DNA of 43,620 bases from Promethearchaeota archaeon (lineage in GTDB: Archaea; Asgardarchaeota; Lokiarchaeia; Sigyniarchaeales; SOKP01), in contig JBHLLT010000023.1 of the NCBI GenBank assembly GCA_048938855.1, positions 1 to 43,620 of the forward strand, read 5' to 3'. Of the stretch, positions 1 through 43,620 are shown piece by piece. Below the pieces are notes generated by a model. The model saw nothing but the letters and a program-made list of their open reading frames with translations, made no database searches and had not been told where the DNA came from. Numbering within the stretch: position 1 is the stretch's first letter; each line of letters opens with the position of its first letter. Position numbers and translations under genes: made by a program.

Positions 1-1143
1 GAAGAAATCGAACTCAAAGATGTTGATCTATTTGCAGAGTATCTTGAATTTCAAATGCTGCCAAGTATCGTTCAAGCCGCCGCTCAAGCTGTTTTACCTG
101 GAGTTCCGGGGAAAGCAGAATGGACACCTGCTAAATTTTCACTAGATTTAGAATATCCAGGAAAAATCGAGACCGTTGAATTTATACGCTCGAATGGTAA
201 AAAAGCTATTATTGGTGGAGAAGTAGTGCCTCCCTTTTATAATTTTCTTGGATTGGACAAGCGAAACCCCAATCCACCGCTCGTTACCTATGATGTATTT
301 GATATGGGTGCTAAAATGATGCTCCCAAAACCAATAAAGCAAGAATATAGTGAAGTATTAGGAGACCCTGCCGAGTGGGCAAAGTTCGCAGTAGATAAAT
401 TTGGTGCTGAATGTGTTACATTTCATTCCTTAGAGATTGATCCTGCTATGGGTGATGCCCCTGTTTCGCAATCAAGAAAGTTTTTAGAAGAAATACTACA
501 AGCTGTTGATGTTCCTGTAATAATAGGGTGTTCTGGAAATAAAAAAAAAGATGTAGAAATGTTTGAGGTAACTGCTGCAGCAACTGAGAGTGAAGTGTTA
601 ATGCTTTCGGCTGCAGATAAAGCTACTTGGGAAGAAGTTATACCTTTAGCAGTAAAATATGATCATAATTGTCTACTTTGGACAAGTTTAGATATGAATA
701 ATCAAATTAAGATGAACAAGGATGCTCTTGAATTAGGATTACCAAGGAACCGAATTGTTATGGACCCAACTTGTGCAACTCTCGGTTACGGGATGGAGTA
801 TTCTTTCAGTATTTATCAAAGAATGCGTGTTGCTGGATTATTAGGTGAGACTGATTTAGCTTACCCAATAAGTGGTGGAACTACAAATGCTTGGGGCGCT
901 AGAGAGGCATGGATGAGTGAAAAGCAAGCTCCTGAATGGGGATTAAGACAGTACCGAGGACCTATGTGGGAAATAATTAATGCTTTATGTTTATCACTTG
1001 TAGGCTTAGATTTGGCTATGATGTTCAACCCTATAAGTGCTTCTCATTTCAAAGATATAACTAAGCAGTTTTTCGCAGAAATCCCAAAACATTTGGAAGA
1101 TAAAGGTTATTACGACTGGGTATCAGCAAATTTGAAAAGATAA
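1..1143 (+). CDS. cdhD: Acetyl-CoA decarbonylase/synthase complex delta subunit (corrinoid Fe-S protein small subunit); 5'-truncated by the window edge
   Basis: Motifs IGGEVVPPFY, VLGDPAEWAK, ILQAVDVPVIIG, IVMDPTCATLGYGMEYS and NAWGAREAW are typical of CdhD/AcsD. The frame is open from position 1 (EEIELKDVDLFAEYLEFQ-M), so the true start lies upstream of the window. Confidence 0.93.
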   Translation, partial: EEIELKDVDLFAEYLEFQMLPSIVQAAAQAVLPGVPGKAEWTPAKFSLDLEYPGKIETVEFIRSNGKKAIIGGEVVPPFYNFLGLDKRNPNPPLVTYDVFDMGAKMMLPKPIKQEYSEVLGDPAEWAKFAVDKFGAECVTFHSLEIDPAMGDAPVSQSRKFLEEILQAVDVPVIIGCSGNKKKDVEMFEVTAAATESEVLMLSAADKATWEEVIPLAVKYDHNCLLWTSLDMNNQIKMNKDALELGLPRNRIVMDPTCATLGYGMEYSFSIYQRMRVAGLLGETDLAYPISGGTTNAWGAREAWMSEKQAPEWGLRQYRGPMWEIINALCLSLVGLDLAMMFNPISASHFKDITKQFFAEIPKHLEDKGYYDWVSANLKR

Positions 1144-1229
1144 ATTAACAATTTTTTTTCATTTTATTGCAATAAACTAGCTAAAACATTTATTTAATTT
1201 AAAATACTACTTTAATCTTTAGGTTAAAC

Positions 1230-1787
1230 CTATTCACCTAATTTTTGATTCTCAATAAAATCCTGTATTGGAGAAAAATATGTTTTATAGATTTCCTTAA
1301 GTTCATCTAAATTTATATTAAACAAATTAGAAAGAGTTTTTTTATCTGGTAGACTCCAGGTACTATTAGATTCTATTAAAATCTTGTTATTCATATCTTT
1401 GATATGCGCATGGATTATTATATGCGTGTTTTCATATGACCCTACGACTCCTTCGACAGCAATTTCCGTGTTAATATAGACAGGTCTGATATAATTTAAA
1501 GCAAAACTTTGAGTTACTCCTAACTTCATGGTATTAACATATACTGTCCAAGCAGACACTTCATCAAGTAAAGTAGCAATTATCCCTCCATGTCCTAAAC
1601 CTTGAAATCCACTATATTTAGGAGGAATTTCATAGAATGTAAATACAATTCCATCGAGTAGCCAAAATTGAAGCTTAAGGCCCTCTTTATTTCTTTTTAC
1701 ACATCCAAAACAGAAACCTGAATAATAATTTGGAAGAGGTGGGTTTTTCAGTGTGAATTCCTTTAATTTTTTTGCGGTATATTCCAT
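1230..1787 (-). CDS. PaaI family (hotdog-fold) thioesterase
   Basis: CFGCxxxNxxGL N-terminal motif and HGGIIATLLDE hotdog motif. Confidence 0.88.
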   Translation of the reverse strand: MEYTAKKLKEFTLKNPPLPNYYSGFCFGCVKRNKEGLKLQFWLLDGIVFTFYEIPPKYSGFQGLGHGGIIATLLDEVSAWTVYVNTMKLGVTQSFALNYIRPVYINTEIAVEGVVGSYENTHIIIHAHIKDMNNKILIESNSTWSLPDKKTLSNLFNINLDELKEIYKTYFSPIQDFIENQKLGE

Positions 1788-1985
1788 AATTCCCTAAAAT
1801 TTACTTTCAGATAGTAACGAAACTGAGCATTTTTGGTTATTTAAACTTATTTCTTATAACATAAATGATGATTATTCTCTTCAGTATTTAGCACAATGAA
1901 CTCATAGAGTTATATTCTTATTGAAACTCCCCACTAAAACAGCAAATCTTTTATTTTTGAACTATCAATTTATTTTATAAATCGT

Positions 1986-2189
1986 TTAAGGAAGTTTTGC
2001 TTCTGGACGAGCTTCTGTAGCCGGTTTACCTTCTATACCCCAATGAGCCTTTGGAACTTCATGGACAAGGACCTCTACTGCTAGGGCTGGAATACCCATG
2101 TCGACAAAAACTTGAGTTATTCCAGATATTATTTGTCTAACGCTCTCTTCAGAAATTCCTTTCCACATATTTACATGAACGATTGGCAT
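1986..2189 (-). CDS. 4-oxalocrotonate tautomerase family protein
   Basis: N-terminal catalytic Pro (MPIVHV), 67 aa, C-terminal HEVPKAHWGIEG. Confidence 0.9.
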   Translation of the reverse strand: MPIVHVNMWKGISEESVRQIISGITQVFVDMGIPALAVEVLVHEVPKAHWGIEGKPATEARPEAKLP

Positions 2190-2291
2190 ATTATAACACT
2201 TTATTTTATATATTATATATATTTTTTTAAATCCATTCTTCTAAAAAACACCCTCTGATTGTTTTCATATTCAATAACTAAAGTTTACTTC

Positions 2292-2579
2292 TCAAGTAAA
2301 TGAAATGAAATTGAATTGAATATCTTTTTCCTCAAGCCATTTTCTAAATCCTGTGTCACTTTTAAACTGATCTTTTATCAAATATAACAAAACAGTAGAG
2401 ATATTTTCAGCTTTAACCTTTAACCAATATTCATGGTCAAAATCTCCAAAATATTCTTTTACTGATTGACCGCAATCATAACCCGAAAGAACTAAATCAC
2501 CATTTTCCTTAATCTCAGCAATAAGACTATGTTTTTCATTTGCATTACTTCTATAATCGTAAATAGTAATTTTTTTCAT
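2292..2579 (-). CDS. Hypothetical protein
   Basis: 95-aa ORF with globular-like composition (GDLVLSGYDCG...FGDFDHEYW); family not recognised. Confidence 0.65.
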   Translation of the reverse strand: MKKITIYDYRSNANEKHSLIAEIKENGDLVLSGYDCGQSVKEYFGDFDHEYWLKVKAENISTVLLYLIKDQFKSDTGFRKWLEEKDIQFNFISFT

Positions 2580-2614
2580 AAGAACCCTTCATTTGAAGAT
2601 TTGATTGGATTTAA

Positions 2615-2803
2615 TCAAAATAATTCAAACCTATGTAGTTCGGGGAGTTTTTCTTTCGCTTCCCTTAATTTTGTTTCCCTTCTTCCACAAATAATGACTT
2701 CATTATCAGCATTTGAGAAATATTCTGCGAGTGAAAATCTTATACCTGTTGCTCCGCCTGTTATCAAAATTGTGTTTTTAGTGAAGATCATAAACCCAAA
2801 CAT
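2615..2803 (-). pseudogene. N-terminal fragment of a DltE-like short-chain dehydrogenase (SDR)
   Basis: NTILITGGATGIRFSLA (TGxxxGIG degenerated to GIR) and VIICGRRETKL match the SDR Rossmann N-terminus. The ORF stops after about 60 aa and no YxxxK region follows. Confidence 0.75.
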
Positions 2804-2994
2804 TAGATTAAGTATTTAAAGCTAACATATTAAAAATGTAATTTCATCTATTTTAAAAGTAGATCCTACAGATAAGTTATTTTCATAAAGTAGTAAGGAA
2901 CACCATCAAATACTTTTCTTTTTTTACGGAAGAAAGACTTGAATTTTAAAGTTAAAAAAATTTATGAAATTACTAATTAAAAAAAAGAAAAAAA

Positions 2995-3102
2995 CTATTT
3001 AGAGTGATGTTTTTTCGCGTGTTTCATCAATTTTTTCTTAGCTTTTTCTTCTGTTTTTCCTTCAAATATCATACCACATTTAGAACATTCAACTTTTTCC
3101 AT
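2995..3102 (-). CDS. 35-aa C2H2-type metal-binding micro-protein (DUF1059-like); absent from the ORF track
   Basis: Translates to MEKVECSKCGMIFEGKTEEKAKKKLMKHAKKHHSK*, with CxxC...HxxxH. SD-like GAGGTA at 3116-3111. Confidence 0.75.
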   Translation of the reverse strand: MEKVECSKCGMIFEGKTEEKAKKKLMKHAKKHHSK

Positions 3103-3257
3103 TATTTTTTTACCTCATATATTGATTTTTTCTATTATATCGACGTAAAAAATAACAAATTTAAATGTATTTCTTGAGAAACTAAATGAAACCTACTTAA
3201 AGTACTATAAAAATAAAATTAATGGAAGTTAAGATTTTTGAACTATAAACTTGTTTA

Positions 3258-3707
3258 TTATCTAACAATAAGAACATCGCATGGAGGATCTCTTAAAATA
3301 TGGGCTGAAATTGTACCTTGAAATATATGTTTTAGTCTAGAATGATGTCCTTTACTGCCGAGAACAACAAGATCAAAATTTTCTTTGTTCACTATCTCTA
3401 AAATATAATCCTCAGGACGTAAATCTTTAATTAAACGGGTTTCAACCGATGAAATTGACTTATCAAACATAGTTTCAGTTTTATTCAATATTAATTTCCC
3501 TGCTTCAATACTTAATTCTTCAATATTTTGAATAACTTCTTGAGGATATGTTATGTCAGGACTAATAGTCATAGGAAGTTTATGGTGATTAATCGAATGA
3601 AAAATTGTAATCTCACTCTTCCATTCCTTTTGTAATTCTGCTATATGCTCAGCTGCATTATTAGCATCATGAGATCCATCAGTACCAATCAAAATCTTTT
3701 TGTAAAT
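3258..3707 (-). CDS. Universal stress protein (UspA family); probable ATT start
   Basis: (I)YKKILIGTDGS N-terminus, DLVVLGSKG, GTISAHILRDPPCDVLIVR. SD GAGGTGG lies 6 nt before ATT at 3707. Confidence 0.88.
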   Translation of the reverse strand: MYKKILIGTDGSHDANNAAEHIAELQKEWKSEITIFHSINHHKLPMTISPDITYPQEVIQNIEELSIEAGKLILNKTETMFDKSISSVETRLIKDLRPEDYILEIVNKENFDLVVLGSKGHHSRLKHIFQGTISAHILRDPPCDVLIVR

Positions 3708-4011
3708 CTTAATCCACCTCTAAGTTTTAAAAATATCTATTAAATATGCTCTAACCAAATTTTGTTTAGTGTGGATTTAAATGTAATCCTTGAGATATCA
3801 ATTAAAAAGAGATATAAATGCTATAATTAAAAAGTTGATTGAATCTAAAATCTTTAGACTATAAATGTTTCCAAGACATTTTAATCATTTTGTTGTATGG
3901 TTCAAGATATTATGAATTAAATGAATATGAAATAAAGTTAAATTTAATTAGAGGTATATTTAAATTAGAAATAATGCTAATAAAATAAGACAATTCTTTT
4001 TGTTTTAAAAA

Positions 4012-4713
4012 GTGCCTTGTGGAGTAAATTATCTGAAAATGCTAAATGATATAATATTTTATTCAGAACAAGGATTACAGAATTTAGCGCATGATCAAAT
4101 TTGGAAAGGTAAAGGTACAGAAAAAAATCCATTTGTTATTGAAAATGCTAATATTCTTGGTCAAGCTTTTTCTATAAAAAAATGCTCTTTATACATTTCT
4201 TTTATTAAATGTAATTTTGATCATACTCAATTTGACTCATGTAAAAATATAACGTTGCAGAATTGCACATTTGAAACATTATCATTAAAACATTCAATGA
4301 AAATTGAAATTAATAATTGTTTCATATCGGATTTAAAGGTGTCCCATATTAAACAAATCAATTTTTGTAACACGGTGATTATGGGTGTCTCTACTAAATC
4401 TAGGATTAAAAATATAATTTTTAAAGATTGTCAAATTAATAATGAATTTATAAACTATATATTAAAAAAGCAGCTTAGTGGTTTTTATTCAAAAATTAAG
4501 GAAATTATGGGATTCTATATAATCATTTTACTCTTATTTGTTTTTTATAGACTCTTTTGGACCCCCTATAAATTAACTTATTCAGATATTGGAAGTTTAT
4601 TTATTATAGGAAGTGTAATTATTGTACTACTCGTAATATCAATTTCTTCTTCAATATGTGAATATTTTATTAAAAAAAGACTACCAAAAATAAAAGTATC
4701 TAGAGAGAAATAA
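4012..4713 (+). CDS. Hypothetical beta-helix/pentapeptide-like repeat protein with two C-terminal TM helices
   Basis: GKGTEKNPFVIEN cap, repeated xxNCxF/xxDCxI units, two hydrophobic segments near the C-terminus. The start may be the ATG at 4039. Confidence 0.6.
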   Translation: MPCGVNYLKMLNDIIFYSEQGLQNLAHDQIWKGKGTEKNPFVIENANILGQAFSIKKCSLYISFIKCNFDHTQFDSCKNITLQNCTFETLSLKHSMKIEINNCFISDLKVSHIKQINFCNTVIMGVSTKSRIKNIIFKDCQINNEFINYILKKQLSGFYSKIKEIMGFYIIILLLFVFYRLFWTPYKLTYSDIGSLFIIGSVIIVLLVISISSSICEYFIKKRLPKIKVSREK

Positions 4714-4726
4714 CTCCAAACTTCTT

Positions 4727-5053
4727 TTATAAATCATTTTCTAAACATTTCCATGAATTTACAAGCAACTGATATTCAAAATATTCGTCATTTATTTTAG
4801 TTCTAGGATTTTTGCGTGTCTCTTCTGTTTTTATTAGCTTACCGTTGACTTCAATCTTATCTTCACAGGAAATTGAATCTTTTGTATAGATTACAATCTG
4901 ATAACCATCATCTAAATCAAAGTAATTCATATATGGATGAGTGTCAAAAAAGACGGTAAGATGTTGCCACATTACTTTTGATATGTGTCCAATAATTTTA
5001 ACAGATTTTCCTACATTTCCCGAAAAATCTTCATATTTTGTGATGTTTATCAT
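4727..5053 (-). CDS. Hypothetical protein (possible OB-fold)
   Basis: VGKSVKIIGHI...KIEVNGKL...EYQLLVNSW pattern resembles an OB fold. Confidence 0.55.
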   Translation of the reverse strand: MINITKYEDFSGNVGKSVKIIGHISKVMWQHLTVFFDTHPYMNYFDLDDGYQIVIYTKDSISCEDKIEVNGKLIKTEETRKNPRTKINDEYFEYQLLVNSWKCLENDL

Positions 5054-5182
5054 AACTATGATAATTCTAAGAAAATCTTATTTATAAGATTTTAAACTAA
5101 GAGACATATCAAAACTTTTAAAATTGAGATGAATAATTATTTAATAATAATGAATAATACCGTCCTAAAAAGGTGAGTTCGT

Positions 5183-5974
5183 TTGGATGATAAAGAAGTT
5201 GGAGAATATTGGGATAAAAATGCTGAAAATTGGGTAAGACTTTCGAGAATGGGATATGATAGATGCAGAGATCTTATTAATGCACCTGCCTTTTTCAAAA
5301 TTCTACCATCCATTTCTAATCTATTTGGTATAGATATAGGATGTGGAGAAGGATATAACACCAGAATAGCTGCAAAAAGAGGAGCCAAAATGGCTGCTAT
5401 CGATATATCTGAAGTATTTATTAAATATGCAAAAGAAACTGAACTGAAAGAACCCTTAGGAATTAAATACCGAACTGCTAATGCAATAAAACTCCCCTTT
5501 CCAGATAATCACTTTGACTTTGCAATAGCAACAATGAGCATAATGGATATTGCAGATAACGAGAGAGCTATTATTGAAGCCTTTAGAGTTATAAAACCTG
5601 GAGGATTCTTTCAGTTTTCAATTACTCACCCTTTTATATCTAACTCGGATTTTAGATGGATGAGGAATGAAGAAGGTAAAAAAATAGGATTTCTTATAGA
5701 AGATTATTTCAAAAAGTTAAATGGCGAGCTTGAAGAGTGGATATTCGGGGCAGCTCCTAAAGAACTAACTGATAATATGACAAAATTTAAAACCCCACGC
5801 TTTACTCGAACTTTATCGGAATGGCTAAATTTATTGATTGAGAAAGGGTTCATTTTAGAAAAGTTTTGTGAACCATATATAGAAGATGAGATTTTAAAAA
5901 AGCATCCAGAAGAATATGATAGCCGAATAATACCTTTTTTCTTAATCATTCGATGTCGAAAACCTTACAAATAA
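5183..5974 (+). CDS. Class I SAM-dependent methyltransferase
   Basis: IDIGCGEG motif I, AIDIS, LPFPDNHFD, RVIKPGG; TTG start with SD AGGTGA. Confidence 0.9.
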   Translation: MDDKEVGEYWDKNAENWVRLSRMGYDRCRDLINAPAFFKILPSISNLFGIDIGCGEGYNTRIAAKRGAKMAAIDISEVFIKYAKETELKEPLGIKYRTANAIKLPFPDNHFDFAIATMSIMDIADNERAIIEAFRVIKPGGFFQFSITHPFISNSDFRWMRNEEGKKIGFLIEDYFKKLNGELEEWIFGAAPKELTDNMTKFKTPRFTRTLSEWLNLLIEKGFILEKFCEPYIEDEILKKHPEEYDSRIIPFFLIIRCRKPYK

Positions 5975-5989
5975 GAAGGATCTATATTT

Positions 5990-6481
5990 TTATCCTTTAT
6001 TAAGATATTTGATATATTGATAAATCTTAGAGCCAAAAAAATCCCCAATTTTACCTGTTAATTTAAACCCATGCTTTTTATAAAAGTTTCCAGCTCGTTT
6101 TAACACTTCTGTTGTGTCTAAGGTCAAGAATCTGCATTCATTTGAGATAGCATCATTCTCAACAGCTTTTAATAAAGAGGCTGCTGGGCTATTCTTACCT
6201 TGCCATTTAGGATGCACCGCCATTCCGCGTATATGGCCTTCTTCATTGCTAATTTTTTGCCATCCAATTGTTCCGATTATATTATTATTATCATCATTTG
6301 CCACATAAATACTCATTTCTTTCATACGTGTTAATACTGCTTTCTCTGACAACACGGTATCATCAAAACCTTCTCGAGAATAATACATGCGAAATTCTTT
6401 AAATGCAGCTAATAGTATTTCATGTATACTTTTTGCATCCTCAAGTTTTGCTTTGCGAATTAAAAAATTCTTTTTCATCAT
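5990..6481 (-). CDS. GNAT family N-acetyltransferase
   Basis: IRGMAVHPKWQGK acetyl-CoA motif A and AGNFYKKHGF motif B. Confidence 0.9.
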   Translation of the reverse strand: MMKKNFLIRKAKLEDAKSIHEILLAAFKEFRMYYSREGFDDTVLSEKAVLTRMKEMSIYVANDDNNNIIGTIGWQKISNEEGHIRGMAVHPKWQGKNSPAASLLKAVENDAISNECRFLTLDTTEVLKRAGNFYKKHGFKLTGKIGDFFGSKIYQYIKYLNKG

Positions 6482-6529
6482 TCATTTAAGAAAATAAAAA
6501 AGAAAAGGAATTAAATTTTTTTTGAGATC

Positions 6530-7045
6530 TCATTCTAAAGTAAACTTAAATTTGCAGGTTTTATCGCCATCTGAAATTCTCTCAAGAGGTAATATTTCTC
6601 CCTTCACACCCATAGCCTCTAGCCAACCTCTATGCCTGAAATTGCACGCACATTTATATTCTAAACTTTCTTTAGATTTTTCTACTTCTTTCCAAATAAA
6701 ACACTTCTCAACTAAACCAATTCCTTCAGATTCAGAATGAACCAAAAATTTGAATTTCATTATTTTAGGAATAATTACTTCCATGAGAGTATTCATTATT
6801 TTAAATATTTCAGGTATTGTCTTAATAGATCCTTTTTTGATACCTAGAGCATTCAAAATATGTCGAGCTTCAATTTTTCCCATTGAAAGAATCACATCTT
6901 GATTCAACTGATTAGCTTCTTCAATCCCATACTTTTTCTTTGACTTTAAGAACCATTGACCATCATGTTGAGCCCAACACATTTGTATGATAAACTTTTG
7001 AGTCTCAATTGGAATATTATATTTATCTTTTACGATTATTTCCAT
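6530..7045 (-). CDS. DUF6125-like / V4R-like ligand-binding protein (paralog 2)
   Basis: CWAQHDGQWF...KYGIEEANQLN, KCFIW, GWLEAMG, CKFKF; paralogous to the upstream ORF. Start moved to 7045 to avoid overlapping it. Confidence 0.65.
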   Translation of the reverse strand: MEIIVKDKYNIPIETQKFIIQMCWAQHDGQWFLKSKKKYGIEEANQLNQDVILSMGKIEARHILNALGIKKGSIKTIPEIFKIMNTLMEVIIPKIMKFKFLVHSESEGIGLVEKCFIWKEVEKSKESLEYKCACNFRHRGWLEAMGVKGEILPLERISDGDKTCKFKFTLE

Positions 7046-7067
7046 TCTTATCATCTCATATGATATT

Positions 7068-7562
7068 TTAGTTTTCAAAATAAAATTTGTAGTCTCTAAC
7101 ACATTTTCCATTCCTATGCATCAAGCAACCTTCTATATTAGGTTCAACATCATACTTGATACCCAGAGTGTCAAACCATCCTTCGATCCTATCAAAAATC
7201 GCACATTCATATTCTTCAATCACTCCCATTCGATTTATTCCCTCATATGCCCAACATTTATGCATTTCACAATGAAGCTGATTAAAATCTGGAAATTGAA
7301 ATACCAAAACCATAAAATCTGCTTTAAATGTATTTAACGCGTTCTCAAAAAGAAACTTTAAATCATTGAAAGTAGTAATATCATGTATATTAAATGCTTT
7401 CATGATTCTTTTTATTTCAATACTCGCCAATGATCTAACAGCTGATCTATTTATTTTGTTAGTTTTCTTTATACCACACTCTTTTAAGCAGTGATAAAAC
7501 CACATACCATCATGAGTCATCCAACATTTAATCAAAAGCTCTTTCAAGTCATTAGTTTCCAT
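7068..7562 (-). CDS. DUF6125-like / V4R-like ligand-binding protein (paralog 1)
   Basis: CWMTHDGMWF...GIKKTNKIN, KCWAY, ECAIFDRIEGWF, GCLMHRNGKC. Confidence 0.7.
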   Translation of the reverse strand: METNDLKELLIKCWMTHDGMWFYHCLKECGIKKTNKINRSAVRSLASIEIKRIMKAFNIHDITTFNDLKFLFENALNTFKADFMVLVFQFPDFNQLHCEMHKCWAYEGINRMGVIEEYECAIFDRIEGWFDTLGIKYDVEPNIEGCLMHRNGKCVRDYKFYFEN

Positions 7563-7663
7563 AGAAAAAGAAAAGAGGTTTTAATTATTATTGTTTTTCG
7601 ATCACTAAAAACTATTTTACGGTTGAAATCTTAAAAAAAAGAAATAAAAAAACAAACGGAACT

Positions 7664-7891
7664 TTATGCTTTTTCTATTTTTATATAATAATTTTCTCCT
7701 TCTGTCTTGTATTCCAATATCTTATCTTCTTTCTTATCTAAATATCGTTTAATATTTTCTCCTGCTTCTCCATAATCACCAACTACTTCGAGTATTTCTC
7801 CACTTTCCATCTCGAGTAATTCTCTCTTAGTTTTGGCTACAGGCATCGGACACACAAGCCCAGAACAATCTAGTTTACGTGAATTTGTCAT
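7664..7891 (-). CDS. tusA: TusA family sulfurtransferase
   Basis: LDCSGLVCPMPV signature (CPxP) and GEILEVVGD. Confidence 0.9.
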   Translation of the reverse strand: MTNSRKLDCSGLVCPMPVAKTKRELLEMESGEILEVVGDYGEAGENIKRYLDKKEDKILEYKTEGENYYIKIEKA

Positions 7892-7914
7892 TTTAATCTT
7901 ACCATTAATCACAA

Positions 7915-8274
7915 TTAACTAAAAATTACATTATCAGCTTCTACACACATTTCTAAAAGGCCATTCATTGATGTCTTTTCAATTCCTTCTATTAATTCTT
8001 CTTCAGATAAACCACGTGCTCTCATGCAAACTCCACAAGCTTTCACATTTGCTCCTTCTGAAATTATATCTACCATCCACTTTCCTACATTATCATAGGC
8101 AGTAGGATCTTGATTTTTTTTTCCAACAAAGATTCCGTCTTCAACGAGAAAAATATTCACCTTATGATCATCTAAAAGTGCTGTATATGCAAATCTTAGC
8201 ATAGTAAATGGACGTTCATTAGTGTAAGCACCATCTCCAATAACAATAGTAAAAACTTTCTTATTCTCAGTCAT
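7915..8274 (-). CDS. DsrE/TusD family sulfur-relay protein
   Basis: AYTNER, NIFLVEDG, KACGVCMRARG; directly upstream of tusA. Confidence 0.88.
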   Translation of the reverse strand: MTENKKVFTIVIGDGAYTNERPFTMLRFAYTALLDDHKVNIFLVEDGIFVGKKNQDPTAYDNVGKWMVDIISEGANVKACGVCMRARGLSEEELIEGIEKTSMNGLLEMCVEADNVIFS

Positions 8275-8357
8275 AAATTTTTTTCACTATAAGTAAAATT
8301 CGTATTTTGTGTAATTACATAAACACTAGCTGATTTATTAATTTTCTTGTAATAATC

Positions 8358-8374
8358 TATCAATAATATCGATA
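8358..8374. promoter_or_regulatory. Putative LysR operator (TATC-N9-GATA, containing T-N11-A)
   Basis: tATCaataatatcGATa lies in the divergent dsrE/lysR intergenic region, about 65 nt upstream of the lysR ATG. Confidence 0.55.
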
Positions 8375-8439
8375 AATAAATATAGTCTAATTACCTTATA
8401 ATTTAATTAGAAATTAAGGTTTTTAAGGAGATTAATAAA

Positions 8440-9342
8440 ATGAAGATTGAATATTTGAGAAACTTCATTAAATTATCTCAATATAAGAGTTTCTCAAAAT
8501 TAGCAAGTGAGCTTCCAATATCACAAAGCACCCTATCACATCAAATTTCTCAGTTAGAAAAAGAATTCGGGGATATCGTGTTAATTAATAGAACTACTAA
8601 GATGTTTGAGTTAACTAAAGCGGGAAAAGTTTTACTTGAATATGCTCAGAAAATAATTGAGATCTATGATATTTGTATGTCAGAAATCTCTAAATTTAGC
8701 GATAAATTAGAGGAAATTATAACAATCTCAGCCTCGACCATCCCTGGTTCTCATATATTACCAAAATATATCGCAAATTTTAGGAACAAAAATCCTGATT
8801 TAAACTTTAAAATATTAATTAATAATTCTAAAAAATCTCTTGAATTTTTAAAAAATGAGATGGTTGATTTTGCTGGAATTGGTAGCTTTATGGGTTTCAA
8901 TGAGAAAGATTTTGATTATATCAAATTGGGAGAAGAAGAATTTAAATTTATATGTTCACCTGACCATGAATTAGTTAAAAATGATATCGATACTGTAAAT
9001 TTTGATGATCTTACTAAATATCCATTTGTATGGAGAGAAAAAGGTTCTGGAACGAGGTATACTTTTCAGGAACAATTTCCAAAATATAAAGAATTGGACA
9101 TTAAATTGGAAATAAATGATAATGACTCAATCATCTCAACTGTTAGTGAATCTAATTACATTGGTATTATGAGTGAGATAATGGCTAGTAAAGCTGAATC
9201 AGCAGGTTTAATTAAAACCCTAAAAATTGAAGACTATCCCGTTATCGCAAAACGAGATCTTTACTTTGTTAAGTTAAAACCAAGAGAATTTAGTCAACTA
9301 AAAAAGAAATTTTGGAATGAGTTAACATCCAATAATAAATAA
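8440..9342 (+). CDS. LysR-family transcriptional regulator (CysL / selenium-metabolism-associated type)
   Basis: HTH SFSKLASELPISQSTLSHQISQLEKE, LTKAG, ASTIPG, REKGSGTR. Confidence 0.9.
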   Translation: MKIEYLRNFIKLSQYKSFSKLASELPISQSTLSHQISQLEKEFGDIVLINRTTKMFELTKAGKVLLEYAQKIIEIYDICMSEISKFSDKLEEIITISASTIPGSHILPKYIANFRNKNPDLNFKILINNSKKSLEFLKNEMVDFAGIGSFMGFNEKDFDYIKLGEEEFKFICSPDHELVKNDIDTVNFDDLTKYPFVWREKGSGTRYTFQEQFPKYKELDIKLEINDNDSIISTVSESNYIGIMSEIMASKAESAGLIKTLKIEDYPVIAKRDLYFVKLKPREFSQLKKKFWNELTSNNK

Positions 9343-9369
9343 AAAAATAAAGGTTTCATAAAGAAAAAT

Positions 9370-10815
9370 CTACTTTATGAGTACACCAGCTTGATCGAAA
9401 TTTAAAAATGCACTAATTTTCTCTTTTAGTGGATATATACCTTCTTTGAATAATGTAATTAGAAAGATTGCAATAAAAACTATCGAGCCTAAACCAGGAG
9501 CAAATCCACTAACGAAATTTATGAAACTAGAGGTAGGATCCCAAGAAAATAATGTATAAACTAAAGATGCTCCTGCTATTAGAACGGAAATAAAAGAAAT
9601 TATTGCAGCTGTTCTCTTACTCAAATTTAAATGTATAGGCCCTAATTCAAGTCGGAAATATTTCGGTTGTACAATTATTGATAAGATTGTATGACTAATT
9701 ACATTATCTTCAAATTCAATGTATATATTTAAGAACCTCCTTTCACTCTCTTTTTTTTTCATTTTTTTTGTTGATTTTATAGGCATAATTGAAAAAATCA
9801 TGACAGGAGGGTTTACCGCATCCTTTTTAACTTCAACTTTTCCAGATATTGGATGTACTTCAAAACCTTCACCATCAATTTTAAGGTCTAAAACTGGAGG
9901 TTCTTCCTTAGTAGTAACTATCCTAACCGTAGTTTTATATACGGTTTTTCCTTCTTCATCAACAATCTTCAACTCTTTGTGTGAAAAATACACATAAAAT
10001 AAGTAACTCCTTTGTTGCATCATAACAGAATAATACTGAAGTCCCATATTAATTTCGTACACTTTTGGTTGAGGTTCTTGAGGAATGGCTATTGAAGGTT
10101 CAGATATTGGCTTTGGCGGAAGATTATTTGGCTCTGTTAATACATCTGAAGGGGGTGGAGGTGGTGCTGCAGGAGTAGTAGTTTTAACAGGAGGACCACT
10201 TGGTGCTCCAGGAGGTGGTGGTAGTTGTGAAGCTTTCTTTTTAGCTTTTGGAGCGAATGTGATACCACGTGTTCTACTTTCTCTATCATCTCTTTTTACT
10301 TCTTTTTCTTCAGCATAGACTTCTTCTTCATAAAATTTTTCTTCTTCATAAACTTCTTCTCTATATTTTGCATCATCAACAATAGAAGTTGCTTCTGCAA
10401 TATCTTCATCAAAGGGTTCTAATTTCCTTAGACTGGATAATTCTTCCTGCATTGCATCCTTAAGGGTAGGTTGTGCTTTAACCTGTTCTTTTCTTTCTTT
10501 TTCTTTAGGCTTTTCCTCTTTTTTTTCTGGTTTTTTCTTCTTCTCTTTTAACAGTTTTAACTGTTTCAATTTCTTAGTTTCAAGAACTTTAGTATTACTA
10601 ACAAAATCAATGATACTTATATTATTTCGCTCAATTTGAATCTCCTTTAAAGATGCGAAAATATCATCTAATATCTTACTTATCCTTGTAGATTTCTTAT
10701 AAGTTCCCACAAACATGAAATCCAAGATTTCTGCAGAGAAAACTTCAGTTTTTTTATTGTAGAATATTTTATTTGTTGGAATTTCTAGGGTAGACATACT
10801 TCTTAACGTTTCCAT
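9370..10815 (-). CDS. Hypothetical membrane-anchored protein with charged and polyproline low-complexity regions
   Basis: K/E-rich tract, PPPPGAPSGPP and PAAPPPPP, a beta-rich domain, two C-terminal TM helices. Confidence 0.75.
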   Translation of the reverse strand: METLRSMSTLEIPTNKIFYNKKTEVFSAEILDFMFVGTYKKSTRISKILDDIFASLKEIQIERNNISIIDFVSNTKVLETKKLKQLKLLKEKKKKPEKKEEKPKEKERKEQVKAQPTLKDAMQEELSSLRKLEPFDEDIAEATSIVDDAKYREEVYEEEKFYEEEVYAEEKEVKRDDRESRTRGITFAPKAKKKASQLPPPPGAPSGPPVKTTTPAAPPPPPSDVLTEPNNLPPKPISEPSIAIPQEPQPKVYEINMGLQYYSVMMQQRSYLFYVYFSHKELKIVDEEGKTVYKTTVRIVTTKEEPPVLDLKIDGEGFEVHPISGKVEVKKDAVNPPVMIFSIMPIKSTKKMKKKESERRFLNIYIEFEDNVISHTILSIIVQPKYFRLELGPIHLNLSKRTAAIISFISVLIAGASLVYTLFSWDPTSSFINFVSGFAPGLGSIVFIAIFLITLFKEGIYPLKEKISAFLNFDQAGVLIK

Positions 10816-11012
10816 ATTACATATAACCTTTTTTTAGTTATGTGAAGTTTAATTCAATTTTTAATAATAAAGGATTGACCTTTTATAAGTTTTTATAATG
10901 ATATAATACCTAATATAAATTTTTTTTGTTGATTGATCTTAATTTTATTTTTAAGTTTTATTAATACTCTAAACTAATTACATATAAGAAAAAAATAGAA
11001 TTAGGGATAAAT

Positions 11013-12575
11013 TTGGAAAAAAAATATATATTAACCCATGATCTAGGTACTTCAGGGAATAAGGCTGTGTTATTTGATTTAGGTTTGAATGTCATATCTC
11101 AAACTAAAATAGAATATCCTTTATATTATCCAAAATCGGGATGGGCAGAGCAAAATCCGAGCGATTATTGGGATGCTGTGAAGAAAGGGACGAATATCAT
11201 AATAAACGAAAGTAGTGTAGATAAAAATGAAGTTATCGCCTTGGCATTTGACTGTCAGATGAATTGCACTATTCCGATCGATAAAAACGGCATATATTTA
11301 ATGAATAGTATTAGTTGGTTAGATACACGAGCAGCTCCATTAACTCATAACTATTCAAAAGGAGTTATAAAAATATCAGGTTATGGACTGAAAAAGATAT
11401 TAATGTTTCTTAAAATCACTGGAGGAGCACCAGGATTTAATGGTAAAGATCCTATTTCTCATATTTTGTGGATGAAAGAAAAACAGCCAGAAATTTATGG
11501 AAAAACCTATAAATTTCTGAGTGTAAAAGACTATATTATTTTTAAATGTACCCAAAACGCAGTAACTTCAAGAGATTTAGGTAATACTTCCTGGATGATG
11601 GATAGTAATCCTGGGAAATTTGAATGGTCTGAAAAAATTCTACAGAAGTTTGGAATTGAAAAAGAAAAACTGCCAGAAATTAAGATTACTACTGAAATCG
11701 CAGGTGAACTAACAGATGACGCTTCAAAAGAATTGAACTTACAATCTGGAATCCCTATTTTCGTCAGTTCTGGTGATTTAACTTCAGGTGCTTTGGGTTC
11801 AGGAGCAATTGAAGATAATAAATTAATTGTTTGTTTAGGAACAGCAGATTGGGTTGGTGCTCACACATCTAAAAGAGTAAAAGACCTTGCTCATTATACT
11901 GGTTGCATAAGTTCTTCTCAAGGAAATTATTTATGTATTTCAAAACAAGAAACAGGAGCTAGCTGTTTAGATTGGCTTGTGAATCAAATGTTTATATCTG
12001 AAGTAGAAAGATATAAAGAAAATCCTAGCGAATTATTCACACAATTAAACTCTATTGTTAAAGATTCTAAGGTTGGTTCCAAAAATCTGATCTTCACGCC
12101 TTGGATTTTTGGTGAAAGATCTCCAATTAACGATCCAGATGTTCGAGGTGGTTTTTATAATCTAAGTCTTGAACATACTAGGAATGAAATTTTAAGATCT
12201 ATTTACGAGGGAGTAGCTTACAATATAAAATGGGCTTTAACATATGTAGAAAAGTTAGTAGGTAGATCTGATGAGTTAAGATGTGTTGGAGGAGGAGCTA
12301 AGTCAGATATTTGGTGTCAAATTCTTGCAGATATACTTGAACGAAAAATTCTTCAAACTGAATCACCTGATTTAGCTGCAGCTAGAGGTTCGGCAATCAT
12401 TTCTATGGTTGGATTAGGTTTATTAAAGAATTTTACAGACGCAACTCCATTAATTAAAGTACAGAAAACATTTACTCCTAATACTGCTAATAAAAAGGTT
12501 TACAATAAGCTATTTAATGAATATAGATATATATATAAAAGAAATAAAAATATGTTTAAGAAGCTAAATCTCTGA
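11013..12575 (+). CDS. FGGY-family carbohydrate kinase (xylulokinase-like)
   Basis: HDLGTSGNKA, GWAEQNP, WLDTRA, FGERSP, EGVAYN, VGGGAKS. Confidence 0.92.
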   Translation: MEKKYILTHDLGTSGNKAVLFDLGLNVISQTKIEYPLYYPKSGWAEQNPSDYWDAVKKGTNIIINESSVDKNEVIALAFDCQMNCTIPIDKNGIYLMNSISWLDTRAAPLTHNYSKGVIKISGYGLKKILMFLKITGGAPGFNGKDPISHILWMKEKQPEIYGKTYKFLSVKDYIIFKCTQNAVTSRDLGNTSWMMDSNPGKFEWSEKILQKFGIEKEKLPEIKITTEIAGELTDDASKELNLQSGIPIFVSSGDLTSGALGSGAIEDNKLIVCLGTADWVGAHTSKRVKDLAHYTGCISSSQGNYLCISKQETGASCLDWLVNQMFISEVERYKENPSELFTQLNSIVKDSKVGSKNLIFTPWIFGERSPINDPDVRGGFYNLSLEHTRNEILRSIYEGVAYNIKWALTYVEKLVGRSDELRCVGGGAKSDIWCQILADILERKILQTESPDLAAARGSAIISMVGLGLLKNFTDATPLIKVQKTFTPNTANKKVYNKLFNEYRYIYKRNKNMFKKLNL

Positions 12576-13563
12576 AATATGTTTTAAATCTACTAATTTC
12601 ATCTTTAATTTCCTTAATTTTTTTAACTACTTTATCTGGTCCTATTATTTTTGAATAGGCTTCATTGATAATGTCAAAGTCTTTATTTGCAAGTGGATTT
12701 GAATATAATTGATTTTCTAAATTTCCCTCCCAGGGTTTTAATTTGGGAATAGATTCGATGTATCTTGCGTTCCAATTCATTTTTTTTTTGAATTCTTCTG
12801 TAAGAGGCTTTAAATTTTCCTCATTCCATCTTTGAACAACCCAGGGAGCATATTCGTGTAATTTGTCAAAATCAAATTCTAGGTCATTTCTCCATTCATA
12901 CTGATGATCCCAATTTCCGACGGCTAGAAAATTCTCTATACCCGACCGTTCATAAGGAAAATATTTCCAAGAATTTCGATTTACATCTTCATCTTTAAAA
13001 GGTCGTCCTTCAGCATATTGAAAGAAAAATCCAATTCTCTCTTTAACTTGGAGATCTTCTCGGCTTATCTTTAAATAAATTTCGGTTTGGGTAATATCAA
13101 TTTTACTTTTTAATACTTGTTCGTAATATAGTTTTAAAATTACATTCATGGCTTCATTGGGATGGCACTTTCCAGAAAAGATAGGATAGTATGAAAAACA
13201 AAAAAACTCGGAGTTGTCCTGCGATTTCTTTTGGTGAATTTCTACCCAACATTCAAGAGGTTTAATATAAACATTGGATTTAACTACATTGATGATTAAA
13301 AAGACATCAGAAATAATTAATACTATTATTATAACAATAAATAGAATAATATTAAAAAATATTGAAGCCAAGAAATAGGATAGCGCAATGTAGATTAATA
13401 AAAACCCAGCAATAAAAAAGAATGCTACTAAAGACGTAAAAGCTTCATGTTCTTTATCTTTCTTTGAATATAGAATAACCGGAGCGTTCTTAATTACAAT
13501 ATCCTTTTTATATTTGTTGATAAAGTCTTGAAAGTCGACTTTAATCCATTCTGAATCAGACAT
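12556..13563 (-). CDS. Hypothetical membrane protein (2 TM)
   Basis: 335-aa ORF with two hydrophobic helices at about aa 42-94; family not recognised. Confidence 0.7.
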   Translation of the reverse strand: MSDSEWIKVDFQDFINKYKKDIVIKNAPVILYSKKDKEHEAFTSLVAFFFIAGFLLIYIALSYFLASIFFNIILFIVIIIVLIISDVFLIINVVKSNVYIKPLECWVEIHQKKSQDNSEFFCFSYYPIFSGKCHPNEAMNVILKLYYEQVLKSKIDITQTEIYLKISREDLQVKERIGFFFQYAEGRPFKDEDVNRNSWKYFPYERSGIENFLAVGNWDHQYEWRNDLEFDFDKLHEYAPWVVQRWNEENLKPLTEEFKKKMNWNARYIESIPKLKPWEGNLENQLYSNPLANKDFDIINEAYSKIIGPDKVVKKIKEIKDEISRFKTYFRDLAS

Positions 13564-13730
13564 ACTTTAGAGAAAAATAAAATTGTTTAGTATAATTTGA
13601 TTTTATTTCATAAAAAAATTGCTATATTAAAACTAAAATAGTGGACATCTTTAAATTTTAAGAAATAATTAATTCTTTTCTCTTTGTAATTTTTAATTGA
13701 AATATTTCACTACAGATATTGAAGCTAATT

Positions 13731-16037
13731 ATGGTAGATTTCGAAGAATTTTTATACTTCATAAAGTCCCAAGATTATTATAAAAACCAAATACACCATA
13801 TCGAACATATCCCTGCAGAAATTGCTAAATTTGGAGATTTAGAAAAACCTTTAAAGAAAAGGCTTCAACAATGGTTAGATAATTATAATATTAAACCATG
13901 GAAGCATCAAGCAGAAGCTATTAACTTAATTCGAGAGGATAAAAATACGGTTATAGTAACTTCTACTGCTTCTGGGAAATCACTTTGCTATAATATACCT
14001 GTTCTACAATCAATATTAGAAGAACCTAAAACTACAGCACTTTATATTTTCCCCACAAAAGCTCTAGCAAGAGATCAATTTACTGTTTTATCTAAAATGC
14101 TTGAAGATACTAATATTAAACAGAATAGAATCGGTATTTATGATGGAGATATTGAACCAAACGAAAAAAGGCAGGTTTTACTTAATGCAAATATAGTAAT
14201 TACAAATCCATATGGGCTCCATTATTATTTACCCTGGTTTAAACAAAAATGGATTCGGATATGTAAAAATTTAAAATATATCATCTTGGATGAGATACAT
14301 ATTTATCGAGGAATCTTTGGTTCTAATTTTGCCCTGTTACTCAGGCGTTTAAAGAGAATTCTTGAAACTTATGATATAAAACCAATTTGGATATTATCAA
14401 GTGCTACTATGAATAATCCTAAAGAATTTGCTGAAAAATTAGTTGGAGAGGAATTTTCTGTAGTTGATAAAGATTTTTCACCTTCCGGTGCTAAAAACGT
14501 AATTCTTTGGGATTTGCCATACGATGAAATTTCGAAAAAATATAGATCTGCCCATCAAGAAACAAAGAATTTATTTGTTAGTCATTTACGGAAAGGCATA
14601 CAAACCTTAACGTTCACATTATCACGAAAAATGGCAGAATTACAAACAATTTGGATTAGAAAAACTTTACCTCCTCTTAAAGAGAAAATTTTTAGTTATC
14701 GTGCAGGAATCAGTAAAAATAAAAGAAGAGAAATTGAAAAAAACTTTAAAAATAAAAATATTTTAGGTATTAGTTCTACTAATGCCCTTGAACTTGGAAT
14801 TGATATTGGATCCTTAGATGCTACAATTAGCTCTGGATTTCCTGGAACTATCTCAAGTTTTAAACAACAAATTGGTCGTTCTGGCAGAGGAGTTGATCTC
14901 TCAATTTCAACTTTGATACCAATGCAAAATCCTTTAGATCTGTTTTATATTCATAATCCCTCAAAATTATTTGGTCCATCTCAAGAAAAAGTTCTTATCA
15001 CCTTGAAAAACAAATATATTCAGAAGAATCATATTTGTTGTGCTAGTAAAGAAAAGCCTATAACTGTTAAGGAGTACAATAAATTTGGTATTGAAGATAA
15101 AAAAACATTTAAAGAGTATTTGGATGACTTAATTTCCGAAACCTTACTAATGAAACGAGGAGATAAATATTATTGGAATAGTGATTTTTTTCCTAACGAA
15201 AAATATGGTTTAAATGATCTTACCAATCGAAGTTATAAAGTATTACTTAGGACTAATTTTAATAATGAATTTTTAACTAGTGAGGATGAGAGTTTCGTTT
15301 TCCGTGATTTACATGAGGGTGCCATTTATTTATATGAAGCAGAAACCTATATTGTAGAAGAACTCGATATAAATGAGAGAATAGTATATTTAAAAAAAGC
15401 AGATGTTGATTTTTATACCCAATCTCTGAAACATACAAATATAATTCCTCTTGAAGTAATTTCAGCAAATAAAATAGGATTGACTAATAATATTGAAACT
15501 TTTTTTGGAAAAGTGAAAGTAGAACATGAATATTATTCTTATAAGGTTATAGATACAATTACTCAGGAAATACGATCTAGACATCCATTGGAGGAGATTC
15601 CTCTAATTGAATTCGAAAGTCAAGCGTTATGGTTTTATGTTCCTTTTGAACATCAAAAAACATTGGAATTAGAAGGTTTTGACCTCGGAGGGACAATTCA
15701 TGCCATTGAACATGCCATGATTGCTGTGGCACCAGTTCTAGCTCAAATTTCTCGATGGGATCTAGGAGGTGTTTCAATTGATTTTGACCCAATTAGACAA
15801 CAACCTATAATTTATATTTATGACGCCTATAGAGGAGGTATTGGGATAGCAGAAACATTATATTATAATTTAAATGAGTTAATAAAGCTTGCATATGATT
15901 TAATTGATTCATGTAGTTGTAAAACATCTGATGGTTGTCCGGTTTGCATAATGAGCCCGAAGTGTGGCAATAATAATGACCCTTTAGATAAAAATGGAGC
16001 ACTATTTCTTTTGAAAAAATTATTGAACTTAGAATAA
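13731..16037 (+). CDS. Hrq1/MrfA(YprA)-type DEAH helicase with C-terminal DUF1998 Zn-binding domain
   Basis: TSTASGKS, PTKALARDQ, DEIH, SAT, TNALELGIDIG, QQIGRSGR; HAIEHA, YDAYRGGIG, CSC..GCPVC..KC. Confidence 0.92.
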   Translation: MVDFEEFLYFIKSQDYYKNQIHHIEHIPAEIAKFGDLEKPLKKRLQQWLDNYNIKPWKHQAEAINLIREDKNTVIVTSTASGKSLCYNIPVLQSILEEPKTTALYIFPTKALARDQFTVLSKMLEDTNIKQNRIGIYDGDIEPNEKRQVLLNANIVITNPYGLHYYLPWFKQKWIRICKNLKYIILDEIHIYRGIFGSNFALLLRRLKRILETYDIKPIWILSSATMNNPKEFAEKLVGEEFSVVDKDFSPSGAKNVILWDLPYDEISKKYRSAHQETKNLFVSHLRKGIQTLTFTLSRKMAELQTIWIRKTLPPLKEKIFSYRAGISKNKRREIEKNFKNKNILGISSTNALELGIDIGSLDATISSGFPGTISSFKQQIGRSGRGVDLSISTLIPMQNPLDLFYIHNPSKLFGPSQEKVLITLKNKYIQKNHICCASKEKPITVKEYNKFGIEDKKTFKEYLDDLISETLLMKRGDKYYWNSDFFPNEKYGLNDLTNRSYKVLLRTNFNNEFLTSEDESFVFRDLHEGAIYLYEAETYIVEELDINERIVYLKKADVDFYTQSLKHTNIIPLEVISANKIGLTNNIETFFGKVKVEHEYYSYKVIDTITQEIRSRHPLEEIPLIEFESQALWFYVPFEHQKTLELEGFDLGGTIHAIEHAMIAVAPVLAQISRWDLGGVSIDFDPIRQQPIIYIYDAYRGGIGIAETLYYNLNELIKLAYDLIDSCSCKTSDGCPVCIMSPKCGNNNDPLDKNGALFLLKKLLNLE

Positions 16038-16173
16038 GATTCTCAATGCAAATTTAATTATGAATTCTTTTATGCTACCATTTAAAGCTGAATTGTCACT
16101 ATTTATTATGACAGAATAAACTCATAATCAATCGATGTGAATATATAGTAAGATGGATTAATAATATTTTGAG

Positions 16174-17226
16174 ATGATAAAGAGCTTAACTTTTGGAATA
16201 ATTTTTAGTGAATTTGATGATATACTTGGCCCGACACCAAAAATGTCTTTTCCTGAAATAGATGAAGATTTCGGAACTAAGATTGCAATGAAATCAATTG
16301 ATATTCTTTCACTAGATGAGATAACAAACTCAAAATCTCTGGCTTTTTTAACTTTTCCAAAAGAAAAAAAAAAAGGAATTGCTCGAATTATTGAATGGAA
16401 AGATGAAACCTCACGAGGTCGTGTGGTTACTGGTGCAATTACCTTAATATTCGAAGAAGTTGATGATTTAATCTATTATAAGTATGTTGAAGATTTAGAA
16501 GAAATATTTGATGAAGCGTCTGAAAAAATTATTGAATTAAAATTATCAAAATCTAATAATAATGTTCTCTCTAAAGAAATAAAAGAGATTCATGTAAAAT
16601 TTCTGAATAAGTTAGAACAGTTAAGAGATTTAGAACTGGGCATTAAGGACGATTCTGAAGAGTTTCCTAGACAAAAAAAGGTCGATAACTTAGATAAATT
16701 TTCATTCAAGATTATTGTTTGTGGCGATCCAGCCTGTGGAAAAACATCAGCTATATTAAGATTTACAGATCACGCATTTATAAGGACATATATCTCTACT
16801 CTGGGGGTAAATATAACAGCTAAAGATATGCAAGTTGATGATATAAAAGTTACCCTCATTATGTGGGATATCGCGGGTCAGATGAAATTTAATTTCTTGC
16901 GAAATCAGTTTTATGCTGGAGCTCAAGCAGTTTTGTTATTATTTGATGTAACACGAACATCTACTTTTAAAAATATTATTAATTGGTATAAAGATATAAT
17001 AAATTCCCTAGAGTCAGATAGCAGTCTTAAAGTGGTTCTATGTGGAAATAAGATTGATTTAGCAGAAGAAAGAAGAGTGCTTACTGAGGAGGCAAAAAGT
17101 CTCGCAAATGAACTTAACATAGATTATGTTGAGACATCTGCATTAACAGGAGAGAATATTGATCAGACCTTTCAAAAAATAGCCAGAGAACTTGTTGATA
17201 AAATAGTGATTCCACTCAATTTATAA
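16174..17226 (+). CDS. Rab-like small GTPase fused to an N-terminal uDENN/longin-like domain
   Basis: C-terminal half: GDPACGKTS, TLGV, WDIAGQ, NKID, ETSA. The N-terminus IIFSEFDDILGP resembles uDENN/Npr2-type longin starts. Confidence 0.85.
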   Translation: MIKSLTFGIIFSEFDDILGPTPKMSFPEIDEDFGTKIAMKSIDILSLDEITNSKSLAFLTFPKEKKKGIARIIEWKDETSRGRVVTGAITLIFEEVDDLIYYKYVEDLEEIFDEASEKIIELKLSKSNNNVLSKEIKEIHVKFLNKLEQLRDLELGIKDDSEEFPRQKKVDNLDKFSFKIIVCGDPACGKTSAILRFTDHAFIRTYISTLGVNITAKDMQVDDIKVTLIMWDIAGQMKFNFLRNQFYAGAQAVLLLFDVTRTSTFKNIINWYKDIINSLESDSSLKVVLCGNKIDLAEERRVLTEEAKSLANELNIDYVETSALTGENIDQTFQKIARELVDKIVIPLNL

Positions 17227-17261
17227 TTGCATCTTTTCTTATTCTAATTATATTAGGTTAG

Positions 17262-18362
17262 TTATTCATTAATTATTAACGGAGGGAGATACACTTCTCT
17301 TAACTCTGTACGTACTAAAGACCTTGCAGTTTCAGGGCAATGGTGAACACAAACTCCACAACCTATACATTTATTTTCATCATCAGTTGATTTTCCATTA
17401 ATTAAAGAAATTGCCTCTATTGGACACTTTTCAACACATATTCCGCATCCTATACATTTATTTACATCTATTTTTGCAATATAGGATGTTAATGTATGAA
17501 ATGAGATAATTCCTCGATAATAGGTTTGGAAAAGGATGCAACAACATTTGCAACAATTACAGATACTATTTTCTTTCTCATCGATACTAAAATTATCATG
17601 AAATGTTTTGTGAACCAGTCCTTCTTCTTCAGCTTCCTTTAATATCTTTTTTGCCTCATCTTTAGAAACAGTTTTACCTAATCCATGTTCTATAAAATAA
17701 CGACCCATATTTCCAAAGTGAAAACACCTAAATCTATCGCTTGATGTTTTACAAGAATCCCCTAATAGACTTCTTTGGAGTTTACATGGACATTCGGATA
17801 GTGAAATAATTTCCTGTTCATCTATAATCTTAGAAGCTTCATGTAATGGTAGAACTTTTTCCATAGGAACATTTAATTCCTTTTCTATTGGAATAATTCT
17901 GGAATATATCGGAATTCTTTCTTTAAATATTGGTAATAGCCCATCATAATTAGCTTGAACCATCTCAGTTGTTTCTTTAAACATTTTCTCAAAAATTTGG
18001 GCTAATTTTTGTTTCTGTTCAATAGATCTGTCACCAATAAGTGAATATTCAAAGATATCCGCAAATGGCGGTAATAGACGGTATTCCATCATATTACTAT
18101 TATTTATGGGGGCATCCATGATAATTCCATTATCCATTAGCGAATTCAGGATATGCATTAATTGGTCATTGTTCATTCCAGTTTTTTCTTTCAATTCTTG
18201 ATATGTTAAGATAGATTTCCTAAAATTAAGTAAAAATTTAATTTGATTTTCGTTTAAAAGGGTTTTTAAGATATTAACGAGAGTTTCATTAGCTTGAAAA
18301 AGAGGATTACCACTTGCTCTTACAATCAATTTAGCAACTTTGTACCAAACCTTTTCTGACAT
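17262..18362 (-). CDS. 4Fe-4S dicluster-binding protein with N-terminal wHTH-like region
   Basis: CPC, ICNCCKCCC, CIGCGICVEKCP and CIGCGVCVHHCP ferredoxin motifs. Confidence 0.88.
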   Translation of the reverse strand: MSEKVWYKVAKLIVRASGNPLFQANETLVNILKTLLNENQIKFLLNFRKSILTYQELKEKTGMNNDQLMHILNSLMDNGIIMDAPINNSNMMEYRLLPPFADIFEYSLIGDRSIEQKQKLAQIFEKMFKETTEMVQANYDGLLPIFKERIPIYSRIIPIEKELNVPMEKVLPLHEASKIIDEQEIISLSECPCKLQRSLLGDSCKTSSDRFRCFHFGNMGRYFIEHGLGKTVSKDEAKKILKEAEEEGLVHKTFHDNFSIDEKENSICNCCKCCCILFQTYYRGIISFHTLTSYIAKIDVNKCIGCGICVEKCPIEAISLINGKSTDDENKCIGCGVCVHHCPETARSLVRTELREVYLPPLIINE

Positions 18363-18554
18363 CTTTTATATAAACATTTGAAATTGATAAGTTACATTCT
18401 ATCTTTTTATTAATATAATTTGGGGATAAGGGCAAATAACACTTAATTATACGAAATTAATGTAAAATATTTAAAGACTAAATTTATATTTATACTTAAC
18501 ACCAGATAAGAACCTATAGAATTTGTATTAAAATCAAAATTTTAGGTATTTGGG

Positions 18555-19088
18555 TTGGCATTTACTTCCACATATAAGATAGTACTTTTTGGAGATTCGC
18601 AAACGGGGAAGACTACCCTAGCTCATAGATTTCTAACTAATTTATTTAAGGAAACTGTAACAATAACACTTGGCGTAGATTTTCATTTGAAACCTCTTGA
18701 AATTGATGGTGAAATGGTAAAACTTCAAATATGGGATTTTGCTGGGGAAGAACGATTTAGATTTTTGTTTCCTTCATATATCAGAGGCGCAAATGGAGCA
18801 GTCTTCATGTATGATATTACCAATTATGGTTCATTGGCCCATGTAGATGATTGGTTTGAAATCGTTAAGAATGAAATACAATCTCGAATACCCATAGTTT
18901 TTGTTGGTGGCAAAACTGATCTAATACATTTAAAAGAAGTGCCTACTAAAAAAGCGATGGAATTAGCTATTTCAAAAGGTGCGGATGGATTCATTGAATG
19001 TAGTTCTAAAACAGGAGAAAATGTAAGTAAGATTTTTAATCTTCTTGCTAAAATTATCCTTAAAAGTAGAAACAATGGTGTGGATTAA
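18555..19088 (+). CDS. Rab-like small GTPase
   Basis: GDSQTGKT, TLGVDF, KLQIWDFAGEERF, YIRGA, GKTD (variant G4), ECSSK. Confidence 0.92.
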   Translation: MAFTSTYKIVLFGDSQTGKTTLAHRFLTNLFKETVTITLGVDFHLKPLEIDGEMVKLQIWDFAGEERFRFLFPSYIRGANGAVFMYDITNYGSLAHVDDWFEIVKNEIQSRIPIVFVGGKTDLIHLKEVPTKKAMELAISKGADGFIECSSKTGENVSKIFNLLAKIILKSRNNGVD

Positions 19089-20896
19089 AGATCTAATTTT
19101 TTAGGTAAACCTGTTATAGGATCCCATTGACGATATTCATAAAATAATTCTTTTAATTTACTAAAATTAGGAGACTTGCCTGCCGAACCTCCTCTTTTAA
19201 ATGGGCGTAATAGGATTTGGGGCATTTTATCGTCTTTGGGTGTTAATCCCATTTTAATGTTAAACAATCTTTTCATATTGGCAATTCTCTCTCCAAATGA
19301 TTTAATCTCACTAAGTCCAAAATCAATTCCAGTTGCATATTTAATCATTTCAGCATTTTGAGAAGGTAAAGGATTACAAAATGAACACATTATGATGGAA
19401 CTATAAAGCGCTCTATAATCCATTAATATTGAGCAACATTCTGCCATTTCAAAATCATCATTATATGTATCAATTTGCTTGATCCCTATTTCTTCAAGTG
19501 GAATTCCCATTAAAACATAGTAAGCATCAATAGCATTATGTGAAGGGCCTCTTGGGCTCATTCCATAAGCGATTGCCATCCCATAATTAGAGCGACAATC
19601 ATGATAAGTAACTTCCAAATTATTAACTGTAGCAATTTCTTCGCTATTAATTTTATATTTTTTAGCTAGATAATTTGAACCTTCTGCTAGGTCATTTCCA
19701 ATTCCTTTTCTATTGGAAATATCATCTAATAGTTGTTCCACCATAGAAATATTACCCCATTCAAGACTCTTTCTATCTATATCTCTGATTAATCCGGTAC
19801 TTAGATCAAAATGATAAATTAAGCCTGCTATAACTCCACTTGCACTAATTGTATCAATACCGTAATCATTGCACTTTTTGTTAATATGTGCTATTGATCT
19901 TAGGTCATCGTTCAAGATCAAGCTTCCAAATCCACATAACGTTTCATATTCAGGTCCTTTAATTTCATTTGTTTTGTATTTTCCATCCTCTATCTTAATA
20001 ACCCTTCCGCATCCAATTACACAAGAATGGCAAAATGCCTGCTTTATTAATATTGTTTCAGCCATAGTTACCCCTGAAATATTTCTTGCTTTTTCCCATT
20101 TTGAGTCTGTATGATACTTTAAAGGTAATTCACCAGTTACATTATACATATCAAGTGCCGCAGCAGTTCCATAATCTCCTAGCAATTGAGTAGCAAACGA
20201 TGATTTAACATAGTCTCTCGCATTTTTTATTGCAATTGTTAATTTTTCTTTATTGAAAACTTTTAAATCTATATTAGATCCTTTAGCAATGATACCTTTT
20301 AATTTCTTTGAGCCAAAGATAGCACCCATTCCTGTTCTTCCTGCTGCTCTTTGTTCGGAAATTACACTTGCATACTTTACCAAATTCTCACCAGCAATTC
20401 CTATACAAGCAACCTTTGCTTTATCATTTCCAAACACTTTTTTAAGGGTTTGAGTTGTTTCAAATGTCCCTTTTCCCCATAATGACTTCGCATCTTTTAT
20501 TTGAACCTCATTATCCTTAATTTCAATGTATACAGGTTCGTCTGATGCACCTACTATTTCAATCCCATCATAACCAGCTTTCTTCACTTCTGCTCCAAAC
20601 CAACTTCCACAATTTGATTCTCCCCAAATTCCTGTATAAGGAGATTTAGAACAAACCACCCATCTTCCAGTATTTGGAGCAAAAGTTCCATTTAGCGTGC
20701 CTGTCATTATCATTATTATATTTTCAGGAGATAATGGATCAGTTTCCCTTTTTAACTTATCATACAGATACCTACATGCATATCCTGCCCCTCCTAAAAA
20801 GTTGGAAACAATTTCTTGATCTAAGGACACATTAGAAATATTTTTGCTGGTAAGATCAATTTTTATTATTTTTCCTCGATAAGAATACAAAATCAT
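19085..20896 (-). CDS. aor: Aldehyde:ferredoxin oxidoreductase family (tungstopterin)
   Basis: FLGGAG, KSPYTG, AGYDG, GENLV, RAAGRTGMGAIFGSKKLK, CHSCVIGC, GPEYET, GIDTIS. Confidence 0.93.
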   Translation of the reverse strand: MILYSYRGKIIKIDLTSKNISNVSLDQEIVSNFLGGAGYACRYLYDKLKRETDPLSPENIIMIMTGTLNGTFAPNTGRWVVCSKSPYTGIWGESNCGSWFGAEVKKAGYDGIEIVGASDEPVYIEIKDNEVQIKDAKSLWGKGTFETTQTLKKVFGNDKAKVACIGIAGENLVKYASVISEQRAAGRTGMGAIFGSKKLKGIIAKGSNIDLKVFNKEKLTIAIKNARDYVKSSFATQLLGDYGTAAALDMYNVTGELPLKYHTDSKWEKARNISGVTMAETILIKQAFCHSCVIGCGRVIKIEDGKYKTNEIKGPEYETLCGFGSLILNDDLRSIAHINKKCNDYGIDTISASGVIAGLIYHFDLSTGLIRDIDRKSLEWGNISMVEQLLDDISNRKGIGNDLAEGSNYLAKKYKINSEEIATVNNLEVTYHDCRSNYGMAIAYGMSPRGPSHNAIDAYYVLMGIPLEEIGIKQIDTYNDDFEMAECCSILMDYRALYSSIIMCSFCNPLPSQNAEMIKYATGIDFGLSEIKSFGERIANMKRLFNIKMGLTPKDDKMPQILLRPFKRGGSAGKSPNFSKLKELFYEYRQWDPITGLPKKLDL

Positions 20897-21053
20897 ATCA
20901 ACTGTGTTTGGTTTTTTCGACTTTTTATTATTATCAAAAGGTTATTTTTATTTATTTTTTCCAGTATTTAATTTTCCTTATTAAATTTTAAATGTTAATG
21001 CTTTATGGATTATTAAATAAATTTTTTTAAAATATTACTTTCCAATAATAATT

Positions 21054-21560
21054 ATGACATCGCAAAATTCACTCAAATGGGAGGATCTCGTATCTCCAAC
21101 ATTATCCCCTGATGAATATTTAGAAAATTATGGGAGTAAAGTTCGAAATGTTTATGATAAATATCAGCCAAAATCAGAAGTACTTGATAAAATTAAAGAA
21201 CTATTAAAAAAAAAGAAAGAAAAGTTAAAGATTGTGGCATTAGGTGCTGATTGGTGTCCAGATTGTTCAAGAAATATACCCAGCATGATAAGAATAGCAA
21301 AAGAAATAAATGGCAAAGATATTGAGTTAAAAATACTATATGGTATAATGAAAAACGCATTGCCTAAACCAGGGGAACCAATTTGGCACAAAAATCGCTC
21401 CCCACCGGAAGCAACCGATCCTAAATTTGATTTAAAAGCCATACCAACTTTTTACTTTTTTAACCATTCTGGTGAAAAATTGGGCGCAATTGTTGAGAAT
21501 CCAGAATATGAATCAACATTGGAAGAGGATATTTTAAAAATCTTAAAAAGAAACCTTTAA
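21054..21560 (+). CDS. Thioredoxin-family protein
   Basis: WCPDC active site and cis-Pro motif AIPTF. Confidence 0.87.
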   Translation: MTSQNSLKWEDLVSPTLSPDEYLENYGSKVRNVYDKYQPKSEVLDKIKELLKKKKEKLKIVALGADWCPDCSRNIPSMIRIAKEINGKDIELKILYGIMKNALPKPGEPIWHKNRSPPEATDPKFDLKAIPTFYFFNHSGEKLGAIVENPEYESTLEEDILKILKRNL

Positions 21561-21648
21561 ATTATATCTGTATTTTTCTAAGGCTTCATTTCTTATATTA
21601 TATTAAATTACATCAAAATTTAAATTTCAAATAAGCCATATTAATTTT

Positions 21649-23691
21649 ATGTCGAAATTAAAAGTAAAAAAAGTAATTATTTTCAAACACGGCGTCTCTT
21701 ATTACATCCTTGAAGGTATTCAGAAAGGTTCTGGTAAGTTTGAACTTGAATTTAAAATTGATGAAATGAATGACATCTTAAAGTCACTTTTTGTCTTAGA
21801 TACAAGTGAGAAAGGATACATATCATCAATATCTTACGACGCAGCCTTAGAAACCAATCAATTATTAAAATCTATAATGCTGAACATTCCTGATCAAAAT
21901 TCTTTTTCATCTCTTGTGACTCAGATTAAAGGCGCCGAGGTTATTTTAACTGTTGGTGGCGCTAAAAAAATCTCTGGAAAAATAATGGGTATTGAATTTA
22001 TAGAAAAATTAAGTAAAGACGAGAAAATTATTGAGAAATCATTGACACTTCTTCAAGATGATGGATTAATAACTAAATTTAATTTTACAGAAATTCGTTC
22101 ATTAGAAATTCAAAATGAAGAGATACAAAAAGACTTAAAATTCTTTTTAGATACAGTAATCGCTGGGAAGAAGAAAGATGCAAAGAAAATTATAATAAAC
22201 TGTGAATCTGGTGGAGATGATTCAAGTGAAAGGAATATATATGTATCATATATTCGTGAAAGTCCGATCTGGAAAACATCCTATAGGTTAATCATGAGTA
22301 AACAACAAGCATCAGAGCAAAAATGCTTGCTATCTGGTTGGAGTTTGATTGAAAACACTACAAATCAAGATTGGGAAGATATTGAACTCTCTTTAGTTGC
22401 AGGAATGCCAGTTTCTTTTATATATGAATTTTACCGGCCAATATTCATCCAACGTCCTGTTATTCAACCTCCCAAAGTTTTAAGTGCAAGACCTACAGAA
22501 ATTGAAGAGGGATTAGAATTGGAGAAATTCGAAGACTATGCAATGTCAGAAATGGAAGCAAGACCTGTTGCAATGAAAAAAGCTAAAGCTCTTAGAACTG
22601 GAATGCCCCCTCCCGCAGCTCCTGCTGGTGGTTTTGGGCGTATGCAGGGTATCATGTCAGATGATGAAATTTATGATAAGGTTAAATCTCAAGTTAAAAC
22701 CCAGACAAAAGATTTAGGGGAATTATTTGAGTATAATATTTCAAATCCTGTAACTATTAAACGTAAACAATCTGCTTTGGTTCCAATTCTTACAGAATCA
22801 ATTAAAGCAAAAAAAATTTTGCTTTATAACAAAATAGAACAAGATAAAAATCCTAATGCATGTTTAGAAATCACTAATAATACCAATTTAACACTTGAAA
22901 GAGGCCCTGTAACAATCATTTATGACGATAATCTTGCTGGTGAAGCTATTATTCCTTTCCTAAACAAAGAAGATACTAGATTATTAAATTATGCCATAGA
23001 ACAAGCAGTAATTATAAACCATGAACAAAAATCTGAGAATTTATCAGTTCATAGAGTTACATTTGGTAGTGGGTATTCTTATGAATATTATTATACCAAT
23101 ATGATGACCACATATAAAATAAAGAATAAAACAGATGAAGAAAAGGAATTATACCTTGATCATCCCAAAACCCATGATTATAAGTTTATAGAAAAGCCTA
23201 TTGAACCCGAAGAGACTGCAAATTATTGGCGATTTAAATTAACATTAAAACCTAAAGACGCTGTTACCTTTAAATTAAAGGAACAAAGAGAGAATTACTC
23301 AAGTAATTATTTATGGAATTATAGTAAAGAAGACCTATTGAAAAGAGTAGTTTTTTATGTAAAAAAGAAATTTATTGACCCTGAACTAGAAACAAAATTA
23401 AAAGAAATAGCTGATTTAATTCAAACTTTAAATGATTTGAGATCTACAGAAGATAAGTTAAATGAAGAGAGGGATCTAATGACTGATGAACAAGCAAGAC
23501 TTAGAGAAAATATCTCGGTTTTAGGAGAAGATAGTCAATCTATATCCTTAAAAGAACGATATATAAAAAAATTAAATACTCAAGAAAGTAGGTTTGAAGC
23601 AATTAATAAAGAACTAAAGACATTAGATAAAAAAATAAAAGAATTAAACTCTGATATTGAAAATAAAATGAATCTACTTTCTAAACCCTAA
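21649..23691 (+). CDS. DUF4139-domain protein with C-terminal coiled coil
   Basis: VIIFKHGVSY, MNDILKSL, PIWKTSYRL, ENTTNQDWEDIELSLVAGMP, GELFEYNI, EQARLRENI. Confidence 0.85.
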   Translation: MSKLKVKKVIIFKHGVSYYILEGIQKGSGKFELEFKIDEMNDILKSLFVLDTSEKGYISSISYDAALETNQLLKSIMLNIPDQNSFSSLVTQIKGAEVILTVGGAKKISGKIMGIEFIEKLSKDEKIIEKSLTLLQDDGLITKFNFTEIRSLEIQNEEIQKDLKFFLDTVIAGKKKDAKKIIINCESGGDDSSERNIYVSYIRESPIWKTSYRLIMSKQQASEQKCLLSGWSLIENTTNQDWEDIELSLVAGMPVSFIYEFYRPIFIQRPVIQPPKVLSARPTEIEEGLELEKFEDYAMSEMEARPVAMKKAKALRTGMPPPAAPAGGFGRMQGIMSDDEIYDKVKSQVKTQTKDLGELFEYNISNPVTIKRKQSALVPILTESIKAKKILLYNKIEQDKNPNACLEITNNTNLTLERGPVTIIYDDNLAGEAIIPFLNKEDTRLLNYAIEQAVIINHEQKSENLSVHRVTFGSGYSYEYYYTNMMTTYKIKNKTDEEKELYLDHPKTHDYKFIEKPIEPEETANYWRFKLTLKPKDAVTFKLKEQRENYSSNYLWNYSKEDLLKRVVFYVKKKFIDPELETKLKEIADLIQTLNDLRSTEDKLNEERDLMTDEQARLRENISVLGEDSQSISLKERYIKKLNTQESRFEAINKELKTLDKKIKELNSDIENKMNLLSKP

Positions 23692-23745
23692 AGATCAATA
23701 TTATATTTTTTTTGTTATAAATTTATATCCTAAATTAATTTATTT

Positions 23746-24459
23746 TTGTTAAGAATGCTTAATAATACAAACCTTAGTAGTTTTAAAAGCTTAATTTATC
23801 GAAGTGGATGGCTCTATAATGCAGTGACCCGTAGATTATATGATCAAGATACAAAATTTTACACCATTGCTTCAATAATTGGTACAGGGCCAAAAAGAAT
23901 TTTAGATTTCCCATGTGGAACTGGATATTTAATGCGTTTTTTGCATCCTGATATTGAATATGAAGGAGTAGATCTTAATCACCGATTTTTGAAGCGTATA
24001 AAAACCAAAGAACTGAAAAAGAGGAATATAAAATTAAAAAGAATCATAATTCAAAGGAAAAACATTTTCGATTTTCAAGATTATAGGGGAGAAAAAAAGG
24101 ATGTTATTGTTCTATGTGATATCTTACATCATGTATACCCTAAACATATTGATTTAATAAACATAGCAAAAAAGATCGCTCATAAAATTATTTTATGTGA
24201 ACCTTATGTTATTAAACCTACAGAAATCACTGCTCGTGATAAATTATTTAAATTAATCATATTTTTAGGTAAATTCCTACCAAAACCTTTATTCAAAATT
24301 GTAGATTTCTTATTTTTAGATAATGATGGTATTAATAAGTATCACCGAAGATCACGATGGAATCTTGATGAAAAAAGCCTAAAACAATTTTATAAAGCTA
24401 TGGGATTCAACAATATAAAAAAAATTATGGATGAATATATTGCTATTTGGGAACCTTAA
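23746..24459 (+). CDS. Class I SAM-dependent methyltransferase
   Basis: ILDFPCGTG, YEGVDLN, DVIVLCDILHH. Confidence 0.85.
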   Translation: MLRMLNNTNLSSFKSLIYRSGWLYNAVTRRLYDQDTKFYTIASIIGTGPKRILDFPCGTGYLMRFLHPDIEYEGVDLNHRFLKRIKTKELKKRNIKLKRIIIQRKNIFDFQDYRGEKKDVIVLCDILHHVYPKHIDLINIAKKIAHKIILCEPYVIKPTEITARDKLFKLIIFLGKFLPKPLFKIVDFLFLDNDGINKYHRRSRWNLDEKSLKQFYKAMGFNNIKKIMDEYIAIWEP

Positions 24460-24486
24460 GATCAAATCGAGGGGGATTTTCTTAGT

Positions 24487-25152
24487 ATGTTAAATATTAC
24501 CTTATCACTATGGGATACAGGAGGACAAGAAAGATTTGACTTTTTTAAGACAGATTTCTTTAAAGGCGTTGCGGCAGTTGGTTTAGTTTTTGATTTGAGT
24601 CGTCCTGATACTTTTGATAAGATAGATGAATATTTCCATGAGATTAGAACACGCTCTGGAAATATTCCTATATTTCTAATTGGAAATAAATATGATCTGA
24701 TAAGTGATATTGGTGAAACAATCCCTAGAGAAAAAATACTCCATAAAGTGAATCAATACTATCTATTCGAATACATAGAAACTTCTGCATTAGACAATAA
24801 AAATGTTCAAAGTTTATTTTATCGACTAACAATTACAGCATTATTAGATTTCAAAGCAAGATTAGGAGAAATTGAAGATAGTAATCACTTTAGGTTTAAA
24901 ATTTTACTAACAGGGGCAGCAGCTGTAGGGAAATCATCCTTAATTAGAACATTTACAGATAAAAGCTTTATAGAGAATTACAAACTAACTGTTGGTTTGG
25001 ATTTTATGACACAGAAAATCGAGATTCCTGAAAATAATCTTCCTAAAGAAACTCTGGAATTAATTAAGAAATCAGTTAAAACCTATAAAAAAGTAACTAG
25101 AAAATTGCATAAAAAAGAAGAATTACATGAAATTTCAGAGTCATATAAATAA
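24487..25152 (+). CDS. Circularly permuted Rab-like small GTPase (G3-G4-G5-G1-G2)
   Basis: WDTGGQERF (aa 9), NKYD (aa 67), ETSA (aa 98), then KILLTGAAAVGKSS (G1, aa 143) and TVGLDF (G2, aa 168). SD-like GAGGGGGA upstream. Confidence 0.88.
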   Translation: MLNITLSLWDTGGQERFDFFKTDFFKGVAAVGLVFDLSRPDTFDKIDEYFHEIRTRSGNIPIFLIGNKYDLISDIGETIPREKILHKVNQYYLFEYIETSALDNKNVQSLFYRLTITALLDFKARLGEIEDSNHFRFKILLTGAAAVGKSSLIRTFTDKSFIENYKLTVGLDFMTQKIEIPENNLPKETLELIKKSVKTYKKVTRKLHKKEELHEISESYK

Positions 25153-25301
25153 ATTTAAAGCTTTAATATAATATAACGCAGACAATATTTCTTAATATGT
25201 AAAAACTCCTTATAGTGTTTAATATTGCCTATTTGAATTAGCAATCCAACGTTCATGTTGATTTACATATGGATTAACTTATCTAATTGACTTGACGTAA
25301 G

Positions 25302-26147
25302 TCATAATTCTATTCTTAATCCATCATAAGCGAACATTAATCCAGGATTCTTCTCTTCGATAGCCTTGCGTTCAGTAGGACTTAAACCTGTAATTAATTT
25401 ATTTATATTCCAACTGTGAAAGGAAGCATGAGTTATAATGCATTTTGGAATACCCAATGTTTTCCAGAAATCAATAGCGTCAAAAATAGAGAAATTTCCC
25501 CATTCTTGAAATGTCTTTCCCTTGGGTAGAACTAATTTGTCAACAGTTCCTTCTAGTATTATAAAATCTAATTTGATTTCTTTCAATCGATTAATTGTCC
25601 TCTTTGGAGGAATAACTCCATCAACTAAATATGCAAAAGTTGTATTGGGAGTTGAAATAATATAGCCAACACTACCAACTGAATGAATTGTTTCTACGAC
25701 TTCAACGGTGACATCAGGGATTTTGATTATATCTCCTGGTTTCAATGGATGGATTTTATATTGATGTTTCGCCCATGAAAAACCACTTTTTTCAAAGTAT
25801 TTTAGGTATTGCTCGGGGAGATATAAATCGATTGTAGTTTTTTTACAAATTCCAAGTTCACCTAGTAGAGGAAAAGCGCCGAGCCCAAAGCAATGATCAT
25901 AATGCCAATGTGTTAAAAATATTCTATCAACAGATAATATCCTTTCTCGATCAAGTTGGAATTCAATATCAGGTCCCGCATCAATTAAGATGTTTTCTTG
26001 TCCTAATAACATTGCTGAAGCTCTTGTCCGTCGTAACTTAGGATTTTTTCTTGCATCTTCACATGTAAGACAAGAACAAAGACATAAAGGAACTTGTATT
26101 CCTCCACTACTACCCAGAAATATTAGATTTAGAATATCCTCACCCAT
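25302..26147 (-). CDS. Metallo-beta-lactamase fold hydrolase (PhnP-like)
   Basis: FLGSSGG..VP.CxCxxC, LIDAGPD, THWHYDH, late TH motif. Confidence 0.88.
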   Translation of the reverse strand: MGEDILNLIFLGSSGGIQVPLCLCSCLTCEDARKNPKLRRTRASAMLLGQENILIDAGPDIEFQLDRERILSVDRIFLTHWHYDHCFGLGAFPLLGELGICKKTTIDLYLPEQYLKYFEKSGFSWAKHQYKIHPLKPGDIIKIPDVTVEVVETIHSVGSVGYIISTPNTTFAYLVDGVIPPKRTINRLKEIKLDFIILEGTVDKLVLPKGKTFQEWGNFSIFDAIDFWKTLGIPKCIITHASFHSWNINKLITGLSPTERKAIEEKNPGLMFAYDGLRIEL

Positions 26148-26230
26148 TATTGATTCACCCAACAACGTGTATACTAATTATCGTTTCTATTAAATTTTTT
26201 AGGGTTTATATCATTTATCTAATTACTAAT

Positions 26231-27226
26231 TTATACAAAATGAGTTTGACTTGCTATCATGTCTGCTGTGTGTATTAATGTTGCCAGTTCGTTCATTTCT
26301 ATAGGATAATATTTACTCCATTGGCCATGATGAAAAATTATTGCTTTATACATTTCATCATCAAAAAATAGAATAGGGCTTTGGTTCTTAAGAACTGCAA
26401 TTGCTTCTTCTACATGATAATGCCTTCCCTCATAGTTAAACTTATTTGAAATTTCTTCATGTATAATATCTAATTCATATCGCGAAACTGCAATTTTAGA
26501 AGTAGTATTCTTCCTCTTAAAAGAATAATAGGAAATTTTTCCAAAATCATGATAAATCGCAGTTAATATTGCCTTTTTAATTTCTACATTGTATTCATCA
26601 GATTTACCCATAATATATGTATAGTTTGTTACTAATAGAATATGATCGAATAATCCTCCTTCATAGCTACCATGAAACCCTCTCAATGCAGCAGGTAATC
26701 TTTTTGCTTCCATTAAAATTTCTTTTAAACAACCCCTTGCATCATCTCCAAGTTCAGAAAGCTCAAAAAAGAAGTCAAATCCCTTATAATCAAAATCCAA
26801 CTGATTTTTAAGATCCTTATCCACAAAATGGTTCATATCTTCTAAATCTTGATCACTTATTTGAACTTGTCGGCTTGATTTTGAATTGAATTCGGTCAAT
26901 AAAAGAGTTGCAAATTCAGAATCTTGTTCATATAAATTAAGGAAAAATTTTGCGATATGCTTACAAAATTTATTATTTGGCTTTTTTCTTGCTAAAAAAT
27001 CAGGACAGTTATGGTTAATAACATCATAAGAATTTACTTTTGTTATATCTATAGATAATTTATAGGGAACAATACTATTTCCTTGAATTTCCGCATTGAT
27101 TAATCCAACCTCTTTATTAGTTTTTATTATTCTTATAGAAGTATTTGAAACTGAAGCTGCTTTATTTATTGTGTTACTGTCAGCAAATTTTTTAAATAAT
27201 TCTTCGAAATCCATATCTTTTAGCAC
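26231..27226 (-). CDS. SWIM zinc finger fused to an HD-domain phosphohydrolase (YhaM-like HD)
   Basis: HNCPDF...CKH SWIM motif; FHGSYEGGLFDH, YHDFGK, HHG, IHTADMIAS. Confidence 0.82.
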   Translation of the reverse strand: MLKDMDFEELFKKFADSNTINKAASVSNTSIRIIKTNKEVGLINAEIQGNSIVPYKLSIDITKVNSYDVINHNCPDFLARKKPNNKFCKHIAKFFLNLYEQDSEFATLLLTEFNSKSSRQVQISDQDLEDMNHFVDKDLKNQLDFDYKGFDFFFELSELGDDARGCLKEILMEAKRLPAALRGFHGSYEGGLFDHILLVTNYTYIMGKSDEYNVEIKKAILTAIYHDFGKISYYSFKRKNTTSKIAVSRYELDIIHEEISNKFNYEGRHYHVEEAIAVLKNQSPILFFDDEMYKAIIFHHGQWSKYYPIEMNELATLIHTADMIASQTHFV

Positions 27227-27347
27227 TATTTCACATAAAATGTTAAAAAATTATTTAAAACAGTAGTCCCTAATTAATTTAAGTTTTTAAACCAAAAAAA
27301 ATTAAATAATCATATCTTTATTATCTTAAAAAATTAAGGTGTGAATT

Positions 27348-27557
27348 TTGAGTATTGATGAGTTACAAGATCAAGTCGATAAGTTATTAGAAGAAATGGA
27401 TGAACTTCAAGAAGTATGTGATACGCTTCCTCAATGTGACGAAGATGATGGATGTGCAACCTGTGAAACCAATAAGAAGATCGAGGCTCTTGAAGAGAAA
27501 ATTGAAGCACTTGAAAACAAGATAGAAGAATTAATGGGAGAAGAAGAGGAAGAGTAA
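27348..27557 (+). CDS. Small acidic coiled-coil protein with a central 4-Cys cluster
   Basis: Heptad repeats flank C-x5-C-x5-C-x2-C; SD AAGGTG before TTG. Confidence 0.75.
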   Translation: MSIDELQDQVDKLLEEMDELQEVCDTLPQCDEDDGCATCETNKKIEALEEKIEALENKIEELMGEEEEE

Positions 27558-27634
27558 GATTCTCTCATTTCAAACTTAAAACTCCCATATTTTGTTTTAT
27601 TCTATTAATTTTTACTAATTTTATACTCTATATA

Positions 27635-28921
27635 CTATAAATTTTTAAATTGATATCTTAAGTTTCTTGACATAATGAAACTTTGAATTTGCCTACTCCC
27701 TCCAATTATTTCTTGAATTCTCGAAATATTTAGGTAATCATGCATTAGTGTATTATCGCATAACCCGGCACCACCCATTATATTTGCAGCTTCATAACAA
27801 ACTTTTTTAGAGAGTAGGGCACAGTTATATTTATATTGGCTACCTAAGGTAACAAAAGCACGGGAGATATTCTCTGGTAAATATCCTTGATACTTTTCCA
27901 TCTTAGCATCGTAAATTTCACAGAACTTTAAAATTCCATGAGTAAGAGCTGTTGTTTTAGCTAACAAATCCGTTAATGTAAAACCTACTCCTTGAAATAA
28001 TAAAATCTCTTGATCAAATTGTTTTCGCATATTAGCATAAATAATTGCATGGCTTAATGCTCCCCAACATTCACCTACACCTCTCACAGCAATCGAAATT
28101 CGTTCAGGAACCAAGCCTTCAAATAAATGTTCCCTTCCTTTCCCGATTCCCCCTAAAATATATTCCTTTGGAACTCTAAGATTAGTTAATTTCTCTTTAC
28201 CAAGGTATAATTTAGGGACCCAGGGTATTCCTACACGCTCACAATTCCACCCTTCCCAAGACGTATCAATAAGAAACTGACCCATTAGATTTCCATTATT
28301 TTGTTCCGCAGTAGCATATGCAACGGCCCATTTTGCCTTTGGCGCATTTGTGTTAAAGATTTTAGTTCCATTTAAAAGAAATGAGCCATCTTCTTGTTCC
28401 TCGCAGGTAGTTAGCATATGAACCGCATCAGAACCCCTCTCTGGTTCGGTAATTAATAGACAGCCGGTGGTTTTTCCAGTTACAAGTTCTTTTAATGCTT
28501 CAAGTCTAACAGGTACATTTTCATGATGTTCATATATTGGGTTGATGCAAATAACGGTTGCTCCACTTCCCATAGTAAATTGAGGATCAAACATATCAAC
28601 CGCTAATATTCGCATGAAATCCATTGTCATTCCAAATTCTTTATAATTCAAATCAACACATTCATATGCATGCTGACGAGTAATATATCCTTGTTCACCA
28701 AAAGTAGAGTACCAATCATAAATGTCTTCAGTAGGTCCATGGGTGATCTTGTTATCTTTTTCAAATTTTAGGCAGAAATCTTGAACTTCTTTTAGAAACA
28801 TAAATTGGTTTTTAGCTAGAATAAAAGACAAATTCTCATTTAGGAATTTATACCTATTACTGAGATTTAATTTTTCTAAGATCTCATCATTAATAACTTG
28901 AGTTTCAAACCTTTTTTTCAT
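27635..28921 (-). CDS. Acyl-CoA dehydrogenase (paralog 1)
   Basis: ITEPERGSDA, LNGTKIFNTN, RKQFDQEI, MGGAG. Confidence 0.92.
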   Translation of the reverse strand: MKKRFETQVINDEILEKLNLSNRYKFLNENLSFILAKNQFMFLKEVQDFCLKFEKDNKITHGPTEDIYDWYSTFGEQGYITRQHAYECVDLNYKEFGMTMDFMRILAVDMFDPQFTMGSGATVICINPIYEHHENVPVRLEALKELVTGKTTGCLLITEPERGSDAVHMLTTCEEQEDGSFLLNGTKIFNTNAPKAKWAVAYATAEQNNGNLMGQFLIDTSWEGWNCERVGIPWVPKLYLGKEKLTNLRVPKEYILGGIGKGREHLFEGLVPERISIAVRGVGECWGALSHAIIYANMRKQFDQEILLFQGVGFTLTDLLAKTTALTHGILKFCEIYDAKMEKYQGYLPENISRAFVTLGSQYKYNCALLSKKVCYEAANIMGGAGLCDNTLMHDYLNISRIQEIIGGSRQIQSFIMSRNLRYQFKNL

Positions 28922-29110
28922 TTTCACATACCTTATCATTTGTTTATTTAATTTACATAAAATCCAATTTCGACATTTTTTTTAAACTAGTAATATAAAA
29001 AAAATGAACAAACTTTATTATAGAATACTAAGTTATATTTAAAGTGTATATTTATCATAGAAATTAAAAAAGACTAAAAAAAAATAACAAAAATTAGAGA
29101 GTAAAAGAAT

Positions 29111-30412
29111 ATGACTGATAATAGGAAATTTAAAACACAAGCGATTAATGATGAAATCTTGGAAAAACTAAGTTTAAACTATCGATACAAGTTCATAAAT
29201 AATAATTTACAAATAATTTTCTCTCCTAAGGAGATTGAATTCTTGCAACAAATGGAAGATTTTTGCCTAAACTACGAAAAACAAAATAAGATCACCCATG
29301 CACCTGATGAGGATGTTTATAAATGGATCCCCGATTTTGGCAAAGAAGGATATATTACAAGGGGGCATAAATATACTGAGATTGATTTAAATTTTGAACC
29401 GTGTGGGTTAGTAGCAGACTTTCTAAGAATGCTTGCCGTAGATGTGTTCAATCCACAGTTTACTATGGCTGCTGGAGCAACAATTTTAGCAATCAATCCA
29501 ATATATTCTCATCATGAAAATGTTCCCGAACGGCTTGAGGCAATGAAAGAACTAGTAACTGGAAAAGCACCTGGATGTATCTGTATAACTGAACCAGAAC
29601 GCGGTTCTGATGCAGTTCATATGCTGACTACCTGCGAGGAACAGGATGATGGGAGTTTTCTATTAAATGGAACTAAAATCTTTAACACAAATGCACCAAA
29701 AGCTCGATGGGCAGTGGTTTATGCTACTGCAGAACAAAATAATGGAAATAAAATGGCTCAATTTTTAGTTAATACATCTTGGGAAGGGTGGAATTGTGAA
29801 CGAGTAAATATTCCATGGGCTCCTAAAGTCTGGATTGGTAAAGAGGAATTAACTAATCTTAGAGTTCCAAAGGAATATATTTTAGGGGGAATCGGGAAAG
29901 GAAGAGAGCATTTATTTGAAGGGCTTGTTCCAGAAAGGGTTGGTATAGCATGCAAAAGCCTTTGTGAGTGTTGGGGATCAGTAGCTCATGCGACAATTTA
30001 TGCTAATATGCGAAAACAATTTGATCAAGAGATTCTTAAATTTCAGGGTGTTGGATTTCTCTTAACAGATTTTTGGGCAAGAACGTGTAATTTAACACGG
30101 GCTATGTATCAATTTTGTACGTATTATGATCGTCTTGTTGAAAAATTTGGAGACGAGAAAAAAATCCCGAACGCTATTCAGCAAGCCATGGTACCTGCGG
30201 CAAGTCAACTAAAATATCAAGCAACAGATCTTTCTCAAAAAATCTGTTATGAAGCTGGAAATCTCATGGGTGGTGCCGGGTTATGTGATAATACCTTAAT
30301 GCATGACTATATCAACTTATCAAGAATTGGAGAAGTAGTTGGAGGTACAAAGCAAGTACAATCATATATTATGCAGCTAAATCTGAGAACATTATTTAAA
30401 ATGATAAATTGA
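29111..30412 (+). CDS. Acyl-CoA dehydrogenase (paralog 2)
   Basis: Same ACAD motifs: TEPERGSDA, GTKIFNTN, RKQF, MGGAG. Confidence 0.92.
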   Translation: MTDNRKFKTQAINDEILEKLSLNYRYKFINNNLQIIFSPKEIEFLQQMEDFCLNYEKQNKITHAPDEDVYKWIPDFGKEGYITRGHKYTEIDLNFEPCGLVADFLRMLAVDVFNPQFTMAAGATILAINPIYSHHENVPERLEAMKELVTGKAPGCICITEPERGSDAVHMLTTCEEQDDGSFLLNGTKIFNTNAPKARWAVVYATAEQNNGNKMAQFLVNTSWEGWNCERVNIPWAPKVWIGKEELTNLRVPKEYILGGIGKGREHLFEGLVPERVGIACKSLCECWGSVAHATIYANMRKQFDQEILKFQGVGFLLTDFWARTCNLTRAMYQFCTYYDRLVEKFGDEKKIPNAIQQAMVPAASQLKYQATDLSQKICYEAGNLMGGAGLCDNTLMHDYINLSRIGEVVGGTKQVQSYIMQLNLRTLFKMIN

Positions 30413-30436
30413 AATTAAAATAAAGGAGTAAGAAAG

Positions 30437-31735
30437 ATGAGTATGGAAAAAAGATTTAAAACGCAGGCGATAAATGATGAAATTCTAGAAAAATTTAATC
30501 TTAAAAATCGATATGCATTTGTAAATAACAACCTAACCGCAATTTTGACCCAAAAAGAATTTAATTTTTTACGTGAAGTTCAGCGTTTTTGCTTGCGTTA
30601 TGAAAAAAAAAATAATATTGTCCATGGCCCTGATGAAGATATTTACGAGTGGATCCCAGATTTTGGCGAAAAGGGATATATTACGCGACAGCATAATTTT
30701 GACATGGTTGATGTAGTATATGAGGATTGGGGTTTAGCAGCAGATTTTATGAGAACATTAGCAATTGATATGTTTGATCCTCAATTCGGAATGGGTGGAG
30801 GAGCAACTGTTCTGGCAGTTAATCCCGTGTATGAACACCATGATTACGTTCCTGAACGATTAGAAGCTTTAAAAGATTTAGTTACTGGAAAATCCCCGGG
30901 AGCTATACTTATTACTGAACCTGAAAGGGGCTCGGATGCGGTCCACCAGCTCAGTACTTGTGACGAGCAGGAAGATGGGAGTTTTATTCTAAACGGCGAG
31001 AAGATCTATAATACCAATGCTCCTAAATCTAAGTGGGTGGTTGCTTATGCTACAGCTGAACAAAACAACGGAAACTTAATGGCACAATTTTTAATTAATA
31101 CGAATTGGGAGGGATTTGAAGTTGAACGGGTAAATATCCCATGGGTCCCCAAGCTTTTCCTCGGAAAAGAATATTTTAAAAATCTTAGGGTTCCTAAGGA
31201 GTATATCCTTGGTCCTGTTGGAAAGGGACGAGAACATCTGTTTGAAGGTTTGGTTCCAGAACGTATTGCAATTGCCATGATGAGTCTTTCAGAATGTTGG
31301 GGTGCTTTAACTTATGCTGTGATCTATGCCAATAATAGAAAACAATTTGATCAGGAGATACTGAAGTTTCAAGGAGTAGGTTTTCTACTAGCAGATTTAT
31401 GGGCTAAAACCACTAACCTTACAATTGGATTATTAAAGTTCTGTGAATCTTATGATGAGAAATTTATCAAATTTGAAGGAAATATTCCTAAAAACATTTC
31501 TCAAGCAATGGTTGCAAGTGCGTCTCAATTCAAATACCAATCAACTGCTTTGTCAAAGGATGTTTGTTATGAAGCAGCTAATGTCATGGGGGGTGCTGGG
31601 TTGTGTGATAATACAATGATGCATGATTACCTAAATATTTCACGCATACAAGAGATTGTTGGGGGTTCGAGGCAGATTCAACAATATATAATGTCCCTTT
31701 CATTAAGAACATTATATAAAATGTCTGTTTCATAA
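30437..31735 (+). CDS. Acyl-CoA dehydrogenase (paralog 3)
   Basis: Same ACAD motifs; SD AAGGAG; probably co-transcribed with paralog 2. Confidence 0.92.
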   Translation: MSMEKRFKTQAINDEILEKFNLKNRYAFVNNNLTAILTQKEFNFLREVQRFCLRYEKKNNIVHGPDEDIYEWIPDFGEKGYITRQHNFDMVDVVYEDWGLAADFMRTLAIDMFDPQFGMGGGATVLAVNPVYEHHDYVPERLEALKDLVTGKSPGAILITEPERGSDAVHQLSTCDEQEDGSFILNGEKIYNTNAPKSKWVVAYATAEQNNGNLMAQFLINTNWEGFEVERVNIPWVPKLFLGKEYFKNLRVPKEYILGPVGKGREHLFEGLVPERIAIAMMSLSECWGALTYAVIYANNRKQFDQEILKFQGVGFLLADLWAKTTNLTIGLLKFCESYDEKFIKFEGNIPKNISQAMVASASQFKYQSTALSKDVCYEAANVMGGAGLCDNTMMHDYLNISRIQEIVGGSRQIQQYIMSLSLRTLYKMSVS

Positions 31736-32677
31736 ATCAAATAAATAAACCTTACTTTTTCTTATTTTTATTATTTAAACAATAGTATTAACAAGGTTTT
31801 TAATCTTCAAAAAATCTTATAAAAAGAGGGTATTTCCAAAAATTGAAATGAAAAAATAAAAAGAAAGAGAGGGATGTTAAAGCATTTTGAATAGTTGTCT
31901 TAAAGCCATACTCATAATATATTGCTGTATCTGTCTTGAACCGCCTACAATTTCTTGAATTCTAGAGACATTTACATAATCTTGCATCATTGTATTATCT
32001 GATAGTCCGGCACCTCCCATGAGGTTAGCTGCTTCATAACATATTTCTTTAGAAAGGCTTGTACAATGATACTTGAATTGACTCGCAGATGCAACCATCG
32101 CTCTAGAAATGTTGCCTGGGATATGACCTTCAAACTTTTCCATCTTCTTATCATATTCCTCGCAGAATTTCAGTAACCCAAGTGTTAAATTCGTACATTT
32201 TGCCCAAATATCAGTAAGTAGGAATCCTACCCCTTGAAACTTCAGTATCTCCTGATCAAATTGCTTTCTCATATTTGCATAAATTGCTGCATGAGATACT
32301 GCTCCCCAACATTGGGAAATAGCACCATATGCAATACCAATTCTTTCGGGTACTAAACCTTCAAATAGATGTTCTCGTCCCTTTCCAACAGAGCCTAATA
32401 TATATTCTTTTGGAACTCTAAGATTTTTGAACAATTCATGACCTAAATATAGTTTGGGGACATATGGAATATATACACGATTACATTGCCATCCTTCCCA
32501 TTCTGTATTAACTAAAAATTGAGCCATTAAGTTTCCATTATTTTGTTCTGCAGTAGCATAAACCACAGCCCACTTAGATTTTGGAGCATTGGTATTATAG
32601 ATCTTCTCACCATTTAAAAGATAACTCCCATCGTCCTGCTCGTCACAAGTACTGAGCTGGTGGACCGCATCCGAGCC
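30929..32677. repeat. 44-bp perfect inverted repeat inside ACAD paralogs 3 and 4 (30929-30972 and 32634-32677)
   Basis: ggctcggatgcggtccaccagctcagtacttgtgacgagcagga is identical in both genes, which lie on opposite strands. Confidence 0.85.
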
Positions 32678-33160
32678 TCTTTCAGGTTCCGTTATGCAAA
32701 TACAACCTGGAGCAACCCCTGTCACAAGATCTTTTAAGGCTTCTAATCGTTCAGGTATATTTTCATGGTGTTCATACACGGGATTAATTGCTAATACCGT
32801 AGCACCAATACCCATTCCAAATTGGGTGTCAAAACTATCAAGAGCAAGAGTTCTTAAAAAGTCTGCTACAGCACCATAATAATCATAGTTTACATCAATC
32901 ATATCAAAATTATGGGCTCTTGTAACATATCCTTCAGCCCCAAATGTAGGTATCCATTCATAAATGTCTTCATCAGGGCTATGCATAATCCCATTTTTCT
33001 TTTCGAACCTCATACAAAATTTTTGCACTGATTTAAAGAAATTAAATTGCTCAGGTGACAAAATTGCCATTAAATTATTGTTTATGAAATTATATCGGTT
33101 CTTAAGACTCAATTTTTCAAGGATTTCATCATTAATAGCTTGATCCATAAATCTTGGCAT
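31877..33160 (-). CDS. Acyl-CoA dehydrogenase (paralog 4)
   Basis: Same ACAD motifs. Confidence 0.92.
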   Translation of the reverse strand: MPRFMDQAINDEILEKLSLKNRYNFINNNLMAILSPEQFNFFKSVQKFCMRFEKKNGIMHSPDEDIYEWIPTFGAEGYVTRAHNFDMIDVNYDYYGAVADFLRTLALDSFDTQFGMGIGATVLAINPVYEHHENIPERLEALKDLVTGVAPGCICITEPERGSDAVHQLSTCDEQDDGSYLLNGEKIYNTNAPKSKWAVVYATAEQNNGNLMAQFLVNTEWEGWQCNRVYIPYVPKLYLGHELFKNLRVPKEYILGSVGKGREHLFEGLVPERIGIAYGAISQCWGAVSHAAIYANMRKQFDQEILKFQGVGFLLTDIWAKCTNLTLGLLKFCEEYDKKMEKFEGHIPGNISRAMVASASQFKYHCTSLSKEICYEAANLMGGAGLSDNTMMQDYVNVSRIQEIVGGSRQIQQYIMSMALRQLFKML

Positions 33161-33348
33161 TTTATTTAACCCACTTTTAAATCTATTTCATGTTTAGAAT
33201 AATTAATTATACTAGGGAAAAAGTACATTAACTTTTTAATTTTTGTAAAATAAAACTTCGATATCCTAAATATCATATTTTTTTTTCAAAAATGGTTTTG
33301 TGAAATCGTTAATAATGATCAATTTCCAAATAAAAAAGCATAATTTGT

Positions 33349-34101
33349 TTAACAAATTAATTTCTGGATTCTATTTGAAAACCGTTTTGAGATAACTAAT
33401 CCCGTTTCAAATGGACAATTACTCTTAAATTGAATTACTGAAATAAAATGTTGATCAATTCCGGTTAAAGAAAGTACACCAAAATTTTCTAAAGAGATAA
33501 GTTCATTTACTCTATAATTTCCCGAAATGAATCGTCCTTCTAATAATCTAATTATTTCAGAAAGAATATTTGGTTCTAATGATGAAACAATTACTCTTCC
33601 TGTTTGAGTCAAGAGAGCTGAAGATACAACAAAAGATGAAAATGTATGTAATTCATTAAATACATTTAATAACTCTTTTTTAATTTCATCTGAAACTAAT
33701 TGCCCATGATTCTCCATAATTTCATTTATATTTTTATCAAAATCAAAGAATTTTGAAATTTCACCATCAAAATTCCTCGTAAGTAAAGCAAAGTCATATT
33801 TATTCATGAATTGTTTTTTAATTTCTCTCAATTGATTTCTAAGCTCAACAAGATTATCTGTTCGGTCACTAAATAGAGCAAATAATAATTCATCATTACC
33901 CACCTTTTCTATCTCAAATATAAATCGAAAAAGACCAACTTCAATTTCAGATAATTCTTCAGTTTTCAACGTTTGCTTTACAAAAGAAAAAATAGCACTT
34001 AAAAAGCTACTGGTTAGCTTTACATTAAAAATATCTTCATATGTTTTATAGAAGATTAATTCGCCGGTGTTTCCTTTCATTATGAAGATATTTTTTATCA
34101 T
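33349..34101 (-). CDS. Longin domain + Roadblock/LC7 domain protein
   Basis: Longin pattern IFIMKGNTGELIF..LTSSFLSAIFSF..LLFALFSD..IKKQFMNKY..FDGEIS, then roadblock pattern SSALLTQTGRVIVSSL. Confidence 0.78.
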   Translation of the reverse strand: MIKNIFIMKGNTGELIFYKTYEDIFNVKLTSSFLSAIFSFVKQTLKTEELSEIEVGLFRFIFEIEKVGNDELLFALFSDRTDNLVELRNQLREIKKQFMNKYDFALLTRNFDGEISKFFDFDKNINEIMENHGQLVSDEIKKELLNVFNELHTFSSFVVSSALLTQTGRVIVSSLEPNILSEIIRLLEGRFISGNYRVNELISLENFGVLSLTGIDQHFISVIQFKSNCPFETGLVISKRFSNRIQKLIC

Positions 34102-34310
34102 TTTTAATTAAAGAAAATTATTCATTGAAATCTATATTCTTTAAGTTCATTAATATCAGTTTATCTATAAAAATTCTTTTATTAATACGTATCTTTAGGT
34201 AAACGCAACAAACATGTAATAAAATCTTCCGAGACTCCTTTGGAAGAAACCTCTAAAAGTAATAGTAAATATATTGATAATAATTTTATTTAGAGATTTG
34301 TAAGCTCCAT

Positions 34311-35066
34311 CTAAAATCCATCAAATTTTGCCCATTCATCTTCTTCTTCCTCTTCCTCATCATCAACATATTCTTCAATCACTTCGCTTTTTGCACCTTC
34401 AGAAATTTCTTCTTCGTATTCGTCAAGATCATCTTCAAATGTGATTGATTTTTCTAAATCTGATATAATATCGGCAGCAACCTTTATTTCTGGAATAGGT
34501 TCTTCTACTGGTTTCTTCTTTTCAACTAATTTAAGGTAATCTCCATGGATTTTAATTGTTATTGGAGTTTCTTCTTGTAAAAGCCTAACAACAACCTCTT
34601 CACTCGCACTTGAATCGTGAGGCATTCGCATAACAATAGCTCTAGAGCCTTCGAAAACACCACTAATAATTTCAACAGTATCACCCTCTTCTAAGTATTC
34701 TGTAACACTTCTTGGCAACAGTACATGTTTAAGTTCTGAAAGTTTAATATTTTGCACTATTCTTCCTTTAATATGTGGTATACCTTGCACAGCTATTTGC
34801 ACATCACGCTTCTGGGGGGCTTCAAAGAATATATAGCCTGGTAATAAGGGAGAAACAAGCATAGCTCTTATATCTGGAATTACATCCAAGATTTTGAATC
34901 TATAAAAAATCTGCCTTAAAATATTGCTTTCTTGATTTATTGTTGTTCGCACAGCGAAAAGAGTGGTTAGATCCTCCTTATCTTCGAGCTCCTCCCTGCT
35001 GATTAATGATTCTAACTTTAAAGATTCATTATCGACTTTTTTTACATCCTCTTCTTGATCGGCCAT
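34311..35066 (-). CDS. spt5: Transcription elongation factor Spt5 (NGN + KOW) with acidic terminal extensions
   Basis: FAVRTTINQE, LPGYIFFEA, GIPHIKG; KOW EGDTVEIISGVFEG. Confidence 0.88.
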   Translation of the reverse strand: MADQEEDVKKVDNESLKLESLISREELEDKEDLTTLFAVRTTINQESNILRQIFYRFKILDVIPDIRAMLVSPLLPGYIFFEAPQKRDVQIAVQGIPHIKGRIVQNIKLSELKHVLLPRSVTEYLEEGDTVEIISGVFEGSRAIVMRMPHDSSASEEVVVRLLQEETPITIKIHGDYLKLVEKKKPVEEPIPEIKVAADIISDLEKSITFEDDLDEYEEEISEGAKSEVIEEYVDDEEEEEEDEWAKFDGF

Positions 35067-35244
35067 TACATTTCACGCTTCCTATTTGAATTTGGGTTAT
35101 TTAAGATTTGTTTTGGAAAATAAGTATATACTAATAAAAGATTACAAAATTAAAAATTTTTGCTTTTTATTGGGGGTTTTTTTGATCTTTTGATTACAAA
35201 ATTCTTTGGTTAATAGGAAATTGTAGCTTAATGAATTATTAAAA

Positions 35245-35616
35245 TTAAAGTGGAATATTATTAATATTTAATATTTCTGGAACTTTTTTGTTTCTTTCGA
35301 GCCATGAAATTTCATGTTTCATATATCGCCATGTAATTTCGCATTTCCCCATCTTATCATCAGTTTGTGTCTCCCAATCCCATGGATTCACTATGACTAG
35401 ATCAGCAATTCTTATCCAAACTCTCTTTTTGATTTTTCCACGTATTCTACCGATTCTATGTTTACCATCTTCACAAAAAACTTCCATTCGATCATTTCCA
35501 AAAACCCCTACAACACGTCCAAACATTTCTCCCGCTTTTCTATTAGGGAATTTTACACGTGTTACTACTGGCTCTTCTTGAGCGCTTCTTTTTCCTTTAC
35601 CTTTTTTTTTAGCCAT
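35245..35616 (-). CDS. eif1a: Translation initiation factor aIF-1A
   Basis: GEMFGRV..FGNDRMEVFCEDGKHRIGRIRGKIKKRVWI..DLVIVNPWDW..WRY. Confidence 0.95.
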   Translation of the reverse strand: MAKKKGKGKRSAQEEPVVTRVKFPNRKAGEMFGRVVGVFGNDRMEVFCEDGKHRIGRIRGKIKKRVWIRIADLVIVNPWDWETQTDDKMGKCEITWRYMKHEISWLERNKKVPEILNINNIPL

Positions 35617-35640
35617 ACTCTTTTATATTAAAATTATAAT

Positions 35641-35976
35641 TTAGAGTTTATCATTTGGTAAGTACTGAGCTTTGATAAAAACAACTTTAATTGGTGTATC
35701 AGAATCATTTCTGATATTGTGCATTTCCTTTGGTTCACATAAAAATACACTTCCCTGAAGTGCTTCGTATTCTTTATTATCAATAATCATCACCCCATTT
35801 CCCTCAACAAAATAAAATGTTTCGTCAAGAAGATTATGTCCATGAGCTTTGTCGCCCATTAATTCACCAGGCTTAAGCAATATAACACCCCAGTCTATTG
35901 AAGGCCCCCTCATAAGGTATTTTACTCCAGATTCTCCACCACGATATTCAAAATCTGTTTCATGAACTTTTTTAAT
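35641..35976 (-). CDS. Cupin domain protein; probable ATT start
   Basis: HGH...ETFYFVEG...PKEMHNIRN. The frame extends upstream as (I)KKVHETDFEYRGGESGVKYL-MRGP, with SD GGTGA 6 nt before ATT at 35976. Confidence 0.85.
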   Translation of the reverse strand: MKKVHETDFEYRGGESGVKYLMRGPSIDWGVILLKPGELMGDKAHGHNLLDETFYFVEGNGVMIIDNKEYEALQGSVFLCEPKEMHNIRNDSDTPIKVVFIKAQYLPNDKL

Positions 35977-36112
35977 TGTAAATCACCAATGGACTAATTA
36001 TGTTATAAAACAAATTATCTAGAGTAAATTATAAATCTTACCCATTATAAAGTGATTCATAGTTTATTATAATAATTTTCGCGACTTCAGAAAAATATAA
36101 AAGGTAGATGTA

Positions 36113-37300
36113 ATGATTCCAACTTTCAGTTTTGCTAGTATTCCACATATCATTTTTGGTGCGGGAAAACTAATCGAACTTTATGATATTATTCCAAAGT
36201 TCGGTAATAATGTTTTGTTTGTAATAGGCGGTAATTCCTTAAAAAAATCAGGTAAATGGGATGAAATTTCATCCAATCTTAAAAATAAATCAATTAGCAT
36301 TGATTATACTTCAGTATCAGGAGAACCATCTCCTACAGTCATAGATGAAAATGTAGTAAAATTTAGAAATAAAAATCTTGATCTAATTATCGGAATTGGA
36401 GGTGGGAGTGTCATTGATGCAGGAAAAGCAATCTCTGCTATGTTAACAAAGGATGATTCCATTACCAATTATCTTGAAGGAGTAGGTACGAAGATCCATG
36501 ATGGTAAGAAAATACCATATATTGCGATTCCTACAACATCTGGAACTGGGAGTGAAGCTACAAAAAATGCAGTTATTAGCGAAATTGATTCTGAAGGTTT
36601 TAAAAAATCACTGCGCCATGATAATTTAATCCCAAATATAGCAATTATAGACCCTGAGCTAATGATTTCTTGTCCTCCATCGATTTCAGCAGCTTGTGGA
36701 ATGGATGCTTTTACACAACTATTAGAAGCATATGTTTCTTCAAAAGCTAATCCTATAACAGATGCATTAGCCTTTAGCGGGATGAAGTATGTTAGTGAAA
36801 ATATCATACAAGTATGTGCTGATGAGGCTTCTAATGTAGAGGTCAGGGCTTGTATGGCATATGGTTCATTAGTTTCAGGAATAGTGCTTGCTAATGCGGG
36901 TTTAGGGATAATACACGGCTTATCTTCACCAATAGGTGGATATTTCAATATACCACATGGAGTAGTTTGTGGTACTCTTCTTGCTGAAGCAACTAAAGCG
37001 AATATTGACGTTTTACAAAAACAAGGATTAGAAGGAGACTTAGTATTAAGAAAATATGCTAAAATAGGAGCATTATTAAAGGGAGAAGATAGTGCGGAAG
37101 AAATTATGATCCTTGAATATTGCCTTGATTTAATAGAGATACTACAAAAATGGACTAAAGTTTTAAAAATAGATACTCTAGGAAAATATGGTATTGATGA
37201 ACAGCATATTAGTAAAATAGTTGTAAACGCAGGATTAAAAAACAATCCAGTAAATCTAAGCAAGGCAACTATTCAAAATATAATCCTCAATAGGTTATAA
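36113..37300 (+). CDS. Iron-containing alcohol dehydrogenase
   Basis: GGGSVIDAGK, PTTSGTGSE, GMDAFTQ, HGL, PHG. Confidence 0.93.
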   Translation: MIPTFSFASIPHIIFGAGKLIELYDIIPKFGNNVLFVIGGNSLKKSGKWDEISSNLKNKSISIDYTSVSGEPSPTVIDENVVKFRNKNLDLIIGIGGGSVIDAGKAISAMLTKDDSITNYLEGVGTKIHDGKKIPYIAIPTTSGTGSEATKNAVISEIDSEGFKKSLRHDNLIPNIAIIDPELMISCPPSISAACGMDAFTQLLEAYVSSKANPITDALAFSGMKYVSENIIQVCADEASNVEVRACMAYGSLVSGIVLANAGLGIIHGLSSPIGGYFNIPHGVVCGTLLAEATKANIDVLQKQGLEGDLVLRKYAKIGALLKGEDSAEEIMILEYCLDLIEILQKWTKVLKIDTLGKYGIDEQHISKIVVNAGLKNNPVNLSKATIQNIILNRL

Positions 37301-37327
37301 TTAGAAAATATTCAAAGCTTCAAATTC

Positions 37328-37843
37328 TTATATTTGTGTTACTAATTTTTTTGCTAGCAATTCAAAAGCTAATTGGACATTTTCGCCTGTTTTAGAAGAT
37401 ACTTTCAAATAATCAAAAAATCCAAATTCCTCTTTAATTTGTAAAGCCATTGCATCATCTATAGTAATTTGCTCTTTCAAATCTAATTTAGTTCCTAAGA
37501 AAATGATTGGAATATAAGGATTATCCTGTCTGCATATGTTAACCCATTGTTCAATTCGTACTAAACTTGACGGTCTGGTGAGATCAAACAGTAGTAACGC
37601 ACCTCTTGCTCCTTTTGCATAAGTACTTAAAAGAGGTCTAAAATGTTCCTGTCCACCAAAATCCCATATTTGGAGTAATATTTTTTTATCTTCTATGTTA
37701 AGTTCTTTTAAAAAAAATTCCACTCCAATTGTCATTAGAGTATCTGCGAGAAATCTACCCTCAATATATCTATAAAGAAGCGTTGTTTTACCAACACCAC
37801 CCTCTCCGGCTGTGACAACCTTCAAGAGTATAGATTTTGTCAT
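37328..37843 (-). CDS. Rab-like small GTPase
   Basis: GEGGVGKT, TIGVEF, WDFGGQ, TKLD, SSK. Confidence 0.92.
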   Translation of the reverse strand: MTKSILLKVVTAGEGGVGKTTLLYRYIEGRFLADTLMTIGVEFFLKELNIEDKKILLQIWDFGGQEHFRPLLSTYAKGARGALLLFDLTRPSSLVRIEQWVNICRQDNPYIPIIFLGTKLDLKEQITIDDAMALQIKEEFGFFDYLKVSSKTGENVQLAFELLAKKLVTQI

Positions 37844-37965
37844 AAAGTTCCCTCGAATAAATTTATGGGTAATATTTTGCTGTTAAAAAATCTTGGAATT
37901 AATAGACTATAAAATTTTTTTATTGAAAATTTAAAATGTATTGATCATTTTATATTTTTTTAAGC

Positions 37966-38403
37966 TTAATCAATGGATATATATTTCTTTTGCCTCATAA
38001 ATATTGTATATATTTGAATTTCTTTTGCTTTTCTACGCAAATCTGAATCATTTGTAGCTATATATATGTTTTGATTTTGTTTTTTTAAATTCATTAACAT
38101 TCTGATAAGAAAATCATCAGTAGTTTCGTTTTTCTTCTTTTTATCTTCTAAAATATCAATTCTGTATTTTTTTTTGTTTTTTTCTAGGTATCCTAGTCCA
38201 GATTCAAGGAATCTGATAAATTTAGTTGTTTCCAGTTCTTTTTTTCTTTTTGCTTCTAGTTCATTAAAAATTTGCTGATATATAATAAATCTTATTTCAC
38301 CTTCAATTTTAGATCTTATCTCATCGAAGTAATCTATCTTAAACTGAAAAGGAAGTAAAATGAAGTTAGAATCGATAACAATTATATTTTTTTTCGATTT
38401 CAA
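37966..38403 (-). CDS. PIN-domain ribonuclease (Fcf1/Utp24/Utp23-like)
   Basis: VIDSNFILLPFQFKID, FNELE, TDDFL, IATNDSDLR. Confidence 0.88.
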   Translation of the reverse strand: MKSKKNIIVIDSNFILLPFQFKIDYFDEIRSKIEGEIRFIIYQQIFNELEAKRKKELETTKFIRFLESGLGYLEKNKKKYRIDILEDKKKKNETTDDFLIRMLMNLKKQNQNIYIATNDSDLRRKAKEIQIYTIFMRQKKYISID

Positions 38404-38921
38404 TATGATTGACGCTCTAATATTTTTCTTGTTAAAATATTAAAAGCTTTTTGGACATTTTCACCAGTTTTCGAAGATATCTTCAGATAATCAATCAAAT
38501 TAAATTCATCTAAGAATGATTTCGCATAATCATCCTCAACCATAACCTCATCTTCTAAATCCACTTTTGTACCTAAAAACAGAACCGGAAGATTTGGATC
38601 ACCCTTTCTCACAATACTAAGCCACTGTTGCAAGTTTTCTAAAGTGGTTATTCGAGTAAGATCAAACATTAGAAGTGCTCCTTTAGCTCCTAAAACATAA
38701 CTTTCAAGTAAAAATCGAAACCTTTCTTGGCCTCCAAAATCCCAAAGCTGCAATGTGCAATGTTTGGAATCTATTTCTGTCTCTTTTAGAAAAAACTCGA
38801 CCCCTATTGTCATCTTTGTTTCAGCTGAGAATCTTCCTTCCACATAACGATGTAAGAGAGTTGTTTTTCCTACCCCTCCTTCTCCCGCAGTCAAAATTTT
38901 TAGAATGAATTTTTGTGGCAT
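38400..38921 (-). CDS. Rab-like small GTPase
   Basis: GEGGVGKT, TIGVEF, LQLWDFGGQERFR, TKVD, SSK; its stop overlaps the PIN start (TTGA). Confidence 0.92.
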   Translation of the reverse strand: MPQKFILKILTAGEGGVGKTTLLHRYVEGRFSAETKMTIGVEFFLKETEIDSKHCTLQLWDFGGQERFRFLLESYVLGAKGALLMFDLTRITTLENLQQWLSIVRKGDPNLPVLFLGTKVDLEDEVMVEDDYAKSFLDEFNLIDYLKISSKTGENVQKAFNILTRKILERQSY

Positions 38922-39205
38922 TGTTATTATTCTCTTCTTATTTTTAGGTGATATCTCTAAATTATTTCTCTTATGGAGCTTTTTATTGAGATTATTAAAT
39001 TTTTATGTTATAATAATAATCTAAAAACCTATTAATATTCTTTTTCGAAAAGATATTTGAACTGAATAATAATTTTTGTTTTTTATTGATTATTCTAACT
39101 TAAAACATTAAAAAAGAATTGAAAAATAAATTTTATTAATTTCAGTATAATAATTTCCACTAGTCTTTTTTAGAACGATAAATAGATATAAATAAGGTGA
39201 TTTAA

Positions 39206-39499
39206 ATGAAAATGAAAAAGAAAACTCCAACTGAAGAAGAATTGAATAAATTTGATGTAACCTCATGGGGTACATGGAATAAAGAAGTAAGTGAATTTGA
39301 CTGGTCTTATGGAGATACTGAAACATGTTATGTTTTGGATGGGGAAGTGGAAGTCACGGATTCAGATACTGGTGAGAAAATAGAATTTAAAAAAGGTGAT
39401 CTTGTTCAATTCGAAAAAGGATTAAAATGTGTTTGGAATGTGAAAAAGCCAATAAGAAAGTATTACAGTTTTGATTTAGATTTTGGTGAAATTGATTAA
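39206..39499 (+). CDS. Cupin (DUF861/EutQ-like) protein
   Basis: WGTWNKEVSEFDWSY..ETCYVLDGEV..GDLVQF.KGLKCVW. Confidence 0.88.
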   Translation: MKMKKKTPTEEELNKFDVTSWGTWNKEVSEFDWSYGDTETCYVLDGEVEVTDSDTGEKIEFKKGDLVQFEKGLKCVWNVKKPIRKYYSFDLDFGEID

Positions 39500-39596
39500 A
39501 TCATAATTTTCTTCTTTTTTTTAATTCAAAAATAAAATTATTTATATCAACTTAATCAAATATATTCAATTAAAATAAGGTTTAATTTGATAAATA

Positions 39597-40067
39597 ATGG
39601 AAAATGATGTAAATTTTCTTTTTAAGGATCTAAATATTAACCAATTGGGGTATGTGTATAGAGATATTAGAAAACAAGCCAGCGTTATGGAAAAATTCTT
39701 TGGCATACCCAAATTTACTATTTTAGGCCCTTTAGTAATGGAAATTTCTCTTCGAGGTAAGCAAACGAAATGGACCGTAACTGCGGGATTTAGTAGACTT
39801 TTTAATGGTGTTGAAATTGAATTAGTACAACCTGAGGGAGGTGAATCTATTCATAAAGAATTTTTAGAACAAGGAAGGGAAGGAATACATCACATACAGT
39901 ATGCTGTTGAAGATTTACCAGCAATACTAGAAAAATTTAAAGAAGAAGGTATTGAAGTATTGCAGTATGGTAAAATAATAGGATTAAAGTATGCCTATAT
40001 GGATACTGAATCCTTATTAGGAATAATTATAGAATTTTCAGCAGTTAAAAAAGGAAGAAAAAGATGA
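39597..40067 (+). CDS. VOC family protein (methylmalonyl-CoA epimerase-like)
   Basis: INQLGYV, EIELVQP, EFLEQGREGIHHI, YMDT...GIIIEF. Confidence 0.87.
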   Translation: MENDVNFLFKDLNINQLGYVYRDIRKQASVMEKFFGIPKFTILGPLVMEISLRGKQTKWTVTAGFSRLFNGVEIELVQPEGGESIHKEFLEQGREGIHHIQYAVEDLPAILEKFKEEGIEVLQYGKIIGLKYAYMDTESLLGIIIEFSAVKKGRKR

Positions 40068-40084
40068 TAAATTTTATTAAGTTA

Positions 40085-40627
40085 CTATGCAAATTTTTGC
40101 TCATGTTTGTGTTCCTTTACCGAGATTTCTCTTTCACTAAGTTTATTAAGTTTTACTAAATTTTCTTTTATTGCTTTAATTTCTGCCCTGGTGGTAACTT
40201 TATAATCTTTCAAATTATCTAGGATTTCTTTTTCAGTAAAACCTTTATTATAAACTTCTTTAAATTTTGCGATTGTTTTCTCATGATAAAATATATATTG
40301 TTTATTTAAGAACACGATTAACCAGCCTTTTTTTTCTTGATGTTGAGATAGGTCAAACATATCATCCTGTATTTTTTGTAGAGGTTTTTTAAACTTGCGA
40401 GCTAATAACTCATCTTCAATTTTATAATATTTATTTAGAAAATTATGAAGTTTTCTTTTAAACAGTATTCTCGGAACATAAGATAACAAAAATAGCACTA
40501 ATGTTATACCTAGCATCCAAATTGCTACGATTAAATTATAAATAGCTACAATTAGGATAATTCCTACTAAAAATAGAAACCATTTTCTTCCGATTGTTTT
40601 TATGATGACAATATATTTTTTAGGCAA
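40085..40627 (-). CDS. Hypothetical membrane protein
   Basis: N-terminal hydrophobic hairpin and a basic soluble C-terminal domain. Confidence 0.65.
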   Translation of the reverse strand: MPKKYIVIIKTIGRKWFLFLVGIILIVAIYNLIVAIWMLGITLVLFLLSYVPRILFKRKLHNFLNKYYKIEDELLARKFKKPLQKIQDDMFDLSQHQEKKGWLIVFLNKQYIFYHEKTIAKFKEVYNKGFTEKEILDNLKDYKVTTRAEIKAIKENLVKLNKLSEREISVKEHKHEQKFA

Positions 40628-40694
40628 TGTTTCAAATTAAGAATTATTCAATATTAATTATTTATATAAATTATTGCTTAAAAACTTACTTTTA

Positions 40695-40714
40695 GAAGAA
40701 TATGAAAAGGAAAA
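40695..40714 (-). terminator. Putative archaeal oligo-U terminator of the 5S precursor
   Basis: Minus-strand TTTTCCTTTTCATATTCTT immediately follows the outer processing stem. Confidence 0.45.
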
Positions 40715-40719
40715 CGGCA

Positions 40720-40903
40720 TATAACCACATAAAAAAGCGTGACCGGGTATTTTCCTTGTATGCCATGACCGTAAGCAAACTTACAGTTTGTAGTTTCCCA
40801 TAGATCGCAACTACAGTACTATCTACAACGCGAGACAAGTTTAACTTCCGGGTTCGGATGGTTCCAGCGCAGTAGCGAATTGCTACAAATTTATGTGGTT
40901 ATA
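40720..40903. repeat. 14-bp perfect inverted repeat (40720-40733 / 40890-40903) enclosing the permuted 5S gene
   Basis: tataaccacataaa ... tttatgtggttata. Confidence 0.92.
40741..40861 (-). rRNA. rrf: 5S rRNA gene, circularly permuted (3' part 40861-40779, linker TT, 5' part 40776-40741)
   Basis: Minus strand reads CCATCCGAACCCGGAAGTTAAACTTGTCTCGCGTTGTAGATAGTACTGTAGTTGCGATCTATGGGAAACTACAAACTGTAAGT-TT-GCTTACGGTCATGGCATACAAGGAAAATACCCGGTC. All five 5S helices and loops can be assigned after re-ordering; length 121 nt. Confidence 0.9.
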
Positions 40904-40920
40904 AACTATATTTTGAACCA

Positions 40921-40936
40921 TTTTATAAGGTCGGTT
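40921..40936 (-). promoter_or_regulatory. Putative BRE/TATA promoter of the 5S precursor
   Basis: Minus-strand AACCGACC-TTATAAAA lies about 20-25 nt upstream of the 5' arm of the outer stem. Confidence 0.5.
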
Positions 40937-41062
40937 ATTTTACATGAAAATACTTACTTATATATGGTTACAAGTAGATAGGAAAAATTAAAGCTAATAA
41001 TTAAACTTTTCCATAAAGAACATTAAATTTAAAAGATTCAATCAAGGAGGATATATATTTTT

Positions 41063-41614
41063 ATGTTATTTCAACTAATTCTCCAAGAAACTCAATGGTA
41101 CCAATTTTTAGTGAATGGCATTATTACAACAATAGGGAGAACTCTTGATATACTGAGTACTCGATATGTTACAAAAGAATTAAAGTTGGAAACTAATAGA
41201 TTAGCAAAAAAAATCGGTTGGAAAGGAATGCTATTAATACAAATCCCTATCATCCTTCTGGGTTCATTAGACTTCTATTTTAGTTTGTTCATATTTTGCT
41301 GGAGTCTTTTTTTGTTTGCTAATAATATTGAAGGAAGTTGGTATATTAAGCAAGCTGGTGAAGAAGCATATCAAAAAGAACTTAAAGAAAGAGTATCCAA
41401 ATCTAAAATATGGAAGATTGTCTTTAGTGAACTTTCTTCATTTCTAAAATTTACAATGGCAGGAGTCTTTATACTTGTTTTTTTGTTTATTTTTAATGAT
41501 TTAATTGCAGTTTTATTAATATCATTAGCTCTTGTCATCCAAGGTATATTTGGAACTATTAGTTCAATTATATATTTATTAGATTTGAAGAAAGATAGCA
41601 CTAAGAAGGAATAA
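41063..41614 (+). CDS. Hypothetical integral membrane protein
   Basis: Several hydrophobic helices; D.LST......LETN motif; SD AAGGAGG. Confidence 0.7.
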   Translation: MLFQLILQETQWYQFLVNGIITTIGRTLDILSTRYVTKELKLETNRLAKKIGWKGMLLIQIPIILLGSLDFYFSLFIFCWSLFLFANNIEGSWYIKQAGEEAYQKELKERVSKSKIWKIVFSELSSFLKFTMAGVFILVFLFIFNDLIAVLLISLALVIQGIFGTISSIIYLLDLKKDSTKKE

Positions 41615-41638
41615 TTTGGAAATTATAAAAACTACAGG

Positions 41639-43620
41639 TTAGTTCTCTTTAACAGTACGAGTGGCTTTTTTTATTCCATAATAAGTAATATAACCTGAAA
41701 TTCCAATAATCCCAATAATGGCAATCATAGAAATCATTGATATATAATCCATTAACGGATTAGGTATTGTTAGAGTAAATGAAGGATCTTGGAAAATAAT
41801 GGTATTATTAGCATAATCTCTTATAAGAATGAAATAGGAATATTGACCGGGAGTAAGCTTCTCAGTTTTAATAGAAAATGTATTTTTATTTTCATAAATA
41901 CTATTTGTTAAACCATAGAATGTAAAATCTGTGAAATTATTTTTAGATAAAAATGCATATACACATTCAATCCCTGATTTATTGTCTTGAGCATCAATAT
42001 TGAAAGTAGTTATCATTGAAGTTTTGGCATTCTTAGGAGTATATGACGACTCCAATAGGATGGGATTAACTTCATCTGCAAGTGTTGTAAAATTAAAGTG
42101 AGATGGAATTAAATTATGACCCGTGATGGTCACATTATAAAACTCATTAGCCTGGGCAGGAACTCTAAATTTCGCTAAACCATTCTGATCCGCATATATC
42201 GTATGATATTTTCCATCTAAAGTTGTTAAATGAACTCTGGCGTAGGGTACAATTTTATCATTAAAATCTTTGATTGTAATAGATACTAATTGTCCCTCAT
42301 AAATATTTTCTATAAATGGATTCAAAGCAGCCTTTGGTTCATTAGTATAGATATCAAGCTCGGGATCACCTAAAAGGCAGTACGTTAAAAGCTGTTTACG
42401 TTCAAAATCTAAATCTGTTGATCCAAAACTATGAGTATAATGTTCACTATTCATATATGCAACTTTTGAATCATAAAGTGCTCTTCCTTGTTGAAATTTT
42501 TCATTGACATAAAATTCTTTCCAGAATAATTTAGCATTTCCACGATTTAATATTTCAAGATTATAATCATCAGAATAATACCAAGTGACTCTTAACGCTC
42601 CAATTACGCCAATTGCTCCACCATATTCTTTATTAATTAATGTTTCACCAACACTATTGTCACTATAATCATAACTCGAAGTTGAACAAGCATCCAAATA
42701 TACTAAAGAAGGCATATAATCATTCAAGCTACTACTAGCATCTGATGATCGATAACCCTCTGTACTGGGATTTCGATAATACGCAGTAGGCACTCCATGC
42801 CCTGCCATTAAAACTGTAGAATAGCCATCATTAAAATAATTATCTAGAAGGGTTCGAGTAAGATTACCTTCTTCTTCAACCAAATGAGTGTAATTTACAT
42901 CATTTTTAGCATAATTTTCAATAATATAACTTGTCAGATCACTTTCAAATTCCCCATCAGGATCTGAACCACTAATATAATCGGATATTCCTCCCGCTAA
43001 CAACATTCTATTCATCCAATCTCCTACATTTGGATTAGTCTCATATTTTAAGGTTTTATCCACCATAATCTCTAATTCATTTGCATCATTTGCAGGAAAT
43101 CTTCCTACATATACTTCTGGATCCCAAGAGATCTCATCTAAACCATAAGCATTATCTGGATTAGTGGGATCATCTGGATTAGTTGGACCTTCTCCCCAAT
43201 TTCCATCACCATCACTGTTCCAAGTCCCATTAAGATCTGCATAGTAATAATCAGTAGGTTTATAATATTCTCCACCCACGGTTTCAGTTCTTCCATCTTC
43301 CCATCTTAATACATCGGGATTGTATACATATCTAATTGGAATTAAATCATTTTGGGCATCACCGGCTAAAAGAACCCATCTTATATTTTCCTTGTTATAA
43401 TACGATTTGATCATATTTCGAATTTTCTCAGCATTATCAATTCCTGGATATAAAGAAAAGTTACTTAAAATGATCGTTTTAACACCTTTTTCATTATTCC
43501 ATTCCATCAGAGGAGTAACGGCATCAATAAAACTTTGGTTATCGGGGGTGATAATTAACATTTCGATTTTTGGATTATACCAAAGATCATTTAATGAAGT
43601 ATAATCGATATCTGGTAGAA
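41639..43620 (-). CDS. Peptidase C25 (gingipain-like cysteine protease) with C-terminal membrane anchor; 5'-truncated by the window edge
   Basis: WVLLAGD, TDYYYADL, VGRFP, catalytic GHG and DACS, LLGDP, C-terminal TM. The frame stays open to the window end. Confidence 0.9.
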   Translation of the reverse strand, partial: LPDIDYTSLNDLWYNPKIEMLIITPDNQSFIDAVTPLMEWNNEKGVKTIILSNFSLYPGIDNAEKIRNMIKSYYNKENIRWVLLAGDAQNDLIPIRYVYNPDVLRWEDGRTETVGGEYYKPTDYYYADLNGTWNSDGDGNWGEGPTNPDDPTNPDNAYGLDEISWDPEVYVGRFPANDANELEIMVDKTLKYETNPNVGDWMNRMLLAGGISDYISGSDPDGEFESDLTSYIIENYAKNDVNYTHLVEEEGNLTRTLLDNYFNDGYSTVLMAGHGVPTAYYRNPSTEGYRSSDASSSLNDYMPSLVYLDACSTSSYDYSDNSVGETLINKEYGGAIGVIGALRVTWYYSDDYNLEILNRGNAKLFWKEFYVNEKFQQGRALYDSKVAYMNSEHYTHSFGSTDLDFERKQLLTYCLLGDPELDIYTNEPKAALNPFIENIYEGQLVSITIKDFNDKIVPYARVHLTTLDGKYHTIYADQNGLAKFRVPAQANEFYNVTITGHNLIPSHFNFTTLADEVNPILLESSYTPKNAKTSMITTFNIDAQDNKSGIECVYAFLSKNNFTDFTFYGLTNSIYENKNTFSIKTEKLTPGQYSYFILIRDYANNTIIFQDPSFTLTIPNPLMDYISMISMIAIIGIIGISGYITYYGIKKATRTVKEN

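What the first reader, a model, noticed from the sequence alone, without database searches (positions are those of the whole stretch)
40720..40936. Circularly permuted 5S rRNA gene that appears to need tRNA-type splicing (BHB-like motif) and may yield a circular 5S rRNA
Seen in sequence (minus strand): the 5S rRNA is encoded out of order. The segment from loop C to the natural 3' end (40861-40779: CCAUCCGAAC-CCGGAAGU-UAAA-CUUGUCUCGC-GUUGUAG-AUAGUA-CUGUAGUU-GCGA-UCUAUG-GGAA-ACUACAAA-CUGUAAGU) comes first. The natural 5' segment (40776-40741: GCUUACGG-UCAUG-GCAUACAAG-GAAAAU-ACCCGG-UC) follows after only 2 nt. After re-ordering it folds as 5S: helix I GCUUACGG/CUGUAAGU, helix II GC-AUACAAG/CUUGUCU-C-GC, helix III AC-CCGG/CCGG-AA-GU with the canonical AA bulge, helix V UUGUAG/CUACAA, AGUA/GAA loop E and GCGA loop D. 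The natural ends are fused into a hairpin AAG-UUUG-CUU. Leader and trailer pair as GCG/CGC, a 3-nt bulge UCA (40742-40740), a 4-bp helix CUGG/CCGG, then AAC (40863-40861). This is a relaxed bulge-helix-bulge (hBH/BHL) because the exon-side helix is unpaired. It is held by a perfect 14-bp outer stem, between a TATA-like box and a U-rich tract. Established: archaeal EndA cuts after the second nt of each bulge and RtcB ligates; this matures permuted tRNAs (Thermofilum) and the permuted, circular SRP RNA of Thermoproteus. Inference: cuts at UC|A and AA|C give a 121-nt circle whose junction reads CCGG-UCCCAUCCGAAC-CCGG, a consensus loop C that exists only after splicing. I know of no described permuted 5S rRNA gene but cannot search the literature. 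Standard rRNA finders would probably miss it or call it partial.
Basis: partly seen in the sequence, partly recalled or inferred. Interest (0 to 1): 0.97.

Follow-up and report, generated by a model that had tools for sequence, protein, structure and literature searches.

The report
Back-to-front 5S rRNA gene, ring-forming
This Asgard archaeon writes its only 5S ribosomal RNA gene back part first, between cut signals of the tRNA-splicing enzyme, so a normal 5S can arise only if the transcript is cut and rejoined, most likely into a closed 121-base ring.

Summary
Observation confirmed at the stated coordinates. On the minus strand, 40861-40779 holds 5S loop C through the natural 3' end. A UUUG cap follows, then the natural 5' part (40776-40741).

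Rfam scores the native order below threshold (31.5 vs 38 bits), and it is the only 5S candidate in a 97%-complete genome. Re-ordered, it aligns full length to colinear 5S of the sister family and folds into 30 of 32 expected 5S pairs.

The ends form GCG/CGC, a 4-bp CUGG/CCGG helix and two 3-nt bulges: a relaxed bulge-helix-bulge (BHB) motif inside a perfect 14-bp stem.

The strongest support is comparative.
- None of 131 sampled genomes of the family has an archaeal colinear 5S; 118 have this permuted gene.
- About half open the circle 16 nt away and encode the junction predicted here colinearly.
- In those relatives the BHB and outer stem covary.
- Ten further Asgard families share the layout.
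- The genome encodes a two-subunit splicing endonuclease and RtcB ligase.

Cutting, ligation and the ring are therefore inferred.

I found no paper describing this. This scan has noted the same feature before on many other Asgard genomes.

The parts
40918..40934 (-). TATA-like element (CCGACCTTATAAAATGG), candidate promoter of the 5S precursor
   Evidence: Sequence. Strongly conserved in relatives. Its function as a promoter is inferred. The TATA lies only about 24 nt from the stem, so the transcription start is uncertain.
40890..40903 (-). 5' arm of the 14-bp outer (processing) stem
   Evidence: Exact reverse complement of 40720-40733. It forms in the MFE fold. In type B relatives 9 of 12 pairs show changes on both sides and 89% of cells are paired.
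40872..40886 (-). Leader hairpin GUAGC-AAUUC-GCUAC between the outer stem and the BHB
   Evidence: Folds in the MFE structure. Conserved, with one pair changing GC to AU in relatives.
40868..40870 (-). BHB outer helix hA, 5' strand (GCG)
   Evidence: Pairs with CGC at 40737-40739. Paired in 100% of 28 type A sequences. The homologous helix covaries at 5 of 5 pairs in type B relatives.
40864..40867 (-). BHB central 4-bp helix hB, leader strand (CUGG)
   Evidence: Pairs with CCGG at 40743-40746. Paired in 100% of sequences. It covaries with helix III in relatives: CG in 19, UA in 7, UG in 6.
40861..40863 (-). 3-nt bulge AAC; predicted cut AA|C, so C40861 is the first retained base
   Evidence: Sequence geometry. 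The cut position follows the established rule for archaeal EndA (my own knowledge). The product matches the colinear sequence of type B relatives.
40741..40861 (-). Permuted 5S rRNA body (121 nt) retained between the two predicted cuts
40780..40861 (-). 5S loop C (3' part), helix III 3' strand, helix II 3' strand, helices V and IV with loops E and D, and helix I 3' strand
   Evidence: cmscan alignment to RF00001, HMM positions 36-115, and compensatory changes in helices II, IV and V.
40776..40779 (-). UUUG cap joining the natural 3' and 5' ends of helix I
   Evidence: Sequence. In relatives the cap is UUNG, often UUCG; in other Asgard families it is mostly a UNCG or GNRA tetraloop.
40741..40775 (-). 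5S helix I 5' strand, loop A, helix II 5' strand, loop B, helix III 5' strand and the first 2 nt of loop C
   Evidence: A weak separate HMM hit to positions 3-24 lies downstream of the main hit. The fold of the re-ordered RNA agrees.
40743..40746 (-). BHB central helix hB', exon strand (CCGG); the same bases form the helix III 5' strand in the mature RNA
   Evidence: The BHB conformer is only 1.1 kcal/mol above the precursor MFE.
40740..40742 (-). 3-nt bulge UCA; predicted cut UC|A, so C40741 is the last retained base
   Evidence: Sequence. Joining C40741 to C40861 gives the loop C that relatives encode colinearly.
40737..40739 (-). BHB outer helix hA', trailer strand (CGC)
40720..40733 (-). 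3' arm of the 14-bp outer stem
40704..40717 (-). T-rich tract (two T4 runs), candidate transcription stop
   Evidence: Sequence only; function inferred.

Best explanation
This is the genuine and only 5S rRNA gene of a Lokiarchaeia-type Asgard genome, encoded in circularly permuted order.

Proposed pathway:
1. The precursor is transcribed on the minus strand, from near the outer-stem 5' arm to the T-rich tract.
2. The 14-bp outer stem and the 3-bp GCG/CGC helix bring leader and trailer together.
3. The leader's CUGG then pairs with the CCGG that later becomes the helix III 5' strand. This gives two 3-nt bulges separated by 4 bp, a relaxed bulge-helix-bulge motif.
4. The two-subunit splicing endonuclease cuts after the second bulge base on each strand (AA|C and UC|A).
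5. RtcB joins the resulting 5'-OH and 2',3'-cyclic phosphate ends.

This is the chemistry archaea use to circularise pre-16S and pre-23S rRNA and tRNA introns. Here the ligation builds loop C and yields a 121-nt ring with full 5S architecture. Helix I is closed by a UUUG cap, so the ring probably stays closed in the ribosome.

Shown: the gene order, 5S identity, uniqueness in the genome, conservation, covariation of the BHB and stem in relatives, and presence of the enzymes.

Inferred: transcription limits, cleavage, ligation and the final topology.
For: **Identity and uniqueness**
- RF00001 matches only this locus in the genome, below threshold and with helix II unpaired.
- Re-ordering gives a full-length HMM match at 42.0 bits against 29.2 bits and 30 of 32 5S pairs in the MFE fold.

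**No alternative 5S in the family**
- None of 131 sampled family genomes has an archaeal colinear 5S. The two above-threshold hits lie next to bacterial 23S, so they are contamination.
- In the sister family, 12 of 14 genomes have a normal 5S.
- The permuted-core model R1 hits 118 of 131 family genomes, nearly always once, including single-contig genomes G006 and G023.

**The junction is independently encoded**
- 32 relatives open the circle 16 nt away. They use hA-CYGG-AA|G at the 5' end and CCRG-AA|N-hA' at the 3' end, and carry the junction predicted here as contiguous DNA.
- In-silico processing of both types gives the same 5S sequence.
- The 29-nt junction string is identical to colinear 5S genes of other archaea.

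**BHB support**
- Among all BHB-rule candidates, the one scoring best against the independent colinear HMM is the predicted one in more than 50 of 61 loci.
- In type B relatives all 5 hA pairs change on both sides and 95.6% of cells are paired.
- hB is 100% paired and covaries (CG 19, UA 7, UG 6).
- In the outer stem 9 of 12 pairs covary.
- The covariation score is 0.385, against 0.172 for shuffles (0 of 500 reach it) and at most 0.113 for slid controls.
- The BHB conformer is 1.1 kcal/mol above the MFE.

**Enzymes**
- Two EndA paralogs are present. One resembles crenarchaeal catalytic subunits and keeps Tyr, His and Lys; the other has Ser at the His position.
- One RtcB is present.

**Same machinery on the same RNA in relatives**
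- Relatives carry 30-nt BHB introns in loops D and C whose removal restores the consensus exactly.

**Breadth**
- The same layout, with hA of 10-15 bp, occurs in at least 10 other Asgard families.

**Feasibility**
- An engineered 5S with its native ends joined by a tetraloop works in E. coli ribosomes (PMC7283268).
Against: - Neither the cuts, the ligation nor the ring was observed.
- In this window the motif is relaxed. hA is only 3 bp and there is no exon-side helix.
- The unconstrained MFE prefers helix III over hB by 1.1 kcal/mol.
- Among the 28 type A sequences hA and hB hardly vary, so the covariation support comes from type B relatives.
- Promoter and terminator are unverified. The TATA-like box is close to the stem, and a T6 run (40731-40736) lies between hA' and the 3' stem arm. 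That run could end some transcripts early.
Confidence: 0.78

Rival explanations
1. The transcript is cut and ligated as above, but the ring is only an intermediate. A second nuclease opens the helix I cap and the ribosome carries an ordinary linear 5S. This is how permuted tRNAs are finished by RNase P and tRNase Z.
For: Permuted tRNAs and most circular pre-16S rRNAs are re-linearised (PMC3218864; PMC12918454). Every described cytoplasmic 5S rRNA is linear.
Against: - Only 4 nt join the natural ends, so there is no spacer to remove.
- Across lineages the cap is mostly a stable UNCG or GNRA tetraloop, and helix I is sometimes lengthened. That looks like a structural cap, not a processing site.
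- No conserved cleavage motif is visible there.
- An engineered tetraloop-closed helix I is tolerated in E. coli (PMC7283268).
Confidence: 0.14
2. The endonuclease trims the precursor but the ends are not joined. The ribosome then uses a linear, permuted 5S with a nick in loop C, as in the permuted mitochondrial 5S of brown algae.
For: Permuted 5S RNAs that stay permuted exist in brown-algal mitochondria (PMC4267664). Loop C is an apical loop, where new ends were tolerated in engineered 5S (PMC7283268).
Against: - The opening point differs between close relatives (loop C, helix III 3' strand, loop B), yet each gives the same sequence only if ligated. A nick inside the helix III strand in type B would weaken that helix.
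- EndA products are the natural substrates of RtcB, which is present.
- The loop D and C introns in relatives require ligation in any case.
Confidence: 0.06
3. The locus is an assembly artefact (collapsed tandem 5S copies) or a dead pseudogene, and a normal 5S gene is simply unassembled.
For: The genome is a 93-contig assembly with 7% estimated contamination. rRNA genes are often missing from such bins.
Against: - The same order, unique leader and trailer, and the same downstream gene occur in 58 of 60 independently assembled relatives, including single-contig genomes.
- No archaeal colinear 5S was found in 131 family genomes.
- Compensatory changes in helices II, IV and V show purifying selection on the RNA.
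Confidence: 0.02

Closest known systems
Permuted SRP RNA gene of Thermoproteus (Plagens et al. 2015, eLife, PMC4731332)
   Same: An essential structured non-coding RNA is encoded with its 3' part before its 5' part. BHB-type ends are cut by the splicing endonuclease and ligated. The circular RNA is the functional form, and standard gene finders miss the gene.
   Different: That case is SRP RNA in a few Crenarchaeota. Here the RNA is a ribosomal RNA, the trait spans a whole family and many Asgard lineages, and the opening point moves between close relatives. The circle is shown experimentally there and only inferred here.
Circularly permuted tRNA genes (Thermofilum pendens, Chan et al. 2011, PMC3218864; Cyanidioschyzon merolae, Soma et al. 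2007 as cited in PMC4267664)
   Same: Swapped gene halves, a BHB motif at the precursor termini and a circular intermediate made by the tRNA-splicing machinery.
   Different: tRNA circles are re-opened at the natural ends by RNase P and tRNase Z, removing a spacer. Here the natural ends are joined by a 4-nt cap with nothing to remove.
Circular pre-16S and pre-23S rRNAs, and circular or permuted mature 23S in archaea (PMC7758197; PMC12918454)
   Same: A processing stem carries a BHB, EndA excises the RNA and RtcB circularises it. A circular rRNA can reside in the ribosome.
   Different: Those genes are colinear, so ligation joins the natural ends. Here the gene is permuted and ligation builds an internal loop (loop C). 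The cited survey states that 5S is not processed this way.
Permuted mitochondrial 5S rRNA of brown algae (Valach et al. 2014, PMC4267664)
   Same: A natural 5S in which helix I is a closed hairpin and the ends lie elsewhere.
   Different: It is organellar. The RNA stays permuted and linear, with an open three-way junction, and has no BHB, splicing or ligation.
Engineered circularly permuted 5S in E. coli (Huang et al. 2020, PMC7283268)
   Same: Native 5S ends are closed by a tetraloop and new ends opened at an apical loop. The ribosomes are functional.
   Different: It is artificial and tethered into 23S rRNA, not a free ring, and it is bacterial.

Membership tests
5S rRNA (Rfam RF00001) | Three-way junction with helices I-V | tested here: met
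   After re-ordering, the MFE fold (linear and circular) shares 30 of 32 expected pairs. Helices II, IV and V show compensatory changes in relatives.
5S rRNA (Rfam RF00001) | Conserved loop C, loop E and loop A sequence motifs | tested here: met
   cmscan aligns loop C, loop E and helices IV and V with high posterior probability. The spliced loop C and helix III 29-mer is identical to colinear archaeal 5S genes.
5S rRNA (Rfam RF00001) | Colinear gene scoring above the curated threshold (38 bits) | tested here: not met
   The native order scores 31.5 bits. A sequence HMM of colinear relatives was used instead: 42.0 against 29.2 bits.
5S rRNA (Rfam RF00001) | It is the organism's ribosomal 5S, with no other copy | tested here: met
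   Single candidate in a 97%-complete genome. None of 131 family genomes has an archaeal colinear 5S.
Archaeal bulge-helix-bulge (BHB) splicing motif | Two 3-nt bulges on opposite strands separated by a 4-bp helix | tested here: met
   CUGG/CCGG flanked by AAC and UCA. The helix is paired in 100% of 28 type A and 32 type B sequences.
Archaeal bulge-helix-bulge (BHB) splicing motif | Flanking helices on both sides (strict hBHBh') | tested here: not met
   The outer helix is present (GCG/CGC plus the 14-bp stem). There is no exon-side helix, so the motif is the relaxed hBH form. The loop D introns of relatives are the strict form.
Archaeal bulge-helix-bulge (BHB) splicing motif | Pairing maintained by compensatory change | tested here: met
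   In type B relatives all 5 hA pairs and 1 hB pair change on both sides, and shuffled and slid controls score far lower. Among type A sequences alone there is almost no variation.
Archaeal bulge-helix-bulge (BHB) splicing motif | Cleavage by EndA and ligation by RtcB | not testable with these tools
   The enzymes are encoded.
Permuted non-coding RNA genes matured through a circle (tRNA, SRP RNA) | 3' part encoded upstream of 5' part, with the natural ends joined by a short linker | tested here: met
Permuted non-coding RNA genes matured through a circle (tRNA, SRP RNA) | Circular RNA with the predicted junction detected | not testable with these tools
The metagenome scan for the junction found only colinear 5S genes of unrelated archaea.
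Heterotetrameric (two-subunit) archaeal splicing endonuclease with relaxed substrate range | One catalytic and one structural paralog | tested here: met
   Two ORFs carry both EndA domains and are 34% identical. The 197-aa protein aligns best to crenarchaeal catalytic chains and keeps Tyr, His and Lys. The 202-aa protein has Ser where M. jannaschii EndA has the catalytic His. That such enzymes cut relaxed BHBs is established knowledge, not tested here.

The most novel reading that the evidence does not exclude
The 5S rRNA inside the ribosomes of this family, and of most Asgard lineages, is a covalently closed ring with no free ends. It is made by the tRNA-splicing machinery from a permuted gene whose opening point shifts or is exchanged repeatedly between close relatives. 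If so, an obligatory RNA cut-and-join step in building a core ribosome part is widespread among the closest archaeal relatives of eukaryotes.
Probability: 0.5. Interest if true: 0.95.

Novelty: new variant of a known kind. Interest (0 to 1): 0.88.

Why it matters
- **A new case of 5S maturation.** 5S rRNA is universal and has been treated as a simple colinear, linear RNA. The archaeal literature I could search states that it is not matured by circularisation. Here a core ribosomal RNA would depend on the tRNA-splicing endonuclease and ligase, and may be the first circular 5S.
- **Annotation.** It explains why 5S genes look missing from a whole Lokiarchaeia family and many other Asgard genomes. 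That affects genome-quality standards that require a 5S.
- **Search tools.** The results give a practical search model and a junction string to look for.
- **Evolution.** Three related observations bear on how permuted RNA genes evolve: opening points that differ between close relatives, 30-nt BHB introns in the same gene, and a colinear sister family that includes the cultured Loki-type genomes. They also indicate how heavily Asgard archaea use BHB splicing.

Tried and rejected
2. **Rfam on the re-ordered sequence.** I substituted nhmmer with a colinear-5S HMM, ViennaRNA folds and a model of the permuted core.
3. **Metagenome scan for the spliced 29-mer**. I hoped for metatranscriptome contigs of the ring. 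It returned only colinear 5S genes of unrelated archaea with higher GC. That confirms the junction sequence but is not RNA evidence.
4. **Above-threshold 5S hits in two family genomes** (G076, G094). Both lie next to bacterial 23S rRNA, so I rejected them as contamination.
5. **Assembly collapse or pseudogene.** Rejected; see the rival explanations.
6. **The f4 locus L022** is permuted with yet another opening point, but I could not find a convincing BHB there. In f4 (L166, L167) and f3 (L011) the automatic BHB search picked spurious solutions; the f3 motif was derived by hand only.
7. **Sigma-70 promoter and terminator scan**. Uninformative for an archaeon.
It was repeated by reference.
9. 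**Literature searches.** Searches for a permuted or circular 5S in archaea or Asgard found nothing relevant beyond the papers cited. Subscription-only papers are not covered.
Full report
**1. What is at the locus**

On the minus strand, the 435-nt gap between two protein genes (40085-40627 minus, 41063-41614 plus) holds a 5S-like RNA gene whose parts are out of order. Reading 5' to 3':

| Element | Coordinates |
|---|---|
| TATA-like box | 40934-40918 |
| Outer stem, 5' arm | 40903-40890 |
| Leader hairpin | 40886-40872 |
| hA, GCG | 40870-40868 |
| hB, CUGG | 40867-40864 |
| Bulge AAC | 40863-40861 |
| 5S, loop C to natural 3' end | to 40780 |
| UUUG cap | 40779-40776 |
| 5S, natural 5' end to helix III 5' strand | to 40743 |
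| Bulge UCA | 40742-40740 |
| hA', CGC | 40739-40737 |
| T6 run | 40736-40731 |
| Outer stem, 3' arm | 40733-40720 |
| T-rich tract | 40717-40704 |

The two stem arms are exact reverse complements over 14 bp.

**2. Is it a 5S, and is the permutation real?**

- At curated thresholds Rfam finds nothing in the window. At relaxed thresholds RF00001 matches 40778-40890 at 31.5 bits (threshold 38), with helix II and part of helix I mispaired.
- This is the only 5S candidate in the whole genome, which is 3.95 Mb, 93 contigs and 97% complete.
- I could not run the Rfam model on a re-ordered sequence, because the tool reads only stored sources. I therefore built an HMM from nine colinear 5S genes of the sister family.
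  - The re-ordered window sequence scores 42.0 bits over positions 3-115.
  - The native order scores 29.2 bits over positions 36-115.
  - In the native order the missing 5' part appears as a separate weak hit downstream of the main hit.
- The re-ordered 121-mer folds, linear or circular, into a three-way junction that shares 30 of 32 expected 5S pairs.

**3. Comparative evidence**

In the same GTDB order, family f2 has ordinary 5S genes at 50-69 bits in 12 of 14 genomes. Judging only by two single-contig genomes of 4.4 and 6.0 Mb, f2 is probably the family of the cultured Loki-type archaea.

The window's family f1 differs.
- No archaeal colinear 5S was found in 131 sampled genomes from 13 genera.
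- The two above-threshold hits sit next to bacterial 23S rRNA, so they are contamination.
- A hallmark pattern (natural 3' end, 4 nt, natural 5' end) found about 60 Asgard records among GTDB species genomes. NCBI labels them Promethearchaeota or Promethearchaeia, for example Loki_b32, ABR03-06 and two CP-numbered chromosomes.
- A covariance model of the permuted core (R1, 102 positions) gives full-length hits of 77-121 bits in 118 of 131 f1 genomes, almost always once per genome. These include single-contig genomes. Colinear f2 genes reach only about 31 bits.
- The same 180-aa membrane-protein gene follows the 5S in 58 of 60 loci.

Assembly artefact and pseudogene are therefore excluded.

**4. 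The junction is encoded colinearly in relatives**

The family has two layouts.

| | Type A (28 loci, including the window) | Type B (32 loci) |
|---|---|---|
| Where the circle opens | 5' side of loop C | 16 nt further on, in the helix III 3' strand |
| 5' end | hA-CYGG-AA\|C-CAUCC... | hA-CYGG-AA\|G-UUAAAC... |
| 3' end | ...CCGG-UC\|A-hA' | ...CCRG-AA\|N-hA' |

- Type B genes carry ...ACCCGG-UCCCAUCCGAAC-CCGGAA as one contiguous stretch.
- Type A genes carry contiguously the junction that type B must make.
- Applying the same rule to both types (a 4-bp helix, a 3-nt bulge, a cut after the second bulge base) gives the same 5S sequence of 119-123 nt.
- The 29-nt junction string is also identical to colinear 5S genes of unrelated archaea found in metagenomes.

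**5. The BHB**

- I enumerated every leader/trailer pair that fits the BHB rule (26-66 per locus) and scored each product with the independent colinear HMM. The predicted motif won in more than 50 of 61 loci.
- On the type A alignment, hA and hB are paired in 100% of sequences but hardly vary.
- On the more diverse type B alignment:
  - All 5 hA pairs change on both sides and 95.6% of cells are paired. Examples are GCG/CGC, AAACG/CGUUU, CCCAU/GUGGG and AAAAUG/CAUUUU.
  - hB is 100% paired, with CG in 19, UA in 7 and UG in 6 sequences at one pair.
  - The 7 sequences with CCAG also have CUGG in the helix III 5' strand.
  - In the outer stem 9 of 12 pairs change on both sides.
  - The covariation score is 0.385, against 0.172 for shuffles (0 of 500 reach it) and at most 0.113 when partners are slid.
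- In the window the motif is relaxed. hA is 3 bp and there is no exon-side helix. hB competes with helix III for the same CCGG, and the BHB conformer lies 1.1 kcal/mol above the MFE.

**6. Enzymes**

The genome encodes one RtcB and two EndA-family proteins that both carry the N- and C-terminal domains and are 34% identical.
- The 197-aa protein aligns best to crenarchaeal catalytic subunits and keeps the Tyr, His and Lys positions.
- The 202-aa protein has Ser where the M. jannaschii enzyme has the catalytic His.

This fits a two-subunit heterotetramer. By established knowledge, not tested here, that architecture accepts relaxed BHB motifs.

**7. The same machinery acts elsewhere on this RNA in relatives**

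Several relatives have 30-nt insertions in loop D (31 nt in one locus).
- They form strict BHBs. Helix IV serves as the outer helix, the 4-bp central helix covaries (UUGC/GCGA, UUGC/GCAG, UUGA/UCAG, UUAC/GUGA), and an inner helix of 4-9 bp is present.
- Their removal restores the intron-less sequence exactly.

Many type B genes also have a 30-nt insertion in loop C, with UCCG/CGGG, AA|N and AA|C bulges and a covarying inner helix. One locus has both insertions (180 nt between the cuts).

**8. Breadth in the phylum**

- In an even sample of 151 Asgard genomes, only 49 have an above-threshold 5S, concentrated in a few families.
- I fetched 22 sub-threshold loci from other families. The order loop E, helix I hairpin, CCAUAG, loop C shows the type B layout in f4, f5, f7, f8, f10, f11, f19, f21, f22 and f23.
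  - f5 is Odin-like and includes a closed 1.4-Mb genome.
  - f7 includes a closed 3.1-Mb genome with two copies.
- An unbiased search for the best BHB in each locus returned the expected motif in 14 of 22. These have hA of 10-15 bp, hB of 3-4 pairs, 3-nt bulges, an exon of 121-131 nt and a junction ...ACGGA^AGUYAAGC.
- One f3 genome opens in loop B (hand analysis of L011).
- Type B is therefore the widespread form, and the window's type A is a variant within f1.
- On a tree of the adjacent gene, the A/B label needs at least 7 changes. This means repeated shifts or, perhaps more likely, recombinational exchange of the small cassette between relatives. One linked gene is not a species tree.

**9. 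Final form of the RNA**

Only 4 nt join the natural ends. Across lineages the cap is mostly a UNCG or GNRA tetraloop, and helix I is sometimes lengthened. That argues for a permanent structural cap and hence a closed ring. An engineered 5S with tetraloop-joined native ends works in E. coli (PMC7283268). This step is still inference.

**10. Literature and earlier notes**

- Searches of the held library found no description of a permuted or circular 5S in archaea.
- The only 'permuted 5S' paper concerns brown-algal mitochondria, where the RNA stays permuted and linear (PMC4267664).
- A 2026 survey says archaeal 16S and 23S, but not 5S, are circularised (PMC12918454).
- A survey of 5S expansion segments mentions no Asgard case (PMC7812874).
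- The closest published analogue is the permuted, circular SRP RNA of Thermoproteus (PMC4731332).
- This scan has noted the same feature before on other DNA: 163 notes in at least 111 genomes. They include the movable opening point, and some claim environmental RNA reads of the ring. I reached my reading before those look-ups and could not test the RNA claims.

**11. Verdict**

| Claim | Probability |
|---|---|
| Real, conserved, single-copy permuted 5S gene | about 0.97 |
| Matured by BHB cleavage and ligation into a 121-nt ring | about 0.8 (inferred) |
| The ring is the mature ribosomal form | about 0.5 |

Noticed in passing
Relatives: L031, L067, L109, L091, L032, L076, L040, L078 (loop D); L032, L038, L054, L087, L095, L101, L106, L110 (loop C): The permuted 5S genes of many relatives carry introns of 30 nt (31 nt in L106) in loop D (strict BHB) and in loop C (relaxed BHB). 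Their removal restores the consensus exactly. I found no report of BHB introns in a 5S rRNA in the library searched.
   Followed up: partly
window 40953-41010 (minus strand): A second promoter-like element (AAAAGTTTAATTATTAGC, 41010-40993) lies upstream of the TATA-like box. A conserved hairpin (40982-40953) and a short T run follow it. Both are conserved across the family. They could be the true start of the precursor or a separate small RNA.
   Followed up: no
window 40085-40627 (minus strand): A 180-aa predicted membrane protein lies directly downstream of the 5S gene and is syntenic in 58 of 60 relatives. Its own promoter-like element sits just after the 5S trailer. On its tree the two 5S opening types interleave, needing at least 7 changes.
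   Followed up: partly
L022 (G031, family f4) and L011 (G026, family f3): Two further opening points. f3 opens in loop B (CGC-CCGA-AA|A and UCGG-AA|A-GCG, by hand). The f4 locus opens near the helix II to helix V junction, and no clear BHB was found there.
   Followed up: partly
L169, L175, L179 (family f7): The best BHB (hA of 11 bp) would give a ring of 151-153 nt. It still contains a 30-nt hairpin-bearing insert between helix III and the UUAAGC segment. This may be a nested intron removed in a second step.
   Followed up: no
L115 (G076) and L118 (G094): The only above-threshold 5S hits in the family lie next to bacterial 23S rRNA, one of them with a group I intron. They are bacterial contigs binned into the archaeal genomes.
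   Followed up: yes
L074 (loop C region) and L049: L074 has a loop C insertion that duplicates part of loop B and helix III. L049 has only the 3' portion of the unit behind unrelated sequence. Both may be rearranged or decaying copies.
   Followed up: no
L176 (G263, family f9): A colinear Asgard 5S with a large insertion after helix III. It scores below the Rfam threshold for a different reason: expansion or an intron, not permutation.
   Followed up: no
window 24487-25152, 16174-17226 and 34311-35066: Earlier first-reader notes on this window mention a circularly permuted Rab-like GTPase, a longin-GTPase fusion and an extended Spt5. I did not examine them.
   Followed up: no

What the first reader, a model, noticed from the sequence alone, without database searches (positions are those of the whole stretch)
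40771..40786. 5S helix I is capped by a UUUG tetraloop, so the mature RNA may have no free ends
Seen: CUGUAAG-UUUG-CUUACGG leaves essentially no spacer between the natural 3' and 5' ends. Permuted tRNAs carry an intervening sequence removed by RNase P and tRNase Z to re-linearise the circle; here there is almost nothing to remove. Inference: the ribosome may carry a covalently closed 5S rRNA, or one nicked in this loop.
Basis: partly seen in the sequence, partly recalled or inferred. Interest (0 to 1): 0.75.

Follow-up and report, generated by a model that had tools for sequence, protein, structure and literature searches.

The report
Ring-shaped 5S rRNA, capped helix I
The hairpin is the cap that closes the normal ends of this Asgard archaeon's only 5S ribosomal RNA; the gene is written back to front, and public environmental RNA shows its new ends cut and re-joined, so the RNA is most likely a closed 121-base ring.

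Summary
Observation confirmed. On the minus strand, 40769-40786 is a 7-bp helix I closed by a 4-nt loop. It lies inside a circularly permuted 5S rRNA gene (mature part 40741-40861).

The cap is conserved. In 41 distinct genus sequences, helix I pairs in 41/41 at all 7 positions, two of them with compensatory changes. The loop is always 4 nt, mostly UUCG.

The gene ends form a bulge-helix-bulge (BHB) splice signal. The genome encodes two EndA paralogs and RtcB.

The genus holds two gene layouts, opened 16 nt apart. Cutting and joining either one gives the sequence that is collinear in the other.

RNA contigs from four metatranscriptome studies cover only 40741-40861. Each contains the joint 40741|40861, exactly at the predicted cuts, and each also runs through the tetraloop.

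No canonical 5S was found in closed genomes of the family.

Presence in ribosomes and absence of a nick are not shown, because contigs cannot map ends.

The scan has found this permuted 5S before, on other Asgard DNA (160 notes, at least 111 genomes). I found no paper describing it.

This is a new variant of a known mechanism, the Thermoproteus permuted SRP RNA.

The parts
40769..40786 (-). Helix I of the 5S rRNA closed by a tetraloop: 3' strand 40780-40786, loop UUUG 40776-40779, 5' strand 40769-40775. This is the finding itself.
   Evidence: sequence; 41/41 paired, 2 compensatory positions, loop always 4 nt; helix 6, 100% paired. RNA contigs run through it.
40741..40861 (-). Mature 121-nt 5S rRNA as encoded, in the order loop C (part), helix III 3' strand, helix II 3' strand, helices V/IV, capped helix I, loop A, helix II 5' strand, loop B, helix III 5' strand. 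After joining 40741 to 40861 it is a closed ring.
   Evidence: RNA cover is limited to this span, with joint 40861->40741 in 4 runs; the joined and rotated sequence aligns end to end with canonical 5S of a sister family; covariation and model R1.
40861..40863 (-). BHB bulge 1 (AAC). Predicted and observed cut between 40862 and 40861.
   Evidence: motif in all 46 genus genes. (RNA joint begins at 40861).
40864..40867 (-). Leader strand of the 4-bp central BHB helix (CUGG). It pairs with 40743-40746 and is discarded with the leader.
   Evidence: The leader copy varies (CUGG, CCGG, UCGG) while the retained copy is invariant.
40868..40870 (-). Leader strand of the outer BHB helix (GCG). It pairs with 40737-40739.
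   Evidence: Covarying variants GUG/UGC and AUG/CAU. The neighbouring pair appears as A-U or G-C in some species.
40872..40886 (-). Leader hairpin (5 bp, 5-nt loop) between the flank stem and the BHB. Role unknown.
   Evidence: in the MFE and centroid folds. (conserved; G-C to A-U compensatory change in several species).
40890..40900 (-). Leader strand of an 11-bp flank stem. It pairs with 40723-40733 and extends the BHB outer helix.
   Evidence: MFE and centroid; in L062 both strands are replaced by a different complementary pair.
40740..40742 (-). BHB bulge 2 (UCA). Predicted and observed cut between 40741 and 40740.
   Evidence: (RNA joint ends at 40741).
40737..40739 (-). Trailer strand of the outer BHB helix (CGC).
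40723..40733 (-). Trailer strand of the flank stem.
40743..40748 (-). Helix III 5' strand. It pairs with 40844-40851 in the mature RNA. In the precursor, 40743-40746 alternatively pair with the leader (40864-40867) to form the BHB.
   Evidence: 6 pairs, 100% paired, nearly invariant. (the MFE fold shows the mature pairing).
40921..40930 (-). A/T-rich TATA-like box about 25 nt upstream of the flank stem. Inferred archaeal promoter of a stand-alone transcription unit.
   Evidence: sequence. (similar box at the same distance in relatives). Inference only.

Best explanation
The hairpin caps helix I of the organism's only 5S rRNA gene, which is circularly permuted. Transcription starts in the middle of the molecule, on the 5' side of loop C. 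It runs through the native 3' end, the 4-nt cap and the native 5' end, and stops just after the helix III 5' strand.

Leader and trailer pair into a relaxed bulge-helix-bulge. The parts are an outer helix, a 3-nt bulge, a 4-bp helix, a 3-nt bulge and then a loop. The tRNA-splicing endonuclease cuts after the second base of each bulge (40862|40861 and 40741|40740). RtcB joins the 2',3'-cyclic phosphate and the 5'-OH. Topologically the 5S is the 'intron', so it leaves as a covalently closed 121-nt ring in which loop C is restored.

The tetraloop stays intact as a structural cap, so the ribosomal 5S has no free ends.

Shown: the permuted order, the motif, the enzymes' genes, the ligated joint in RNA, and RNA continuity through the cap.

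Inferred: which enzymes act, that the ring is the steady-state and ribosomal form, and that no nick follows.
For: 1. Gene. RF00001 reaches only 31.5 bits on the DNA. After in-silico joining and rotation, the sequence aligns end to end with canonical 5S of sister family f2. Helices I, II, IV and V covary.

2. Sole copy.
- There is one hit in the window's own genome.
- Two closed and three nearly closed genomes of the family have no hit at or above 38 bits. Four of them have only the sub-threshold hit at the permuted locus; the fifth, G104, has no RF00001 hit at all, though model R1 finds its permuted gene.
- Model R1 finds a full-length permuted gene in 118 of 131 other family genomes. It is nearly always single, and two genomes have a second, weaker or cut-off hit.

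3. BHB. All 46 classified genus genes have an outer helix, a 4-bp helix and two 3-nt bulges.

4. Reciprocal control. Layout A (25 genes) is opened on the 5' side of loop C. Layout B (21, plus one variant) is opened 16 nt further on, in the AA bulge of helix III. The predicted A joint equals the collinear B sequence and vice versa, so all products align without a gap at either site. A third opening site, in loop B, occurs in family f3.

5. Discarded copies vary where the retained copies are invariant.

6. RNA.
- Four runs from four studies give cover only on 40741-40861.
- Every run has the joint 40861->40741 with 'both' = 0, and some contigs are longer than one turn (143-151 nt).
- There is no cover on the leader or trailer.
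- The joint sequence is absent from the genome assembly.
- In run X15, a contig made only of loop-spanning words (40763-40800) has depth 10. The joint-spanning contig has depth 10.8.

7. Enzymes.
- There are two EndA paralogs. One is most similar to crenarchaeal catalytic subunits and keeps the His. The other has Ser at the position of the His.
- There is one RtcB.

8. Precedents.
- The Thermoproteus permuted SRP RNA is circularised through EndA (PMC4731332).
- A 4-nt connector across the native 5S ends is tolerated in working E. coli ribosomes (PMC7283268).
Against: - Contigs give neither ends nor proportions. A cycle in word space could also come from a mix of circular intermediates and linear products (caveats).
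- The depth comparison rests on one run and on per-contig means.
- The inner helix h' of a strict BHB is missing, so cleavage needs a broad-specificity endonuclease. That is only inferred from the two paralogs.
- The minimum-energy fold of the precursor shows the mature helix III rather than the BHB central helix, so the BHB is an alternative conformer.
- No ribosome-derived RNA was examined.
- An earlier check of the same claim on other DNA priced 'closed ring is the ribosome's 5S' at 35/100.
Confidence: 0.68

Rival explanations
1. The ring is only an intermediate. After BHB cutting and ligation, the circle is opened again in or next to the helix I tetraloop, giving a conventional linear 5S, as happens with permuted tRNA genes and circular pre-16S.
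For: - The established archaeal pathway re-linearises circular pre-16S, and often pre-23S (PMC12918454).
- Permuted tRNA genes use a circular intermediate (cited in PMC4267664).
- Contigs cannot exclude it.
Against: - There is no spacer or tRNA-like element to be recognised.
- The loop is fixed at 4 nt and is mostly UUCG, UACG or GNRA across 10 families. This indicates selection on a stable cap in the functional RNA.
- Loop-spanning words are present in all four runs at a mean depth of only 5-13. In X15 they are as deep as joint-spanning words, 10 against 10.8.
Confidence: 0.17
2. The transcript is cut at the BHB but mostly not ligated. The ribosome would carry a linear, permuted 5S with ends in loop C, and the capped helix I would simply replace the native ends, as in brown-algal mitochondrial 5S.
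For: - Linear permuted 5S exists in brown-algal mitochondria (PMC4267664).
- Loop C can be opened in engineered E. coli 5S (PMC7283268).
Against: - The ligated joint is in RNA contigs of all four runs.
- Layouts A, B and C would then give 5S molecules broken at three different, functionally conserved places in close relatives. Ligation makes them identical.
- RtcB is present.
- BHB-cut products are ligated in all described archaeal cases (established knowledge).
Confidence: 0.08
3. A bacterial-style stand-alone 5S whose flank stem is an RNase III-type processing stem, or a decaying pseudogene. This was my first reading, before the organism was known.
For: - The 11-bp flank stem.
- The sub-threshold Rfam score.
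Against: - The organism is an Asgard (Promethearchaeota) archaeon.
- The helix II and III strands lie on opposite ends of the gene.
- The gene is conserved in 118 of 131 other family genomes, nearly always as a single copy, and it covaries.
- The RNA is cut precisely at the bulges, not in the stem.
Confidence: 0.02

Closest known systems
Permuted, circularised SRP RNA gene of Thermoproteus tenax (Plagens et al. 2015, PMC4731332)
   Same: An essential structured non-coding RNA is encoded in permuted order. [quoted passage not shown]
   Different: - The RNA is different: 5S rRNA, a ribosome component.
- It is far more widespread, covering a whole Lokiarchaeial family and at least 9 other Asgard families in the samples searched.
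- The opening site drifts between three positions in relatives.
- Here only the sequence, the enzyme genes and RNA contigs are available, with no biochemistry.
Circular pre-16S and pre-23S, and circular 23S in mature archaeal ribosomes (PMC12918454; Pyrococcus permuted 23S, PMC7758197)
   Same: The rRNA is excised from a processing stem at a BHB and circularised. A circular rRNA may stay in the ribosome.
   Different: - Those genes are collinear, and circularisation joins the native ends.
- Here the gene is permuted, the native ends are joined in the DNA by a tetraloop, and ligation repairs loop C or helix III.
- That paper states the pathway applies to 16S and 23S 'but not 5S rRNAs'.
Circularly permuted tRNA genes (Cyanidioschyzon merolae; Soma et al. 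2007, as cited in PMC4267664)
   Same: Permuted gene, BHB-type processing of the termini, and a circular RNA stage.
   Different: Permuted tRNAs have an intervening sequence between the native ends that RNase P and tRNase Z remove, so the product is linear. Here the native ends are separated by a structured 4-nt loop only.
Permuted mitochondrial 5S rRNA of brown algae (Valach et al. 2014, PMC4267664)
   Same: The open helix I of 5S is replaced by a closed hairpin.
   Different: That RNA is permuted in the final linear product, with ends at the junction of domains alpha and gamma, and no ligation. Here the ends lie in domain beta and are joined.
Engineered cp5S in E. coli (Huang et al. 2020, PMC7283268)
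   Same: The native 5S ends are linked by a 4-nt connector, with new ends opened in loop C or D. The ribosomes work.
   Different: That construct is artificial, fused into 23S and not circular. It serves only as evidence that a capped helix I is sterically tolerated.

Membership tests
5S rRNA (Rfam RF00001) | Score at or above the gathering threshold (38 bits) on the genomic sequence | tested here: not met
   31.5 bits at 40778-40890. The shortfall comes from helices I and II, whose strands are out of order in the DNA.
5S rRNA (Rfam RF00001) | Three-domain fold with helices I-V and conserved loop C and loop E sequences | tested here: met
   After joining 40741 to 40861, the sequence aligns end to end with canonical 5S. 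All five helices are supported, and I, II, IV and V have compensatory changes.
5S rRNA (Rfam RF00001) | It is the genome's 5S, with no other copy | tested here: met
   One hit in the window's own genome. No canonical hit in the closed genomes G006 and G037 or the near-closed G093, G104 and G136. Caveat: the window's own 23S 3' end is unassembled.
BHB-processed, circularised permuted ncRNA gene (Thermoproteus SRP RNA type) | Permuted gene order with the native ends joined in the DNA | tested here: met
BHB-processed, circularised permuted ncRNA gene (Thermoproteus SRP RNA type) | Bulge-helix-bulge at the transcript termini: two 3-nt bulges on opposite strands, 4 bp apart, flanked by helices | tested here: inconclusive
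   The outer helix, both 3-nt bulges and the 4-bp helix are present in 46/46 genes. The inner helix h' is absent (relaxed BHL form). The MFE fold prefers the mature helix III.
BHB-processed, circularised permuted ncRNA gene (Thermoproteus SRP RNA type) | Splicing endonuclease and RtcB ligase encoded | tested here: met
   Two EndA paralogs and one RtcB.
BHB-processed, circularised permuted ncRNA gene (Thermoproteus SRP RNA type) | Ligated junction present in RNA at the predicted cut sites | tested here: met
   Joint 40861->40741 in contigs of four metatranscriptome studies. The joint is absent from the genome.
BHB-processed, circularised permuted ncRNA gene (Thermoproteus SRP RNA type) | Physical circularity (RNase R resistance, gel mobility) and cleavage by the recombinant endonuclease | not testable with these tools
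   Needs wet-lab work or raw reads. The only read-laying run returned contigs.
Permuted tRNA-type genes (circular intermediate, re-linearised) | Intervening sequence between the native 3' and 5' ends that is removed to give free ends | tested here: not met
   Only a 4-nt loop, of fixed length, in 41/41 genus sequences and mostly UUCG across the phylum.
Brown-algal type permuted linear 5S | New termini at the three-way junction, kept in the final linear RNA | tested here: not met
   The termini lie in loop C or helix III and are joined in RNA.

The most novel reading that the evidence does not exclude
In this Lokiarchaeial family, and in most other Asgard families sampled, the ribosome's 5S rRNA is a covalently closed ring made by the tRNA-splicing machinery from a back-to-front gene. 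These include lineages with closed 1.4-Mb and 3.1-3.3-Mb genomes. Because only the ring is under selection, the place where the gene is opened drifts, with three sites seen. If so, ribosome biogenesis in these relatives of eukaryotes depends on EndA and RtcB, and the 'missing' 5S genes of Asgard genomes are explained.
Probability: 0.6. Interest if true: 0.9.

Novelty: new variant of a known kind. Interest (0 to 1): 0.85.

Why it matters
5S rRNA is treated as a universal, linear, autonomous RNA. A recent survey of archaeal rRNA circularisation explicitly excludes 5S (PMC12918454).

A natural closed-ring 5S would matter in several ways:
- It would be a second circular rRNA in ribosomes.
- It would make the tRNA-splicing enzymes essential for ribosome assembly.
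- It would give an exonuclease-proof 5S.
- It would explain why standard annotation (Rfam gathering score) reports no 5S in many Asgard genomes. Only 49 of 151 sampled genomes have a canonical hit. This also affects MAG quality labels that require a 5S gene (MIMAG standard, from my own knowledge).

The coexistence of two gene layouts in one genus that converge on one product is a clean natural experiment on how permuted RNA genes evolve.

Tried and rejected
- I first assumed a low-GC bacterium with an RNase III processing stem. I dropped this after (Asgard archaeon; cuts in the bulges).
- The Rfam gathering scan and ARAGORN on the window found nothing.
- The Rfam normal-topology helix I (40882-40890 with 40778-40787) is a weak alternative. 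It is rejected because helix II then has no partner, and because the RNA does not cover 40862-40890.
- The R1 hits in G083 (39 and 31 bits) turned out to be ordinary canonical 5S genes.
- The Pedobacter hit of the DNA pattern is within the ~4 chance hits I estimate from the pattern's information content and the collection's size.
- I looked by eye for BHB signals around the ~30-nt insertions in loop C and loop D. Where the bulges were clear they lie on the same side of the helix, so they are not introns by that test, and they remain unexplained.
- Family f4 (G025, G027) could not be resolved. No recognisable 5S was found in the closed genome G027.
- RNA ends, strand and proportions could not be obtained. 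The single read-laying run returned Logan contigs only, and the uncovered leader and trailer are used only together with the contig joint.
- Literature searches for a circular or permuted 5S in archaea found nothing. The only related report is unvalidated low-level 5S circles of a collinear gene in Sulfolobus and Halobacterium (PMC3326292).

Full report
WHAT IS AT THE COORDINATES

Rfam finds nothing at gathering level in the whole window. With relaxed thresholds, RF00001 (5S rRNA) matches 40778-40890 on the minus strand at 31.5 bits, below the cut-off of 38. Loop C/helix III and the helix IV/V region align well. Helix II has no partner, and helix I is only weakly paired in the normal topology.

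The missing helix II 5' strand, loop B and a helix III 5' strand lie downstream of the hairpin, at 40743-40763. So the gene is circularly permuted. The hairpin joins what are normally the 3' and 5' ends of 5S.

THE ORGANISM AND THE GENE'S STATUS

Earlier notes on this window call the genome a Loki-type Asgard archaeon. A DNA pattern for the capped helix I plus loop A found 65 stretches. Of these, 64 are archaeal MAGs, and nearly all that carry a taxon name are Asgard (mostly Promethearchaeota or Promethearchaeia). One is a Pedobacter hit, within the ~4 chance hits I estimate for this pattern.

The locus is the only 5S-like hit in the window's own genome. The own rRNA operon fragment (contig C18) breaks off inside 23S, so by itself the genome does not exclude a second 5S.

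Relatives settle this:
- Two closed and three nearly closed genomes of the family have no RF00001 hit at or above 38 bits.
- Four of them have only the sub-threshold hit at the permuted locus.
- The fifth, G104, has no RF00001 hit at all, although model R1 finds its permuted gene.

The flanking genes are unrelated to rRNA: a glyoxalase-fold protein, two unassigned ORFs and a C25 peptidase. A TATA-like box sits about 25 nt upstream, so this looks like a stand-alone transcription unit (inference).

IS THE CAP REAL?

I collected the locus from about 50 species of the genus and joined each in silico at the predicted cut sites.

- In 41 distinct sequences, all seven helix I pairs are standard in 41/41.
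- There are double-sided compensatory changes at two positions: C-G to U-A in 4 sequences, and U-A to C-G in 11.
- The loop is always 4 nt: UUCG 18, UUAG 11, UUUG 9, and UCCG, CUAG and UACG once each.

On an alignment of the permuted core as it lies in the DNA (A1, 30 sequences), the structure I specified is 95.6% paired, against 34-50% when partners are slid by 1-3 columns. Twelve pairs have changes on both sides, and none of 500 shuffles reaches the observed values for four of the five measures. The exception is 'further standard pair types' (22 observed, shuffled mean 22.3, reached by 334 of 500). The helix I hairpin is 100% paired.

A covariance model of this core (R1) finds a full-length gene in 118 of 131 other genomes of the family, across 12 of the 13 genera sampled (g1 and g10-g20), at 68-131 bits. 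It is nearly always single; two genomes have a second, weaker or cut-off hit. The sister family f2 has ordinary 5S genes.

WHERE THE NEW ENDS ARE, AND WHY THAT MATTERS FOR 'NO FREE ENDS'

Leader and trailer form an 11-bp flank stem (40890-40900 with 40723-40733), which appears in both the MFE and the centroid fold. Inside it lies a motif of the bulge-helix-bulge kind:
- outer helix, 40868-40870 with 40737-40739;
- a 3-nt bulge, 40740-40742;
- a 4-bp helix, 40864-40867 with 40743-40746;
- a 3-nt bulge, 40861-40863.

All 46 classified genus genes have these parts, and the outer helix covaries (GCG/CGC, GUG/UGC, AUG/CAU). One species has replaced both flank-stem strands with a different complementary pair (L062).

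The inner helix of a strict BHB is missing, so this is the relaxed form. The MFE fold of the precursor shows the mature helix III instead of the 4-bp BHB helix. The two must therefore be alternative conformers.

By the established rule for the archaeal splicing endonuclease, which cuts after the second base of each bulge, the cuts fall at 40862|40861 and 40741|40740. The 5S lies between the cuts, topologically an 'intron'. The established fate of such pieces is ligation into a circle by RtcB.

The genome encodes one RtcB and two EndA paralogs:
- One paralog is most similar to the catalytic subunits of crenarchaeal heteromeric enzymes and keeps the catalytic His.
- The other has Ser where the His aligns in the M. 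jannaschii enzyme.

This fits a heteromeric, broad-specificity enzyme (inference).

A NATURAL CONTROL INSIDE THE GENUS

The genus holds two gene layouts.
- In layout A (25 genes, including the window), loop C sits at the 5' end of the gene.
- In layout B (21 genes plus one variant), loop C sits at the 3' end, and the gene is opened 16 nt further on, in the AA bulge of helix III.

Each has its own BHB. Cutting and joining layout A yields exactly the sequence that is collinear in layout B, and vice versa. All products align without a gap at either site.

The discarded leader copies vary (for example AAG, ACG or AUG in the bulge; CUGG, CCGG or UCGG in the helix). The retained copies are invariant.

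A third opening site, in loop B, occurs in family f3.

This pattern is expected if selection sees only the joined product. It is hard to reconcile with an unligated RNA, which would be broken at different conserved places in close relatives.

RNA EVIDENCE

Six RNA runs hold part of the stretch. I laid four of them, from four different studies (sediment, estuary and aquatic metatranscriptomes, held as Logan contigs).

- In all four, cover is confined to 40741-40861, and the leader and trailer have none.
- Each run has a contig with the joint 40861->40741 ('goes back 121', no ambiguous bases), which is exactly the predicted junction.
- Contigs of 143-151 nt go round more than once. One (X20, record 15) is 151 nt, which equals 121 plus 30, with a single mismatch to the window. 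That is the form of a cyclic unitig if the word length is 31 (my recollection of how Logan was built).
- These contigs also pass through the tetraloop (40776-40779).
- All loose ends are the wrap-around sequence of this RNA or of relatives.
- The joint sequence does not occur in the genome assembly.

In run X15, a 38-nt contig made only of loop-spanning words (40763-40800) has depth 10. The joint-spanning contig has depth 10.8. So RNA with an intact cap is not a rare species there.

Limits:
- Contigs carry no ends, strand or local depth.
- A mixture of circles and re-opened molecules cannot be excluded.
- None of this RNA is known to come from ribosomes.

Permuted tRNAs have a removable spacer. 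Here there is essentially none, so the RNA may be closed.

The argument is sound. It is now backed by the motif, the enzyme genes, the reciprocal layouts and the RNA joint.

The fixed 4-nt loop, dominated by UUCG and other stable tetraloops, argues that the cap is part of the working molecule rather than a processing site. A 4-nt connector across the native 5S ends is tolerated in functional engineered E. coli ribosomes (PMC7283268).

My estimates:
- about 0.9 that the RNA is cut and ligated as described;
- about 0.68 for the whole statement, which includes that the closed ring, un-nicked, is the steady-state ribosomal 5S.

BEYOND THE FAMILY

Model R1 also hit a genus of 1.3-1.4-Mb genomes in another family (f5).

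In a sample of 151 genomes of the phylum, only 49 have a canonical RF00001 hit. These are f9 (25 of 26, the remaining one being a collinear gene with an insertion), f14 (17/19), and f2, f12, f18, f27 and f28.

Families f5, f7, f8, f10, f11, f19, f22 and f23 have sub-threshold hits, often doubled. Family f7 includes closed 3.1- and 3.3-Mb genomes, one of them with two copies. On inspection, the hits in these eight families are permuted genes in layout B, with a capped helix I of 6-12 bp.

The scan has noted the same thing on other Asgard DNA many times (160 notes in at least 111 genomes). Several follow-ups also reported re-joined forms in environmental RNA. Those notes agree with what I found independently here.

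KNOWN OR NEW

The mechanism has a close precedent. The permuted SRP RNA gene of Thermoproteus tenax is processed by the splicing endonuclease into a functional circle (PMC4731332).

Circular 23S in mature archaeal ribosomes was reported in 2026, with the explicit statement that circularisation concerns 16S and 23S 'but not 5S rRNAs' (PMC12918454). Low-level, unvalidated circles of collinear 5S were seen in Sulfolobus and Halobacterium (PMC3326292). Brown-algal mitochondrial 5S is permuted but linear (PMC4267664).

Full-text searches for a circular or permuted 5S in archaea found nothing else.

I therefore class it as a new variant of a known kind. The machinery and logic are the same. The substrate is new and universal, the phylogenetic spread is wide, and the opening site drifts.

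Noticed in passing
L062 (G032), L064, L069, L073-L075, L078, L081, L085; L058-L061, L063, L065, L026, L082-L084; L077; L192 (G104): About 30-nt insertions in the family's 5S genes at four different sites: loop C, loop D, the helix II 3' strand and the helix I 3' strand. They give predicted rings of about 150 or 180 nt. They form hairpins but do not look like BHB introns. Whether they stay in the RNA is unknown.
   Followed up: partly
window 40872-40886 (minus) and homologous leaders: A conserved 5-bp/5-nt hairpin in the discarded leader, between the flank stem and the BHB. It has a compensatory change in some species and is absent in L062. No role assigned.
   Followed up: no
L062 (G032:C169): Its mature 5S sequence is nearly identical to the window's, but the gene has layout B, a loop C insertion and entirely different, mutually complementary leader and trailer. 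This suggests a recent re-opening or replacement of the gene.
   Followed up: no
L186 (G129:C109) about 960-1090: A second, partial 5S-like copy with a capped helix I and a layout-A-like 3' end, about 700 nt from the intact layout-B gene. It may be a relic of a layout switch.
   Followed up: no
G027 (closed, family f4) and L235 (G025): No recognisable 5S at all in a closed genome of family f4, with either RF00001 or R1. G025 shows only a 5'-half-like piece. The 5S of this family may be split or rearranged in another way.
   Followed up: partly
L012/L033/L038 (G026:C1:1399892-1400758): A sister-family genome has three canonical 5S genes in tandem with a period of about 375 nt. This is the kind of array from which a permuted gene could arise by truncating a dimer.
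   Followed up: no
L152:1210-1818:+ (own genome C34): The second EndA paralog has Ser where the catalytic His aligns in the M. jannaschii enzyme, so it looks like a structural subunit of a heteromeric endonuclease.
   Followed up: partly
own genome contig C18 (3181 nt): 16S and 23S are linked by a spacer of about 190 nt without a tRNA, and the contig ends inside 23S. The 5S is unlinked, on contig C13.
   Followed up: no
window 40731-40736 (minus): A run of six U in the trailer lies between the BHB outer helix and the 3' strand of the flank stem. In archaea such a run can terminate transcription, which would leave the flank stem unformed. It is not conserved in all relatives.
   Followed up: no
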